Part shown: positions 1-64,000 of the stretch, piece by piece
Numbering within the stretch: the first letter of the stretch is position 1
How the letters are laid out: each line of letters begins with the position of its first letter
Assembly: GCA_000004695.1 (NCBI GenBank)
Contig: CM000151.3
Span: 3,648,001 to 3,712,000 of the forward strand
Direction: 5' to 3'
Length of the DNA stretch: 64,000 nt
Source: Dictyostelium discoideum
Lineage: Eukaryota
The notes under the pieces: generated by a model
What the model saw: only the letters and a program-made list of their open reading frames with translations
What the model was told of the DNA's origin: nothing
Databases searched by the model: none
Translations under genes and position numbers: made by a program

Positions 1-368
1 TCTCATTATGGTGGGTAGGTGCCATTTGTATGGTATTCGGTCAAATTGTTAGATCGGTTGCAATGGATACAGCAGGTTCAAATTTCACTCATTTGGTTCA
101 AGAAGAAAAGAGAGATGATCATGTTTTAGTTACAAATGGTATCTATCAATATATGAGACATCCATCTTATTTTGGTTGGTTTGTTTGGTCAGTATCAACT
201 CAAGTCATCCTTATGAATCCAATTAGTATTATTGGCTTTGGTTGGGCTTCTTGGAGTTTCTTTTCTCAAAGAATTGAAAATGAAGAAGATTATTTAATTC
301 AATTTTTTGGAAAATCTTATAAAGATTATAAAAAATCAGTTTGGTCTGGTATTCCAGGTATTCATTGA
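1..368 (+). CDS. icmA: Isoprenylcysteine carboxyl methyltransferase (ICMT/Ste14 family), 3' partial CDS. The frame is open from position 3 to the window edge, with stop TGA at 366-368.
   Basis: The translation ends ...YMRHPSYFGWFVWSVSTQVILMNPISIIGFGWASWSFFSQRIENEEDYLIQFFGKSYKDYKKSVWSGIPGIH. The RHPxY...EE..L...FG..Y..Y C-terminal signature is the hallmark of the ICMT family. The gene symbol is the dictyBase name as I recall it and is not verified. Confidence 0.8.
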   Translation, partial: SLWWVGAICMVFGQIVRSVAMDTAGSNFTHLVQEEKRDDHVLVTNGIYQYMRHPSYFGWFVWSVSTQVILMNPISIIGFGWASWSFFSQRIENEEDYLIQFFGKSYKDYKKSVWSGIPGIH

Positions 369-599
369 AAAATTGGAACTATAGTCTTAATTTAATAAAT
401 TTATAATAAAAAAAATATAATAAATAAATAAATAAATAAATAAACGATTTTAGAAATGTATTTTTATAACAATATAAATAGAGTTTTAAAAAAAAAAAAA
501 AAAAAAATCTTAAAAAATAAAAAAAAAATTAAAAATTAAACAGTTGATCAAAAATTTTATGTGAATAAATGAACAACCAAACCCAAAAAAAAAAAAAAA

Positions 600-642
<43 letters not shown>

Positions 643-703
643 ATTTTTTGAAAAATTTTTTTTTTAATTAATTTTTTATATAAAGTCAATTTGTCTATAT
701 TTT

Positions 704-737
<34 letters not shown>

Positions 738-909
738 CCCTAACAGTTTTTTTTTTTTTTTTTTGTTTTTACATATTTTTTCCTTGTAATAGTATATATT
801 TAAAAATAATAAAATAAAAAAAAAAAAAAAAACTGTATTAAAAAAAAAAAAAATTGTAGTATATTAGTTTATTAAATAATTTGTAATTATAATAGAAATA
901 AAAATAAAA

Positions 910-2253
910 ATGAATAACGAAGAATATGATGAAAATAATAATAATGATGTTGGTGGTGAAGAATATTATGACAATTATAATTTTGAACCAATTTGGGTAA
1001 GAGCGTTATATGATTATGATGCAGCTGACGATACAGAGATTAGTTTCAAAGAGAATGATGTTATATGTATTACACAAGATTTTGAAGATGGTTGGTGGAA
1101 TGGTGATCTCAATGGTAATGTTGGTAGAGTTCCTGCAAATTATTTCGAATATTTAAATCAAGATCAAACTGGTGATTATCAACAAGACAATTATGATGAT
1201 GCTCAAGATCAACAACAACAACAATACTACGAAGGTGAAGATGGCCAACTATATTACACTGGTGAAGATGGTCAACAATACTATTATGACGGTGGTCAAG
1301 AACAACAACAACAACAATACGATGGTGGTGATTATGATCAACAAAACCAACAAGAAGGATATGGCGACGATGGTGACGATGAAGAAGGAGGTAATATTGG
1401 TAGTGGTGGTGTTAAGAAAATCGATGAAGCTAGAAAAGAATTGTTAAGACAAAAGAGAGAGGTCTATAAAAAAGAGATGAAAGATCTTCAAGATAATTTA
1501 AAGAATCAAAATGATTGTAAAGATAGATTAGGTACCAGTGTAGAGTCATTAGAGAAGAAAAGAGATGAATTAGAGGACCATATTAGATTATTGAAACTTT
1601 TGAAATTTATAAATTTAGAAATCATAAAGACAGAGATTGATATTGATGTTGATTCCGACTCTTCAACTACATCACGTCAAACTGGTATTGCAATTACACA
1701 AGATTTAAAATCAATTAGAACTTTATTAGGTATTAAATCTTCAACATCCTCCTCTTCTTCATCATCATCATCCTCTGCAGTCGATGCACCAAAAAAACAA
1801 TTTGATTTGAAATTGGAAGATATTGAAAAGAAAGTAATTAATAATTTAAATTTATTAGATAGTTGTGATAATTTAAAGAAATCTTTATTATTAAGTTTAC
1901 AACTATTTCAAACAACTTATTTAAATGGAAATGGTATACCACCACCATCACCTACTAGAATTAAATCAATACCTACCAATTCAACAAATATACAGCAACA
2001 ACAACAACAACAACAACAACCACCACTACCACCATCCTCTTCCTCCAATACTAATACTTCAAATAATTTTTATGTTTCAACATCATCCACACCATCAAAT
2101 GCATTCTTTAGTGCACCTTCAACTCCATTATCTGATAAAGATAAAAGAAAATCTGTTAAAGAAGCTAAAAAAGAAGAAAAAAAATTAGAAAAAGAACTTA
2201 AAAAAGAAGAAAAAAAAGAAGAAAAGAAATTAGAAAAAAAAGTTTCAAAATAA
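910..2253 (+). CDS. SH3 domain-containing protein, 447 aa, single exon. It has an N-terminal SH3 domain, then a Q/Y/G-rich region, coiled-coil, Ser-rich and lysine/glutamate KEEKK repeat tail.
   Basis: ALYDYDAADDTEISFKENDVICITQDFEDGWWNGDLNGNVGRVPANYFEYL is a canonical SH3 fold motif (ALYDY...WW.G...G..G.vPsNYve). The ORF is uninterrupted, with an A-rich start context and poly-T after the stop. Confidence 0.75.
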   Translation: MNNEEYDENNNNDVGGEEYYDNYNFEPIWVRALYDYDAADDTEISFKENDVICITQDFEDGWWNGDLNGNVGRVPANYFEYLNQDQTGDYQQDNYDDAQDQQQQQYYEGEDGQLYYTGEDGQQYYYDGGQEQQQQQYDGGDYDQQNQQEGYGDDGDDEEGGNIGSGGVKKIDEARKELLRQKREVYKKEMKDLQDNLKNQNDCKDRLGTSVESLEKKRDELEDHIRLLKLLKFINLEIIKTEIDIDVDSDSSTTSRQTGIAITQDLKSIRTLLGIKSSTSSSSSSSSSSAVDAPKKQFDLKLEDIEKKVINNLNLLDSCDNLKKSLLLSLQLFQTTYLNGNGIPPPSPTRIKSIPTNSTNIQQQQQQQQQPPLPPSSSSNTNTSNNFYVSTSSTPSNAFFSAPSTPLSDKDKRKSVKEAKKEEKKLEKELKKEEKKEEKKLEKKVSK

Positions 2254-2441
2254 ACTTCTTTTTTTTTTTTTTTTTTTTAATATATATATTATTTAAATTA
2301 TTCACATATATTTTTCAATAAAAAAAATAAAATAAAAAAAATAAAAAAATGATTAAAAAAAAAAAAAAAAATTATTTTATTTATATATTTTTATTTTATT
2401 TCTTTTTATTTAATTATTATTTTATATAATTATTATTATTA

Positions 2442-3343
2442 TTATTCTTCTTCTTCATAATCAACATCTTTAATTTCTTCATCAGCAAATAATGACCAAT
2501 CAACTTGAGCAGCAACTTCTTCTAATTTTGGTTTAATTGAAGCTACAGTGATATTTGAAGCTTCTTCACCTTCCTCCATTAATCTTGAATCTGAAGCATT
2601 CAATGATGTATCTTGTTCGAATAATTGTCTACCTGTTAATTTATTTAATTGTTTCTCTTTTTTAAATGGTTTAGTTTCCTCTATAAATTTCTTTCTCCAT
2701 GCTAAAAATGCCTCTTCTGTGACTGGTGTACCTTCGAATGGTCTTTCATCATCTTCAGCCTCTGAGGAGGATGATTGTTCACTCTCTTCTAAATCTGGAT
2801 CAATATTATTCTCATCAACCCATTCTTTAATTAAACCACACAATATAAATATCATTGACATACCAATATTATTCTCTGCTTCTTGTATAACTTTACCTTG
2901 TAATTCTAAAATATCCTCTTTCTCTAATCCTAAATGAGGTATTAAATCAATCTTTGGTATTGAATTTGGATAATCAACTGAAAATATAATATCTAAAATA
3001 ATTGCAACTATTTCAATTTAAATATATGATAATTATCATATGATAATTAATAATTATTTTAATTTTTATAAAAATTTTTAAATCTATTGAATTCAATAAA
3101 AACTTACCAAAATTTGGTTCATCACCACCTGGATTTGGTAGTAATGTAATTTGTACATGATCTGAATCTATACCTATGGAAAAAAAAAAAAAAAGGGTTA
3201 ATAAGAATTTATTGGATGTTAAAAAAAAAAAAAGGAAAAAAAAAAAAAAAGTGTGGTTATTAATATAAAGGATATTTACTATTGAAATGATCCATATAAA
3301 TGGCTGATAAAGCCTCAACTTCCATATCTTTTTCTTCACTCAT
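2442..3343 (-). CDS. RWD domain protein (RWDD1/DFRP2/Gir2-like), 231 aa. Three exons: 3280..3343, 3108..3173, 2442..3007.
   Basis: The spliced protein reads MSEEKDMEVEALSAIYMDHFNSIDSDHVQITLLPNPGGDEPNFGVAIILDIIFSVDYPNSIPKIDLIPHLGLEKEDILELQGKVIQEAENNIGMSMIFILCGLIKEWVDENN... followed by an acidic C-terminal DFRP-like region (AFLAWRKKF). Donors are GTAAAT and GTAAGT; acceptors are ATAG and ATAG. Phases are consistent (1 and 1). Confidence 0.7.
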
Positions 3344-3522
3344 TTTAAGTATTTGTATATATATTGTTTATTTTATTAGATAGGATTTAAATCTAATTAT
3401 TATATTGGTTTTATTATACAATTGAAATTGAATTTTGATGTTTTTCTTTCTTTTAATATTTTACAATATTGAACCACACAACCCAAAATTGATCGATTTT
3501 TTTTTTTTTATTTTTTTTTTTA

Positions 3523-3565
<43 letters not shown>

Positions 3566-3661
3566 AAAAAAATTAATTTTCATTTTTTACATTTTTTTTT
3601 TTTTTTTTATATTTTTCATTTTTTAATTTTAATAATAAACGAATAATAATATTGTTTAATA

Positions 3662-4474
3662 ATGAATAAAAATAAAAAAGGATTTAAACTTTTTTTTATA
3701 TTTCCAGTTATTGCATTTGGATTAGGTACTTGGCAAGTTTATAGATATGATTGGAAGAAAAGATTAATTCAGAGAGCAAAAGATAGAATGGAGGAAGATC
3801 CAATCGAATTATCAAATTCATTCATAAAGAATTTTAAAGGTAGTAGTTTTGGTGATTTAAATAAATATGAATTTAGAAGAGTATATTTAAATGGAAAAGT
3901 AATTGATAACCAATACGTCTTACTTGGACCAAGATCCATTGATGGTACATTGGGCTACTACGTCATCTCACCATTACAATTATCAGATGGCACTAGAATT
4001 CTCTTAAATAGGGGTTGGAGTGCTTCAACCCCAAAATCAAATTATAAAATTCCCTATGCAATTGAAGAATTAAAATTAATTCATCAAAAAGAAAAAGAAC
4101 AAGGACAACAACAAGGAAATCAAGAATCAATTTTATATAGATATTTTAATATTTTAGGTGTAATTAGTAAAACTAAAGAAAGAGGTAGTGCATTTACACC
4201 AACTAATCAACCTGAGAAAGGACAATGGTATAGTTTAGATGTTGATGCAATGGCTGATCAATTGAATACCGAACCTTTAATGATCAATACTATGGATGAA
4301 ACTGAAATTAATTCCAAACCATCATCATTACCAAATCCACAATTCAAAAGATTCGATAACGATGTTGAAAGTAGTTTCCATAATAAACATATGTCTTATA
4401 TTGGAACTTGGTATACTTTATCAGCTTCATTATTTTTTATTTATTTTAGATATATGAGAAAATTACCAAAATAA
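3662..4474 (+). CDS. surf1: SURF1 (Surfeit locus protein 1) cytochrome c oxidase assembly factor, 270 aa, single exon.
   Basis: An N-terminal TM helix followed by GTWQVYRYDWKKRLI (SURF1 N motif). A C-terminal TM helix with HNKHMSYIGTWYTLSASLFF (SURF1 C motif). Confidence 0.8.
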   Translation: MNKNKKGFKLFFIFPVIAFGLGTWQVYRYDWKKRLIQRAKDRMEEDPIELSNSFIKNFKGSSFGDLNKYEFRRVYLNGKVIDNQYVLLGPRSIDGTLGYYVISPLQLSDGTRILLNRGWSASTPKSNYKIPYAIEELKLIHQKEKEQGQQQGNQESILYRYFNILGVISKTKERGSAFTPTNQPEKGQWYSLDVDAMADQLNTEPLMINTMDETEINSKPSSLPNPQFKRFDNDVESSFHNKHMSYIGTWYTLSASLFFIYFRYMRKLPK

Positions 4475-4958
4475 TAAAATTACCAAAATAATTAAAATAA
4501 TTAAAATAGTAATAATAATAAAAAAAATAATAAAAATATATATATATATGTAAATATTTGACACGTTGGTAAAAATAAAAAATAAAAATAAAAATAGTTG
4601 TTAAAACCAACAAAGCAACATCACATTTTTCATATCTTGAAAATTTTTTTTTTTTGATTTTTTTTTTTTTTTTTTTTTTAAAATTTTTCAAAAATTTTAT
4701 GTTTTGTTTTTAATTTTTATTTTTTTTTTATTTTATTTTTTTTTTTTTTCCATACAACAAGATTTTTTTAATTTTTTTTTTTTTTTTTCTAATTTTTTTT
4801 TTTTTCTTTTTACTTTTCATCGCGTGGTCTTTTTTTTATTATTTTTTTATTTTTTAATATTAAATAATTTTTTGGGTATAACACCAATACCATCACCATC
4901 ATTCTATTATAGTATAGTTTGAAAACTATACAAAAGAAAAAAAAAAAAAAAAAAAAAA

Positions 4959-5165
4959 ATGGATACAGTTTTAAATAATATTAATCAAAGTAGATATTTC
5001 AATGATTCAACAGCAAATACTAAAATTGAAGAAATCAAGAAGCATTTAGATAGTCCATCTGATGCTGATAAACTTGAAAGTATGAAAAAGTTAATCGCTG
5101 TATGTATATATAATAAAATAAATAAATAAATAAAATGATGATGATGATGATGATGATTAATATTA

Positions 5166-5220
<55 letters not shown>

Positions 5221-8200
5221 GATGTTATCAAAAGGTAGAGATGTTTCAGAAGCATTTCCTCAAGTTGTAAAGAATGTAATTGTAAAGAATTTAGAGATTA
5301 AGAAATTAGTATACATGTATTTAGTTCATTATGCAGAGAGTCAAAATGATAGTGCATTATTGTCAATTAATACCATTCAAAAGTCATTAAATGATCAAAG
5401 TCAAGTGATTAGAGCATCAGCATTGAGAGTTATGTCATCAATTCGTGTTATTGATATCATTGAAGTGATTATATTGGCAATTGAGAAATCTGTTAAGGAT
5501 ACATCACCATTTGTTAGAAAGGCCGCTGCTTTTGCAATTGCAAAAGTACATAAATTGGATTGTGATAAACAAGAGCCATTAATCGACCTATTGGAAATAC
5601 TCTTAAATGATACAAGTACAATGGTATTAGGTGCTGCTATCGTCGCTTTCAATGAACTTTGTCCACAACGTTTTGATCTCCTTCATCAACATTATAGAAA
5701 AATTTGTCAATTATTAGCTGATTTCGATGAATGGTCACAAGTAATCGTACTTGATATTCTTACAAAATATGCAAGATCACAATTTAGATGTCCTGATTCA
5801 ACAATGGTAATTATTAAAAAATAAATATATTAATAATTTAATTTTAATTTTGAAAGGTACTAATCTTTTTTTTAAAAAAAATAAATAAATAAATAAATAC
5901 TACCACTACCACTACCACTACCACTACCAGTACCACTACCACTACCACTACCACACCACTACCACTACCACTACCACTACCACTACCACTACCACTACCA
6001 CTACCACTACCACTACCACTACCACTACCACTACCACTACCACTACCACTACCACTACCACTACCACTACCACTACCACTACCACTACCACCATCATACC
6101 ATAATCACTATCACTATCACTATCACTATCACTACCACCATCATACCAGCATCACTACCAATAGTACTACCAATACTAATACTAAATTTAAGAATGATAA
6201 AAATATTAAACAATTTAAAAAGAAATCAAAATCATTTTATTCAGATGAAGAAGATCAAGAAGATGATGAACCAGAAAATAGTTTATATAAAAAGAAACCA
6301 TTAGAAAGAGATATGTTTGATTCAAGTGAAGAGATTGATATGGATCATAGATTATTATTAAAATCAACATTACCATTATTACAGAGTAGAAATAATGCAG
6401 TAGTGATGGCAGTAAGTTCATTGTATTTCTATTGTGCACCATCGATTGAAGCACAAAAAGTTGGTAAATCATTAGTTCGTATTTTACGTAGTGGACCAGA
6501 AGTACAATACATTACATTGACCAACATTTCCACTATGGTAACATTGAGACCATCAATGTTTGAACCTCATTTATCAGAGTTTTTCATTCATTCATCTGAT
6601 CCAGAGTATAGCATCAAATTGAAATTAGAGATATTGACTCGTTTAGCAACACCTGAAAATATTGGTAAAATCTTGAAAGAGTTCAAAGAGTATGTAAAGA
6701 ATGAAGATAAGAAATTCGTTGCAGCCACAATTCAAGCGATTGGCTCCTGCGCCTCTACAGTACCAGATGTAACCGAATCATGTATCTATGGTTTAATGTC
6801 CCTCCTATCCAATCAATCAACTGTTGTAGTTGCAGAGAGTGTAATTGTTTTAAAAAGATTATTACAATTGAATGCAACAAATGAAAAACTTGAGAAATTA
6901 GAAAAAGAAAAAGAAAAAGAAAAAGATGTCAAAGAAAATCAATCAACCATTTCAAAACATTCATCATCAAATAATTCAATTAAATATGATAATATAATTT
7001 TACATTTATCAAAACTATTAGATACACTTCAAGTACCAAGTGCACGTGCATCAATCGTTTGGGTAATTGGTGAATATTGCTATCGTGTACCATTGGTTGC
7101 ACCAGATGTATTTAGAAAATTAGTTAAATCATTCTCTGATGAACATGAATCTGTTAAATTGGAAACCTTAAATTTAGGTTCAAAATTATATGTTCAATTC
7201 ACTGATAATAATAGTACTACCACTACTGATAATAGTATACCAAATGAATTTAAAAATGAAAGAACTAAAGAAAAGATCACCTTAATGTTTCAATATGTTT
7301 TAAATTTAGCAAAATTCGATCAAAACTATGATATTAGAGATAATAGTAGAATGTTAAAACATTTCTATTTCAATACTGAGAATACTCAATCCATCAATAG
7401 TAATATCAAACAAATCGTTATCAATCAAAAACCAATTCCAACTGAAACTTCAATAAGTGAAGATAGACAACGTTTTACACTTGGTTCATTATCACATATC
7501 GTTAATCATACTGCTTTAGGTTACACCGCATTACCTGATTTCCCTGATGTTGCCCCTGATCCATCAGTTAGAGAACCAATTCAACGTTGGATTCCAAATC
7601 AACAATCACAACAACAACAACACCAACAACAACAATTAAATAATATTTTCGTTGATACTCCATTTTATTCTGATGAGGAAGAAGAAGATGAGGAGGAGTA
7701 TGATGAGGAGGAAGAGGAAGAAGAATATGAAGAACAAAATGAATATGAAGATTTCTTTGGTGAAGAAAAGAAAAATAAAAAGAAAAATAGAAAACAACAA
7801 AACTATGATGAAGATGAATATAATCAAGATATTGATGATGGTGAATATGATGGTGAAGGTGAAGTTCAAGCAGAGGATGAAGATGATTTCGATGAATTAT
7901 TTGGTATAACTAATGACGATAACAATCAAACCGCTAATGGTATTGGTGGTGGTGGTAGTGGTGAGGAAGAAATGGATAAATTTGATTTTGAAAATTATAT
8001 AAACTCCACTACCAAATCTGTAAAGAAAATATTATTAAAACCAACAATTAGTGGTGGATTAAGTATTGATTATTGTTTCATTAGAATCAGAGATAATGAA
8101 GAATTTTCATGTCAACCACGTTATAATATCATTCAATTAAATATAAAGAATCAATCTGATGAAACTTTCACCGATATCTCTATCATTAATAAAAATTTAA

Positions 8201-8594
8201 TCGATGGTGCTGATATTAGTGAATTTGATCCAATCGAATCAATTGAACCAAATCAAGCAATTCAAAAACAAATTTATGTTTTATTTAATTCAACTTCTCA
8301 ATCTTGTAAATTTGAAATTAGGTAAATTTTTTATTTTTTTATTTTTTTATTTATTACTTTTGAAAATTAAATACAAATATTAATTAAAAAATATATATAT
8401 TTTATTATTATCATTATAGCTTTAATAAAGGTAATTTCCCAGTAACTTTAACACCAATTATTGGTGAATTATTAATACCAATTGTACCAATTTATGAATC
8501 AATTAGTCAATGGAAAGATGAATTTGAAGAAGTTGGTGAATTTAAACAAGTTGATGATCAATTTGAATTTGGTGATCAATGCTTAGATAAATTA

Positions 8595-8632
<38 letters not shown>

Positions 8633-8891
8633 AAGTGGTGATGAAAATATTGGTTTAATGCCAATTTTACCAATAGTTTTAGAAGGTATTAATTTAATTC
8701 CAATAGCCTCGAATAAATTAAAATCAAAGATTCAATTTGCAAGTAAAACTTTATTAAAAGATGAAAACATTTATGTTCAAATTCAATTATTAAAACAACA
8801 ACCACCAACTGTTAATTGTATTATTAGAAGCAATGATCAAGTTGTATCTGCTCTATTACTTAAAAAATTAAAAGATGTCTTACAAAAATAA
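4959..8891 (+). CDS. ap3b-1: AP-3 complex beta subunit (beta-3 adaptin), about 1108 aa. Four exons: 4959..5099, 5222..5806, 6193..8321, 8420..8891.
   Basis: It is collinear with human AP3B1. KKLIA|MLSKGRDVSEAFPQVVKNVIVKNLEIKKLVYMYLVHYAE matches [52 protein letters not shown]...MDHRLLLKSTLPLLQSRNNAVVMAV matches FYESDDDQ...[25 protein letters not shown]. There is an acidic hinge, and C-terminal PIIGELLIPI matches PVGELLLPV. Donors are GTATGT, GTAATT and GTAAAT. The exon 2/3 junction (5806/6193) is inferred from the human alignment and is the least certain. Confidence 0.8.
5889..6170. repeat. (CCACTA)n hexanucleotide microsatellite of about 45 units, with a few variants (CCAGTA, CATCAC, CACTAT). 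It lies inside the putative AP-3 beta intron 2.
   Basis: Direct reading shows ctaccactaccactacc... uninterrupted for about 280 nt. It is unusually GC-rich for an intron in this genome. Confidence 0.9.
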
Positions 8892-9046
8892 AGAAAGAAA
8901 TTAAGTGTGAAGAAAAAGAAAAAAAAAAAAAAACCTGGAAAAAAAAAAAAAATAAAAAAAAAAAAACCTGGAAAAAAAAAAAAAATATATTAAATTATAA
9001 TAAATAATAAAATAAATAAAAATAATAAAAACCTTTAAAATTAAAA

Positions 9047-9088
<42 letters not shown>

Positions 9089-9874
9089 CACTTTTATTTA
9101 TTTATTTATTTTATTTATTAATTTATTTTTTTCTTCTGACAACGTATTTTTTAATAAATTAAAAAAAAATGGTAATAAAAGATTTAAATAAAAGATATCA
9201 AAATTTATTTAAACTATTTATATTATTAAAGTATCTTATTAATATTGATTTTATTATTTGAATCTTTTAATAAAGTTATTATTCTTGATCCTAACTTCAT
9301 CAATTCTATCCAATAATATTATAATTAAAATAATAATTATGATAAAAGGATAATAGATGATTATTTCTTTCACTCAATATAAATATATATGTAACACTAT
9401 TTAAATATTTATTATTTTTTTTTTTTTATTTTTTTATTTTAACCCTTACCAATCCATTTACCAAAAGTTTATTCGTAAAAAAAAAAAAATGAAAAAAAAA
9501 AATAAAAAATTTTGCCACCACACAAAACTTAAAATTTTAGATCTTCCATTTTCAATTAAAAAAAAAAAAAAAAAAACAGTAAAATTTGGCCCTATTATTA
9601 GTTGCAATGAATTTTTAAAGTGCACTTTTTGGAAATTTAAAAGACGTTTTACAAAAAAAAAGGGTAAAAAAATAAATAAATTCTAAACAGTATTTTTTTT
9701 TTTCTAAACATTTTAAAATTCACAACAAAACAAAATTTTTTTTTTTTTTTTCTTCAAAGTTATGAGCTAACCTTTTTTCCTTTTAATTTTTTTTCTTTTT
9801 TTTTTTTTTTAATTATGGAGCGAATCCAAATTTGAAGTATTTTCCCACCCCATCCTCCACCTAATCTGAAATAT

Positions 9875-9909
<35 letters not shown>

Positions 9910-11532
9910 TTGTTATTATTAATATTTTTTTGGGGAATAAATAAAAAACTGACAGACAAATAATAATAATAACAATCACAATCATTGAATAAAAAAAAAA
10001 AAAAAAATCCAATTAAAATTCTATTATTAAAACCATATTCCAACCATTCGTAATTTCGTCAATGTGTTCTTTTTTTTTTTTTTTTTTTTTTATATTTTTT
10101 TTTTTTTTTGTTAAAAATCAAAAAAAAAAAAACTAAATAAAAATGGTTTAAAAAAAAAAAAAAACAATTGGTTAACTTGAACAATATAATTTTAAACTGT
10201 CACCAATAAAATATCGCTACCCATTAAAAAAAAACAATATTAAAAAAAAAAAATAAAAAAATGATCTGTGAAACACCAAATTAATTAGGAATAAAAAAAA
10301 AAATAAAAAAAAAAAAAAAACGAAAATGATCACTTTCTTTTTCTCCTTTATAATCGTTTCATTTTTTTTTATTTTTTTTTTATTTTTTTTTTATTTTTTT
10401 ATTTTTTTTTTTTTGAGATTAATTTTATTATAATTATTAAACCCTGCAAAAATTTTGTGGGCAAACCTCTTAGTATTTAATTTTTTAAAAAAGTTCGGTT
10501 TTTAGGTGCGCCATTGCTCTCACACATGCGAAAAAAAAAAAAAAAAAAAAAAAATTAATTAAAAAAAAAATAAAATAAAATAAAAAAATAATAAAATAAT
10601 AAAATAATAAAAAATAAAAAATATACAAAAAAAAAAAAAAACACAAAAATAAAAGAATAATAATAAAAAAAATAAATAAATAATAATTATAAAAAAATAA
10701 AAATAAAAAAAAAATAAAAAATAAAAAATAAAAAAATGTATTGATGTGTCTATGCATGCAACACTTTTTACTACAATTACAAAACATTAATAACAAATAA
10801 AAAAACAAAATATAATTATATCTACCTTACCTAAACTGGGTTAGTGGTATTTAATTAAATTAGAAAAAAAAAAAGAAAAAAAGAAAAAAAAAGAAAAAAA
10901 AGAAAAAAAAAAAAAAAAAAAAGAGAATTACACAACACATTTTCACACACCCAATTTCTCACATTTATGAGATACAAAATATTGAATGGTAATATTAAAT
11001 TCTTACAACATATTTAACCACTATAGCCACATAACTCGAAAAAAAAAAAAAAAAAAAAAAAAACCACACAACCACTTGTTTGTTTATTATTTTATAATTT
11101 AAATAATAATAATAATAAATACACTTCTACCTACACATTATCATAACCTCACATAAAAAAAAAAAAAACACACCCCCTCCTCACATTATTATTTTTATTA
11201 TTATTGTTATTTTTTTGTTGTTGTTGTTGAATCTATTTATATGTTTAATGTGTGATAAAAAAATTTTTAAAAAAAAAAAAGAAAAAAAGAAAAAAAATTT
11301 TAATAACCCAGATATTTGGTATTTTTATTATTTTCATTAATAATAATTAAATAAAAAAAAAAAAAAAAAAAAACTTGTTAAATATTTAAATGTGTATATA
11401 TAACGTTAAAATTACAAAATTAATTACAAACAACAACAACACAATCTTTCATCACACTTAAATTGGCACCGATACAATGTTTATTATTTTTTTTTAATTT
11501 AATATAACAGTTGTGTGTTTCCTAATTAAATT

Positions 11533-11563
<31 letters not shown>

Positions 11564-12426
11564 TTATTATTATTATTATCACATAAATATTTATATACCT
11601 ACAATTCACCACACCCCTCCAATAATTCAATTAATCTGTATGACTTTGTTTTCTTTTTCTTTTTCTTTTTTTTTTTTTTTTTCCTTTTTTTTTTTTTTAA
11701 TTTTTTTATATTTTTTTTTTTTCCATTTTTTTTTTTTTTAATTTATATTTTTTATTAAAAAAAAAAAAAAAAATCATTAGAGGATTGTTTTATTATTTAA
11801 TAAAATTCTACACACACATATATATATATATATATATTGTGTATATATATATATATATTATATATATATATTAATAGGGAAAAAAAATATATACCATTCC
11901 ACACCAATAATTTTTTTATTACGACTTTCAAAAATTTAATATATTATAATAACCCACTTCCACAAAAAAACACACACATATACATAACCAAAAATAAACA
12001 CTATATGTTTCCAATTATTATTATTACTCTAAAAATATTAATAAATTACTAATATTAATCATTTTAGTAAAACATCTTTTTATTCTTTTTTTTTTTTTTT
12101 TTTTAAATTAAATTAAAAAATAAAAATATATATTTTTTTTTTTCTTTTCTTTTTTTTTTTTTTTATTTTATTTTTTTCAATATATTTATAAATTCAAATC
12201 ATAAAAATTAAAAAAATATAAAATAACAGCATCAAATATATCCATTCAAAAAAAAGTTTCAATTATTAGGTGATAAAGTTTTTTTTTTTTTTTTTTTTCA
12301 ATATAATTTTTTTTTTTTTTTTTTTAACAAATTAAAAAAATAAAAAAAAAAAAAAAAAAAAAAAAAAACCAACACACAAGTTAGAAATATAAAAACCAAT
12401 AGCAGCATTTATATACAATAATCATT

Positions 12427-16424
<3,998 letters not shown>

Positions 16425-16881
16425 ATTATGTTTCTCTTTTTCAAGCAACCGATTAGTAACCTCTTGCTTCAAAATACAAATATTAATCTATATAAATAAT
16501 AAAACTATTTATTCTTTTTTTTTTTATATATTCTTTTTTTTTTTTTTCCACAAAAACTTTCAACATTCAAAGATATCCCTTTTTTCCAAAAAAAAAAAAA
16601 AAAATACAAATACTGGAACTTGTTTTTTTTTTCCCCAATAGCAGTTTCTAAAATAAAAAAATAAAGTTAAAAAAAAAACATAAACATTTCTTTTTTACAA
16701 AATTTTAGTTACCTAAAGGATTTTTTAAAAATCACATTCTTTTTTTATCACTTTAAGATTTTATTTCTTGTATATATATATATATTTATTGTTTTTAAAA
16801 TTATATATATATATTTATTGCTTTTTTTTTTTATAAATAAGATAATTAAATGATTTGTGACTTTTTTTTACAGTGTAGAAT

Positions 16882-19419
16882 TTATAGAGCATCAGAATTT
16901 GAATCTAATTCAACAGATTGACTGTCTCCATTTTCATTTTCCTGTCTAGTTTCATATTCCATATTTGAGGAAGCTTTTACTGAAATATTATTTGTAGTTG
17001 AAGAGTTATTAGAATTTGAAGATTTTGCAGTTGTTGTTGCATTTGTGAATTGTTCAATCTTTTGTCCAATGAATACAACGAAATAGTTATATTTCCAAAT
17101 TTGAAGGGTTTTCTTGGAAATACCATAAATGATAAATGCATAAACACCAAAAACTCTAATACTGTAAATAAAATAACCTAATCCAGTAATATCTGGGGCC
17201 TTTAATAGACAATCATTGGTGGAAGTACTTGTTAAAAGACATAGTGCATAAGATGGTATGGAATCGGTATAAACGTGCATATGATTATTAATCCATTGAT
17301 CATAAATAAATAAATATAAAAGACAAGAAAAATACATAATTAAACTAATAATTGGTTTTGCTTCCATTTTCAATACTTTAAATCTAGATTCTTTTGTTGA
17401 TTGGACATTACCAGATACAATCTTTTTTTATTTTTTTATTTTTTATTTTTTCAAAACATTAATAAATATAAAAAAAAAGTGAATTTCTAATAAAATAAAT
17501 ACTTACAACATAAATTTCTCTCATTAAAAGAATTAAAAATACACCACCTAAACATAAAAATATACCCATTGGCAACCAAAATGCAAACCTTCTATAGTTA
17601 AAAGTTGTTAACCAACAAAATGGATTTGCTGGTCCACCTGAATATTCATTCTTTGATATTGACACAATTGGTGGTATCCATGCTATAATTAATGATGCTA
17701 CTAAATAATAAATAAATCTATCTTTTTGTTTTTTTCCAACTATAATTTAAATATTTAAAATAAATTATATTTTATTATTTTTAGAGAAAACAATAATTAA
17801 TAATAAATAATTAATAATAATTAATAATAATTAGTAATAGTTAATAATAGTTAATAATAGCTAATAATAATTATAATTAATATAACTAATAAATAATTAA
17901 TAATAATTAATAATAAAATAATAATTTACCTTGGAAAATTGTAAACCATACTTCAAAAGAGAGTACACACCACCATTGAACTACTAAAAGTGATGATCCA
18001 TGTAAAAGAAATCCTAATTTTTAAATTTGATTAGTTAAAATAAAATAAATATATAAGGTTATTTATTTTTTTTTTTCTATAAAAAAAATTTACCTGTTGC
18101 AACACACATCCTATCTATATATGAAGCAAAACGTCCATCTTCTGGACATAATGTATTTTCAGTCCCATTAAAGGTCATTAATGCACCAGAAAATGCTTGA
18201 AGGAAAATACTGGATAACAACATAACATTGATTTTATCGAATCTTGAAACTTTTGGGTTAATAATTCCCAATGTAATTACTAAAAATAATGTTAATATAC
18301 ATGATAAAATTGATAATACATCTGATAATCTATATATATTCCTCCATTGATTTGCATAATATCTTTATAAGTTAATAAAATATATTGTGAAAATAAATTT
18401 ATTATTAATATAATGTAATTGGGGAGAGAGAGTTATAAAAAAAATTAAAAGTATATTAAAATAATAAAAAAAATACAGACAATGGTGCAGGACATCCCAC
18501 TACACAAGTTGTATTTGTAGATGGGAATATATAACCTATTGATTTATCATGAATTTCATCAGTTGAAACATGATAAACTAAAGGTTCAAAACATTGTTGA
18601 ATTGATGTATTTTGAGAATTTGCAATAAGATCTGTGTTTTCACATGTATTTGTATAGCTTAAACTATCAATTTGATAGGTGGTTGTATTTTTTGGAAATA
18701 CTGAATAAGAAATATTTTCAAATGTATATTTAGTTGCGCAACTTAACCTAGATGTTGAAATTTGACATGATGTTGTCATATTTAAACAATTGTTATAACA
18801 AGGTAAAATTGGATATGCATAGGTTACTTTTGAAACTGGATCTGTATATTTTTCACATTCTGGAAAAAGCTAAAAATAAAAATAAAAAAATAAAAAAAAG
18901 TAATTAATAAATGTGAGATATAAATAGAAAAAAAAAAGAAAATTTAATTACTTACAAAAGCACACAGTAAAGCAAAAGTACGAGGATTTTTACAAGATTC
19001 GAATGATTTATAGAAATTAATATATTGACGAACTAAATTACCTTGTGCTTGAATAGCTTCTTGACTTGATGTTGAGTTTATATAAATACTATCTTTTTTT
19101 TTTTTTTTTTTTTTTTTTACACAAAGATTTAAAACATATAAAAAAATTTATAAAAATAAAGAAAATTAATAAAAAAAAAAACTAACAACATGGATTTGAT
19201 AAAGAGCCATCCCATAATAAAAAAATAAAAAAAAATAAACTACTAACTTGGATTTGATAAAAAGCCATCACATAACTGGATCCCTGGACTATCACCCCTA
19301 TATTTTTGACATGTGGCACCTTTATCTAGTGGAAAGTATTGAGATTTAGCAACGTCACCGAAATATAAAATAATAAAAAAAATATAGATAATTGGTAAAA
19401 GATTTTTATTTGAGACCAT
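16882..19419 (-). CDS. Frizzled/Smoothened-like 7TM receptor (fsl family) with an N-terminal cysteine-rich Fz domain, about 607 aa. Seven exons: 19248..19419, 18956..19092, 18481..18869, 18094..18362, 17930..18013, 17507..17739, 16882..17421.
   Basis: A signal peptide, then a CRD with conserved Cys spacing (CQKYRGDSPGIQLCDGF, CKNPRTFALLCAF, PECEKY...CYNNC). Seven predicted TM helices. The C-terminal KTLQIW matches the Frizzled KTxxxW motif. It is clearly paralogous to the 42459..44641 gene, residue for residue across exon junctions. Phases close to 1824 nt in total. One donor is the non-consensus GTCTGT, chosen because it restores the paralog alignment CPAPL|YYANQW versus NPVPLYTNEQW. Confidence 0.7.
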
Positions 19420-19909
19420 GACTGTTCGCAAAAATTATTGGAGTTATTGCAAATATAATGAATAAAAAAAAAAAAAAAAAAATTGATTTGATCATTTTAT
19501 TATAAAAAAAAAAATTGATTTGATCATTTTATTTTTAAAAAAAAAAAAAAATTTTAAAATAAAAATAAAATAAAATAAAAATAAAATAAAAAAAATATCT
19601 CCGAGCAGTGAAAAAAAAAATTTTAAAAATAAAAAAAAATCTTGGCTTTATCATAATCAAAAAAAAGATGGAATGTCTTTATTGACCCCCAAATAAAATG
19701 TTTAGAAAAAGAAATGATTAAAAAAAATATCTATATTAATTGAATAACAAATTTATTTTTGCATTTATATTTAAAAAAAACCCAATTCCGTTTTATTTTA
19801 CAATTTTTTTTTTTTTATTATATGATTAGCTTTTTTTTTTTTTCTTTTTTTTTTTCCCCAAAAGGTATATTACTATAAATTATTAACTATACACAAATAT
19901 TATTGATAA

Positions 19910-20434
19910 TTAATTTGATTGATTTTCGTTATTTTGGTCGGATGATTCTTGTTGAGATTGTTGTTGTTGTTGAATTTGTTTTTGTTGTTGTGCTTGTAAC
20001 ATTAAATCTGAAATTGATTTATCTAATTCATCAATTCTTTGTCCCATTTCGTCAACTTTTTATTATTTAATTTTTAAAAATAAAAATAAAAATAAAATAT
20101 ATATTAGTATAATATGTAAAAAAAAGAAAAAAAAAAAATGAAAAACTATTACATACTTCTGGTTAAAATTGATTCTGATACTTTTTCAAATCTAGATTGC
20201 TGAAAAAATAAAAAAAAATAAAATAAAATAAAAGAAATTAGAACATTAAATATAAAAGGTAAAATAAATATATAGGTAATAATTGTTTTTGGGTTGCAGT
20301 GGTGTTGCTCTTACCATTTGCTCTAATAAATTTTGAACTACATTTCCTATTAAAACATCACCATTATTTTGAGGTTGTTGTGGTTGTTGTGGTTGTGGAT
20401 TGGTTGAATTTGTATTGTTATTGTTTGTACTCAT
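19910..20434 (-). CDS. hsbp1: Heat shock factor-binding protein 1 (HSBP1) homolog with N-terminal N/Q and C-terminal Q-rich extensions, 102 aa. Three exons: 20315..20434, 20157..20199, 19910..20055.
   Basis: VLIGNVVQNLLEQM|QSRFEKVSESILTR|IDEMGQRIDELDKSISDLMLQAQ aligns to human HSBP1 [45 protein letters not shown]. Donors are GTAAGA and GTATGT; acceptors are TTTTTTCAG and AAAAAG. Confidence 0.75.
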
Positions 20435-20723
20435 TTTCTTTTGTTTATATAAAGAGTTTGTTTTTCTCGCTTTGAAATGAATAAATTACGCAATCCTTAA
20501 AATTTCAATTAAAATTTTTTTTTTTTTTTTTTTGATTTTTTTTTTTTTTTTTTTTTTTTTTTGATTTTTTTTTATATTTTATTTTATTTTATATTTTTTT
20601 TATTTTTTCTTTTTTTTTGTGAAAATAATTTATTTAGTTAGCCAAAAAAAAAAAATAAAAAAAAAAAAATAATAAAAAAAAAATACTTCTAAATAGTGAA
20701 ATAATAAAAATAATAATAATAAA

Positions 20724-21931
20724 ATGATTATTTATATTTTATTTTCATTATTAGCAGCAGTTATTGTCCATTTGGTGTATAAGAAACAAACAGGGTTCAA
20801 ATTAAAGGGTAAACATATTGTTGTTGTTGGTGGATCAAGTGGAATTGGTAAAGAATTAGTTTATGAATTATTAAAAGAAAATATTGCTAGTATTTCAGTT
20901 ATTTCAAGAAGTTTAGATAAATTAAGATCAGTTGTTGATGATTGTCCATCTGAAGTATGTACAAAATCCACACCTTTAAATGTTGGAGTATTTATTTAAT
21001 TTTTTTTTTTTTTTTTTTTTAAAAAAATCTTCAATTACTAATTTTTTATTTTTTTCATTTTTTTTTATTTTATTCTTTCATTTCCATTTTTTTTTTTTTT
21101 TTTTTTATTCCAATTTCTTCCACTTTTTTTTTTTTTTTTCAATTTTTTATTTTTTTTTTAATTTTTTAATTTTTAAAATTTAATATTTAGTCATTAAAAT
21201 CAAAAATTGAAATTTATTCATGTGATATTACAAATAAAATTAAAGTTAAAGAAACCATTGCACAAATTGTATCAAAGAATCAAGGTGGTAAAATTGATTG
21301 TTTAATAAATTGTGCAGGATTTGCGATTCCAGGATATTTCATTGAACAAGATGAAGAAATCTTTGAAAAGACAATGCAATTAGATTATTTCGGATCATTA
21401 TATGCAACCAAAGAAGTTGTACCATTAATGATTGAAAATGGTGGTCAAGGTGGTCACATTGTATTCGTATCGTCAACATGTGGTTTAGTGGGTGTACCAG
21501 GTTATTCAACTTATTGCCCATCGAAATTCGCATTGAGGGGATTAGCTGAAACATTAAGATCAGAATTGAAACCATATAAAATTACATTCTCTGTTGTTTA
21601 TCCACCAGATACCGATACACCAGGATATCAACAAGAGAATCTCACAAAACCAGAAGAAACCGTTGCAATCAGTGGTGGAGGTAAAGCAGTATCACCATTG
21701 GAAGTTGCTAAATCAATCGTTAGTGGTATTAAAAATGGCGATTATCATATCGCCTACGATGTTCCAACTAAACTTTGTGCTGTATTATCACCAGGTCTCA
21801 CCCCATTCTATTTCTCTTTCTTTGATATCCTTTTAGCTCCAATTTGTCGTTTAGTTGGTATAATTGCAATGAATCAAAATGATGCAGAAGTTTTAAAATC
21901 TTGGAAAAAAAGAAATCAATTAAAAAAATAA
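20724..21931 (+). CDS. 3-ketodihydrosphingosine (3-dehydrosphinganine) reductase, an SDR-family enzyme of about 323 aa. Two exons: 20724..20954, 21191..21931.
   Basis: An N-terminal TM helix, then GKHIVVVGGSSGIGKEL (TGxxxGIG NAD(P) site), ...NCAG..., and YSTYCPSKFALRGLAETL (the YxxxK catalytic motif as in KDSR/Tsc10). Donor is GTATGT and acceptor is TATTTAG. Confidence 0.7.
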
Positions 21932-22271
21932 AATAAAAATATTTAAAAACTATTTTATTTATTATTTATATTTATTATTATTATTATCATTTTCAAATAA
22001 TTCTGGATTTGATTTAATTAAAGAGTTTCTAAGTTTATTTGAATTTAAAAGAATAGAACTAACTAATTGTTTACTTGGTTTATATAATGATATTAATTTT
22101 GTATCTTTTGGTGAACAAGTCCTAATTTCTTCTTCTTTTTTTAAATTTCTATTATTTTGCCATTCATCAAATGGTAATTCTAATGATTTTATTATACTTT
22201 TTTAAAAAAATAATTAGTATTTTTTAAAAAAAAATAGGAATATATATATATTATTAAATTTAAGATTCTTA

Positions 22272-23500
<1,229 letters not shown>

Positions 23501-23699
23501 AATTCTTTTTTTTTTTTTCAACTTATAAACACACAAAAAAAAAAAAAAATAAAAAAAAAATAAAAAAATAAAAAAAAAAAATAAAATAAATTTCCCAAAA
23601 CACAACGAAAGATTAAAAAAACTAATTTTAGGTTTTTTTTTTTTTTTTTTTTTTAATAATTTAATTTAGATTTTGATTTTGATTTATTTTATTTTATTT

Positions 23700-25811
23700 T
23701 TATTGTTTTGAAATGTTTACTAAATTTTCAGAAGTCATACCTAATTGTTTCATAACGGCATTACCTGGTGCAGACATACCAAATCTATCAATACCAATGA
23801 CTTTACCATCAAGACCAACATATTTATACCAGAATGAAGTGACACCAGCTTCCATAGCGATACGATTTCTACAACCACTTGGAAGTACGGATTGTTTGTA
23901 TTCATTTGATTGACGATCGAAAAGTTCAGTGCATGGCATAGAGACGACACGAATATCATCACCTAATAATTTAGCGGCTTCAACACAATGTTGAACTTCT
24001 GAACCAGTGGCAATTAAGATCATTCTTAATGGAGCGGTTTCACTAACGACAATGTAACCACCTCTGAGAGTACCTTCTCTCTTCTTTTGAGCGGTACCTG
24101 GGAGGAATGGAAGATTTTGACGAGTTAATGATAAAAGGGTTGGACCATCGGCACGAGCATAAGCCAAAGAGAAAGCAGCAGCTGTTTCTTCTGGATCGGC
24201 TGGACGAATGACATCCAAGTTTGGAATCATACGAAGACCTGAAACGGTTTCAACTGGTTGATGAGTTGGACCATCTTCACCAACACCAACAGAGTCATGA
24301 GTGAAAATGTAAACTACTGGTAAATGTGAGAGAGCAGCCAAACGGATGGCTGGACGAAGATAGTCTGAGAATACCAAAAAGGTGGCACCTGAAACTTTGA
24401 AAAGACCATGGTAGGCGATACCATTCATCATGGCACCCATAGCATGTTCACGAATACCAAACTTAATATTACGACCAGTTGGACAAGCTGGTGTGAAATC
24501 TCTACCCTCTTTGATGTAATTCAAGGTGGAGCCATGTAAATCGGCACTACCACTGACTGATAATGGGAGGTATTGAGAGATTGGTTGTAAAACGTCGCTA
24601 CCAGCCTTACGAGTGGCAATGATTGGTGTGGTTGGGAACTCTGGGATTTGTTTCATGATATCGATAGCTTCGTGTTTTTCATGAGCACTTTCCAAGAGTT
24701 GGGCAAGCTTTGGATTGGCAGATTTCCATTCGGCAAAGGTTGCTTGCCATTCTTGGTAGAGCTTTTCTAATTGTTTTTCATGTTGTTCAAAGTATTGTCT
24801 GGTTTCACCGCTGACAAAGAATTTCTCTTCTGGGAGACCGAGATTCTTACGAGCGGAATCGATAAATTTAACACCAGCTTCACCATGACCTTTATTGGTA
24901 CCAGCAACCTCTGGGATACCCTTGGCGATTGTAGTCTTACAAATGATGATTTGTGGTTTACCGGATTTGGAGTGTTTAGCATTTTGATAGGCGTTGATTA
25001 ATGAGCCAATGTTGTTACCTTCTAATACTAATTGTACTTCGAATCCAACACTTTCGAATCTCTTTACGGCATCCTCTGATTGGGTTTCAATTGCCATAGC
25101 ATCCAATGTGACATCGTTTGAATCGTAGAATACGATCAAGTTATCTAAACGATGATGACCAGCGAATGAAATGGCCTCTTGTGAAATACCTTCTTGTAAA
25201 CAACCATCACCAACTAAAACTACTACCTTTTGATTAAAGATTTGATGTTGTTCAGTATTGAATTTACCTGCTGCCATTTTACATGCTGATGCAATACCAA
25301 CGGCATTTGCAATACCTTGACCTAATGGACCAGTGGTAGCTTCAACGCCTGGTGTGTCATGAAATTTTGGATGACCTGGTGTCTTTGAATTTAATTGTCT
25401 GAAATTTTTAATATCTTCAATTGAAACATCATATCCTGATAAATGTAACCAACTATATAAAAACATTGAACCATGACCTGCACTTAATACAAAATAATCT
25501 CTATTTAACCATCTTGTCTTTATTTATTTAAAAAAAAAAAAAAAAAAACAAAATAAAAAAATAATAATAAAAATTTAAATATATAAATATAAGTACTTTT
25601 TATTAAAATTTATATTTTTTTTTTTTTTTTTTTTTTTACATACATCTTTTGGGTTATAGATCAATGAATTACCAAATAATGCAGCACCAATTTCAGCAGA
25701 ACCAAGTGGTAAACCTAAATGACCAGAGGCAGCTTTGGCAACTGCATCCATGCTTAAACCTCTAGTTTCATTTGCTGCTCTTTCTAATGCTTTAAAATCA
25801 ATGTTTGACAT
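23700..25811 (-). CDS. tkt: Transketolase, about 661 aa. Two exons: 25644..25811, 23700..25517.
   Basis: Exon 1 reads [56 protein letters not shown], ending at donor GTATGT. Exon 2 reads [31 protein letters not shown]...[29 protein letters not shown]...[17 protein letters not shown], with canonical TK thiamine-diphosphate and catalytic-loop motifs. Confidence 0.85.
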
Positions 25812-26572
25812 TATTTATATATATATATGTTATTTGTTTTTTTTTTTTAATTTTTTTAATTAAAAATTTTACAACAATAATTGGTGAAATGAAATGAAAT
25901 TTTTTAATTTTTTTTTTTTTTTAAATTAAATTTGAAAATCAATTTGGTGTGTATTTCGAAAAATAAAAAAAAATAAAAAAAATAAAAAATAAAAAAAAAT
26001 AAAATTTTCCACTCTCACTGCAAACAACTAAATTAATCCCGAACCCAAACAAAAGAATGGTTCGGGTGTTTTTATATTTCTAGATTATCCACCAGATACC
26101 TTACACAAAAAAAAAAAAAAAATAATGAAAAATTATAATTTTTTTTTTTTTTTTTTTTTTTTTAATGTCTATTTTTAAAATACAAAAATAAAAAAAACCA
26201 TATAATTTTGTGTATTTATGATCAAAAAATGATTGAAGAGGATTTTTTATTTTAAAAATATCTTTCGTAAAGTATTTAATTGTATTATTCTTTTTATTAA
26301 AAAAAAAAAAAAAAATAAAAAAATAAAAAAATAAAAAAATGCAAATAAAGGAAATTATCCAAACAAAAAAAAATAAAAAAAAATAAATAAAAAATGAAAA
26401 CAATTAAAATTTTATTTAATTAAAAAAATCATAGGTTTTAATTTATTTAATTTTTTTTATTTTTTATTTATTTTTTTTTTATTTTTTTTTTTTTTTTCAA
26501 AACACAATTTTTAAATATCTATCAAATGAAACACTACTGAAAAAAGAAAAAAAAAAAATAAAAAGTTTTTTT

Positions 26573-27230
26573 TTAAAAATCTTCATCTAAAACTAAAGTT
26601 CTTGATTGATTATTTTTTTGTTGATTATTTCCTTGAATTGCAACACCAGTTTTAGCGTATTCTGCAACTTTGCCTTCGAAAAAGTTTGATTTTCTTTGTA
26701 AAGAAATCATTTCCATCCATTCGAAAGGATTTGAAGAGTTGAAAATCTTTTTGTAACCTAAAGAAACCACTAAACGATCAGCACAAAACTCAATGTATTG
26801 AGACATTGAACGCGAGTTCATACCAATTAAATCCACTGGTAATGATTCGCAAATGAATTCCTTTTCACATTCGACAGCATCTCTTATCATTTTCTCAATG
26901 ACTTTTGGATCCAACTTTCTTTGTAACTTTGTGTAGAGAAGACATGCGAAATCACAATGTAAACCTTCGTCACGTGAAATTAATTCATTTGAAAATGTTA
27001 AACCTTGCATTAAACCTCTCTTTTTCAACCAAAATATTGAACAAAAACTTCCACTGAAAAATATACCCTCAACTGCTGCAAATGCAACCAAACGTTCTGC
27101 AAATGAATCTGAATCATTTATCCATCTTAATGCCCATTCTGCCTTCTTTTTAATACATGGAATTGTTTCAATTGCATTAAATAATTTATCTTTAGTTTGC
27201 TTATCTTTAATATAAGTTTCAATTAAAAGA

Positions 27231-27296
<66 letters not shown>

Positions 27297-27606
27297 ATAT
27301 ATTAGAATCTACTTTTTCTTTATTAAAACTTTATATATATATATGATAAATATTTACCTATAAGTTTCAGAATGTATATTTTCAATTGCAATTTGAAAAC
27401 CATAGAAACATCTTGCTTCTGGAATTTGTACTTCAGACATAAATCTAGTTGCAAGGTTTTCATTTACAATACCATCAGATGCAGCAAAAAATGCCAAAAC
27501 ATGTGAGATGAAATGACGTTCATTATCTGTTAATTTATATTCCCAATCAACATTATCATTACCTAATAATAAAATTAATAAAATTAATTAATAAATTAAT
27601 ATATAC

Positions 27607-27703
<97 letters not shown>

Positions 27704-27875
27704 TATGTATAGATAATTTACCAAGATCAATTTCTTCAGCTACCCAATGACTTGCAAGGGCTTTTTTATACATTCTCCAGATATCTGGGTATTTTATTGG
27801 AAATAATACAAATCTATCTTTATTTTCTTTGAGAATTGGTTCAATGAATGTATCTTTTTTATTAATTTCTTCCAT
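26573..27875 (-). CDS. rnrB: Ribonucleoside-diphosphate reductase small subunit (R2), about 338 aa. Three exons: 27722..27875, 27358..27562, 26573..27230.
   Basis: [31 protein letters not shown]|[36 protein letters not shown]...[17 protein letters not shown]|LLIETYIKD...[51 protein letters not shown]. These are R2 di-iron ligands and the tyrosyl radical region. Donors are GTAAAT and GTAAAT. Intron 1 contains a (TAA)n tract. Confidence 0.85.
27603..27702. repeat. (ATA/TAA)n trinucleotide microsatellite in rnrB intron 1.
   Basis: An aataataataat... tract at 27606-27700. On the minus strand it reads as poly-Leu in the ORF track, which is an artefact. Confidence 0.9.
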
Positions 27876-28501
27876 TTTTATTTTTTATTTTTTAATTTTT
27901 TTTTTTTTTATTTTATTTTATAAAATTTAATGTACAATGAGATTTTATTAAGTTTTGAAATCAATCCAAAATTATATAATATGAATAATAAAATTAAAAA
28001 ATAATATTTATTTGTTATAAATAATAATAAAAAAAAAAAAAAAAAGTAAAAAAAAAAAAAAAAAAAATTTGAATTTTTTATTTTTTTTTAAATTTTTAGC
28101 GCAATTTTGGTTCCTATAAAAAATTAATTTCTTTTTTTTAAAAAAAACAGAATATTTTTTTTTTTTTTGGAAAATACACACACATTCCCGAAAGAAAAAA
28201 ATATTAAAATTTTATTTATTTTATTTGTTTTTGTTTATGATGGAATCACCGTTCCAATAAATTAAATTTTAATAATTTTTCAAAAAAAAAAAAAAAAGCT
28301 ATATTTGGGTACCACTCCGATTCTAGAAAAAAAAAATATAATTTATTATTTTACAAAAAGTTGGTGATATTAATAAATCATATAATTCAAAAAAAAATAA
28401 AAAAAAAAAAAAAATTATACAATTACAATAAATCATTTCAGTGCAATAAATAACTCTTTAATTAAATTTAAGGAAAATTGATTTTTTGTTGGTTTAAAAA
28501 A

Positions 28502-28546
<45 letters not shown>

Positions 28547-29220
28547 AAATTTTCAGACTCTGGTGTTAGACAAGAAATAAAATTTTAAAAAAAAAATAAA
28601 TAAATGATCATTTACCAAGTTTTTTTTAAAAATAATTTTATTTGTTTTGTATTAAAATTTTCAAATAAATTAAAATAAAAAAAAAAAATAAAAAAAATAA
28701 AAAAAATAAAAAAAAAAAAAAAAAAAAAAAAAATTATTCAATGAATATATTATAATAATAATTCACTCCGTATTGGTGGCATTAATAATTAAACAGCCAT
28801 TGATCATTTTTTTGTGAGGGTGACCTTAGAATTTTAGACTTTTGTGAGATATCAGCAAAAAATTTTATTGAAAAAAAAAAAAAAAAATTAAAAACAATAA
28901 AAAAAAAAATAATGAAAAAAAAAAAAAAATTCTAAAAAATAAAAAAACTATTCCACATACAACAGTGTAAATATTAAACAATAAATATCTAATATTATCA
29001 CTTTCAAAATTTTCACCATTTTTATTTTTTTTTTTTTTAATTTAAAATTTTATTTATTTTAAATTATTATTTTTTATTTTTTATTTATTTTTCTTTTATT
29101 TTTTTTTTTTTTTTTAATTTTCAAATTATTAATTTTCATTTTTTTTTTTTTTTTTTTTCTTTTTTCTTTTTTTTTTTTTTTTCTAATAGAATATATAATT
29201 TATATATATAAAAAATAAAA

Positions 29221-30222
29221 ATGTATAACCCACCACCACCATCTGGTTCACAAGGTAATAATAATTATTATAGACAACCATCATCCACACCGGGTGTATC
29301 AAACCCAAACCCACAAGCTAATCAATTTTTACCACCACAACCATCTAATACTACACAAACACCAGGAGGCTATCCACCACAACAACAACAAAGACCACCA
29401 ACTGGAGCACCACAACAACCAGGAGGTTATCCAACTCCACCACCACCAGGAGCACCAGGAGGTTATCCACCACAACAACAACCAGCCGGTCAATATGGAG
29501 CACCACCACAACAACAACCAGCCGGTCAATACGGAGCACCACAACCAGCAGGACAATATGGTGCACCACAACCAGCAGGACAATATGGTGCACCACAACC
29601 AGCAGGACAATATGGCGCACCACCACCACCACCAGGAGGTGCAGGTATTTCATTAGTAAAGAATCAACAAATTTCATTAACTAAAGAAGATCCAACTCTT
29701 AGAAAATTAACAATTGGTTTAGGTTGGGATGTAAACACCACACCAACTGCACCATTCGATTTGGATGCAGTTGTTTTCATGTTGAATGCACAAGGTAGAG
29801 TTAGAACCTCACAAGATTTCATTTTCTACAATAACAAGGTATCAAGAGATAACTCTGTTTCTCATCAAGGTGATAATTTAACAGGTCAAGGTGAAGGTGA
29901 TGATGAAGTTGTCCTCGTAAACTTACAAGCAGTTTCACCAGACGTCACTCGTTTGGTTTTCGCTGTCACCATTCATTTAGCCGATGAAAGAAGACAAAAC
30001 TTTACAATGGTACCAAGAGCTTTCATTCGTGTTGCCAATCAAGAAACTGGTAGAAATATCTGTCGTTACGATCTCTCTCAAGAAGGTGGTCCAAACACTG
30101 CCCTCATTGCTGGTGAAGTTTATCGTGATCCATCAAATCCAAACAATTGGTCTTTTGTTGCTGTTGGTAAAGGTATGCAAGGCGCTCTTCCAGGTTTACT
30201 CCAAATCTTTGGTTGTCAATAA
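29221..30222 (+). CDS. capA: cAMP-binding protein CABP1-type protein, 333 aa, single exon. It has an N-terminal Pro/Gln/Gly/Tyr repeat region ([17 protein letters not shown] x5) followed by a C-terminal TerD domain (bacterial tellurium-resistance TerD/TerE-like).
   Basis: Repeats (P)AGQYGAP(Q/P) x5. The C-terminal ISLTKEDP...LTIGLGWD...[16 protein letters not shown]...DFIFYNN...[19 protein letters not shown]...VFAVTIH is the TerD fold signature (GLGWD, DLDxxxF). Which paralog this is (capA versus capB) is not verified. Confidence 0.7.
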
Positions 30223-30388
30223 ATTTAATATTATTATTTAATTTAAAAAAAAAAAAAATTAAAAAAAAAATAAACAAACAATAAATAACTATTTGTAATC
30301 TTAGAAATTAAAATTTTATTTTACTTTATATTTTTTATTTAAAATCCTTTTTTTTTTTTTTTTTTTTAAATTAAATTTGTAAATTTCA

Positions 30389-30421
<33 letters not shown>

Positions 30422-30441
30422 TTTAATTCGCACATCACCAA

Positions 30442-30995
30442 ATGAGTAATATTTCAAAAGTATCATATCTTTTAGGCAAATTTAAAGGTTCTGGTAAGGG
30501 TGAATATCCAACCATTACACCATTCACATATACAGAAGAGATTGAATTCTCAAACAATGGTAAACCATTTATTTTTTATCAGTAAGTAAATCAATAATAA
30601 AATAATAGTAATAATAATGTATTTTAATGATAATAACATACTAATATAATATTAGACAAAAAACATGGAATGTAAATGGTCAACCTTTACACTCAGAGAG
30701 TGGATATATGAGATTTCCACCAAATGGAAAGGTTGAATTGGTAATTTCAGAACCAACTGGTATCAATGAGATATATGATGGAGAAATTACAGGTGAAAAT
30801 AATGAAATCCTTACATTTAAATTAACAAATATTCAAAGAACACCAACTGCTAAACCACCACATACTACAAATGTTATTAGAAAATTTACATTTGATCAAA
30901 GTGCCAACACTCTTTCATATACAATGGATATGGCCACTACAACAACCACTGATTTAACTCATCATTTAAGTGCAACTTTACAAAAACAATTATAA
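30442..30995 (+). CDS. Nitrobindin/THAP4 C-terminal-like beta-barrel protein (UPF0678, DUF1794, fatty-acid-binding-protein-like), about 159 aa. Two exons: 30442..30581, 30656..30995.
   Basis: LLGKFKGSGKGEYPTITPFTYTEEIEFSNNGKPFIFYQ|QKTWNVNGQPLHSESGYMRFPPNGKVELV matches the nitrobindin motif G.W.G.G.G.YPTI..F.Y.EE..F. Donor is CA|GTAAGT; reading through the donor gives an immediate in-frame TAA. Acceptor is TATTAG. Confidence 0.65.
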
Positions 30996-31258
30996 TAAAA
31001 ACAAAATTTCAAATACCATTGTAAAATATATAATTACTTTTGATTTTTTTTTTTTTGTATTTTTTTTTTTTTTTTGAGTAAAATTTTTACTTTATTATTT
31101 TATTTTATTTTATTTTTAATAAATTTAAATTATACTATTATTATTACTATATGTAATAATAATAATATTATATGTAATTTGAATTGATTTGAAAAAAAAA
31201 AGAGTTTAATTTTTGGAAAGAAAAAGAGAGAGAGGTAAGTATGTATAAAAAGAAAGTT

Positions 31259-33101
31259 TTATTTTTGTTGAGGAGTTACAGTCCATAAACTTTCAGATTC
31301 TTGATTATTGAAATTACCTTCACCATCAACCCAATAACAAATTGATTGTAAAAAGTCAATAGTTTGATGTTTAGATTCTATACCATTATCAATACCATGA
31401 ATACCTGTTTCAACATGCATAGTAATGAATTCACCAGAGTTTTGAGCGAAATATTTTGTAAAAGGTTCAGTTTTATCAGCAGTGATTGCACAAGCTGGAT
31501 CAAAAGGTACCCAACCACAACCATCAACATAAAATTCACCAACAACATGGACCTTTTGTTTATCGGCAGTACCTGATAAAGCCCATCTACCAATTAGTAT
31601 ACGAGTTGGTATACCATGCATTCTAAGAATTGAAGAGTAGAGAATTGAGAAACCACCACAATCAGACTTTTTAGCATTGATAGTATCGGTTGCCTTACGA
31701 CCACTTAATACATCTTTTGCTAAAACATAATCAAAATGTAATTTAATGAATAGGAAAACCCTATATGCATAGCATAACACTGATTCAACGGTACCATCAG
31801 TCAATAGCATTGGATGCAATTGATTATCCCTAATCCATTGTTGAAATTGTGGTTGATTATAATTGATGAAATTGGTGGTTTGTAAATAGTATGCTCTCTC
31901 TTGTGGATTCAATGGTTGAACCATTGGCATAAATTGACCGGGTACAATCTTTTTCAAAGAGATACTGTAAAGGTCGGCTTCTATATCGTAATGAGCATGG
32001 ATCTTATGTTGTTTTGCAATGCCCTTTACCATTGCTCTCATAACATAATGACTACCTGCTTGAATTAATTGACCTTTACTAATTTCATTATTACCAGTAT
32101 TATCATAAATGGTTAAAGATGCTTTCTTTATCATTTGAGTTTGTAATGGTGATGGTGGTGCACATGCAATTACACTCCATTTCTTTACTTGTAAATTTGG
32201 TAATCTTACCATAAATTTCAATTTTGCATCAACTGTTTTTGTAAATTTTTGTTCAACATAAAATTGTTCACCCCATACTAAATAATAATAATAATAATAA
32301 TAACAAAGAATTATAATTTAATAATTTATTTTCATTATTATATATTTATATTAATTTTACTTACATTCTCTATGTTTAGCAAAATCGGTTAATAATTTAA
32401 TTGATGGGTGAGCAGAGGGTACAATTGTTGGTTTATTATCATTTGATGAAGGTGGTGCGGATGGTTTTGAAGAGGAAGAAGAGGAGGAGGTGGAGGTGGT
32501 GGTGGTATCAGGTGATGAATGAGATACTGTTGTTGTACTTTCACTAATTGGTATGATATCCCATTGACCCCATTCACCGGTACCAGCATTACCAATTAAA
32601 CCACCTTGTGGATCAACACCTAAATGTGGACCAAATTTACCAGTTCTATTCTTTTTTGAAGCATGAAAAACTGATTGAATACATACTCTACCATTTGGTT
32701 GCCAATCGAAAATGAATAAACCATTACCATTTGGGTCAGCATTGGTAATCATATTTAATCCATCATCAATACCTAAACAATAGTTACCATCTTTTGATAT
32801 AATATTAAAACTTGATTGAACACTCTTTAATACCCAAATGGTTTTATCACTTTTATTACCACCATTTGAAATTACTTTTTTTTTTTTTTTTTTTTTCATT
32901 ATTATTAGAAATAAAATAATTAATTTTTATTTTTTTTATTTCTTTTATTTTTTTTTTAATTTTTTTTATTTTTTTTTTTTATTTATACATACAACCGTCA
33001 TCGTAAACACCTAAAAACCAACCATCTGTGCCATCTTTATTTTTTAATGCTTTTTTACTTCTTAAACGAAAGTTTAAATCATCTTTTAATTGAACTGACA
33101 T
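31259..33101 (-). CDS. Transglutaminase-like (TGc, Cys-His-Asp core) domain protein with an N-terminal beta-trefoil/fascin-like domain, about 545 aa. Three exons: 32993..33101, 32365..32874, 31259..32277.
   Basis: The C-terminal DCGGFSILYSSILRMHGIPTRILIGRWA...HVVGEFYVDGCGWVPFDP is a transglutaminase-like core (CGG...H...D). The N-terminal DGWFLGVYDDG, ISKDGNYCLGIDDG, and LFIFDWQPNGRVCIQSV (QxW-like triplication) suggest a beta-trefoil. Donors are GTATGT and GTAAGT; acceptors are AAAAAG and TTATTTAG. Confidence 0.55.
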
Positions 33102-33126
33102 TTTTTATAGAAATTAAGAATAATAA

Positions 33127-33157
<31 letters not shown>

Positions 33158-33739
33158 AACAATAATAATAATAATACAAATAAATAAATGAATAAATTAA
33201 TGAAAAAAAAAAAATAAAAAGTAAAAAACTTCCTACAAAAAGTTTTTTTTTTTTTTTTTCAGGATATTTTTTTTTCAAATTAATGAGTTTTTATTTTAAT
33301 TTTATTTTATTTTATTTTTTTTTTATTTTCATACCAGGGGCACCTTTTTTGGTTATAGGTGTTTGTGATTGGGTTTAAAAATATCTTTTTTTTTTTTATA
33401 AATACTCTTTTTTTTTTTTTATTTTTAAATACTCTTTTTATTTTCTTTCTTTTATTTTTTTTTATTTTATTTTTATTTTTATTTTATTTTTATTTTATTT
33501 TATTTTATTTTATTTTATTTTATTTTATTTTATTTTATTTTGTTTTCCACAATGAAAGATTTTTTCATCATTTTTTAATAAAAAAAAAAAAATTGTTATT
33601 ATTATTATTTTTTAATATATTTTTTAATATAATTGTTTAAATTGAAAATTTATTTTTATTTTTTATAAATAAAATAAAATCAAAAATTATTTAAATATTT
33701 AAAAAAAGTTTATTATTATTTATTTTAAATTATTTTATT

Positions 33740-35518
33740 TTATTTTTTTGACTTTTTGGAAATAAAATCAAACATAAAACTTTCTAAATCTTTAGATTCA
33801 ATTTGTTTTGGAACTTTAATTGAGGTTGGATCAAAAGATGGATTTAATTTTTGATGTTGAGATAAAATTGAAGAAACGAAATGAGGTATTAACTTAATGG
33901 TTTCATCGGATAAAGACAAATCTTTATTATGTACATAATCATCAGCGACCAATATACCTTCTTTTAGATGTTTTAAAATAGTTTCATAGAAAGCAAAATT
34001 ATTTTTATGTTCATCTAGAGATCTTAATTGACTGGCCCCATGAGTGGTTTGAATACATTGATTCATTACCCATTCGAAAGAGTTTATTAATAATGTATGA
34101 TATCTTCTTTCGATTTTAAAAGGAGGAGTTTTATTAATTTCTTGAAGATTTCTAAACACTGTTGAATATAGTAATACCGTCAACTCCATATTATTATGGT
34201 TATGACCGTAATCTATAAATGCTTGGAATAATCTTTGATTGACATATTTACGAATATTCTCATTCTTTCTGAGTATTGAATTGACCACATAAGATTTGTT
34301 TGATAAATGTAAACGATAGAATAATTGTTCATAGAAAATGGTTTTATATCTGTTTGGGAAATGTCTTTCATAAGATGTCCAAAGTTTCACAGGTGAGCCT
34401 TGCTCCAATGGAAAGGAGAGTGAAACTGCACGCATTATTGAAGCAATTGCACTATAACTATAGTTATCAAGATCTCTTCTCACCAAATTATCATTTAATC
34501 TAATAATTACATCACTCAACATTTCAGGACCCAAATCAGCTACTTCATTCATTAAAATTGCAGTTGTTTGAGACATCATTGCACTATATCTTTTACTAAA
34601 TTGCATATAATATTCTTGAGTATCATTTTCATAATCATCTTCAGTAAAATTAAAATCTTCTATATCAATATCATTATCATTTTCATTATCATTATCATTA
34701 TTTTCATATTCTTTAATCATTTGTTTTTTAATTAACTTTCTTAATTGTTCAAGTTTATTTTCAAAATGGTTATATATCTTTACAACTAAACCTATATTAC
34801 CAATTTTGGAATTTTCATGAATTAATGATTTACTAATTCTTGCTAAATTGGTTGGTTCAATATCAATATTTGTTGATAACATTAGATTACAAAATGGTAT
34901 GAAAATGTCCATTCTCTTTGCTTTAATGAAAATTTCCAACATTGTATTGTATAGTGTATCGGGTATACTTAATGGTGATTCTTGTTTAAGTAATCTAAAT
35001 GCTTCATCTGGATTCGAATTTAATAAATCATTATAGAATTGACAATTGAATACTAATATCCTAATGAATGGTGGTGACATTTCAATTAATTCACTATACA
35101 AGCCAACATCTAATTTCCAAAGTTTATAATAACTTGATATCAATAATTTACTTTGTGGTAAAATATTATTATTTAAATAATTCTTTAACATTGAAAATAT
35201 CTTTTCTTTATTATCTTCTGAAATTGCAAATGTTAATGACTCTTCCTCCTCTGATAAATTGGATTTATTAATATTAAATGTTTTCTTTTTAAATTCAAAA
35301 CCAATACCATTCTTTTCATTTTCAATTTCTTTTAATTTCATATTTAATAAACTTTGTAAATGTAAATTAGTTTCATTAATTGTTGATATTTTATTTGATT
35401 CATAAACATTCTTTGTAATTTGTTTAATTATTTGATTATTATTATTATTATTATTATTAATGTTTCCATCATTTTTAATAATATTATTATTATTTATTTC
35501 TAAATTTTCTAAAGGTAC

Positions 35519-35550
<32 letters not shown>

Positions 35551-37607
35551 CTTCTTCTTGTTCTAATATTGTTGTTGATTTCTTTTTATTATCTTGATAT
35601 AATTTATTATTATTATCTTTAATAAAATGTTGTTGTTTAAACATTTCTTGTTCTTTTAAAAATTGATCAATGATTGATTTCATTTGATTTGCAGTTATTT
35701 CATCAGATTCATTTTGAGTTGGTTTAATTGTAAATTTAGTTGGATAATATCTATGTTGTCTTTTGTAATGTGAATATACCATTTCATCATTTGTATTATT
35801 TAAAAATGATAATATAATTGATTTATTTAAACCTAAACCATACTTTTCAAATCTTGTAATATACCATAACATTGCTAAATCGAAATTATCCAATTGAATG
35901 AAACTTCTAATAACTTGGGATGTAACTTCATCGATATATTTAGTTGGTTGTTTTTCAAATATATTCACTAATGCTTGAAATTGACTGGCACTACCAAAGC
36001 TTTGATTATAAAATAATAATGTCGACATAATATTACCTTGACTTGGATCTAAATTAACAATATGTTTTAAAATTTTATTTAAATTTTCAATTTCATTTTC
36101 ATTACCAAAATATAACTCTTCATTATGGTTATTAACTTTATTTTTTTCAATTCCTTCAAAATAACATTGTAAAATATATTGATAATGACATGAATTTAAA
36201 CCATGACCTTTTTCACCAATTTCTGTTAATACTCTAATAATACCTCGAATATCATTATTTAAAACTAATTGTTTAACTAATGAAATGTAAAAATTAGGTT
36301 TTGTTATGATTTTTGAGAAATTCTCTAATACATTGATTACCCATTGTGGATTATTCTCTAAATATAATAATAAGATTGAAGCAATTAAATCTTCATAGAT
36401 GATTTGATCGGTATATAATTTCTTTAACAATTTTTGAACCTTTTCAAATGGGAGATTTGATAAAATCCTTAAGAATGGACCAGATTTAAAAAGATCTTTT
36501 GATAAATATTGAAGTTCTGAATTTGCCAATTTATATACTTTACTACTATAGTCAACACCATCTGGACTACTTTGATAATATTTCATTAATTTAAAAAATG
36601 CATCAGGATGTGGTTTAATCAAATCGAAATAATATTCTGCTGTTGAGATTTCACCTAAACTTAAATATGCTGAAAATAAATCATAATATATTGATACATG
36701 TGATTTTGGTTTTGCTACTAATACTGACGATACTGATGGTGATGTTGATGATACTGATGGTGATGTTGATGACTCTGATGATACTGATGGTGATGGTGAT
36801 GATGGTGATGATTGTGATGATGGTGATGGAGATGTTAAATTTTCATTATGTTCAAGTGAATTTATATAAAGTTTTGCAATTTCTTCAGTGATTGCTTCAT
36901 TCCTATTTAAAGAATTAATTATTGATTTTAAATTTGGTATCATTTCTGATACTGTAAAATATCTAATTAATATTATATAGGTTTCTAAATTCATTTTTGT
37001 ATTTGAATTTTGACAAGCTTGTAAAACTTTTTGAATATTTAATAAATTATTTACTTCAATAAATTTTTTTAAAAATAAATTCATTAAATCTATATTTGTA
37101 AAATATCTATTATTTAATGACCATTGGAATAAAATTTCAACATCTTGGTCATTAAATTTATTTTGTTTAAAATATTTTGATAATCTATTTTAAATTATTT
37201 CGTATATTAATTATTAATAAAAATTCATTTATTTATCTTTTACTGTGTGTGTGTGTGTTTTTTATAATAACTTACAATTCAATAGCAAGTTTAATATTAT
37301 TTTTAAATAGTTCTTTAATATTCATTAATAAAATTGATTTTTGAAAATCACGATTATTATTATTATTATTATTTATGACCATTTTACTATTATTATTATT
37401 ATTATTATTACTAATATTATTTTTATTATTGTTGATATTATTATTATTATTGTTGATATTATTATTATTATTATTAATTATGTTTTTAGTGTTATTGTTT
37501 TGACTATTTATAGTTGTACTGTAGGCCCTAAATAATTTAATTATATTATTTTTTCGATATGGTTGGATTGCACCATGTTTTGATAGTTTAAGAATTAAAC
37601 TATTCAT
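33740..37607 (-). CDS. Large helical-repeat protein of about 1258 aa with a basic N-terminal presequence, probably mitochondrial. It may be PPR/TPR-like. Two exons: 37276..37607, 33740..37184.
   Basis: N-terminal MNSLILKLSKHGAIQPYRKNNIIKLFRAYSTT (amphipathic, Arg/Lys-rich) then polyN. Donor is GTAAGT and acceptor is AAAATAG. The body has a long 3.3 kb ORF with recurring 35-40 aa helical hairpin periodicity (YYDLFSAYLSLGEISTAEYYFDLIKPH...). The function is not established from sequence. Confidence 0.4.
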
Positions 37608-37675
37608 TGTAATGCTAATTACTTGGGTGAAAATGAAAAAAAAAAAAGAAAAAGTAATAACGCCAAATTTTTCGT

Positions 37676-37739
<64 letters not shown>

Positions 37740-37901
37740 AAAATAATTTTTGTCAAAATTCGTTTTTTTTAAATTTACAAAAACACTAAAATCTGATTTT
37801 ATTTTTTTTTTAAAACAATGACTTGATTTTATTTATTTTTAATATGAATTTGGTATATAAAAATAAAGAACTCGAAAAAACAAAATGATATAGAATATCG
37901 G

Positions 37902-37932
<31 letters not shown>

Positions 37933-38524
37933 TTGGCCACCACATGGTTTGATTGGTTTTTTTTAATGTCAAATTTGGATAATCGAAAAAAATAATAAAA
38001 AAGGTAAAAAACCATTTAATTTAAATTTTTTATTGTGTTACTCATTTATCTATTTTAAAAAAACAATAAAATGAAAATAAGAAATTTTATAAAAAAAATA
38101 TAATAAAATATTAAAAAAAAAAAAAAAAGAAAAAGTCAGGTAGAGTATTTTTTTTTATATAATAAATAAAATTTTTTTTATTTTAAAATAATCAGATTGA
38201 ATTAAGGCGTTATATATATGTATATATATATTGTAGGGGTTACAGATAATAACCTTGTTTTCATTTTTTGCACCGATCAGTTACAGAAAAAAAAAAATTA
38301 CAGATCAATATTTCAATCACCCACTTTTTTTTTTTTTTTTTCTTTAACTGACTTGTGCAAAAAATTTAGTGTTGATTTTCTTTGATATTTTTCAAATCGG
38401 TTTTTTTTTATATTTTTAGAATTTTAAATAAAAGAAATCAAAAATGTTTTTTTTTTTTTTTTTTATTTTTTTTATTTGGATATTATTTTTCATTCATACA
38501 AAACAAATAAAGGAAAAAAAAAGA

Positions 38525-39023
38525 ATGAAATTTTTATTAATAATTTTTATTTTAGAATTATTTTTTGTTTCAAATTATGGTTTCAAAATGGTTAGCACCC
38601 TAATTGATAATGTTGCCAAAAATAATTATTATCAATGTTATAATCAACCTCTGTCAAGTGATGATATTTGTAAACCTGGAGCATACATTTGTGAATTAAT
38701 GGAAGATTCAGAAGATACCTATATTATTACAGGTGTTGATTTTTCTCAACCAGGTAATCCAATGTCAGGAACTTGGTGTTACTTTGAAAATTTTGCAATT
38801 TTCACCAACTTAACATCAATATATGTGGGTGATGAAAATGGAAAAATTAGTAAGTTATTGTTTTTTTTTTTTTAATAATGTTTAAAAAAAATTAATTATT
38901 AATTTTTTTTTTTTTTTTTTAATTTTTATTAAAAATAAATAGGAGGAAATGGTGAAGCTATTAAAAATATTGGTACTTTAAAATATCTTAAGAAAGTGTA
39001 TGTATTTTTTTTTTTTATAAACC

Positions 39024-39055
<32 letters not shown>

Positions 39056-40878
39056 TAAAAATTGGACTAATATTTATTTTTTTTATTTTTATTTTTTTTT
39101 TTTTATTATAAATAAAAGATTTTATAAATATTTTGATGAAATGAATAGTGCAATTACATTTCAAGATACATTGGAGGAATTTTTTATAGGTACAGTATCA
39201 GTTAATGTACCATCATCAATGTTTGAATCAAAATTAAAAACTTTAATAATTGAAAATGCACTTGGTTTTTCAAAATTATCAATTCCAAATCTTAGTTTAA
39301 CAACTTTAAAAATTGGTGTAAATCCTCAAAGTTTCACTCAAGAGATTTCAGAAACTTTTTCAAAAATATTGGTAAATTTAGAAAATTATGAAATTTCCTA
39401 TACCACAAACGGTACAGTTTCATCACCAGTAGCACCAGTTTTAAATTATTTCAATTATTTAAAAACTTTAACAATTAATGGATATTCACAAGAGACTAAT
39501 TGGGAATTTCTATTATTGGATAATGATTTATCAAATTCACTTGAATCATTAACACTTACAAATTCAATTTTTAAATTTACAAATGGTTATGATTTTTCAA
39601 ATTATTTATCAGGTTTTAAATTGTAATTAACATGTAATTAATTTAAAAAAAAAAAAAAAAAAACTAAAAATATATATACTAACAAAATTTTAATATATAT
39701 ATATATATATATATAGAATTGTAAATGGATATGAATCATCATTTTCAACATGTAGTAAATGTATGAAATTTCCAATTAATTCAATAATTGAAAGTGATGG
39801 TAATTTAGAAATTGATTCAATTGATTTTACAAATGTTTTAAGTTTTTCATCAACAAATAATGAAATTTATCAAGGATTACCAGAGTTGGAAGATATATCA
39901 ACAAATTATAAAACATTAGAGAGTTTCTATATAACTGATAGTTCAATTTATGGATCAATTCCAGAATCATATTGTCAACTTCCAAAAGATTTTTCATTAA
40001 GTAATAATGAATTATCCTATTTACCAAATTGTTTCAAATGTGATCTTGAACTCAATTCAAAAATTCTTCCAAATGGTTTTTATTTTAGTTCAAGAGATTG
40101 TTCAGATTATAATTTAAATCAAATCACTCAATCAAATACAACATTTTCAACAAAAACTGGTGGAAATTTACAATTTAATGGTACAAATTTAGGTTGGGAG
40201 TATAGTTTTGGAGATTCTGAAAGTCACTCATTGGAAATACCAAATAAAGAATTCACAATTACAATTCCAAAAGGTGTTGGTAAAAATATTAAAAAACAAT
40301 TAACTTTAAATAATCACATTAATGAAACCATAACCTATAGTTATAATGCACCAACAATTACATCATATGATGTTATTGAGATTAATGGTGACTCTGTATT
40401 AATTATCTATGGTTCCGATTTTGATTATGATAATGTAAATCTTGCAATCTTTACTGAAAAAGAAAGTTCAAACAAATCATTAAAATTTTATTTCGAAAAT
40501 CAACAAGATAAAAATAACTACATCACTTCAACAATTGCCAATGTCTATTCAAATCTTGTAAGTGATAAAATTTATCAATTATATTTCACTGTTGGTGAAC
40601 AACAATCAAATACAATTGAAATTTCAATAACAAAACCTACCTCTTCTAGTAATGATAGTAGTTCAGATGTTAGTAGCAATAGTTCTAAGAATAGAGATTC
40701 CAGTGATAGTGATAGTGATAGTGATAGTGATAGTGATAGTGATAGTGACAGTGATAGTGATAGTGATAGTGATAGTGATAGCGATAGTGATAGTTCAGAG
40801 AAACCATCATCATCTTCAAAATTAAGTTTATTTATAAGCATTAATACTTTTATCTTTATGATCATTTTATTATTATAA
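38525..40878 (+). CDS. Secreted cell-surface protein with an N-terminal signal peptide, Cys-containing N domain, an (SD)n dipeptide repeat of about 35 units and a C-terminal hydrophobic tail (probable GPI anchor), about 700 aa. Exons: 38525..38849, 38943..38997, 39119..39622, 39716..40878.
   Basis: MKFLLIIFILELFFVSNYG (signal peptide); ...NRDSSDSDSDSDSDSDSDSD...SSEKPSSSSKLSLFISINTFIFMIILLL* (omega site plus hydrophobic tail). Donors are GTAAGT, GTATGT and GTAATT. The exon 3/4 junction has a phase mismatch in my model (GTAATT gives phase 2, but the only AG needs phase 1), so one boundary is wrong or a weak GTTTTA donor at 39613 is used. Confidence 0.5.
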
Positions 40879-41061
40879 TTTAATAAAAAAATGGATTTTA
40901 AACAGTTAAAAAAAAAAATTTTGATCGATTATAAACAAATAATACATTTAACTAAATAATTTGTTTCTTCAAATTTCTTTTTATTTTTTTTTTATTTTTT
41001 TTTTTTTATTTTTTATTTGTTTTTTTTTTTTTTAATCAAATTTTTAATATTATAATTTTTA

Positions 41062-41098
<37 letters not shown>

Positions 41099-41681
41099 TT
41101 AATTTTGTTTTTATTACAAAATAAAGTATTTTTCTTTTTTTTTTTACAACCATTTTCAATTCTTTTAAAATTATATATTCGACTTTTTAAAGACAAAAAA
41201 CCATTTAAAAGTGAAGATCCATTATTGAATAATGAAGATCCATTATTCAATACAGAGGATCCAATAATTTTAATTATTTGGCAAGAGGAAGTGTTTTGTA
41301 AGTAAATAATTATAAAAATAAATTATGTATTACAAATTAATAACTTTTATTAAGACCAAACAATTATAAATTCTTTTTAGGGCAATTTTTTAAATCATTT
41401 AAAGACAGATAAGTTAGAGAAATAACAATTGATTTGTTATGTATTTGTAGTCTTTGAAGTTTTGAATCAATTTATGGATAATGAAGGTCTGGATAATTTG
41501 CAACGCCACGTCCAAAATGGTGGGATCATTTTCTCTTACCAAGTTTATAGAAATATAAATTCAATACGAGAAGGTGAATAGTATACTCAAGTTGATGTCC
41601 ACTATGAAAATTTAAATAATAGAAATAAAAATAATAAAAACAATATTTTAAAATAAATCTTGGTAACCAAAACTAAAAATT

Positions 41682-41720
<39 letters not shown>

Positions 41721-41755
41721 CTATAAAAAACACTCGTATTTAATACGACACAAGA

Positions 41756-41850
41756 AATTTAAACAAGCACCCCAAGTTAAATTAATATGTGAGGATTTTT
41801 TTTTTTTTTTTTTTACATATTAATTTAACTTGGGGTGCTTGTTTGAATTT
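41756..41850. repeat. Perfect 30-bp inverted repeat (AAACAAGCACCCCAAGTTAAATTAATATGT and ACATATTAATTTAACTTGGGGTGCTTGTTT) separated by a 24-nt GAGGA(T)19 spacer. It would form a hairpin as RNA or a cruciform as DNA.
   Basis: Read directly from the sequence. It lies in intergenic DNA between the SD-repeat gene and the second fsl gene. A smaller palindrome, cgtatttaatacg, lies just upstream at 41734-41746. Confidence 0.85.
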
Positions 41851-42006
41851 TTTGTCCCTTTGTATTGAAAAAATAATAATAATCATTAGTGATGTTAAAC
41901 ACAACTAATGATTTTTTTTTTTAATATTAAAGAATTTCTTGGTTTTATTTTTTTTTTTTTTTAATCATATTTTTTTTATTCATATTTTAATTTTTTTATT
42001 GATTTG

Positions 42007-42040
<34 letters not shown>

Positions 42041-42458
42041 ATAAAAATTAAAATATGAATAAAAAAAATATGATTAAAAAAATAAAAATAAAAATATGAA
42101 AATAATATTTTTTATGATATTATTCACATTTTTTGTATTTTTTTTTTTTTTTTTTTTAATCATACCAATAAAAAAAAGCAAAGAATTATAATTCTAAAAA
42201 CCTTTTCAAATAATTTGGATATTTTTAAGAGTAAAATATGATATTTTAGAATCAATTACGCAATATTTTATTTTTTTTGATTTTTTTTTTTTTTTTTTTT
42301 TCATTATGTCAACAGTTTGTAGATTTCTAGAGATATTTATATTTTTTAAAAAATAAAAAATCTAAAAAATCTTTTTTTTTAAAAAAAATAATTTCACCAA
42401 TTAAAAACAATAAAAAATTATAAAATTTTATAATTTGTGTAAATTTCAAAATAAAAAA

Positions 42459-44641
<2,183 letters not shown>

Positions 44642-44760
44642 TAATAATAATAATAAAAAAAAAAAAGAAAAAAAAAAAAAAAAAAAAAATTTTGTTAAAT
44701 TAAATTATCAAAGAATTTTAATTTTAAAATATAGTGTTGTTATTATTATTATTATTATTA

Positions 44761-44832
<72 letters not shown>

Positions 44833-45063
44833 TATTATTATTATTATTTTAATTGATTAATAAGTGTTTATCCATTTTTAATTAGTTTTATTTATGAAGT
44901 TTAATTTTAAAATGTAGTATTATTTATTTATTTATTTTTTTTTTTTTATATGCAGTTTTAAATATGTTGGTATTTAAAATTAAAATTGTAATTAATTATA
45001 TGAATTGGTCAAAGGATATTATATTTGGAAGCACTGATTCTGGTAACTTAAGTTTACATGTTG

Positions 45064-45111
<48 letters not shown>

Positions 45112-45162
45112 ATAATAATAATTATAATAATGCATGTGAGTTTTAAAATGGTCTCTATTATT

Positions 45163-45345
45163 CCACTAATTTTTATATTGTGGTGCCTTTATACTATTAC
45201 AACACCGTTATTCCTCTGTTAGAGGTGCCATTGTTTTACATTTTATATTACCAGAGGAATAATAGTGTTGTTATATAAAATATAAAACAATGACACCTCT
45301 AACAGAGGAATAACGGAGAGTAATATAAAATATAAAGAGTTTCTA
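45163..45345. repeat. Compound inverted-repeat element. Two 44-bp arms (CCGTTATTCCTCTGTTAGAGGTGCCATTGTTTTACATTTTATAT and its reverse complement with 2 mismatches) flank a 26-bp spacer that itself contains a third partial copy (CAGAGGAATAAT).
   Basis: Read directly from the sequence at 45215-45326. It is notably less AT-rich than its surroundings and lies between the second fsl gene and the TFIP11 gene. It could be MITE-like, the terminal inverted repeat of a DNA transposon, or a structured ncRNA. Confidence 0.75.
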
Positions 45346-45450
45346 TTTTATTATAATTTATCTATATATTATATTCAATCTTTTAAGAAAAGCGCACTTA
45401 TGGGAAAAGAATAAAAAAATACGAAACTAGGACCGTTACCAAAAAAAAAA

Positions 45451-45484
<34 letters not shown>

Positions 45485-45610
45485 AAATATTTTATGTTTT
45501 TTTTATTACATAATACTATTTTTTTTTTTAATTAAAGAATTTTTTTGTTTTCATTTTTTTTTTTTTTTTTTTTTGTTTTCAAAAATTCAACAATCGAGAA
45601 ATATCAAACG

Positions 45611-47662
45611 ATGAATATTGAGGGGGATGACGAAGAATTTTATAATTTTAATGGTAAGTTTTAGTATTTAATTTTAATTTTAATTGCTTTACATATTAAT
45701 TTACATAATAATAAAAAAAAAAAAAAATAAAAAAAAAAATGAAAGAAGATATAAAAAAAAAAAGAAAATTTACAAAAGAAGATGCAATCTATGGTGTATT
45801 TAATGATGGATGGGGAGATTATGAAGATGAAGAAGAATCTAAAATGACAGAGGAGGAATATTATAAAATGAAAAAAAGATATTCAACACCAGTTGGTTTC
45901 GTTGCAAGTGGTATTTATGAACCAAATGAACATAAATTAAAAAATAAAGATGGTGAAAATATTGACAACGATGATGATGACGGTGAAGAAAAAAAAAAAA
46001 AAAAAAAAGAAAAAAAAGAAAAGAAACAAAAGAAAAAAGAGAAAAAAGAAAAAAAAGAAAAGAAAAATAAAAAAAAGAATAAATATGGTGGTGGTGGTGG
46101 TAATAATTATGATGATAGTGATAATGATAAATCAATTGAAGATAAACCAGTTGGTGGTATTGGTGCAGCTTTATTATCAAAAATGGGTTATAAAGGTACA
46201 GGTGGTTTAGGTCGTGATGGTGGCGGTATGGTTGAACCAATTAAAGTACAAGTTAGACCTAAAAATGCTGGTTTAGCATCTGTTACAGAATTAAATGTTA
46301 ATAGTAGTGATGATAGCGACGATAGTGATCAAAGTGAAGGTGATACTGATAGTGATAATGAAAATAAGAGATCATTAGGTTGGAAAAAGAAAGAACCAAA
46401 ATTAAAATATGATTTTGATGAACATTTAGAATCAACAACTACAACAACTTTTAAAAAGAAAACTACCACAACAACAGCAACAACAACAACATCATCAACA
46501 CCTCAAATTGTAATTGATATGCGTGGTCCAGAAGCAAGATTGTATACAGGTATGGAAGAAATCAAACATCATAAACATCATCATCATCATCAACATAATA
46601 AAGAATATCAAAATATTACATCAATATTAGATGATCAATCAAAACCATTAAGTGAATTAAAACATAATGTAGATTTATTATTAAAATTAAAACAAATTGA
46701 TATTCAAAATCAAGATAATAAAATTAAACATGAAAATGATAAAATCAATAATTTAACAAGAGGTGTTGAGAAATTGAAATTAACTATTGAAAATGATAAA
46801 GAACAAATTAAAAAAGTAACAGAGATTTTAGAAACAATAACAACCGTAAAGAAACAATTGGATCAATCGCAATTAGATTTAAAACAATTATATAAAGTTT
46901 TCAAGAAATTGAAATCAAATTATCCAAAAGAATATCAAAATTTTAAATTATATAATTTACAAAAAGAATTATTAGAACCATTATTAAAGGAGAAATTAAA
47001 TCAATGGGAATTAGAATCAAATAGTGATAATAATGATAATAGTAGTTTAGAAATTAGTAAAAAACTTTCAAAAGAAATGGTGAAATGGAGACAACTTTTT
47101 CAAGAGAGTGTATCAGTTTTGGGTGAATATCAAATCAATGTTTACTTTTTAATTATGAGAGATTTGTTTTTACCAAAGTTTAAAAATTACCTTAGAAGTC
47201 AATGGGATGTAAAGAAACCTTCAAATGCTGCAACACTAATTTCGACATGGTCCGATACATTACCAGACGTTATTCAAGAGGCATTATTGGAACAATCGAT
47301 TTTACCAAAATTAAAAGTTGCAATAGAGAAATGGGATCCTAGAACTGATCCTATACCATTGGATCATTGGTTATTACCTTGGATACCATTATTAGGTAGT
47401 GAATTGGAATCATTCTATCCTTTAATTCGTCAAAAGATAATTAGTGCCTTACAAGATTGGCATCCTTCTGATAAATCTGCAATAAAGATTTTAACACCAT
47501 GGAAAAATATTTTCCAATCAAATTCAATGGATTCTTTATTAAATAGAGCAATCATTCCAAAATTATCAAAATCAATTAAAGATTTAGAAATTAATCCTTC
47601 AAATCAAAAATCACCAATTGAAATTCAATGGTTATTAAGATGGTCAAATTTAAATAATAATG

Positions 47663-47693
<31 letters not shown>

Positions 47694-48048
47694 TAATGAT
47701 AATAATAATAATAATAATTCAATAACAACAACAGATAATATTAATTTAGATTCTGGATTAATAACATTATCAACAATAATTTGTATATTAGAAAAGGATT
47801 TCTTTACACGTTGGTTAAAAATTTTATTGGAATGGTTAAAATCACCAGATGCAAATTTAGAGGAAATTTCAAATTGGTATAGTGGTTGGAAAAAACAATT
47901 CCCAAAAGAAATCATTTCAAATGATAAAATTAAATCAATATTTAATATTTCTTTAAATTTAATGAAAAAAGTATTATCAAATGAAACCATTCAAAAAGAT
48001 GATGAAATTTTAATTTCTCAAAAAATTAATTCACTTTTAAATACAAAT

Positions 48049-48079
<31 letters not shown>

Positions 48080-48390
48080 TTAATAATTCATATCAACAAC
48101 AAAATCAACAACAACCAATAAAACCAATTTCATCACCATCTTTAAATAGTAGTAATAATAATAATATTGATAATATATCAACTAAACAAATGGTTGAACA
48201 ATTAGCAATTAAAAATGGTTTATTATTTATACCATCTGAAAAGAAAACAAATTCAGGTCAACAAATTTATATTTTCGATAAGATTCCAATAATAATTGAA
48301 AGAGATTTAATTATGTATAATAATAATAATAATAATAGGTGGGAACCTGCTAATATTCAATATTTATTAGATAAGTCATTAAATAAATAA
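45611..48390 (+). CDS. tfip11: Tuftelin-interacting protein 11 (TFIP11/STIP/Ntr1) G-patch splicing factor, about 895 aa. Two exons: 45611..45653, 45746..48390.
   Basis: Exon 1 MNIEGDDEEFYNFNG and exon 2 EDIKKKRKFTKEDAIYGVFNDGWGDYEDEE align to the human TFIP11 TIP-N region ENFEITDWDLQNEF...TKEEATYGVWAERDSDDE. The G-patch is GIGAALLSKMGYKGTGGLGRDGGGMVEPIKVQVRPKNAGLA. A long GCFC-type C-terminal region follows. Donor is GTAAGT and acceptor is AAAG. The alternative is a single exon starting at ATG 45739. Confidence 0.7.
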
Positions 48391-48536
48391 TAATATAACA
48401 ATAATAATAATAAGGATAATTATAATTTAGTTTATAATAATATAAAAGTGATTGTATTACATTTTAAATAATACAATAGAAAATTTTTATTTATTTTTTT
48501 TTATTTTTTAAATTTTTTATTTGATTAAGAATATTG

Positions 48537-49394
48537 TTAAATTTGAGGACATTGACAGGAATTAAATTCAAAACAATATGGACCAGTCCATGGGTAAAAA
48601 CATTCACATACACCATTATTACAAATACCATTAGCAAAGCAATCACCATAACAAAGAGTTGAATCATATTGAAATGAATTAATACCAGTATAAAGTAATT
48701 GATTATTTGTTGAATTATAAATTGTGATATCTTGACTACCATTGCCTTGTGGTGCAACACCTGAAAAACGAGTTGATCCAATTTGTACAATTCTTAATTT
48801 TTTATTTCCAATTAAAATTGAAAATGTTCCAATTTGTGGATCTTGACCAAACCATCCATCTGCAATAACATGTCCACCATCGATTGATGAACTACTAATT
48901 GTGTTAATGTATGGTGATGATTCAACATCACATAATTCACCTGTGAAACCAGTTTCACATTGACAATAACCATTTAAAGTTTCACCATTTACACAATTTG
49001 TTTGATATCTATAATAGTTATCTTGGAACCATGTTATACCATTTTGAGTAACTGTAACATTATAAAATGTATTTTCAGGTAATACTCCAGCATAACATTT
49101 AATCATCCAAAAATAAGCAACGAATATAGAGCAAGTGGTACCACCAATTAAAACTGATAATCCATCATGTGTTTCTCCAAAATCACCCCAAAACAATACA
49201 TATCCACCATGTGCATATGCAGGAACATACCCAGTTACATTATGGTTAAATGTACAATTAACACCAGAATATCCAGGAAGACATTCTTGAGATGAAGAAG
49301 AAGAAGATGACACTGATGACACTGATGAAGAAGTTTGAGATAAACAAATCGAAACTATTGATAAAATAATTAATAAACTTGAAATAAATTTCAT
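48537..49394 (-). CDS. Secreted cysteine-rich protein with EGF-like modules, 285 aa, single exon. It has a signal peptide and a poly-Ser linker.
   Basis: MKFISSLLIILSIVSICLSQ (signal peptide); SSVSSVSSSSSSS; then CLPGYSGVNC, CQCETGFTGELC, and C-terminal CYGDCFANGICNNGVCECFYPWTGPYC (EGF-like Cys spacing). Several N-glycosylation sequons are present. Confidence 0.6.
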   Translation of the reverse strand: MKFISSLLIILSIVSICLSQTSSSVSSVSSSSSSSQECLPGYSGVNCTFNHNVTGYVPAYAHGGYVLFWGDFGETHDGLSVLIGGTTCSIFVAYFWMIKCYAGVLPENTFYNVTVTQNGITWFQDNYYRYQTNCVNGETLNGYCQCETGFTGELCDVESSPYINTISSSSIDGGHVIADGWFGQDPQIGTFSILIGNKKLRIVQIGSTRFSGVAPQGNGSQDITIYNSTNNQLLYTGINSFQYDSTLCYGDCFANGICNNGVCECFYPWTGPYCFEFNSCQCPQI

Positions 49395-49727
49395 TTTTTT
49401 TTTTTTTTTTTTTTAAAAAAAGTAAATAATAAATTTAAAAATATAAAAAGTAATTTGTTTTGATAATAAAATATTTGATATGATAAAAATTCGAAATTAA
49501 TTGAGCTATTTATATTGGCCAAACCAAGAATCAATTGAGAATCCATTTTTTTTTTAAAAAAATTTACATTTTTCCAGTAATTTTTAATTTTTTGGAATTT
49601 CTTGGAAATTGATGGTATTATAAATAAAAAAAATCTTTTCTTTTTAAATTATATAATTGTAAAAATATTAAAACAACATTCTCCAATTTTTAAGTTATTT
49701 TTTTTTAAAAACACACAATTCCAATTA

Positions 49728-49775
<48 letters not shown>

Positions 49776-49843
49776 AATTGTTGAAATGTGTGTTACTTTT
49801 ATTTTTTGGTTTTTGTTATTATTTATTTATTTATCATTAAAAA

Positions 49844-50798
49844 ATGATTTCGTCAAGTTTAAAACCAAGTGTATTATTATGGATATTAGCAATACTTATA
49901 CCATCAACATTAATTACAACATATACATTAACAGTTTTATTATTTCATGGAATTAGAAGAACAGTTCCCTACATAAGTGATACAATTGATTTTAGTCCTG
50001 GTAATAATTAATTTTTTCATTTTTTAAAATAATAATTTCGAAAAAATTATAATTTTAACCAATTTTTTTAATTAATTTTAGAAAGTTGCATAGGTACCTT
50101 TTTTATTTCAATTTCAGCATTTTTAGTGTTCATAGTTGTATTTGTAAAACATTTTTTATTACAAAACAATATTAATCAAAATTTTAATATTGATATTATC
50201 CTTAATGAGAATGAAAATGAAAAAAAGAAAAATAGAGCAAAAATGTTAAATAGAATTTCAACTTTTTTAGGTTTGATATGTGGAGTATGTATACATGGTG
50301 TTTCATCATTTCAATATCATAATACCGGTCTTGTCCATTCAATATTTGCAGCATCTTTTTTTTTTACTGGTTTTATTTATATATTTACACAAACTTATTT
50401 GGATCATAAGTTTAGTAAATTACCAAAAAGAATTTTAATATTAAGAAGAGTAATATCATTAACAACATCAGTGTTTATTGGATGTATGTATATATATATA
50501 TATATATGTATATTTATAAATTAATTAATTTTTTAAAAAAAAAAAAAAAAAAAACCTAGATAATTAAAAAAAAAAAAAAAAAAAAACCATTATAAAAATA
50601 GATATTATATTACAATTTTTTATAGATAATTTAGCACCAATTTTAAAAATTATATCAGCATTATCAATATTTTTTTATTTAATATCATTTTTTTATGAAT
50701 TTTCAAAAATTACTATAAACTTTCAAATAAATACAATTTCACAAATAGAACACCAAAAAGAATATAATGAAAATTCTGCATTATTAATTTCACAATAA
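49844..50798 (+). CDS. DRAM/Frag1/Sfk1-family multipass membrane protein (TMEM150/PGAP2-like), about 243 aa. Three exons: 49844..50000, 50082..50483, 50626..50798.
   Basis: The N-terminal TM helix is followed by RRTVPYISDTIDFSPG|ESCIGTFF (the PYISDTG family motif). There are six predicted TM helices. Donors are GTAATA and GTATGT; acceptors are TTTTAG and TTTTATAG. Confidence 0.55.
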
Positions 50799-50911
50799 TT
50801 ATATAAAATTAAGTAATAATAATAAAAATAACAATAATAAAAATAAAAATAATAATATGTTATTTTATAAAAAAAATAATTTTATTCTTTATTGTTTATT
50901 TATTTATTTAT

Positions 50912-51495
50912 TTAAACCATTTGACCAATATTTTTTATATTTGAAGGTATTGGGGAAGAATAGTATTGGAAATAAAAAGAGGATTTTTTAAATCTTTCAA
51001 AACTATCACATTCCATTAATTGAAAGATAGCAGATTGAGCCTCATCGAAAATGGTATCAATTGAAGTTTTGTTATTATAATTTTCTTCGATTTGTTTTGA
51101 GATTGTACCAGGTATATTAATTTGTTGAGCAGAATTATCAGTGATAAATTCTTTATAGATCTTTTCACATTGAATTAACTTCTCACGTTTACTCTCTAAT
51201 TTATGATAAGATTCAACCAAACACCAAAAATCTAGATTCTCTTGAGAGTATTCAGTTTGTAAGAATGATTTAAAACATTTTCTGCCATTTAAATCATTTA
51301 GAATATCGGTTAAAACTGGAATACATAACATTCTTAAATCTCTTTCTGATGAAATTGTACCTCTTCTTTCTCTAGTTCTAGTTGTCATTGGTGGTGTTAA
51401 AGTTTCACCATTTCCACCAATACCAGCTGATGAATTATTATTACCATTATGAGAATTTAAATAATTATTATAATTATAAATATTATTTCCACTAC

Positions 51496-51544
<49 letters not shown>

Positions 51545-52925
51545 ATTATTATTGTTATTGTTATTATTATTATTGTTATTATTATTGTTATTATTATTAA
51601 TTAAACAATCAACAATATCTTGAGTTTGTGATGAAGAATTATTTCTAAAATGAGTTCTATTTCTATGACCTCTTGGTGAAACAGGATTTGCAGAATTAAA
51701 TTCAGCCAATGATGAAGTAGCTGATGGTGTATTTGAACCACTACCACCACCTAATGATTGTAAATTTAAGAATAATGGATTACCTCCACCACTATTACTT
51801 CTATTAACCATTGGACTATTACTACTACCACCAACTCCATTATTTACTGGTAATTGTAATAAAGGTACAATTGATGGTTTTGTACTAACTAATGTTGGTG
51901 AGGTTACTGGTGATTTTGAATTTGATCCATTCTTTTTCATGTCTAATACAGATGACATCTTTTGGAAAATTGGTTGTTTTTGAATTGATTTTGGTATTAG
52001 ATTTTGACCAATTGATACTGATAATGATAAAAATGATTTACCATTTGAAGATTTACCACTTGTTGGTGGCGACATTGGTTTCAATTCTGGTGTTGATTGA
52101 GTTGAACATGATGGAGTTGAAGATTCTTTATTATCCTTATGATGATTATTTGGTGTTGATGGAGATGAGGTTTGACTTCTACTACTATGGCTATTATTAT
52201 TATTATTATTATTATTACTATTATTGTTACTACTATTATTACTACTATTATTATTATTATTGTTATAATGACCATTTAAATGATGTTGATGAATTTCTTC
52301 TAAATTTAATCTATTAATTTTAATTTTTTCTTTTCTATGATTTTCTTTTAAAATTGAAGAATTTAATGATGTATTATTATTATTGTTATTATTATTATTT
52401 ATATTTGAAGTAATTGATGGTGAAGAGGATAAATTAAATGATGAAGAGAGTGACGGACTTGAAGAGAAATTAATATCATTATGATGTTGTAATACACTAC
52501 CACCACATCTAAATGACTCACCACTAATATCTAAATGGGAGGGTATCATAATTGAACCTTTACCTCTTTCAACATAACTACTATTATTACCATTATTTAA
52601 ATGATTAATATCAATTAAACCATTACCATTGTTAAAAGATGCAATTAAATCTTTAATTGATGGTTCATGATCACCATCATTATCTTGATTTGATAAATCT
52701 TCAACCAATTCAACACTTGTAGTTGTTGTGGTAGTTGTTGTTGTAGTTGTTGTTGTAGTTGTTGTAATACTACCACTTGAAATTAAAGTTGGTGAAGTTA
52801 ATAAATTATTTGTAAATGAAACTTGGAAACTACTTGCAACAATTGGTGGTGATGTTGGTGATGATGGTAATATTGATAATTTATCAATACTACTATTTAT
52901 ATTTTCTCTTATGTTAATATTATTT

Positions 52926-53024
<99 letters not shown>

Positions 53025-54480
53025 TTATCATTATTTTTTGATTTATTAACAATTTCAAATGTCGAATAAGATGGTGATAATTCACTTCGTTCATCTTTAT
53101 TATTTGAACCTTTATTATTATTATTATTACTAGATGTATTACGAGCATTTGATTTCTTTTGATTTTTTATTTCAATTTCAGATAATGAGGCATGTTTCTT
53201 TAATTTTCTTTCTTTTACAGGTGGAGTTAGATTGGAATTGGATTCATTATTACCACTGTTGTTCAATGCATTTGATTTTGATTTTGATTTTTTCATTAAA
53301 GCAAATTTACTTAGGAATCTCTCAAATATTGGTGAAGAAACTGTATGATTCTTTTGTTGGATAAATGGTGGTTGAAGAGAAGTTGTAGTTTGAATTGGTG
53401 TTGTTAATGGTAGTGATGGTGATGTTGGAGTTTTTGGTGTTTTTGGTGTTTTGGGGGTTTTTGGGGTTTTTGGTGTTTTGGGGGTTTTTGGAGTTCTTGG
53501 AGTTGTTGTGGAAACCAAGGTTGGCGATATTGGTGATTCTAATGATTGTTGACTATGATGATTATGATGATGATGTTGATCTAAACTTGATGATGATGAT
53601 GAGGGTGTTAATGGTGAATTTAAACTATTATTTGTAGTACTACCACCACTACCACTACCACTACCACTACCACTACCACTACCACTAGTACAACTATTAC
53701 TTGTGGAAGTACTATTTGTACTACCATTATTATTATTTAAACTACTACTATTACTTATACTTGTATTTGAAGAAGAAGTTGATAGAATATCAGAGGATTC
53801 ACAATTTTTTGAATTACCATCGTCAATAAATTTACTACTATTTAAAGTGGCACAAATACTACTTGATTTCGATTCAATACTATTTTTTCTATTGATTGAG
53901 ACGATTTTATTATCAGGAATATTTAATAAATTTTGTTGAACTTCCACAATCCTTTCTTTTGAAGGAGATGGTGAAGGTGAAGGTGATGGTGGTCTTGATG
54001 TCTTTTTATTAACATTATAATTTGTATTGGTAATTGATGTTGGACATGATTGATTTATCGTTGGGTCGCCATTTGATGAAAATAATTTTTGCTCACCACT
54101 AGTAGTCAAATAATTTGTAATATTTGTTGTTGATTTATGTTTTCTAGATAATTTTGGTGAACCACCACCACCACCTGAACCAATACTACCAACACTACTT
54201 GATAAACTACTATTACTATTACTATTTGATAATGGTGCAGATGGTGATGTTATTTGTTGAGGTGATGATAATGTTGATTGTGATTGTGATAATGAATTTG
54301 AAGATAATGCTAATGGTGATTGTGTTTGGATTTGTGCTTGTGATGTATTATTGTTATTATTATTATTGTTATTATTAATATTATTATTAAAATTATTTTT
54401 CGATGTTAATTGATTTGAATTTATTGATTGTATTGGTGGAGTTGGTATAACTATTTTTAAAGGTATTGGTTGTGATTGAA

Positions 54481-54525
<45 letters not shown>

Positions 54526-55728
54526 TACTATTACATTTTTCATTATGTAAATAATCAATTATTGATTCTAAACCTTGTTCACAAACATTAATAGGTGGTG
54601 ATGATAATGATGGATTATGCTCTAATGTAAGAGTGAATAAAGTTAATTCACAAATTTGATTTGGTAAATAATGAATACGATTATTATGTAAGAATAATTC
54701 TTTTAATGATTTCATTTGTACAATTTCTTTAGTAACCTTTTCAATCTTATTATTCGATAAATCCAAATTAATTAATTGTGTTAACTTTACCAATTTCTTT
54801 GGAAACTTTTTAAATTTATTATTTGATAATTTTAAATTAACTAAACTATTTAAATTTTTAATTGTTTTAGGTATTGCCTTTAATCTGAAATTATAATAAT
54901 TTAATAATAATAATTAGTATATAATTTTTATCATTTTTATTTATTGTATATATATATTACTTACTTATTATTTTCAAAATTTAAAGTTGTTAAATTAATG
55001 AAATGAGAATTAAAGAAATCATTTTGAATAATTGAAATATTATTATGTGAACAATTTAAATATTCAATTCTTTCTTTTTCGCATGGCAATCTTGATGGAA
55101 TCTTTTGAAAATCACGACAAGAGAAATCAATGACCATACCACCATTTGGTCCACTTGATAATATTCCCATTGACACATCGAATAATGAAGGTGATGGTGT
55201 TAGTATACTTGAAAAATCTGATACTGATGTTGATGAATTAATTGTAATTTTATTATTACCACTATTATTACCACCACTATTATTATTATTGTTATTGGAA
55301 TTTGCATTATAATGGCGCGAAGATAGTGAAGTTAATGAAATTGATGATGTTGATCTTTTTGGGGAATTTGGACAATTATTAATATTAATATTATTACTAC
55401 TACAATTACTGCTATTTGATTGTAATAAACTACCATAGTTATAACTATTATAACTATTGAAACTTGAATTAAACGTATTATTATTATTATTATTATTACT
55501 ATTATTACTATTATTACTACTATTAATATTATTATTACTATTATTATTATTACTACTACTACTATTTACAGGGCTATATGTTATTGATGATAATGATGGT
55601 TGTTGTTGTATTGATATTGAATTTAATGCTATTGAACTATTTAATTGTTGTATTGTTGATTCTTTAAAAACATTATTTTCTTTATTTATTGTTTCTATTT
55701 CGTTACTGTCAATATTTGTAGATTCCAT
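50912..55728 (-). CDS. Large LRR plus RGS-domain signalling protein, about 1578 aa. Two exons: 54965..55728, 50912..54884. It has an N-terminal N/S-rich region, leucine-rich repeats, about 900 aa of low-complexity S/N/T/P (including TPKTPKTPK and polyN), and a C-terminal RGS domain.
   Basis: The LRR region reads LTTLNFENNK|LKAIPKTIKNLNSLVNLKLSNNKFKKFPKKLVKLTQLINLDLSNNKIEKVTKEIVQMKSLKELFLHNNRIHYLP. The RGS region reads LTDILNDLNGRKCFKSFLQTEYSQENLDFWCLVESYHKLES...IYKEFI...INIP...IFQLMECDSFERFKKS. Donor is AA|GTAAGT and acceptor is TTTCAG. Confidence 0.7.
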
Positions 55729-56505
55729 TTTTTTTTTTTTTTTTTTTTTTATTTATTAAATGTTGATTTTTTTATTTCTTTATTTTTTGATTTTCTATTC
55801 AATTTTTTTTTTTCCTATATGGTTCACTAAAAAATTATTATTAGTATTTTTAAAAAATATTAATAATAATATATAAAATAAAAGAAAATAATAATAAAAA
55901 AAATAAAAAAAAGATATGATGTTGTTTTTATTGGTATAATTAAAATATTCACATATTAAAAAAAAAAATAATTAAATTTGAAAGTTAAAAATTTTAATGG
56001 AAACTCTTCCAAAAAAAAAAAAAAAAAAAAAAAAAAAGAGAGTAAATTGGAATTAGAAAATAAAATAAATCAAACACCACACAACCAACCCTATTTGTAT
56101 ATGTACAAAAAAAAAAAAAAAAAAAAATTAAAAAAAAAAAAAAAAAAAATCACCCAAAGTACAAAAGAAACATTCCCCACAACCAAGTTAAATATTGTTA
56201 ATTAAAAAAAAAATAACACCACTATCAAGATATTAAAATTTTAATAATACACCTACCACTTTATATTTGTAAATTATTGTTACAAATTCCTATTACTATT
56301 GTAAATAAAAAGTTATTATGAAAATAAATTATTATAAATTCCTTTAATTTCTTTAATTTTATTTTTCTTTTTTTTTTTTTTTTTTTTTTGATAAGATTTC
56401 TTTTTTGAATTTTAAAAAAAAAAAAAAAATAATAAAAATAAAAAATATATAGTCTTTGTGTGACAATAATAAAAAATTAAAAAAATAATGACAAAACATT
56501 TGTTT

Positions 56506-56560
<55 letters not shown>

Positions 56561-57355
56561 GAATCAATAACAATGGTTCATAAATAATCACTAATCAATC
56601 ACTAATCAATCAATAATCAGTTTTGACATTTTGCCATCCGGTTAGCCATCCACACCCAACAAACTAACAAAATTTTATAAGATGGGAAATTGAAATCGCC
56701 AAAAAAAAATAATAATAATAATTGCATAGATTGATAGAGTGATGCTGATGATGAAAATGTAAAATAATTTTATTCTTTTAAAATATTTTATTGATTGATA
56801 AAAAAAAAAATGAAAAAATAAAAAAATAAAAAAAATAATGATAAACAATAAAGATTATAATGATAAATATTTTTTAAAATACCCACATTACACTCCATTA
56901 AAGAAATAATTAATAATTATTTTATTTTTTAAAATTATTTATTATGTATATATCCCAATTTTATTATTGTGGAAAATTATTTATATTGGATTTAAAAATA
57001 AAAAATAAAAATAAAAATAAAATATGGAAATTAAAATTTATTTTTATTCTTTTTCTGTTTTCCAAATTTTTAATTAATTTTTTTAATTATTTATTTTTTT
57101 TTTTTTTTGTTTTTTATTTTGTTTTGTTTTGTTTTTTTGATTGTTTTGTTATTTTGTGATATTTTTTGATCAAATTATAAATACAGTTATTAAAAATATA
57201 TAAAATTATAAAAAATTATATAAAAAGTTGTATAAAATATAAAAAAAAAAAAATAATAATTTGGTGTGTGTCTCAATTGTGGTTGTTATGAGATTTTGTG
57301 AAGGGGTGTGTGTGCGTGTTATTTTGTCTTTTATAGATTTTATTTTGTGAAGAAG

Positions 57356-57402
<47 letters not shown>

Positions 57403-57551
57403 TTATTAATTTTAAAATAATGATTAAAAGTTAAATGTTGTTATTTTTTTTTTTTTTTTTTTTTATGATTATATATTAATATTTTTATATGAGTGTCCTT
57501 TTAATTTTATTTTGATATATATAAATATATACATAGATATATTTAAATTTG

Positions 57552-57633
<82 letters not shown>

Positions 57634-57682
57634 TTTGTAATAATAATAAAAATATTTAAAAATAAAATTAAATAATAATAAC

Positions 57683-57744
<62 letters not shown>

Positions 57745-57955
57745 TAATAAAAATTAAGATATTTTTTAAATATTGGGTGTGTGTTCAATATGTGAGTGTG
57801 TGAGAGTGGTTGGGGTTATAAAATATGATAATAATAACTATTTTTATTATATATATTAAAATAACTTAAACAAATTTATCATTATAGTATCATCAATAGT
57901 TGATATTATAATAATTAAATTGGTTAATTAAACACCAAAACACGCACACACACTG

Positions 57956-57960
<5 letters not shown>

Positions 57961-58020
<60 letters not shown>

Positions 58021-58021
58021 C
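57961..58021. repeat. (CTTT)n tetranucleotide microsatellite of about 15 units, flanked by ACACGCACACACAC and CACCCACCCACTCAG.
   Basis: Read directly from the sequence: ctctctctttctttctttc...tcacccacccactcag. Confidence 0.9.
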
Positions 58022-58119
58022 ACCCACCCACTCAGAATATTTATACATATAAAGTATATATATTATTTTTATTATTTCTATTTTTTATTATTATTATTTT
58101 TTTTTTATTTTTTATTATC

Positions 58120-58150
<31 letters not shown>

Positions 58151-58154
58151 GGAA

Positions 58155-58215
<61 letters not shown>

Positions 58216-58349
58216 TCAACGAAAACATTTTAAAAATAAATTAAAAATCATTGCAATTGACATTTTTTTAACTGATAATAATAGTAATAATTTATGAAAC
58301 AATAACAAACAAACAATGATTAATAATTATTTATTTATTAATTTATTAC

Positions 58350-58413
<64 letters not shown>

Positions 58414-58836
58414 TTATTTTACTACGAATTGGTATACCATTTGTTATTCAACAATTGTTTTGTTTTTTTTGAAAAGTGGGTGCAAATAAGGTGTGAAAAT
58501 TGATATCTGATTTTTTCTTTCAATAAAAATAAAAAATAAAAAATAAAAAAGCAATAAAAAAATAAAAAATAAATGAATAAATAAATAGTATTTTTTAAGT
58601 ATAATTACATTTGATTTAAAAAAAAAAAAAAAAAAAAGTCTATATGCGCGCTTAAAGACTTTTTAAATATGATTATATATTAAAATATTTTATTATTATT
58701 ACTAATTTATGAAGAAGTTCTATTTTAGTTTTCAAAATTTAAAAAATTATGAAACGGTAAAAAATTACTATAAATAATTATTGTACAAGGTGAATCCTAT
58801 TTTATATATTATTACAATTTTATTAATACAATTTTA

Positions 58837-58911
<75 letters not shown>

Positions 58912-59204
58912 ATTTGGGATGATAATTATTTCTAAAAAAAAAAAAATAAACAAAAAAAATAAAAAATGTGTCTCTGTGTGGTTGATTAGTTAATATTTAG
59001 ATTGATTGAGAAATTATTTTAAAAATAATAAAAAAAAAAAAAAAAATAAATATTTATATCAGAAAAAAAAATAATAATAAAGAAAATAATAAAAAAAAAT
59101 AAAAAAAATAAAAAAAAATTAAAAAATATTTTGAATGTGGTGAATTAAATGAAAAATTGAATGAAAGGTGGTTGTTATTATCAATTAGATCAACAATAAA
59201 AAAA

Positions 59205-59236
<32 letters not shown>

Positions 59237-59426
59237 AAAAAAAGTACCTAGTGTGGGGTGTGTAAAGGTGTGGGAAGAGCTTGTGTGTTGTGATTGAATT
59301 AATATAAAGTAATTTCTTGGTGTGGAAAATGAATACCTTATTATAATAAATAGCTGCATTCATCCGACGATTTTGATTGGATTTTTTTTTTTTTTTTTTA
59401 AAAAAGAACATACACATACATATGAG

Positions 59427-59461
<35 letters not shown>

Positions 59462-60023
59462 TTATTAATAATATTATTTTCTTTCTTCTTAGAATTTTGT
59501 ATAAAACAAAAAAAAAAAACTCATTTGTGGAATAATTAGTATTTTTCTATTTAAAGAAGAAAAAATAATCTATTGTATTTTATATAATGTGGTAAGGGCA
59601 CATAATTAATTTTATTTTTTTTTTTTTTCTTTTGAGATATTGTGTGTTATTTTTAACACTTATCTCAAACTTGTGATTTTTTTTTTTTTTTGGTTTTTTT
59701 TTATGATCACAAAAAACAGTTGAAATTTTTTTTTTTTTTATAATAATATGAAAATATTAAATATAATATGTGATGTTATATAAATATTTATATATTTATT
59801 TAAATATAACTGAACGCAACAGTTTCCATAAAATAAAATGACAACACAATGATTTTCACATGTGGTGTGGTGGTGGTTGTTGTGTGAAGATTTAAATATA
59901 TAGTGTGATATAAATATGTGGTGTGAAATCAGTTAATTAATTAATCGGTGTGGTTTTTTTTTTTTTTTTTTTTTCTTTCCAAGTTTATCTTTTTGTTGCC
60001 ATTATTATTACCTTTTTTAAATT

Positions 60024-60054
<31 letters not shown>

Positions 60055-60091
60055 TTTTTTTTTTTTATATTATATTATATTATATTTCCTA

Positions 60092-60422
60092 TTACTTTAA
60101 TTTTGATAATTCGATATGTAAATCGTTTAATTCTTTATTAGATGAATCACCTTCACAATCGAAATCTGGATAATATGGCATTAAATCAACGATTGAACCA
60201 TTTACAGAAGTTGGTCTATAATAAGTACAACTTCTATAAAAATTTGAATCATAAGGTGGATATAATAAATCTAAAACTGCACAATGTTCATCACCTGATT
60301 GAAATCTATGAATATTATTTTCATTTGGTAATGTTATTTTAACTTTTTCATCATTACTATTTAAAATATTTGTACCTGTATAAATTGCTTTTCCTTGTTT
60401 TTTAACATTACTTGTATTACTT

Positions 60423-60464
<42 letters not shown>

Positions 60465-60886
60465 CAAAAATTGTATAAAAAAAAAAAAAAAAAAAAAATC
60501 AATTATTGTTTCCAAAAAAATAATAATAAAATAATTAAATAAATAAACTCAACTTACTCAATCCAATCAAATGAATCACAACTAATTGAACCATATAAAA
60601 CTTTACTTAAAACAGTCATTTGTGGATGATCATGTGTTGGAATACAAGTATTTGGTGGGAATGCAAAGATTGCCAATGTAAATTTTTCATTTTCAACCAA
60701 TGGATAATAAAATACCTTTTTACCATTACCAATTGGTTTAGTTAATGTTAATGGTTTATCAATCTTTAAATCTTTACATTTGATCTCTTTAAACACTGAA
60801 ACTAATGAATCAAGTGTCGCAACTTTTTTATCAACCGATGGTAAAATTAAATTTGCTTTTGTTATTAATTGTTTCAAAATTGTCAT
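60092..60886 (-). CDS. 2-aminoethanethiol (cysteamine) dioxygenase, ADO/PCO-family cupin, about 218 aa. Two exons: 60558..60886, 60092..60419.
   Basis: FTLAIFAFPPNTCIPTHDHPQMTVLSKVLYGSISCDSFDWIE|D...HRFQSGDEHCAVLDLLYPPYDSNFYRSCTYYRP. Together these give the His-x-His...His cupin iron site and the ADO LDLL.PPY motif. Donor is GA|GTAAGT and acceptor is TTTAAG. Confidence 0.65.
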
Positions 60887-61693
60887 TTTCACATTTATAA
60901 AAAAAATAAAATAAAAAAAAATAGAAAATAAAAAATTGTCACTAAAAAAAAAATAAAAAAAATAAAAAAAAAAAAATAAAAAAATAAAAAAAAAAATTGT
61001 CATCAAAAAAAAAAATAATAAAAGATGGACCACTCATTAATATTATTTAATTCATTATCTTAAACTCAAAAACAAGTTTCGTTTATTATTATATTCTAAA
61101 AAAAATGATTTAAAAAAAAAAAAAAAGAGAAAAAAAAAAAAAAAAAAAAAAAGCTAATACTAAAGTAAAAAAGAAAAAAAAAATTCAAATAATTAAAAAT
61201 AAATTCATCAAATTTTCTATTAGTTTTCCAAAATTGATTTGGATAACCATTAACGAAAAAAATAATAAAAAAAAAAAAAAAAAAAATTTGTAAAAATCTT
61301 TGGGTAGAGTATCACCAAATTAATATGGGATAATAATGGTTAACTTCATCTTAGATATTTTTTTTTATGAGTGAAAAACAATTTTTAATTTTACCCCACA
61401 AAACACGCTGGGTCATTTTCATTAACTTTTTGATTTTTGTAGATTATTTTTAGTTTTTGGAAATTAAAAAAAAAAAAATAAAAAAAAAAAAATAAAAATA
61501 AAAATAAAAATAAATATGAATTAATTAATTTTAATTATTTATTTATTTTTATTTTTATTTTTATTTTTTTTTTTTTTTTTTTTTTTGGATATCAAATTTC
61601 GGGGTTGTGAATTTTGAACTTGTAGTAAATTTTTTTTTTTTTTTTTTTACTTTTCTTTTCAAACCAACAAAGGTAAATAAATAATAAATTAAG

Positions 61694-62435
61694 ATGTTAA
61701 CATTCAAACAATTAAAAGAAACCGAAAAAGATTTCACTGTTGATGAAAATAAATTCAGAGTTGCACCAAGCAATGAAACCTTAATGGAAACTGTCAAGAA
61801 TTTAGAAGCCAAGAACCACAGAGTTTCAGTCGTTGAAAATGAAGCTGATGCTTTAAATTTATTATTAAATGAAATCCCAAAAGGTTCTGAAGTCATGTGC
61901 GCTAGCAGTTGTACCATTGATGAAATCGGTTTCAAGAAAATTTATTTCAGTGATGATTCTCCATTCGTCAACGTTCATAAAAAGATTTTAGCTTTACCAG
62001 CTGATAAACAAGGTAATTTTTAAATTTAAAAAATAATTTTAATAATAATAATAAACTAATAAATTTTTTTTATTTTATTTTTAATTTAAATTAGCTGATG
62101 CTCGTAAAGATGCTTTAACCTCACAATACTTTTTATCATCTGTAACTGCAATCTCCAAAACTGGAAATGTTTATGTTGCCGACGCTTCAGGTACCAGAGT
62201 TGGCGGTTTCACTGCTGCTAAAAATTTAATCATCGTTTCTGGTTATAACAAGATTGTTGATTCTGATGAATTAGCCGTCCAAAGAACTGAACAATTCTGT
62301 TTACCATGTGAAAGTGTTCGTGCTCGTTGGGCTTACAAAGTTCCAGGTTCAATGATTCAAAATCTTTTGGGTATGAAACATGGTGCTCCAAACAAACATC
62401 ACATTATCCTCATTAAAAAATTATTAGGTTATTAA
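61694..62435 (+). CDS. LUD-domain (DUF162, LutC-like) protein, about 219 aa. Two exons: 61694..62012, 62095..62435.
   Basis: ISKTGNVYVADASGTRVGGFTAAKNLIIVSGYNKIV resembles the LutC/YkgG family core (TG..v.....R...l.p...I.v.g..kiv). Codon usage is GC-skewed at third positions (GGT, GCT, GTT, TTC), suggesting high expression. Donor is G|GTAATT and acceptor is TTTAAATTAG. The domain assignment is tentative. Confidence 0.45.
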
Positions 62436-62844
62436 ATTAATAATTAAAAAAAAAAAAAAAAAAAAATAAAAACTAAAAATATAATACGCATAAACTTTTT
62501 TTTTTTTTTTTTTTTTTTCATTTTCTATTTTTAGTTTTTTAAATTTTTTTATTCTTTTTTTTATTTTTTTAATTAATTAAAAAAATGAAAGACAACGATC
62601 TTCATCCTTATTGGGATAAGGCATGCAAATAGCTCGAAAAAAATTAAAGAGCCCAGTAATTACACAACATTATGTTTGCAGAAAAATTTTTTTTTTTTTT
62701 TATTTTTTTATTTATTTTATTTTTAGTTTTTAAGACTTTTCTTATGACATTTTTTGGTGATTGGCGAACAAAAAAAAAACCATCCTCATTATTATTATTA
62801 TTTTTTTTTTTGTTTTTTGTTTATTAAATTTTGGTTTTTTATTA

Positions 62845-62862
62845 AAAATATATATATATATA

Positions 62863-62946
<84 letters not shown>
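62845..62946. repeat. (AAAT)n/(ATAAATAA)n microsatellite.
   Basis: A taaataaataaataaa... tract of about 100 nt. It is the source of the spurious FIYLFIYL ORFs on the minus strand. Confidence 0.9.
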
Positions 62947-63488
62947 GACAACACCAATTAGATAAAGTAAACCAAGAGTAGAATTAAGATTTAAATGTTC
63001 ACAGAATATTATCAAGATGTTAGAATTAAAAATGAATATCAAGGTGTAGTTGATTAATTTCTTTATTAATTTTATAAAATGGTAATTGAAAAACATTTCC
63101 AAATGGTTTTAATTTTAATGAATTAGCTCAATGCTTTAAGAAAATGAATGTTACATATTTAAAAAAATACTACATGTAATTTCAAATTCACAATCAAAAT
63201 AAATATACACAATTATTACAAGATCCACCATTATTTTATACTCAAGATATTTATAACCAAATTTTAGAAATATTTGTTAAATACCGATAGAATCGATGTA
63301 TTTATACCACTTTTAAATTTAATCATGGAAACAAATACACCAATAAATACAAATACAAATACATTGAAAGAAATTACAAAAACAATGGGGTTATAAAACA
63401 AATAGTTCAATTTATTAAAAATTTAGAAGAAAAATTAAGTTATGATCCTAAATCTGATAGTAATATAAATAATATAAATAATAATATG

Positions 63489-63579
<91 letters not shown>

Positions 63580-64000
63580 TAATAATAATAATTTTATAAA
63601 TTTATCATATATTTAAATGGAGATATTTCAATTATTTAAAATATTCAGTAATGATAATAATTTGAATTATTATTATTCAGTTTTACTAGTAATGAAATGT
63701 TTTACCTAGCAATATCCAGTACCAGTTTCAAATATTGCAAATTGGTTTACAATTATTAAATATTGTCAAACAAGTTTAAATTAACAATGGTGGTAGTATA
63801 GCAATTAGTAAAAATAGAATTAATCAATTATTTGAATTAAAGAAACTAGCGATAAAAATTTAACAATTCAAAAATCAACTCAATATCAATTATCATCATA
63901 TGATAGCATAAATTCATTTTCACATTTTGCTCCAATAATTTTAGAACAATATCAAAAGAAAAATCCTTTAAATAATAAAAACAATCAATTATCAAATGAA

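Follow-up and report, generated by a model that had tools for sequence, protein, structure and literature searches.

A probable lineage-specific hexanucleotide microsatellite in an old intron of the Dictyostelium discoideum AP-3 beta gene

The window analysed here is a 64,000-nucleotide stretch of Dictyostelium discoideum DNA with a GC content of 22.3% and, as in Dictyostelium generally, abundant AAT, CAA and poly-A/T arrays. On its plus strand lies the AP-3 beta gene, in which four exons (4959-5099, 5222-5806, 6193-8321 and 8420-8892) join to encode a protein of 1108 aa, a length that we take to be that of the curated AP3B entry as well. Intron 2 holds a tandem array of a hexanucleotide unit; the other two introns of the gene measure 122 nt (8.2% GC) and 98 nt (6.1% GC). 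The features of intron 2 and of the exons on either side of it are given below in window coordinates.

5222-5806, plus strand: exon 2, ending in ...RSQFRCPDSTM in phase 0, with these residues conserved in all orthologues
5807-6192, plus strand: intron 2, 386 nt, 35.5% GC, GTAATT...TTTAAG
5807-5898, plus strand: AT-rich 5' part of intron 2, 92 nt, 6.5% GC, with stops in all three frames
5859-5864, plus strand: upstream ACTAAT, 329 nt from the acceptor
5868-5902, plus strand: block TTTTTTAAAAAAAATAAATAAATAAATAAATACTA (T6 A8 (TAAA)4 T ACTA), its last four bases being the first four of the array
5899-5952, plus strand: array head, made of ACTACC x5 (5899-5928), AGTACC (5929-5934) and ACTACC x3 (5935-5952)
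5953-5957, plus strand: unit ACACC with a 1-nt deletion, which shifts the array register by 1 nt
5958-6089, plus strand: longest perfect run, ACTACC x22, 132 nt, G-free
6090-6186, plus strand: decayed array tail, with ACCACCATCATACC twice, ATCACT x5 (6104-6133) and ACTACCAAT motifs
6175-6180, plus strand: ACTAAT, candidate branch site, with the branch A 13 nt before the intron end
6190-6192, plus strand: 3' splice site AAG, after which exon 3 begins AATGATAAAAAT in the window, in D. cf. discoideum and in D. citrinum
6193-8321, plus strand: exon 3, starting NDKNIKQFKKKSKSFYSDEED

Analysis of the repeat with TRF revealed a single array at 5899-6176 with a period of 6, 46.8 copies, 88% matches and 2% indels. 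Its consensus, ACTACC, is the CCACTA of the original prediction read in another register. Matches to the dodecamer CCACTACCACTA with at most one mismatch number 40 over the window, where shuffling gives an expectation of 0.03, so that the head-to-tail repetition of a unit within the 1-6 nt range of microsatellites is far above chance. The array had been described as 45 mostly perfect copies; it is real, and its perfection is partial, with 33 exact ACTACC units, perfect runs of 5, 3 and 22 units (copy numbers taken from one assembly), one unit that has lost a base and a decayed tail. The core (5899-6090, 192 nt) has 50% GC and a single G, that of the AGTACC variant at 5929-5934, which is the source of the sole AG and the sole GT in the core. 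Two more 1-nt register shifts are found in the tail, which continues into ...ACTAAT ACTAAA TTTAAG. Such a decayed 3' end, together with the 1-nt indel, is what would be expected of an unconstrained simple sequence repeat (SSR). All three plus-strand frames, and not two as first reported, are open within the core, owing to a repeat unit without stop codons, and what each frame reads changes at the 1-nt deletion and again at the register shifts that follow (Thr-Thr, then Pro-Leu, then His-Tyr and so on).

In a survey of the window, 12 other non-overlapping arrays reach both 40 nt and 30% GC; each of them falls within a long open frame (87-1333 codons), and all were read as coding. The identical hexamer recurs at 53645-53687, where seven units on the minus strand encode (Gly-Ser)n in a 1333-codon open frame. 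Judged by its composition only, the AP-3 beta array would thus have been expected to be coding.

The splice sites around the array do not bear out this expectation. Every GT...AG pair in the region was enumerated, and 5807/6192 is the sole pair that leaves the conserved exon ends intact and yields an uninterrupted open reading frame across the junction, which confirms the limits first proposed for the intron (GT at 5807-5808 in GTAATT, AG at 6191-6192, 386 nt). As in U2-type introns, the sequence begins with GT (GTAATT, 5807), ends with AG (TTTAAG, to 6192) and on removal leaves the exons joined in frame with no conserved residue lost, and the resulting junction (...PDSTM/NDKNIKQF..., the slash marking the intron site) agrees with nine orthologues. 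A branch-site motif at a suitable distance from the AG is provided by the ACTAAT at 6175-6180, which is likely, judging from its sequence and position, to be the branch site now in use; in D. discoideum introns, no branch-site hexamer is more frequent than ACTAAT (18.66%; PMC2483917). The 17,300 introns of this species are 89.13% AT, and their length is 103 nt at the median and 143 nt on average, with an SD of 158 nt (PMC2483917), or 146 nt on average according to a second source (PMC3188802), in agreement with the earlier description of local introns as about 100 nt long and more than 85% AT. Intron 2 is 3.7 times as long as this median.

Readthrough from 5807 would add VIIKK and then meet a stop. 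In the upstream direction, the frame of exon 3 stays open to 5893, over 100 codons that would read Thr-Thr, Pro-Leu, His-Tyr and then Thr/Asn-rich sequence. No in-frame AG was found between the stop at 5890-5892 and position 6192, and none of the three internal AGs (5930, 6149, 6164) keeps the frame, each of them leading into frame 0 with stops downstream; use of the first would give a 124-nt intron and then a premature stop. The array thus has no frame in which it could be spliced to exon 3, and the suggestion that it might be cryptically coding fails on this point, on the 1-nt indel and on the sister-species sequence described below.

We compared the junction with that of orthologous proteins. 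A full-length protein search identified the AP-3 beta of D. cf. discoideum (94% identity) and D. citrinum (88%); the other named orthologues are from Polysphondylium violaceum, Acytostelium subglobosum, Cavenderia fasciculata and Heterostelium album, and one Logan contig and two EukProt entries bring the set to nine. Over the junction, each of these nine dictyostelid sequences has PDS[TSA][MI]/[ND]DK...KKK...SFYSD, and a Thr, Pro-Leu or His-Tyr tract at this place is absent from each of them. In distant eukaryotes, a short acidic linker suffices at the same position. A protein search with the 318-aa junction fragment returned matches of at most 51% identity and below 560 aa, with no dictyostelids among them.

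A metagenome scan with exon 2 led to one contig, L001, of 3424 nt and 29% GC, which ends in an A-run. It contains one uninterrupted 1060-codon open reading frame, collinear with the four-exon model at all three intron sites, and reads PDSSI-DDKESSNKKQKKKSTSFYSDDED at the exon 2/3 junction. Since L001 is P. violaceum-like and intron-free while the P. violaceum genome has the intron, it is best read as a spliced transcript, and would as such lend indirect support to the exon 2/3 junction at the transcript level.

The genomic comparison covered five loci (L002-L006) from five dictyostelid species, which with the window make six genomes. In all six, the intron occupies the identical phase-0 position, with the following lengths and compositions in the relatives.

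D. citrinum: 95 nt, 3.2% GC
D. cf. discoideum: 255 nt, 12.5% GC
P. violaceum: 67 nt, 16.4% GC
C. fasciculata: 89 nt, 18.0% GC
H. album: 100 nt, 11.0% GC

The shared phase-0 position and the short, AT-rich form in the relatives indicate that the intron is old and normally short and AT-rich. With a sole in-frame splice pair, nine collinear orthologues and five further genomes that have the same intron, the placement of the array inside an AP-3 beta intron is upheld.

Among the six genomes, the array is present in the window only, and the dodecamer ACTACCACTACC was not found in any of the six related loci. The exons flanking the intron are almost identical between the window and both D. cf. discoideum and D. 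citrinum, and turnover of the repeat among these close relatives appears fast, as is typical of microsatellites: the array is absent from D. citrinum and is represented in D. cf. discoideum by a related patch of 26 nt. The D. cf. discoideum intron is instead made up of (ATA)32.7, TACTAATC-T17, this ACC/ACT patch (TACCACCACTAC x2.2) and (AAC)14.7. The tail of the window's array matches the ACC/ACT patch at 25 of 32 positions, a similarity that is suggestive only, given its low complexity. That intron content is wholly different between close species supports, indirectly, the earlier claim that the array is unstable in length. At its 3' end, the D. cf. discoideum intron reads ...TAA TAA TTT AAG in the frame of exon 3, which is therefore closed, so that the open frame in the window is an accident of the stop-free unit.

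Intron comparisons were made as anchored local alignments, MAFFT on three introns being unreliable for such low-complexity sequence. Intron content is unrelated among the relatives except for the 5' part and the (TAAA)4T-ACTA block. The 5' part (5807-5898) aligns with that of the D. cf. discoideum intron, and the block at 5868-5902 is identical at 34 of 35 positions to D. citrinum 3858-3892. In D. citrinum, the closing ACTA of the shared block is the start of an ACTAAT, followed by T11, with the acceptor 42 nt downstream. This identity, taken with the D. citrinum ACTAAT, places the first unit of the array at the position of an ancestral branch-site-like motif.

Taken together, these comparisons seem to support most favorably a lineage-specific hexanucleotide microsatellite in an ancient intron of AP-3 beta, removed by splicing, a reading to which we assign a probability of about 0.87 on sequence evidence. 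We infer that replication slippage produced the array in intron 2; the expansion has its start at the very position of the ancestral branch-site-like ACTAAT and took the place of the T-rich stretch beyond it. The new ACTAAT at 6175-6180, near the decayed 3' end, would then most likely have taken over as branch site. In D. discoideum, the array would be transcribed within the AP-3 beta pre-mRNA and excised by ordinary GT-AG splicing at 5807/6192, contributing nothing to the protein.

The orientation of the repeat may explain why it is tolerated. The RNA of intron 2 is predicted to be practically unstructured, with a minimum free energy of -8.1 kcal/mol over 386 nt (z = -0.36), and an Rfam scan matched no family within the intron. 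A SNORD25 match located in exon 2 was taken as a chance hit (19.5 bits, below the gathering score of 39; E = 0.73). As oriented, the core contains one GT and one AG, against 63 GT and 30 AG when inverted. With its G-free sense strand, the unit therefore brings in neither GT donors nor AG acceptors and forms no RNA structure, which would account for its tolerance in the intron; the array is presumably neutral. The (ATA)n and (AAC)n repeats and the ACC/ACT patch of the D. cf. discoideum intron are G-free on the sense strand as well. GC-containing intronic repeats may thus be tolerated only in the orientation without sense-strand G, a hypothesis that draws on three examples.

The alternative that survives best, which we nevertheless regard as unlikely, is that the array is a functional cis-element of the pre-mRNA, putatively acting as pseudo-branch sites or as a C/A-rich protein-binding platform, so that its length would tune splicing efficiency and thereby AP-3 beta dosage. 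The repeat unit matches ACTAAC, the branch-site sequence of the yeast type, at five of six positions. It also matches ACTAAT (PMC2483917) at four of six, the start of the array coincides with the place of the ancestral branch site, and both the length of the intron, at 3.7 times the median, and its composition are far from usual. A more specific form of this idea, slightly less probable still, is that the branch-site hexamer expanded into about 30 tandem pseudo-branch sites that would compete for recognition factors or U2 pairing, with their number setting the level of splicing. If true, repeat length would give the lineage a heritable control of dosage in lysosomal trafficking, and one that mutates rapidly. 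However, a conserved intronic splicing element should be shared by relatives that share the intron, and neither D. cf. discoideum nor D. citrinum has this array, despite their near-identical flanking exons. The array is also decayed and interrupted by indels, as a repeat free of constraint would be, has no structure and belongs to no known RNA family, and has no known binding factor. The original prediction that the array could modulate the splicing of an essential trafficking gene is thus unsupported as regards splicing, given its absence from the two closest relatives, and the word essential is probably too strong. A 2008 study by Charette and Cosson, cited in PMC2632630, concerns, to judge by its title, AP-3 mutant Dictyostelium cells, and if such cells have been characterised, the gene is probably not essential for growth.

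An assembly artefact, affecting the array or its length in a repeat that is hard to sequence, is less probable still, at about half the probability of the cis-element reading. Long perfect repeats are difficult to assemble in dictyostelid genomes (PMC3188802), and the array is known from a single assembly. Yet it contains internal variants and an ordered, decayed tail between clean, unique flanks, a related patch rich in ACC/ACT occupies the equivalent place in the sister species, and a misassembly would not be expected to leave both the splice sites and the reading frame intact.

Very improbable is a coding role, present or recent, in which the array would specify a poly-Thr, Pro-Leu or His-Tyr insertion in a disordered loop of the AP-3 beta trunk, reached through an alternative acceptor just 5' of the array, the real intron being 5807-5898 only. 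That segment is indeed typical of an intron in size and composition (92 nt, 6.5% GC), and the exon 3 frame runs without a stop as far back as 5893, over 100 codons. ACT and ACC are both Thr codons, the loop varies in length among distant eukaryotes, and all 12 of the other arrays with at least 30% GC sit in long open frames. The acceptor that this route needs is nonetheless missing, there being no in-frame AG from the stop at 5890-5892 to 6192. Unlike coding repeats, in which length changes come in multiples of three, the array has a 1-nt deletion (5953-5957) and register shifts that take a single frame from Thr-Thr through Pro-Leu to His-Tyr. None of the nine dictyostelid proteins has such a tract, the homologous stretch of D. 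cf. discoideum is closed by TAA TAA in the exon 3 frame, and the three open frames of the core merely reflect its stop-free unit.

We also considered and rejected intronisation, whereby 5807-5898 would be the original intron and the array a formerly exonic poly-Thr stretch. The relatives lack the tract, the homologous stretch of the sister species has in-frame stops, and D. citrinum shows that the start of the array corresponds to intron sequence (ACTAAT), not to exon.

Least probable of all is an antisense exon or nested gene that would read GGTAGT as (Gly-Ser)n, for although one minus-strand frame across the array does read (GS)n and the same hexamer at 53645-53687 encodes GSGSGS... in its 1333-codon minus-strand frame, the minus frames here are bounded by stops inside or adjoining the array, the sole minus-strand ORF that starts with ATG encodes 49 aa of poly-Val, AP-3 beta exons and AT-rich intron lie on either side, and the relatives are entirely without the array.

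Read as a spliced-out microsatellite, the array carries little weight for biology at large. Of the D. discoideum genome, 11-14% consists of SSRs, with 1,436 of them longer than 100 bp (PMC3188802, PMC7466956), and in mutation-accumulation lines of this species indels arise at about twice the rate of base substitutions (PMC7466956). The AP-3 beta array is one more in such a genome. It does offer a clean, datable case, in which an ancient intron of 67-100 nt would have grown four-fold in a very recent lineage from a seed at a branch-site motif, and the sister lineage enlarged the same intron with entirely different repeats. The orientation rule proposed above, a G-free sense strand, is simple and testable. 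For annotation, the gene model should leave the array out, despite the downstream frame that runs open through it.

Compared with known systems, the array resembles the human intronic expansions of GAA in FXN and CCTG in CNBP in that a short unit extends over hundreds of nucleotides in an intron of a housekeeping gene. The RNA of the AP-3 beta array has no self-complementarity or structure, unlike these expansions, and the likeness is a resemblance only; pathogenic human repeat ranges are far longer. The repeat unit is identical to that of the Dictyostelium coding repeats (GGTAGT)n, or (Gly-Ser)n, and (ACTACC)n, or (Thr-Thr)n. In contrast to those hexamer repeats, the array cannot be joined in frame, carries a 1-nt indel and is absent from the orthologous proteins, and it differs from the other arrays of the window with at least 30% GC, all coding, by being intronic. 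Non-coding SSRs of D. discoideum are reportedly about 99% A+T according to the genome paper, and the array, with 50% GC in its core, departs from the typical introns of the species (89% AT). With the intronic SSRs of D. discoideum it shares a 6-nt tandem unit, perfect core runs, decayed edges and lineage specificity, and, like them, it is non-coding and would be removed with its intron. In this company, the array is an ordinary microsatellite of odd composition and no new kind of element.

In the sister species D. cf. discoideum, whose AP-3 beta protein (locus L002) is a 94%-identical orthologue, the homologous intron 2 (L002 3820-4074) has undergone an independent expansion comprising (ATA)32.7, a T17 run and (AAC)14.7. 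Intron 2 has therefore twice been a repeat-expansion hotspot, and the sense-strand units of both expansions, in the window and in D. cf. discoideum, are free of G. The window features concerned here and below are:

5100-5221, plus strand, intron 1 of AP-3 beta
5807-6192, plus strand, intron 2, with the ACTACC/CCACTA hexamer array at 5899-6176 (core 5899-6090)
5929-5931, plus strand, AG and GT dinucleotides in the array core
5948-6097, minus strand, poly-Val open reading frame across the array
8595-8630, plus strand, (AAT)12 array in exon 4
53645-53687, ACTACC-type hexamer array within a minus-strand open frame

The only AG and the only GT of the core both come from a single AGTACC variant unit. 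Splicing from the donor at 5807 to the AG of this unit would remove an intron of 124 nt, a typical size. The frame downstream of this AG reads YHYHYHYH(T)n...IIP before reaching a stop, and use of the cryptic acceptor would thus yield a truncated product or a target of NMD. On the opposite strand, the ATG-started poly-Val frame of 49 aa, taken from a mechanical ORF list, was rejected as an artefact built wholly from the array, one that could pass for a gene in an ORF caller.

A search with a 318-aa fragment as protein query returned only database matches shorter than 560 aa and missed every full-length orthologue, even 94%-identical ones, which were recovered with the full-length AP-3 beta query. 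No protein identical to the AP-3 beta of the window was found among the matches to either query. A metagenome contig from a Polysphondylium violaceum-like organism (L001; Ga0256900_1005514, 1-3424) carries a complete AP-3 beta ORF of 1060 aa, devoid of introns, together with a short terminal A-run; the contig most probably represents an assembled transcript and not genomic DNA. The Rfam match to SNORD25 inside exon 2 (5437-5513, minus strand) is below threshold, scoring 19.5 bits (E = 0.73) where the gathering score is 39, and is almost certainly due to chance.

The second hexamer array of the window comprises 7.2 copies within a frame of 1333 codons, where its minus-strand reading is (Gly-Ser)n, adjoining a PKTPKTPKT... 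repeat; one DNA unit is therefore coding there and intronic in AP-3 beta. Within the AP-3 beta gene, intron 1 is likewise built largely from simple repeats, first (ATG)7 and then (TAA)20, and is nonetheless only 122 nt long, with 8% GC. In the C-terminal exon, the (AAT)12 array is read as an Asn12 tract; when the AP-3 beta of the window is aligned with its P. violaceum-like orthologue, the latter lacks this tract. This tract is a typical lineage-specific gain of a coding repeat.

Follow-up and report, generated by a model that had tools for sequence, protein, structure and literature searches.

Why does one of two Frizzled/Smoothened-like receptor genes on the same chromosome have seven exons and the other four? 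The question was raised by an earlier note on a 64,000-nucleotide stretch of Dictyostelium discoideum AX4 chromosome 2 (the window; GC content 22%). That note was right in locating two homologous genes, each encoding a Cys-rich domain (CRD) and a seven-transmembrane (7TM) domain, at 16882..19419 (minus strand, fslJ) and 42459..44641 (plus strand, fslM). It had described them as recent paralogs and as a clean case of intron gain or loss. We examined the identities of the two genes, the reality of their introns, and the distribution of intron positions among their relatives.

Identity of the two genes

Exact-sequence look-ups matched the spliced 607-aa translation of fslJ to XP_644364.1/XP_645050.1, with the UniRef name 'Frizzled and smoothened-like protein J', and the spliced 623-aa translation of fslM to UniProt Q556N7.2, named 'Frizzled and smoothened-like protein M'. 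Strain Ax2 carries this part of chromosome 2 in one copy. The window-derived proteins were identical to the dictyBase/UniProt entries for fslJ and fslM, and both the genes and their exon models were already in public databases. The two genes belong to family 5 (Fsl/Fsc) of the D. discoideum GPCRs, a set of 25 genes, and mutant phenotypes within this family have been reported for fslA, fslB, fslK, and fscE only (PMC5821085, PMC10445921). A tblastn search with both proteins found no fsl copies in the window beyond fslJ and fslM, and a tRNA scan of the window found no tRNA.

In both FslJ and FslM, a signal peptide leads into a Cys-rich Fz-type domain, which a linker connects to a 7TM bundle. The Pfam Fz model matched all 15 family members at E<=1. 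The individual matches of FslJ (E 2.5e-5, 25.3 bits) and FslM (E 0.007, 17.4 bits) were under the 32.1-bit gathering score. In the case of the family profile, the N-terminal part matched the Fz-domain structures of ROR2 (5.5e-5) and MuSK (5.4e-4), and the match to Frizzled-4 (FZD4; 6e-9) ran from the CRD onwards. The Cys columns C37, 50, 101, 108, 127, 131, 138, and 147 were invariant, which confirmed the shared CRD Cys pattern that had been pointed out for the pair. A CRD of the Fz type was supported at the profile level and weakly so at the level of single sequences.

The family profile also matched Smoothened chains (E 1e-14, profile positions 222-487), and FslJ contained seven hydrophobic segments. 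When an AlphaFold receptor model (pLDDT 74.8) was used in a Foldseek search of the PDB, ranks 1-33 were all SMO/FZD structures (E 2e-13 to 6e-6, target-normalised TM up to 0.78). The profile matches, the modelled structure, and the hydrophobic segments all pointed to homology between the 7TM bundle and that of Frizzled/Smoothened. PF01534 matched three of the 15 relatives, and neither FslJ nor FslM was among them.

Animal class F GPCRs (Frizzled 1-10 and Smoothened) are built in the same way, with the Cys-rich Fz-type domain at the N-terminus ahead of the 7TM bundle, and the likeness extends to the best structural matches, which were all SMO/FZD, and to a motif in FslJ. KTxxxW, located directly after TM7, is the Dishevelled-binding motif of Frizzleds. 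FslJ contains KTLQIW at residues 532-537, whereas FslM has RAFKIW at the aligned site and lacks the motif. The two proteins differ from the animal receptors in this absence from FslM, in having no PF01534 match and an Fz score below the gathering score, and in identity, which is just 13-19% to solved receptors. Wnt and Hedgehog ligands are not known from Dictyostelium. In agreement with the motif comparison, KTXXXW is reported to be kept, within the family, in FslJ and FslK only (PMC10445921). The claim that fslJ and fslM encode Frizzled/Smoothened-like 7TM paralogs was supported; they are anciently diverged members of a dictyostelid family of the class F type.

Exon-intron structures of fslJ and fslM

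The fslJ coding region comprises seven exons and six introns. Exon 1 (19248..19419, 172 nt, ending in phase 1) encodes a signal-peptide-like hydrophobic segment and the start of the CRD, and is followed by intron 1 (19093..19247, 155 nt, GTTAGT..AG), the position of which is common to 12 of the 13 family genes mapped. Intron 1 also contains a second copy of 58 nt from the exon 1/intron 1 junction, a duplication specific to D. discoideum, and a decoy donor lies near 19190. Exon 2 (18956..19092, 137 nt) ends in phase 0 at intron 2 (18870..18955, 86 nt), which lies at J104 (that is, FslJ position 104), and an intron with this position and phase is also found in fslM, FslK, Polysphondylium (P.) violaceum P0024, and Tieghemostelium (T.) lacteum P0026. 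The remaining CRD and the linker are encoded by exon 3 (18481..18869, 389 nt). Intron 3 (18363..18480, 118 nt, GTCTGT..AG, phase 2) follows residue 232, just before TM1, and exon 4 (18094..18362, 269 nt) covers TM1, TM2, and extracellular loop 1. Intron 4 (18014..18093, 80 nt, GTAAAT..AG) interrupts codon 323 in phase 1 at the start of TM3, and TM3 is encoded by exon 5 (17930..18013, 84 nt). Intron 5 (17740..17929, 190 nt, phase 1, codon 351) is 5.8% GC and contains an AAT-type microsatellite. Exon 6 (17507..17739, 233 nt) encodes TM4, extracellular loop 2 (ECL2), and TM5; intron 6 (17422..17506, 85 nt, phase 0) lies after residue 428, after TM5; and exon 7 (16882..17421, 540 nt including the stop codon) encodes TM6, TM7, KTLQIW, and a Ser/Asn-rich tail.

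The fslM coding region comprises four exons and three introns: exon 1 (42459..42606, 148 nt, ending in phase 1), intron 1 (42607..42688, 82 nt), exon 2 (42689..42825, 137 nt), intron 2 (42826..42892, 67 nt), and exon 3 (42893..43764, 872 nt), which extends from the C-terminal part of the CRD to ECL2. Intron 3 (43765..43926, 162 nt, phase 2) is an (AAT)n-containing sequence of 3% GC directly before a conserved CW in ECL2, and exon 4 (43927..44641, 715 nt including the stop codon) encodes TM5-TM7, RAFKIW (no KT), and the tail. The GenBank model of fslM (XP_644375, 639 aa) differs from the UniProt model solely at the intron 1 acceptor; it ends intron 1 at 42640, which yields a 34-nt intron. The D. 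firmibasis FslM ortholog has the 148/137-nt exon pattern, and the comparative data favour the UniProt model over the GenBank model.

The splice junctions of fslJ and fslM were based on annotation, homology, and sequence logic. All nine introns had GT-AG boundaries and a GC content of 3-14%, reading through any of them led to an in-frame stop codon within 1-15 codons, and all but fslM intron 3 had lengths that were not a multiple of three. Judged by the sequence and its conservation among relatives, an open reading frame requires the splicing of all nine introns. The orthologs provided similar results: the lengths of intron 3 (118/96/135/92 nt) and intron 4 (80/70/87/70 nt) drifted freely across FslJ orthologs, while the flanking exon lengths and the protein sequence were conserved. 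The gene models of D. firmibasis come from an annotation that was informed by RNA-seq and manually checked (PMC11193728), and the ortholog gene models as a group were partly automatic. In the case of D. citrinum and D. dimigraforme, the fslJ models were probably wrong at the intron 5 acceptor, and the comparative data favour the D. discoideum-type acceptor over these annotations.

Could the extra fslJ introns be artefacts of the exon model, with the reading frame kept in some other way? In favour of this, the intron 3 donor has a pyrimidine at position +3. The earlier note had called this GTCTGT donor non-consensus; the hexamer is indeed present at 18480-18475, but the intron is still a canonical GT-AG intron, and the other fslJ orthologs have GTTTGT or GTAAGT at this site. 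A candidate donor 4 nt downstream (GTATTT) was rejected, since splicing there would put the sequence out of frame and lose the match of PAPLYY to the uninterrupted D. purpureum sequence. Set against an artefact were the stop codons in every intron, the lengths of introns 3-6 (none of the four a multiple of three), and a gapless fit of the spliced protein, at every junction, to the uninterrupted coding sequence of D. purpureum and FslH. In addition, the fslJ model equals a curated protein, and the junctions were conserved in four species despite divergence of the intron sequences. We consider the chance of such an artefact to be negligible. The exon models of both genes are correct, and the reported count of seven exons against four was borne out, as both models matched database proteins exactly.

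Side by side, the two structures were less alike than had been described. Introns 1 and 2 have the same position and phase (1 and 0) in both genes. The first two exons had been said to be equal in length and phase; this was true of exon 2 (137 nt in both) and not of the length of exon 1 (172 versus 148 nt). NPKV was common to FslJ and FslM, but the KIWK motif that the earlier note had listed for both was found in FslM only, the FslJ sequence being KTLQIWKY, a Frizzled-type KTxxxW motif. The proteins were 30% identical with 33 gaps over 570 columns, so "residue for residue" overstated their alignment. Likewise, the 872-nt fslM exon did not correspond to four fslJ exons; it spans exons 3, 4, and 5 and stops about 121 nt into exon 6, at the site of fslM intron 3. 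That intron has no counterpart in fslJ, and the site of fslJ intron 6 falls within fslM exon 4. Because four introns were private to fslJ and one was private to fslM, the difference was not a nested split of one exon.

An ancient split with several intron histories

To place the introns on a phylogeny, we recorded the site and phase of each intron in 13 members of the family, drawn from seven dictyostelid species, and built a neighbor-joining (NJ) tree of 15 sequences. FslJ and FslM fell into separate clades, both well supported, and were not sisters. FslM grouped with FslL, its closest paralog (57% identity), and then with D. purpureum P0023, P. violaceum P0024, and FslK (92-100% bootstrap); FslJ grouped with FslH (96% bootstrap). 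T. lacteum P0026 was poorly placed (33% bootstrap). Neither FslJ as a query (E<=1e-10) nor the 15-sequence profile retrieved any relatives beyond five close FslJ orthologs. The D. discoideum and D. purpureum FslJ orthologs were 63% identical and FslJ and FslM 30% identical, which indicates that the split between FslJ and FslM is much older than that speciation.

The picture of a recent duplicate pair, one copy of which gained or lost three introns within a single exon, has some features in its favour: the genes are 23 kb apart on the same chromosome, their linkage is conserved in D. firmibasis, and they agree in the positions of introns 1 and 2 and in an exon 2 of 137 nt. However, their identity is low, each has a closer paralog elsewhere, about 10 unrelated genes (including those for a transketolase and a TerD protein) lie between them, and their intron sets are not nested. 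Identity and the tree already refute a recent duplication, and we regard it as very improbable; by these measures, the two genes are ancient rather than recent paralogs. Nor was the pair a clean case, as five discordant introns with at least three different histories separate the genes. What stood was the attribution of the difference in intron number to intron gain and loss. The difference between seven and four exons is best explained, with good though not full confidence, as the combined outcome of several independent events along two old lineages; in this explanation, two ancient introns were lost on the M lineage, two were gained on the J lineage, and one is an old intron of the M side only.

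Introns 1 and 2 were evidently inherited from the common ancestor of fslJ and fslM. The alignments were gapless around J351.1, J391.2, and J429.0 (FslJ codon and phase). An intron at the intron 5 site (J351.1) was also found in Heterostelium (H.) album P0028, P. violaceum P0024, and T. lacteum P0026, and one at the intron 6 site (J429.0) was found in D. purpureum FslJ, FslK, P. violaceum P0024, and H. album P0028. The position and phase shared with outgroup genes show that fslJ introns 5 and 6 are ancient. Both were absent from fslM, which aligned without gaps to its intron-bearing relatives at the two sites. Introns 5 and 6 are thus ancestral as well, and the lineage leading to FslL and FslM would have lost them once the P. 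violaceum ortholog had branched off.

Intron 5 was lost in at least five lineages among the mapped genes, a parallel loss. In D. firmibasis fslJ, it was precisely deleted: a 317-nt exon equals the 84-nt and 233-nt exons, with ...TTTTTCAAG and TTGGAAAAAAAC joined exactly. The excision was exact, and the flanking coding sequence was intact. The removal of introns 5 and 6 may have occurred through recombination with reverse-transcribed mRNA, as proposed for Dictyostelium (PMC4683709). FslH keeps the 5'-most intron only, a pattern in keeping with the 3'-biased intron loss through reverse transcriptase that has been described in Dictyostelium.

In the case of fslM intron 3, the position was also occupied in D. 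firmibasis FslM, D. purpureum P0023, P. violaceum P0024, and T. lacteum P0026, and it was empty in the FslJ clade, FslH, FslK, and H. album P0028. The intron is at least as old as the Tieghemostelium split. Given the 33% bootstrap of T. lacteum P0026 in the tree, the distribution of this intron may reflect either a loss in the FslJ/FslH branch or a gain on the FslK/L/M side.

These patterns resemble those of the genome-wide Dictyostelium study of Ma et al. 2015 (PMC4683709), in which D. discoideum intron turnover amounted to 441 losses versus 40 putative gains. There, as here, deletions were precise, and losses were biased to 3' and adjacent introns, as in FslH with its single remaining intron 1. 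Putative gains in that study are rare and lack an identifiable source sequence. The earlier study compared 1:1 orthologs from five genomes, whereas we compared a multigene family and included more recent genomes of group 4 (D. firmibasis, D. citrinum, and D. dimigraforme). A search for the fslJ introns in Table S1 of that study, by D. purpureum gene number and intron coordinate rather than by DDB_G identifier, gave no match.

Candidate gains in fslJ

Introns 3 and 4 (J233.2 and J323.1) were found in all four crown FslJ orthologs (D. discoideum, D. citrinum, D. dimigraforme, and D. firmibasis). Both were absent from D. purpureum FslJ, FslH, FslK, FslM of two species, D. purpureum P0023, P. violaceum P0024, T. 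lacteum P0026, and H. album P0028; FslL and FslC were left out of this survey. At the intron 3 site, the coding sequence was contiguous in D. purpureum FslJ and FslH. Since introns 3 and 4 were confined to four FslJ orthologs, they are probable lineage-specific gains, and absence from outgroups on a clear phylogeny is what the Logsdon-type criterion, as used by Ma et al. 2015, asks of a gain. When the nine introns were compared with the window via blastn, in search of the source sequence that these criteria also ask for, only low-complexity AT-rich and poly-A matches were obtained, which carry no information on the origin.

The two introns would have been inserted in FslJ after the separation of FslH and, by parsimony, after the D. 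purpureum split. We give roughly even chances to this last dating, namely that the two spliceosomal introns (18480-18363 and 18093-18014) were gained in group-4 Dictyostelia after the D. purpureum split. The main competitor is an earlier gain on the FslJ stem, before that split, followed in D. purpureum by the joint loss of introns 3, 4, and 5 in one cDNA conversion and by the later arrival of a new intron. D. purpureum FslJ lacks exactly these three adjacent introns, adjacent introns tend toward joint loss in Dictyostelium (PMC4683709), and the gene has instead an intron at J346.0, 14 nt upstream of the intron 5 site. Yet this history is costlier in events than a gain after the split, and one of them, an additional gain, would have to fall almost exactly where intron 5 had been; we consider it a possible but somewhat unlikely course. 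A history of losses only, in which all seven intron positions were ancestral and each absence is a loss, would agree with the roughly tenfold excess of loss over gain in D. discoideum (PMC4683709) and with the recurrent loss of intron 5. It appears improbable, as introns 3 and 4 would each require at least five losses (H. album P0028, the K/L/M clade, T. lacteum P0026, FslH, and D. purpureum FslJ) and would survive in a single crown clade with 100% support, with neither position occupied in any mapped gene outside it.

The gene-structure difference between fslJ and fslM is a known kind of intron turnover, routine between ancient paralogs. It has little consequence for receptor biology, and the outcomes are small and corrective: the pair is not recent, and it is unfit as a "clean" example of intron gain or loss. 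Lineage-specific gains in fslJ would be of modest interest. With two candidate gains, one precise loss, and one displaced intron, fslJ could be of use to work on intron turnover in Amoebozoa, in which well-documented gains are scarce. If the late gains are real, a genome with about 40 putative gains counted would have two in one gene, and fslJ would be a compact natural series on the birth, movement, and death of introns in an AT-rich genome.

Exon models of fslJ and fslM

The window had a G+C content of 22.3%, which is usual for Dictyostelium discoideum. Both exon models were reconstructed from three-frame translations. The minus-strand fslJ gene (16882..19419) consisted of seven exons, in order 19419-19248 (172 nt), 19092-18956 (137 nt), 18869-18481 (389 nt), 18362-18094 (269 nt), 18013-17930 (84 nt), 17739-17507 (233 nt), and 17421-16882 (540 nt). 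The plus-strand fslM gene (42459..44641) consisted of four, at 42459-42606 (148 nt), 42689-42825 (137 nt), 42893-43764 (872 nt), and 43927-44641 (715 nt). Thus, the earlier note had both coordinates and exon counts right, as well as the 872-nt fslM exon and the GTCTGT donor of fslJ intron 3 (18480-18475). This donor was a canonical GT-AG site with a weak +3 position; the orthologs had GTTTGT or GTAAGT.

Exact-sequence look-ups matched the 607-aa fslJ product to XP_644364.1/XP_645050.1 (Frizzled and smoothened-like protein J) and the 623-aa fslM product to UniProt Q556N7.2 (Frizzled and smoothened-like protein M). Both entries were from D. discoideum AX4 and its 8.48-Mb chromosome 2 record, and the genes and their exon models were already known. 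For fslM, GenBank XP_644375 (639 aa) and the UniProt model differed only in the acceptor of intron 1 (42607-42688): the GenBank acceptor at 42640 gave a 34-nt intron and 16 added residues (AYTSIINFLKKNKNKK), and the UniProt acceptor at 42688 gave an 82-nt intron. We favor the 82-nt intron because the alignment with fslJ and the 148- and 137-nt exons of the D. firmibasis FslM ortholog both agreed with it.

The phases of introns 1 and 2 were common to the two genes and exon 2 was 137 nt in both, but the first exons, which had also been described as identical in length, were 172 and 148 nt. Likewise, the 872-nt fslM exon did not correspond to four whole fslJ exons; it equaled exons 3 to 5 and only about 121 nt of exon 6. 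The intron sets were not nested. Because fslM intron 3 (phase 2, directly ahead of a conserved CW) was inside fslJ exon 6, and fslJ intron 6 (phase 0) was inside fslM exon 4, there were four fslJ-only introns and one fslM-only intron.

We judged whether the introns were real from sequence logic and comparison. All nine were GT-AG introns with 3-14% GC, and read-through of every intron led to a stop codon within 1-15 codons. The lengths of fslJ introns 3 to 6 were 118, 80, 190, and 85 nt, none divisible by three. The intron 3 and 4 junctions were nucleotide-identical in placement across four species, and intron sequences and lengths (118/96/135/92 nt for intron 3 and 80/70/87/70 nt for intron 4) drifted independently of frame. 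Spliced FslJ aligned gaplessly to the uninterrupted coding sequence of D. purpureum FslJ and FslH. The D. firmibasis gene models came from an annotation built with mRNA-seq and manual checking (PMC11193728). Based on the in-frame stops, frame-breaking lengths, conserved junctions, and gapless spliced alignment, it is very unlikely that the fslJ introns are unspliced, which the earlier note had named as the finding that would count against its model.

Repeats were present in and near both genes. At the fslJ exon 1/intron 1 junction (19155-19275, minus strand), a tandem duplication (58-nt period, 2.0 copies, 85% match) put into intron 1 a copy of the 5' splice site together with the ~27 nt of exon 1 that precede it; copy A was GATGGCTTTTTATCAAATCCAA followed by GTTAGT, and copy B was GATGGCTCTTTATCAAATCCATGTTGTTAGT. 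Use of the decoy donor in intron 1 would lead to stop codons. The duplication was not found in the fslJ introns of D. citrinum, D. dimigraforme, or D. firmibasis, and it explained the longer D. discoideum intron 1 (155 nt versus 98 nt in D. citrinum). Immediately 5' of the fslJ start codon (19472-19547), a 32-nt unit (ATAAAATGATCAAATCAATTTTTTTTTTT on the gene strand) was directly repeated (2.3 copies, 95% match); this repeat may be a duplicated promoter element. Most of fslJ intron 5 (17792-17926) and fslM intron 3 (43790-43900) was AAT/ATT microsatellite (5.8% and 3.1% GC), and the orthologous D. citrinum intron 5 (locus L008, 2392-2623) consisted almost entirely of about 45 (ATT) repeats; repeat expansion drives intron length here.

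Protein class, age of the pair, and neighborhood

In single-sequence Pfam searches, FslJ and FslM had Fz-domain scores of 25.3 and 17.4 bits, under the 32.1 cutoff, and no 7TM match. A 15-sequence family profile matched Smoothened structures (E 1e-14), Frizzled-4 (6e-9, in a match that started in the CRD and extended to the 7TM region), and the Fz domains of ROR2 and MuSK. The AlphaFold model of FslJ had a mean pLDDT of 74.8 (>85 over most of the 7TM region), and its best 33 PDB matches were all Smoothened or Frizzled chains. By hydropathy, FslJ had seven TM segments and, at its N-terminus, a signal-like segment. From the profile, structure matches, and hydropathy, FslJ and FslM are divergent class F-type receptors, in line with the existing annotation. 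Mutant phenotypes in the fsl/fsc family have been reported only for fslA, fslB, fslK, and fscE (PMC5821085, PMC10445921).

The NPKV motif and the Cys columns were indeed common to both proteins. However, what had been called a residue-for-residue alignment was only 30% identical pairwise, with 33 gaps in 570 columns, and instead of a common C-terminal KIWK, FslJ had KTLQIW and FslM had RAFKIW. The FslJ sequence conforms to the Frizzled KTxxxW motif, which has been reported as retained only in FslJ and FslK (PMC10445921).

FslM was most similar to FslL (57% identity), followed by FslK (41%), FslH (33%), and FslC (29%) among its D. discoideum relatives. A simple NJ tree (100 bootstraps) placed FslM in the clade ((((FslM, FslL), D. 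purpureum P0023), P. violaceum P0024), FslK), with 92-100% support, and the FslJ orthologs with FslH (96%). FslC and H. album P0028 were outside both clades, and T. lacteum P0026 had no resolved place. Because the D. discoideum and D. purpureum FslJ orthologs were still 63% identical, FslJ and FslM must have split long before that speciation. In the earlier note, the exon structure had been well read, but exon 1 length, intron nesting, and above all the recency of the pair were wrong: the 30% identity, the separate clades, and the closer relatives FslL and FslH contradicted a recent origin.

On a single chromosome 2 record, FslJ and the GenBank FslM model were each entered under two EAL and two XP accessions, consistent with the inverted duplication of chromosome 2 known in the Ax3/Ax4 lineage (PMC2643946). 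From these double accessions, we infer that the window is inside the duplicated segment. If so, the truly recent paralogs of fslJ and fslM would be their identical duplicate copies. The window contained no fsl copies besides fslJ and fslM. The genes between and around them were unrelated (among them those for transketolase, a TerD-domain protein, an AP-3 beta adaptin, a kinase, TFIP11, and an RGS protein), and D. firmibasis keeps the divergent fslJ/fslM arrangement, at about 25 kb. The transketolase ORF (23700-25466, minus strand), presumably a highly expressed housekeeping gene, was located where the GC content of the window peaked (35% versus 22% overall). Strong strand-composition bias (GC skew -0.61, AT skew +0.45) was observed at 14001-16424. 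The ORFs covered there are downstream of one with a protein-kinase domain (13169-14818), and triplet repeats of the ATA, ACA, and CAA types occur at 16015-16331; this stretch probably represents homopolymeric Asn/Gln/Thr coding tracts.

Intron history across the family

Genomic loci were collected for another 11 genes of the family, and a splice-aware exact matcher was used to map every protein exactly to its own DNA. The intron positions were then transferred to a MAFFT alignment. The resulting map covered 13 genes, excluding FslL and FslC structures, and several of its ortholog models were automatic predictions. Positions are given as FslJ residue number and intron phase.

Intron 1 of both genes (J58.1) was present in 12 of the 13 genes, all except P. 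violaceum P0024. Intron 2 (J104.0) was shared by FslJ, FslM, FslK, P0024, and T. lacteum P0026 and absent from FslH, H. album P0028, and D. purpureum P0023. The fslJ intron 6 site (J429.0) was occupied in all five FslJ orthologs, FslK, P0024, and P0028, and vacant in the M lineage, P0026, and FslH; this intron is ancestral and was lost on the M lineage. The fslM intron 3 site (J391.2) was occupied in FslM of two species, P0023, P0024, and P0026, and vacant in the J clade, FslH, FslK, and P0028. This intron is old, and the map accommodates either polarity relative to the J/M split.

The fslJ intron 5 (J351.1) was present in FslJ of D. discoideum, D. citrinum, and D. dimigraforme and in P0028, P0024, and P0026, and it was absent from the M lineage, FslK, FslH, and FslJ of D. 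firmibasis and D. purpureum. Because the alignment was gapless at this site, the intron is ancestral and has been lost repeatedly. In D. firmibasis (P0014; locus L002, 2292-2608), the loss was precise: a 317-nt exon equaled D. discoideum exons 5 and 6 (84 + 233 nt), with CAAG joined to TTGG. The D. purpureum ortholog (P0016) had a 76-nt phase 0 intron (locus L001, 2811-2886) after ...FEIW (J346.0), 14 nt upstream of the uninterrupted ancestral site (phase 1, after ...FTIFQ), which reflects either intron sliding or loss and then nearby gain. The P0016 model also looks doubtful in exon 1 and in its 570-nt intron 1, because the N-terminus was not signal-peptide-like. The annotated D. citrinum (P0013; L008, 2392-2623) and D. 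dimigraforme (P0015; locus L009, 2654-2897) proteins omitted 14 and 13 codons, respectively, at intron 5 (VGKKQKDRF[IL]YYL[IV]) as a result of downstream acceptor choice. These models are probably mis-annotated, since the D. discoideum-type acceptor (AG followed by TTGGAAAAAAAC) and the omitted codons were intact in both genomes.

The fslJ introns 3 (J233.2) and 4 (J323.1) were found only in FslJ of D. discoideum, D. citrinum, D. dimigraforme, and D. firmibasis; the other nine genes, including D. purpureum FslJ and FslH, had neither. One gain each suffices to explain this distribution versus at least five losses each, which makes both introns probable lineage-specific gains. An older gain, followed by joint loss of the three adjacent introns 3, 4, and 5 in D. 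purpureum, is suggested by the lack of all three in its FslJ and by the J346.0 intron close to the intron 5 site; we consider this history possible but less likely than gain after the D. purpureum split. A search of the window for the source of the gained introns returned low-complexity matches only and was uninformative.

FslH kept only its 5'-most intron, the pattern that would be expected of recombination with reverse-transcribed mRNA. This is the mechanism favored for Dictyostelium intron loss by Ma et al., who counted 441 precise losses versus 40 putative gains in D. discoideum (PMC4683709). The difference between fslJ and fslM is ordinary intron turnover that was built up over a long time. 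The modest interest left is in fslJ itself, where two introns are probable lineage-specific gains, one was precisely lost, and one is displaced.

Follow-up and report, generated by a model that had tools for sequence, protein, structure and literature searches.

What does a long, nested inverted repeat in an intergenic spacer represent: the termini of a transposable element, a gene for a structured RNA, or a rearrangement of sequence that was already there? The question is raised by a 64-kb stretch of Dictyostelium discoideum DNA (hereafter, the window), which is extremely AT-rich overall and probably corresponds to the duplicated segment of AX4 chromosome 2. A first-pass annotation of the window had described a compound foldback upstream of the TFIP11 gene and had likened it either to Tdd or foldback-type transposon termini or to a structured RNA gene. 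On the basis of the repeat structure and a comparison with related assemblies, we propose, with a probability of roughly 60%, that the palindrome is a junction between oppositely oriented units of a 50-bp minisatellite, produced by a lineage-specific local inversion that is probably neutral and serves no dedicated function. The structural part of this reading is much firmer than the part that denies a function.

Results

Genomic Setting of the Element

The element lies in an intergenic spacer of 970 bp, which extends from the stop codon of an fsl-like gene (44641) to the ATG of a TFIP11/STIP homologue (45612), in agreement with the location first given for it. Both genes are on the plus strand. 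In a protein search the TFIP11/STIP-like ORF matched D. discoideum proteins at 100% identity; the gene next to it is DDB_G0272606/DDB_G0274037. The island of repeats is situated 200 to 470 bp upstream of the TFIP11 ATG and, as had been observed, is richer in GC than its surroundings (0.31 compared with 0.06 to 0.20 in the rest of the spacer). For the two short ORFs over the element (54 and 32 aa), no record was found in other assemblies or transcripts, and a search with the neighbouring 285-aa protein added no further assembly to those compared below.

Two further repeats occur in the same spacer, namely a (TTA)n microsatellite of ~110 bp (44738 to 44850) and a local duplication whose copies (44714 to 44738 and 44897 to 44921) stand 183 bp apart. 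Both are mostly missing from the D. discoideum assembly GCA_054859385.1 and from D. citrinum, which indicates that the spacer between the fsl-like gene and TFIP11 had several independent expansions.

A Long Palindrome without a Second Copy in the Sequences Searched

A repeat search identified inverted arms of 47 nt (45205 to 45251 and 45270 to 45316) that are 94% complementary and have 18 nt between them, and a separate scan called 44-nt arms that differ at 2 positions and enclose 24 nt. The arms of 44 bp with 2 mismatches in the first-pass annotation were thus recovered at the same place (44 to 47 nt, with 2 to 3 mismatches, depending on the call), but the spacer between the 44-nt arms measures 24 nt instead of the 26 bp reported. 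A nested inverted repeat of 27 nt (45195 to 45221 and 45249 to 45275, 85%) was also detected, and the palindrome as a whole (45195 to 45325, 131 bp) is self-complementary at 83% over the 132 columns of a self-alignment.

The 23-mer core of the arms occurs at only these two places in the 64 kb, where none would be expected. The element has nothing longer than 12 nt in common with the rest of the window, and this ruled out the inverted duplication of a nearby target gene as its origin. It has no sequence in common with the palindrome at 41.75 kb (placed at 41.7 kb in the first-pass annotation, which had also judged the two to be unlike). A second copy was found neither in the window nor in ~70 kb of related D. 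discoideum, D. citrinum, and D. purpureum loci. Searches with the 20-mer core returned 0 matches in viral contigs and 6 in metagenomes, all of the latter being 20-nt coincidences without extension in unrelated, low-GC (~30%) aquatic contigs.

The RNA fold prediction that had been recommended as a check placed the hairpin beyond every shuffled sequence on both strands. A segment of 251 nt reached z scores of -8.6 (plus) and -11.2 (minus), and the 153-nt extended hairpin -12.1 (plus) and -16.9 (minus), with no shuffle as good in either case. The plus-strand hairpin has a predicted energy of -65.8 kcal/mol, and the minus-strand fold is better by 12.7 kcal/mol because both arm mismatches become G:U pairs there.

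The Palindrome Is Composed of 50-bp Repeat Units

Alignment of the element with itself and with the locus in GCA_054859385.1 (hereafter L010) resolved it into units of a 50-bp minisatellite with the consensus TACAACACCGTTATTCCTCTGTTAGAGGTGTCATTGTTTTATATTTTATA; the coordinates of the parts are collected in table 1. The degenerate TTATTCC copies that had been noticed just upstream of the arms belong to a degenerate unit 0, which is also present in L010. In the window this unit carries TTATTCC (at 45158) and GGTGCC motifs, and its left edge holds a remnant, AAAATGGTCTCT, of a flanking inverted repeat known from L010. In the unit alignment the direct unit covers 45195 to 45248. The inverted block, read on the minus strand, is made up of a unit tail followed by a full unit and then by 21 nt of a partial one. 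From CCGTTATTCC to TTTTATAT its reverse complement matches the L010 consensus unit exactly, and so does the reverse-complemented right arm. The nested third reverse copy described earlier inside the spacer proved to be a partial inverted unit, and it can pair alternatively with 45199 to 45218. Once ~1.7 units stand opposite to the preceding unit, the 47-nt arms, the partial-unit spacer, and the weaker upstream copies all follow automatically.

Table 1.— Parts of the repeat island and candidate signals beside it (positions in the window).
Feature	Position	Strand	Basis
Degenerate copy of the 50-bp repeat (unit 0)	45146..45194	+	Direct repeats; aligns with L010 unit 0
One full direct unit (TATTACAACACCGTTATTCCTCTGTTAGAGGTGCCATTGTTTTACATTTTATAT plus TAC), supplies the left arm	45195..45251	+	Column-for-column alignment with L010 units 1-4
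Inverted block of ~1.7 units, supplies the right arm and the spacer	45252..~45336	-	Unit alignment and self-alignment
Spacer (loop) of the large palindrome, a partial inverted unit holding CAGAGGAATAAT	45252..45269		Nested repeat; unit alignment
13-bp mini-palindrome CCTCTGTTAGAGG, present in every unit	45214..45226		Sequence
Second copy of the mini-palindrome, CCTCTAACAGAGG	45297..45309		Sequence
Extended hairpin of a putative minus-strand transcript	45186..45338	-	Predicted fold: 44 consecutive pairs including 2 G:U, -78.5 kcal/mol, -0.51 kcal/mol/nt
Conserved block with exact DUSE consensus TCCCATAA (45405..45398)	45354..45417	-	Motif scan and L010 alignment
T31-G-T10 run, then GG	45441..45482 (to 45439 with GG)	-	Sequence; 124 nt upstream of the 47-bp stem

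The left breakpoint of the inverted block falls at 45251/45252. Position 45252 is equivalent to the loop G (the loop has 3 nt) in the mini-palindrome that each unit contains (5 copies in L010, 2 in the window, and 2 in the assembly GCA_054883475.1). The right breakpoint is ambiguous between ~45314 and 45336, because the unit tail and the flank have ATATAAA-type sequence in common. Tandem Repeats Finder (TRF) found no tandem array in the window, since the copies stand in opposite orientation.

Both mismatches between the arms reflect variation among units; TTTTACATTTT is found again in L010 unit 3 and GGTGCC in unit 0 of the window. The TTTTACATTTT mismatch need not be decay since the inversion, and because the mismatches already exist as unit variants they are ill suited to dating the event or to arguing that base pairing is under selection. 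A strand argument drawn from the two G:U-compatible mismatches was downgraded for the same reason, one being a variant among the L010 units and the other being present in unit 0 of the window.

The Same Site in Other Assemblies

The orthologous locus was taken, via the TFIP11 protein, from three assemblies: D. citrinum (L001), D. discoideum GCA_054883475.1 (L002), and D. discoideum GCA_054859385.1 (L010). L002 contains an identical 336-bp structure, and its presence in this independent assembly indicates that the palindrome is not an assembly artefact. With 12 SNPs between window and L002 in 14.8 kb, the conservation of these two sequences has no power to show constraint. L010 differs from the window by ~2-3% mismatches in coding sequence, and in intergenic sequence by 12.2% mismatches in aligned positions together with 23% gap columns. 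Although GCA_054859385.1 is labelled D. discoideum, it is this divergent over the whole 14.8-kb locus; it looks like a deeply diverged lineage or a cryptic species and is useful for comparing non-coding DNA.

Both flanks of the element align between L010 and the window. At this site L010 (5452 to 5694) has a tandem repeat with a period of 50, 4.9 copies, and 92% matches, in which all units run head-to-tail and no palindrome is present; one degenerate copy, unit 0, precedes the array. Because the same site in L010 holds direct units throughout, the inverted arrangement in the window is most likely a local rearrangement and not a pair of element termini. The L010 array is bracketed by a 28-nt inverted repeat (5385 to 5413 and 5694 to 5722) whose score was reached by 5 of 2000 shuffles, and which would close a putative minus-strand transcript into a panhandle. 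In the window the bracketing repeat is eroded, its best score being reached by 133 of 2000 shuffles.

In D. citrinum, TFIP11 is 85% identical and the gene order is the same, and the intergenic spacer measures only 250 bp. The island, the 50-bp unit, and the conserved block beside them (table 1) are all absent from this syntenic spacer and from the D. purpureum locus. The minisatellite island is specific to D. discoideum and richer in GC than its surroundings.

Candidate Signals on the Minus Strand

In dictyostelids the DUSE, [AT]CCCA[CT]AA, has been described as a putative promoter element that precedes snRNA and Class I RNA genes by ~60 nt (PMC7919456, PMC3188802). Its consensus, WCCCAYAA, has only 3 matches in the 64 kb, one of them in coding DNA. 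The match beside the island is a candidate promoter element whose end lies 59 nt from the base of the extended hairpin (45338) and 60 to 65 nt from the edge of the array. The 64 nt from the DUSE to the array contain 1 mismatch between the window and L010, compared with the intergenic background of 12.2% mismatches and 23% gap columns, and the two sequences diverge at once beyond the motif. Across ~3.3 kb of intergenic alignment, 39 of 3288 windows of 60 nt are as conserved as this block. These make up five blocks, and the other four adjoin gene starts or ends.

A T-rich run followed by G has been reported as the pri-miRNA/Pol II start motif in D. discoideum (PMC6161686), and a run that resembles it is present upstream of the palindrome on the minus strand (table 1). 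T-runs of at least 20 nt number 100 in the 64 kb (~1 per 640 bp), and ~17% of them are followed by G. They are so common that the T31-G-T10 motif is weak evidence for a transcription start.

Comparison with Known RNA Genes

At the gathering score, Rfam returned no family for the whole 64-kb window. When a 2.5-kb region was searched at E values up to 10, only sub-threshold models of perfect-hairpin miRNAs appeared, on both strands (score/gathering threshold: mir-3910, 60.6/95; mir-4679, 49.3/88; MIR6445, 43.4/100; mir-513, 42.3/72.1). Matches of this kind, seen on either strand and due to pairing alone, say only that a long hairpin is present. ARAGORN detected no tRNA. No match to the element was found in the tables and supplements of the published D. 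discoideum miRNA lists (Liao 2018; Meier 2016; Edelbroek 2024), in which the single 8-mer match belongs to the hairpin of another species. Full-text literature searches with 12- to 14-mers of the element returned nothing relevant, and 10-mers matched only unrelated primers. For stip, fsl, and the DDB_G identifiers of the neighbouring genes, the lncRNA supplements of Rosengarten 2017 have no entry.

The folding energy of the predicted minus-strand hairpin (-78.5 kcal/mol over 153 nt) is below the limit of -0.2 kcal/mol/nt used for D. discoideum miRNAs. Genes of this class are also defined by a discrete 5p/3p small-RNA duplex that has 3' overhangs and depends on DrnB/RbdB, and the published candidate tables contain no entry for the element. 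The element resembles the intergenic miRNA genes of this species (ddi-mir-1176, -1177, -7097, and others; PMC6161686), which are intergenic hairpins of 110 to 150 nt with ~-0.5 kcal/mol/nt and a T-rich run followed by G located 100 to 300 nt upstream on the better-folding strand. Unlike them, it is not among the published loci, it has a perfect 44-bp duplex where miRNA stems are imperfect, and its hairpin is absent from another D. discoideum lineage (L010). A similar mixture was observed for the DUSE-dependent noncoding RNA genes, that is, snRNAs and Class I and II RNAs (PMC7919456, PMC3188802). Two features are in common, an exact motif ~60 nt upstream of a structured or repeated part and the conservation between lineages of this motif and of the sequence leading to the array. 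However, Class I RNAs are defined as RNAs of 42 to 65 nt with a terminal stem of the 5' and 3' ends and the 11-nt motif CCTTACAGCAA; the element has neither this stem nor this motif in its sequence, it has no Rfam family and no Rfam Class I match even at E values up to 10, and its putative product would be 150 to 330 nt of repeat units.

Discussion

A Probable Inversion within a Minisatellite

Minisatellites (VNTRs) consist of units of 10 to 100 bp arranged head-to-tail, and their arrays vary among lineages. In L010 the island consists of such an array, and in the window of one direct and ~1.7 inverted units. The window and L002 agree with each other, L010 differs from them in the number and orientation of units, and D. 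citrinum has none. The homogenised units and the intergenic position are also typical of minisatellites, whereas the partial inversion that yields a 131-bp near-palindrome, and the 13-bp mini-palindrome in each unit at which the left breakpoint lies, set the window array apart from them.

We propose that the ancestral array was wholly direct and that an internal segment was inverted in the lineage of the window. Tandem arrays grow in direct orientation, and for this reason the direct array was taken as the older state and the inversion as the derived one, a polarity that is limited by the fact that D. citrinum has neither state. Either template switching or recombination between the short inverted repeats of every unit (CCTCT/AGAGG) may have produced the inversion, and a left breakpoint in the loop of the mini-palindrome fits either route. 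Re-inverting the block from 45252 to ~45336 gives no clean direct array, because a few nucleotides are missing at each junction; together with the ambiguous right breakpoint, this indicates that the event was not a simple cut-and-flip.

Under an origin by inversion, the hairpin would be a by-product of minisatellite instability with no dedicated function. In DNA the palindrome may extrude, either as a cruciform or as a hairpin, and a read-through RNA would form a perfect duplex of 44 bp. The hairpin is absent from L010 and thus not conserved, which argues against a role that depends on the structure; "no function" for the hairpin is nevertheless a default and not a result. With regard to the island, the conserved DUSE block at its canonical distance and the elevated GC content suggest that some part of it is probably functional.

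Hairpins created by template-switch mutations have reportedly been described by Löytynoja and co-workers, and inverted duplication in plants is said to have been put forward by Allen et al. in 2004, each as a proposed route to de novo miRNA genes. Our element is similar in being a long, near-perfect inverted repeat that was made from neighbouring sequence, is specific to a lineage, and is younger than the species split. It differs in that its source was a tandem array and not a target gene, and in that no small RNAs or targets are known for it. More generally, a nested foldback in an AT-rich spacer can come from a flipped part of a minisatellite and need not be the end of a transposon or an RNA gene, a case that calls for caution in genome scans.

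Alternative Explanations

The structured RNA gene of the first-pass annotation was not established by these comparisons, although a conserved, promoter-like block of the DUSE type and a T-run followed by G lie upstream on the minus strand. It would take its most explicit form as a young hairpin-RNA (hpRNA or proto-miRNA) locus on that strand, with the minisatellite inversion as its birth event. In the window lineage, a transcript that began either ~60 nt past the DUSE (near 45338) or at position 45440, the G that follows the T-run, and that ran through the repeat units would fold into the 153-nt hairpin with its perfect 44-bp stem and could be cut by the Dicer-like proteins DrnA or DrnB into small RNAs. 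We regard this as possible but doubtful. The distance of 59 nt between an exact minus-strand DUSE, one of three in 64 kb, and the hairpin base is consistent with it, as is the rank of the DUSE-to-array block among the five best-conserved intergenic blocks relative to L010; the DUSE match, however, was noticed only after the fact, and the block may just as well act in the promoter of TFIP11, at a distance of 200 bp. The T31-G-T10 run followed by GG on the same strand resembles the start site of pri-miRNAs, but T-runs are ubiquitous. Likewise, the conversion of both arm mismatches to G:U pairs, with its gain of 12.7 kcal/mol, follows from the unit variants and has a chance probability of ~0.25. 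Both the length and the energy of -0.51 kcal/mol/nt are within the range of the listed ddi-miRNA hairpins, and the sub-threshold Rfam matches are all to perfect-hairpin miRNA models. These points are countered by several others: no Rfam family and no tRNA were detected; the sequence appears neither in the table of DrnB-dependent miRNAs of Liao 2018 nor in the supplementary data of Edelbroek 2024 and Meier 2016; Pol III would terminate at TTTT runs within the 5' arm; and L010 has no hairpin, hence no conserved structure under selection. Stated as a gene model, the island would be an unannotated noncoding gene specific to D. discoideum, in which a DUSE-type promoter directs a minus-strand RNA of 50-nt units that an inversion recently turned into a perfect 44-bp hairpin; judged from sequence features, this model seems unlikely to us. 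If true, it would provide a snapshot of the birth of a hairpin RNA or miRNA from a minisatellite, polymorphic within one species complex. Should the minus strand be transcribed, a long perfect duplex would be present in the DUSE-driven transcript of one lineage and absent from that of another lineage of the same species, and the two would form a natural before-and-after pair for the origin of Dicer substrates and miRNA genes in Amoebozoa.

The likeness to Tdd or foldback transposon termini holds for the nested foldback of sub-copies, but the transposon reading fails the tests that were run on it. A non-autonomous DNA transposon of the foldback or MITE type, with terminal inverted repeats around an internal minisatellite and inserted after the split from D. 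citrinum, would explain why the island is absent from that species and why the L010 array is bracketed by a 28-nt inverted repeat that few shuffles match (5/2000). The element is also short, noncoding, near genes, and richer in GC than its flanks, and, like those of foldback elements, its arms consist of tandem sub-repeats. However, the search for target-site duplications that had been called for revealed none at any plausible boundary, neither at the ends of the bracketing repeat in L010 nor at any boundary of the palindrome in the window. The window and the compared loci hold no second copy, and viral contigs and metagenomes yielded no match beyond the chance 20-mers. D. citrinum does not offer a clean empty site, as its whole spacer differs. 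The bracketing repeat is eroded in the window (133/2000 shuffles), and the 47-nt arms are absent from L010, where the units are direct, so they are not termini: inverted termini would be present in every carrier, and L010 has only the separate 28-nt repeat. In addition, the element totals ~200 to 340 bp, compared with kilobases for foldback (FB) transposons. We therefore consider an origin by transposition very unlikely. We assign a slightly lower place, as a highly improbable reading, to a cis-regulatory array in which 13-bp dyads (CCTCT-N3-AGAGG) 50 bp apart, together with the conserved GCGCACTTATGGGAAAAG block, act on the TFIP11 promoter. Such a dyad could bind a dimeric DNA-binding protein, and the orientation of the units would be irrelevant, which would explain why both arrangements persist. 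Of all parts of the unit the dyad varies least, in either lineage (5 copies in L010, 2 in the window), the island lies 200 to 470 bp upstream of the TFIP11 ATG, and the adjacent block is strongly conserved. Against these features, repeat units homogenise by concerted evolution without selection, the copy number differs 2.5-fold between the lineages, and D. citrinum has the same gene layout without such an array. Moreover, we know of no Dictyostelium factor tied to the CCTCT-N3-AGAGG dyad.

Other Features of the Window and Its Counterparts

In GCA_054883475.1 (L002, 1 to 5049), the deposited gene calls fuse the two tandem fsl-like genes into one product of 1307 aa. The genes are separate, with ~630 to 665 aa each, in L010 (1 to 1322 and 2931 to 5087) and in D. 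citrinum L001 (478 to 2695 and 3490 to 5751), and the merged product probably reflects an error of annotation. Between the two fsl-like genes, their spacer contains a protein-like reading frame on the plus strand (41429 to 41581, ...FEVLNQFMDNEGLDNLQRHVQNGGIIFSYQVYRNINSIREGE*), directly after a sequence resembling an intron acceptor (...tttgtag). The surrounding region (41257 to 41644) aligns with L010 at 85 to 88% identity and has few gaps, a level unusually high for an intergenic region, and the frame may be an unannotated small exon or gene.

A further exact DUSE match, TCCCATAA, was found at 19210 on the plus strand, inside a duplicated 26-nt motif (GGATTTGATAAAGAGCCATCCCATAA and GGATTTGATAAAAAGCCATCACATAA, 57 nt apart, 19193 to 19275). 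A GC-richer stretch follows, and the 95 nt that begin ~60 nt downstream have no excess structure (z = +1.8).

The window also contains a second long hairpin at 41750 to 41855 on the plus strand (L010 2361 to 2466), with 41-nt arms, 2 mismatches, and a T-rich loop of 24 nt, ~30 nt downstream of a 38-nt T-run. Neither the D. citrinum spacer nor the miRNA supplements searched contain it. Unlike the palindrome upstream of TFIP11, this hairpin is conserved in L010 (energies of -62.3 and -50.2 kcal/mol and z scores of -15 and -12 for the two sequences). One compensatory change from C-G to A-T was observed between the two sequences, and both G:U pairs of the window are G:C in L010. We consider this hairpin a better candidate for a real hairpin-RNA gene than the palindrome at 45195 to 45325.
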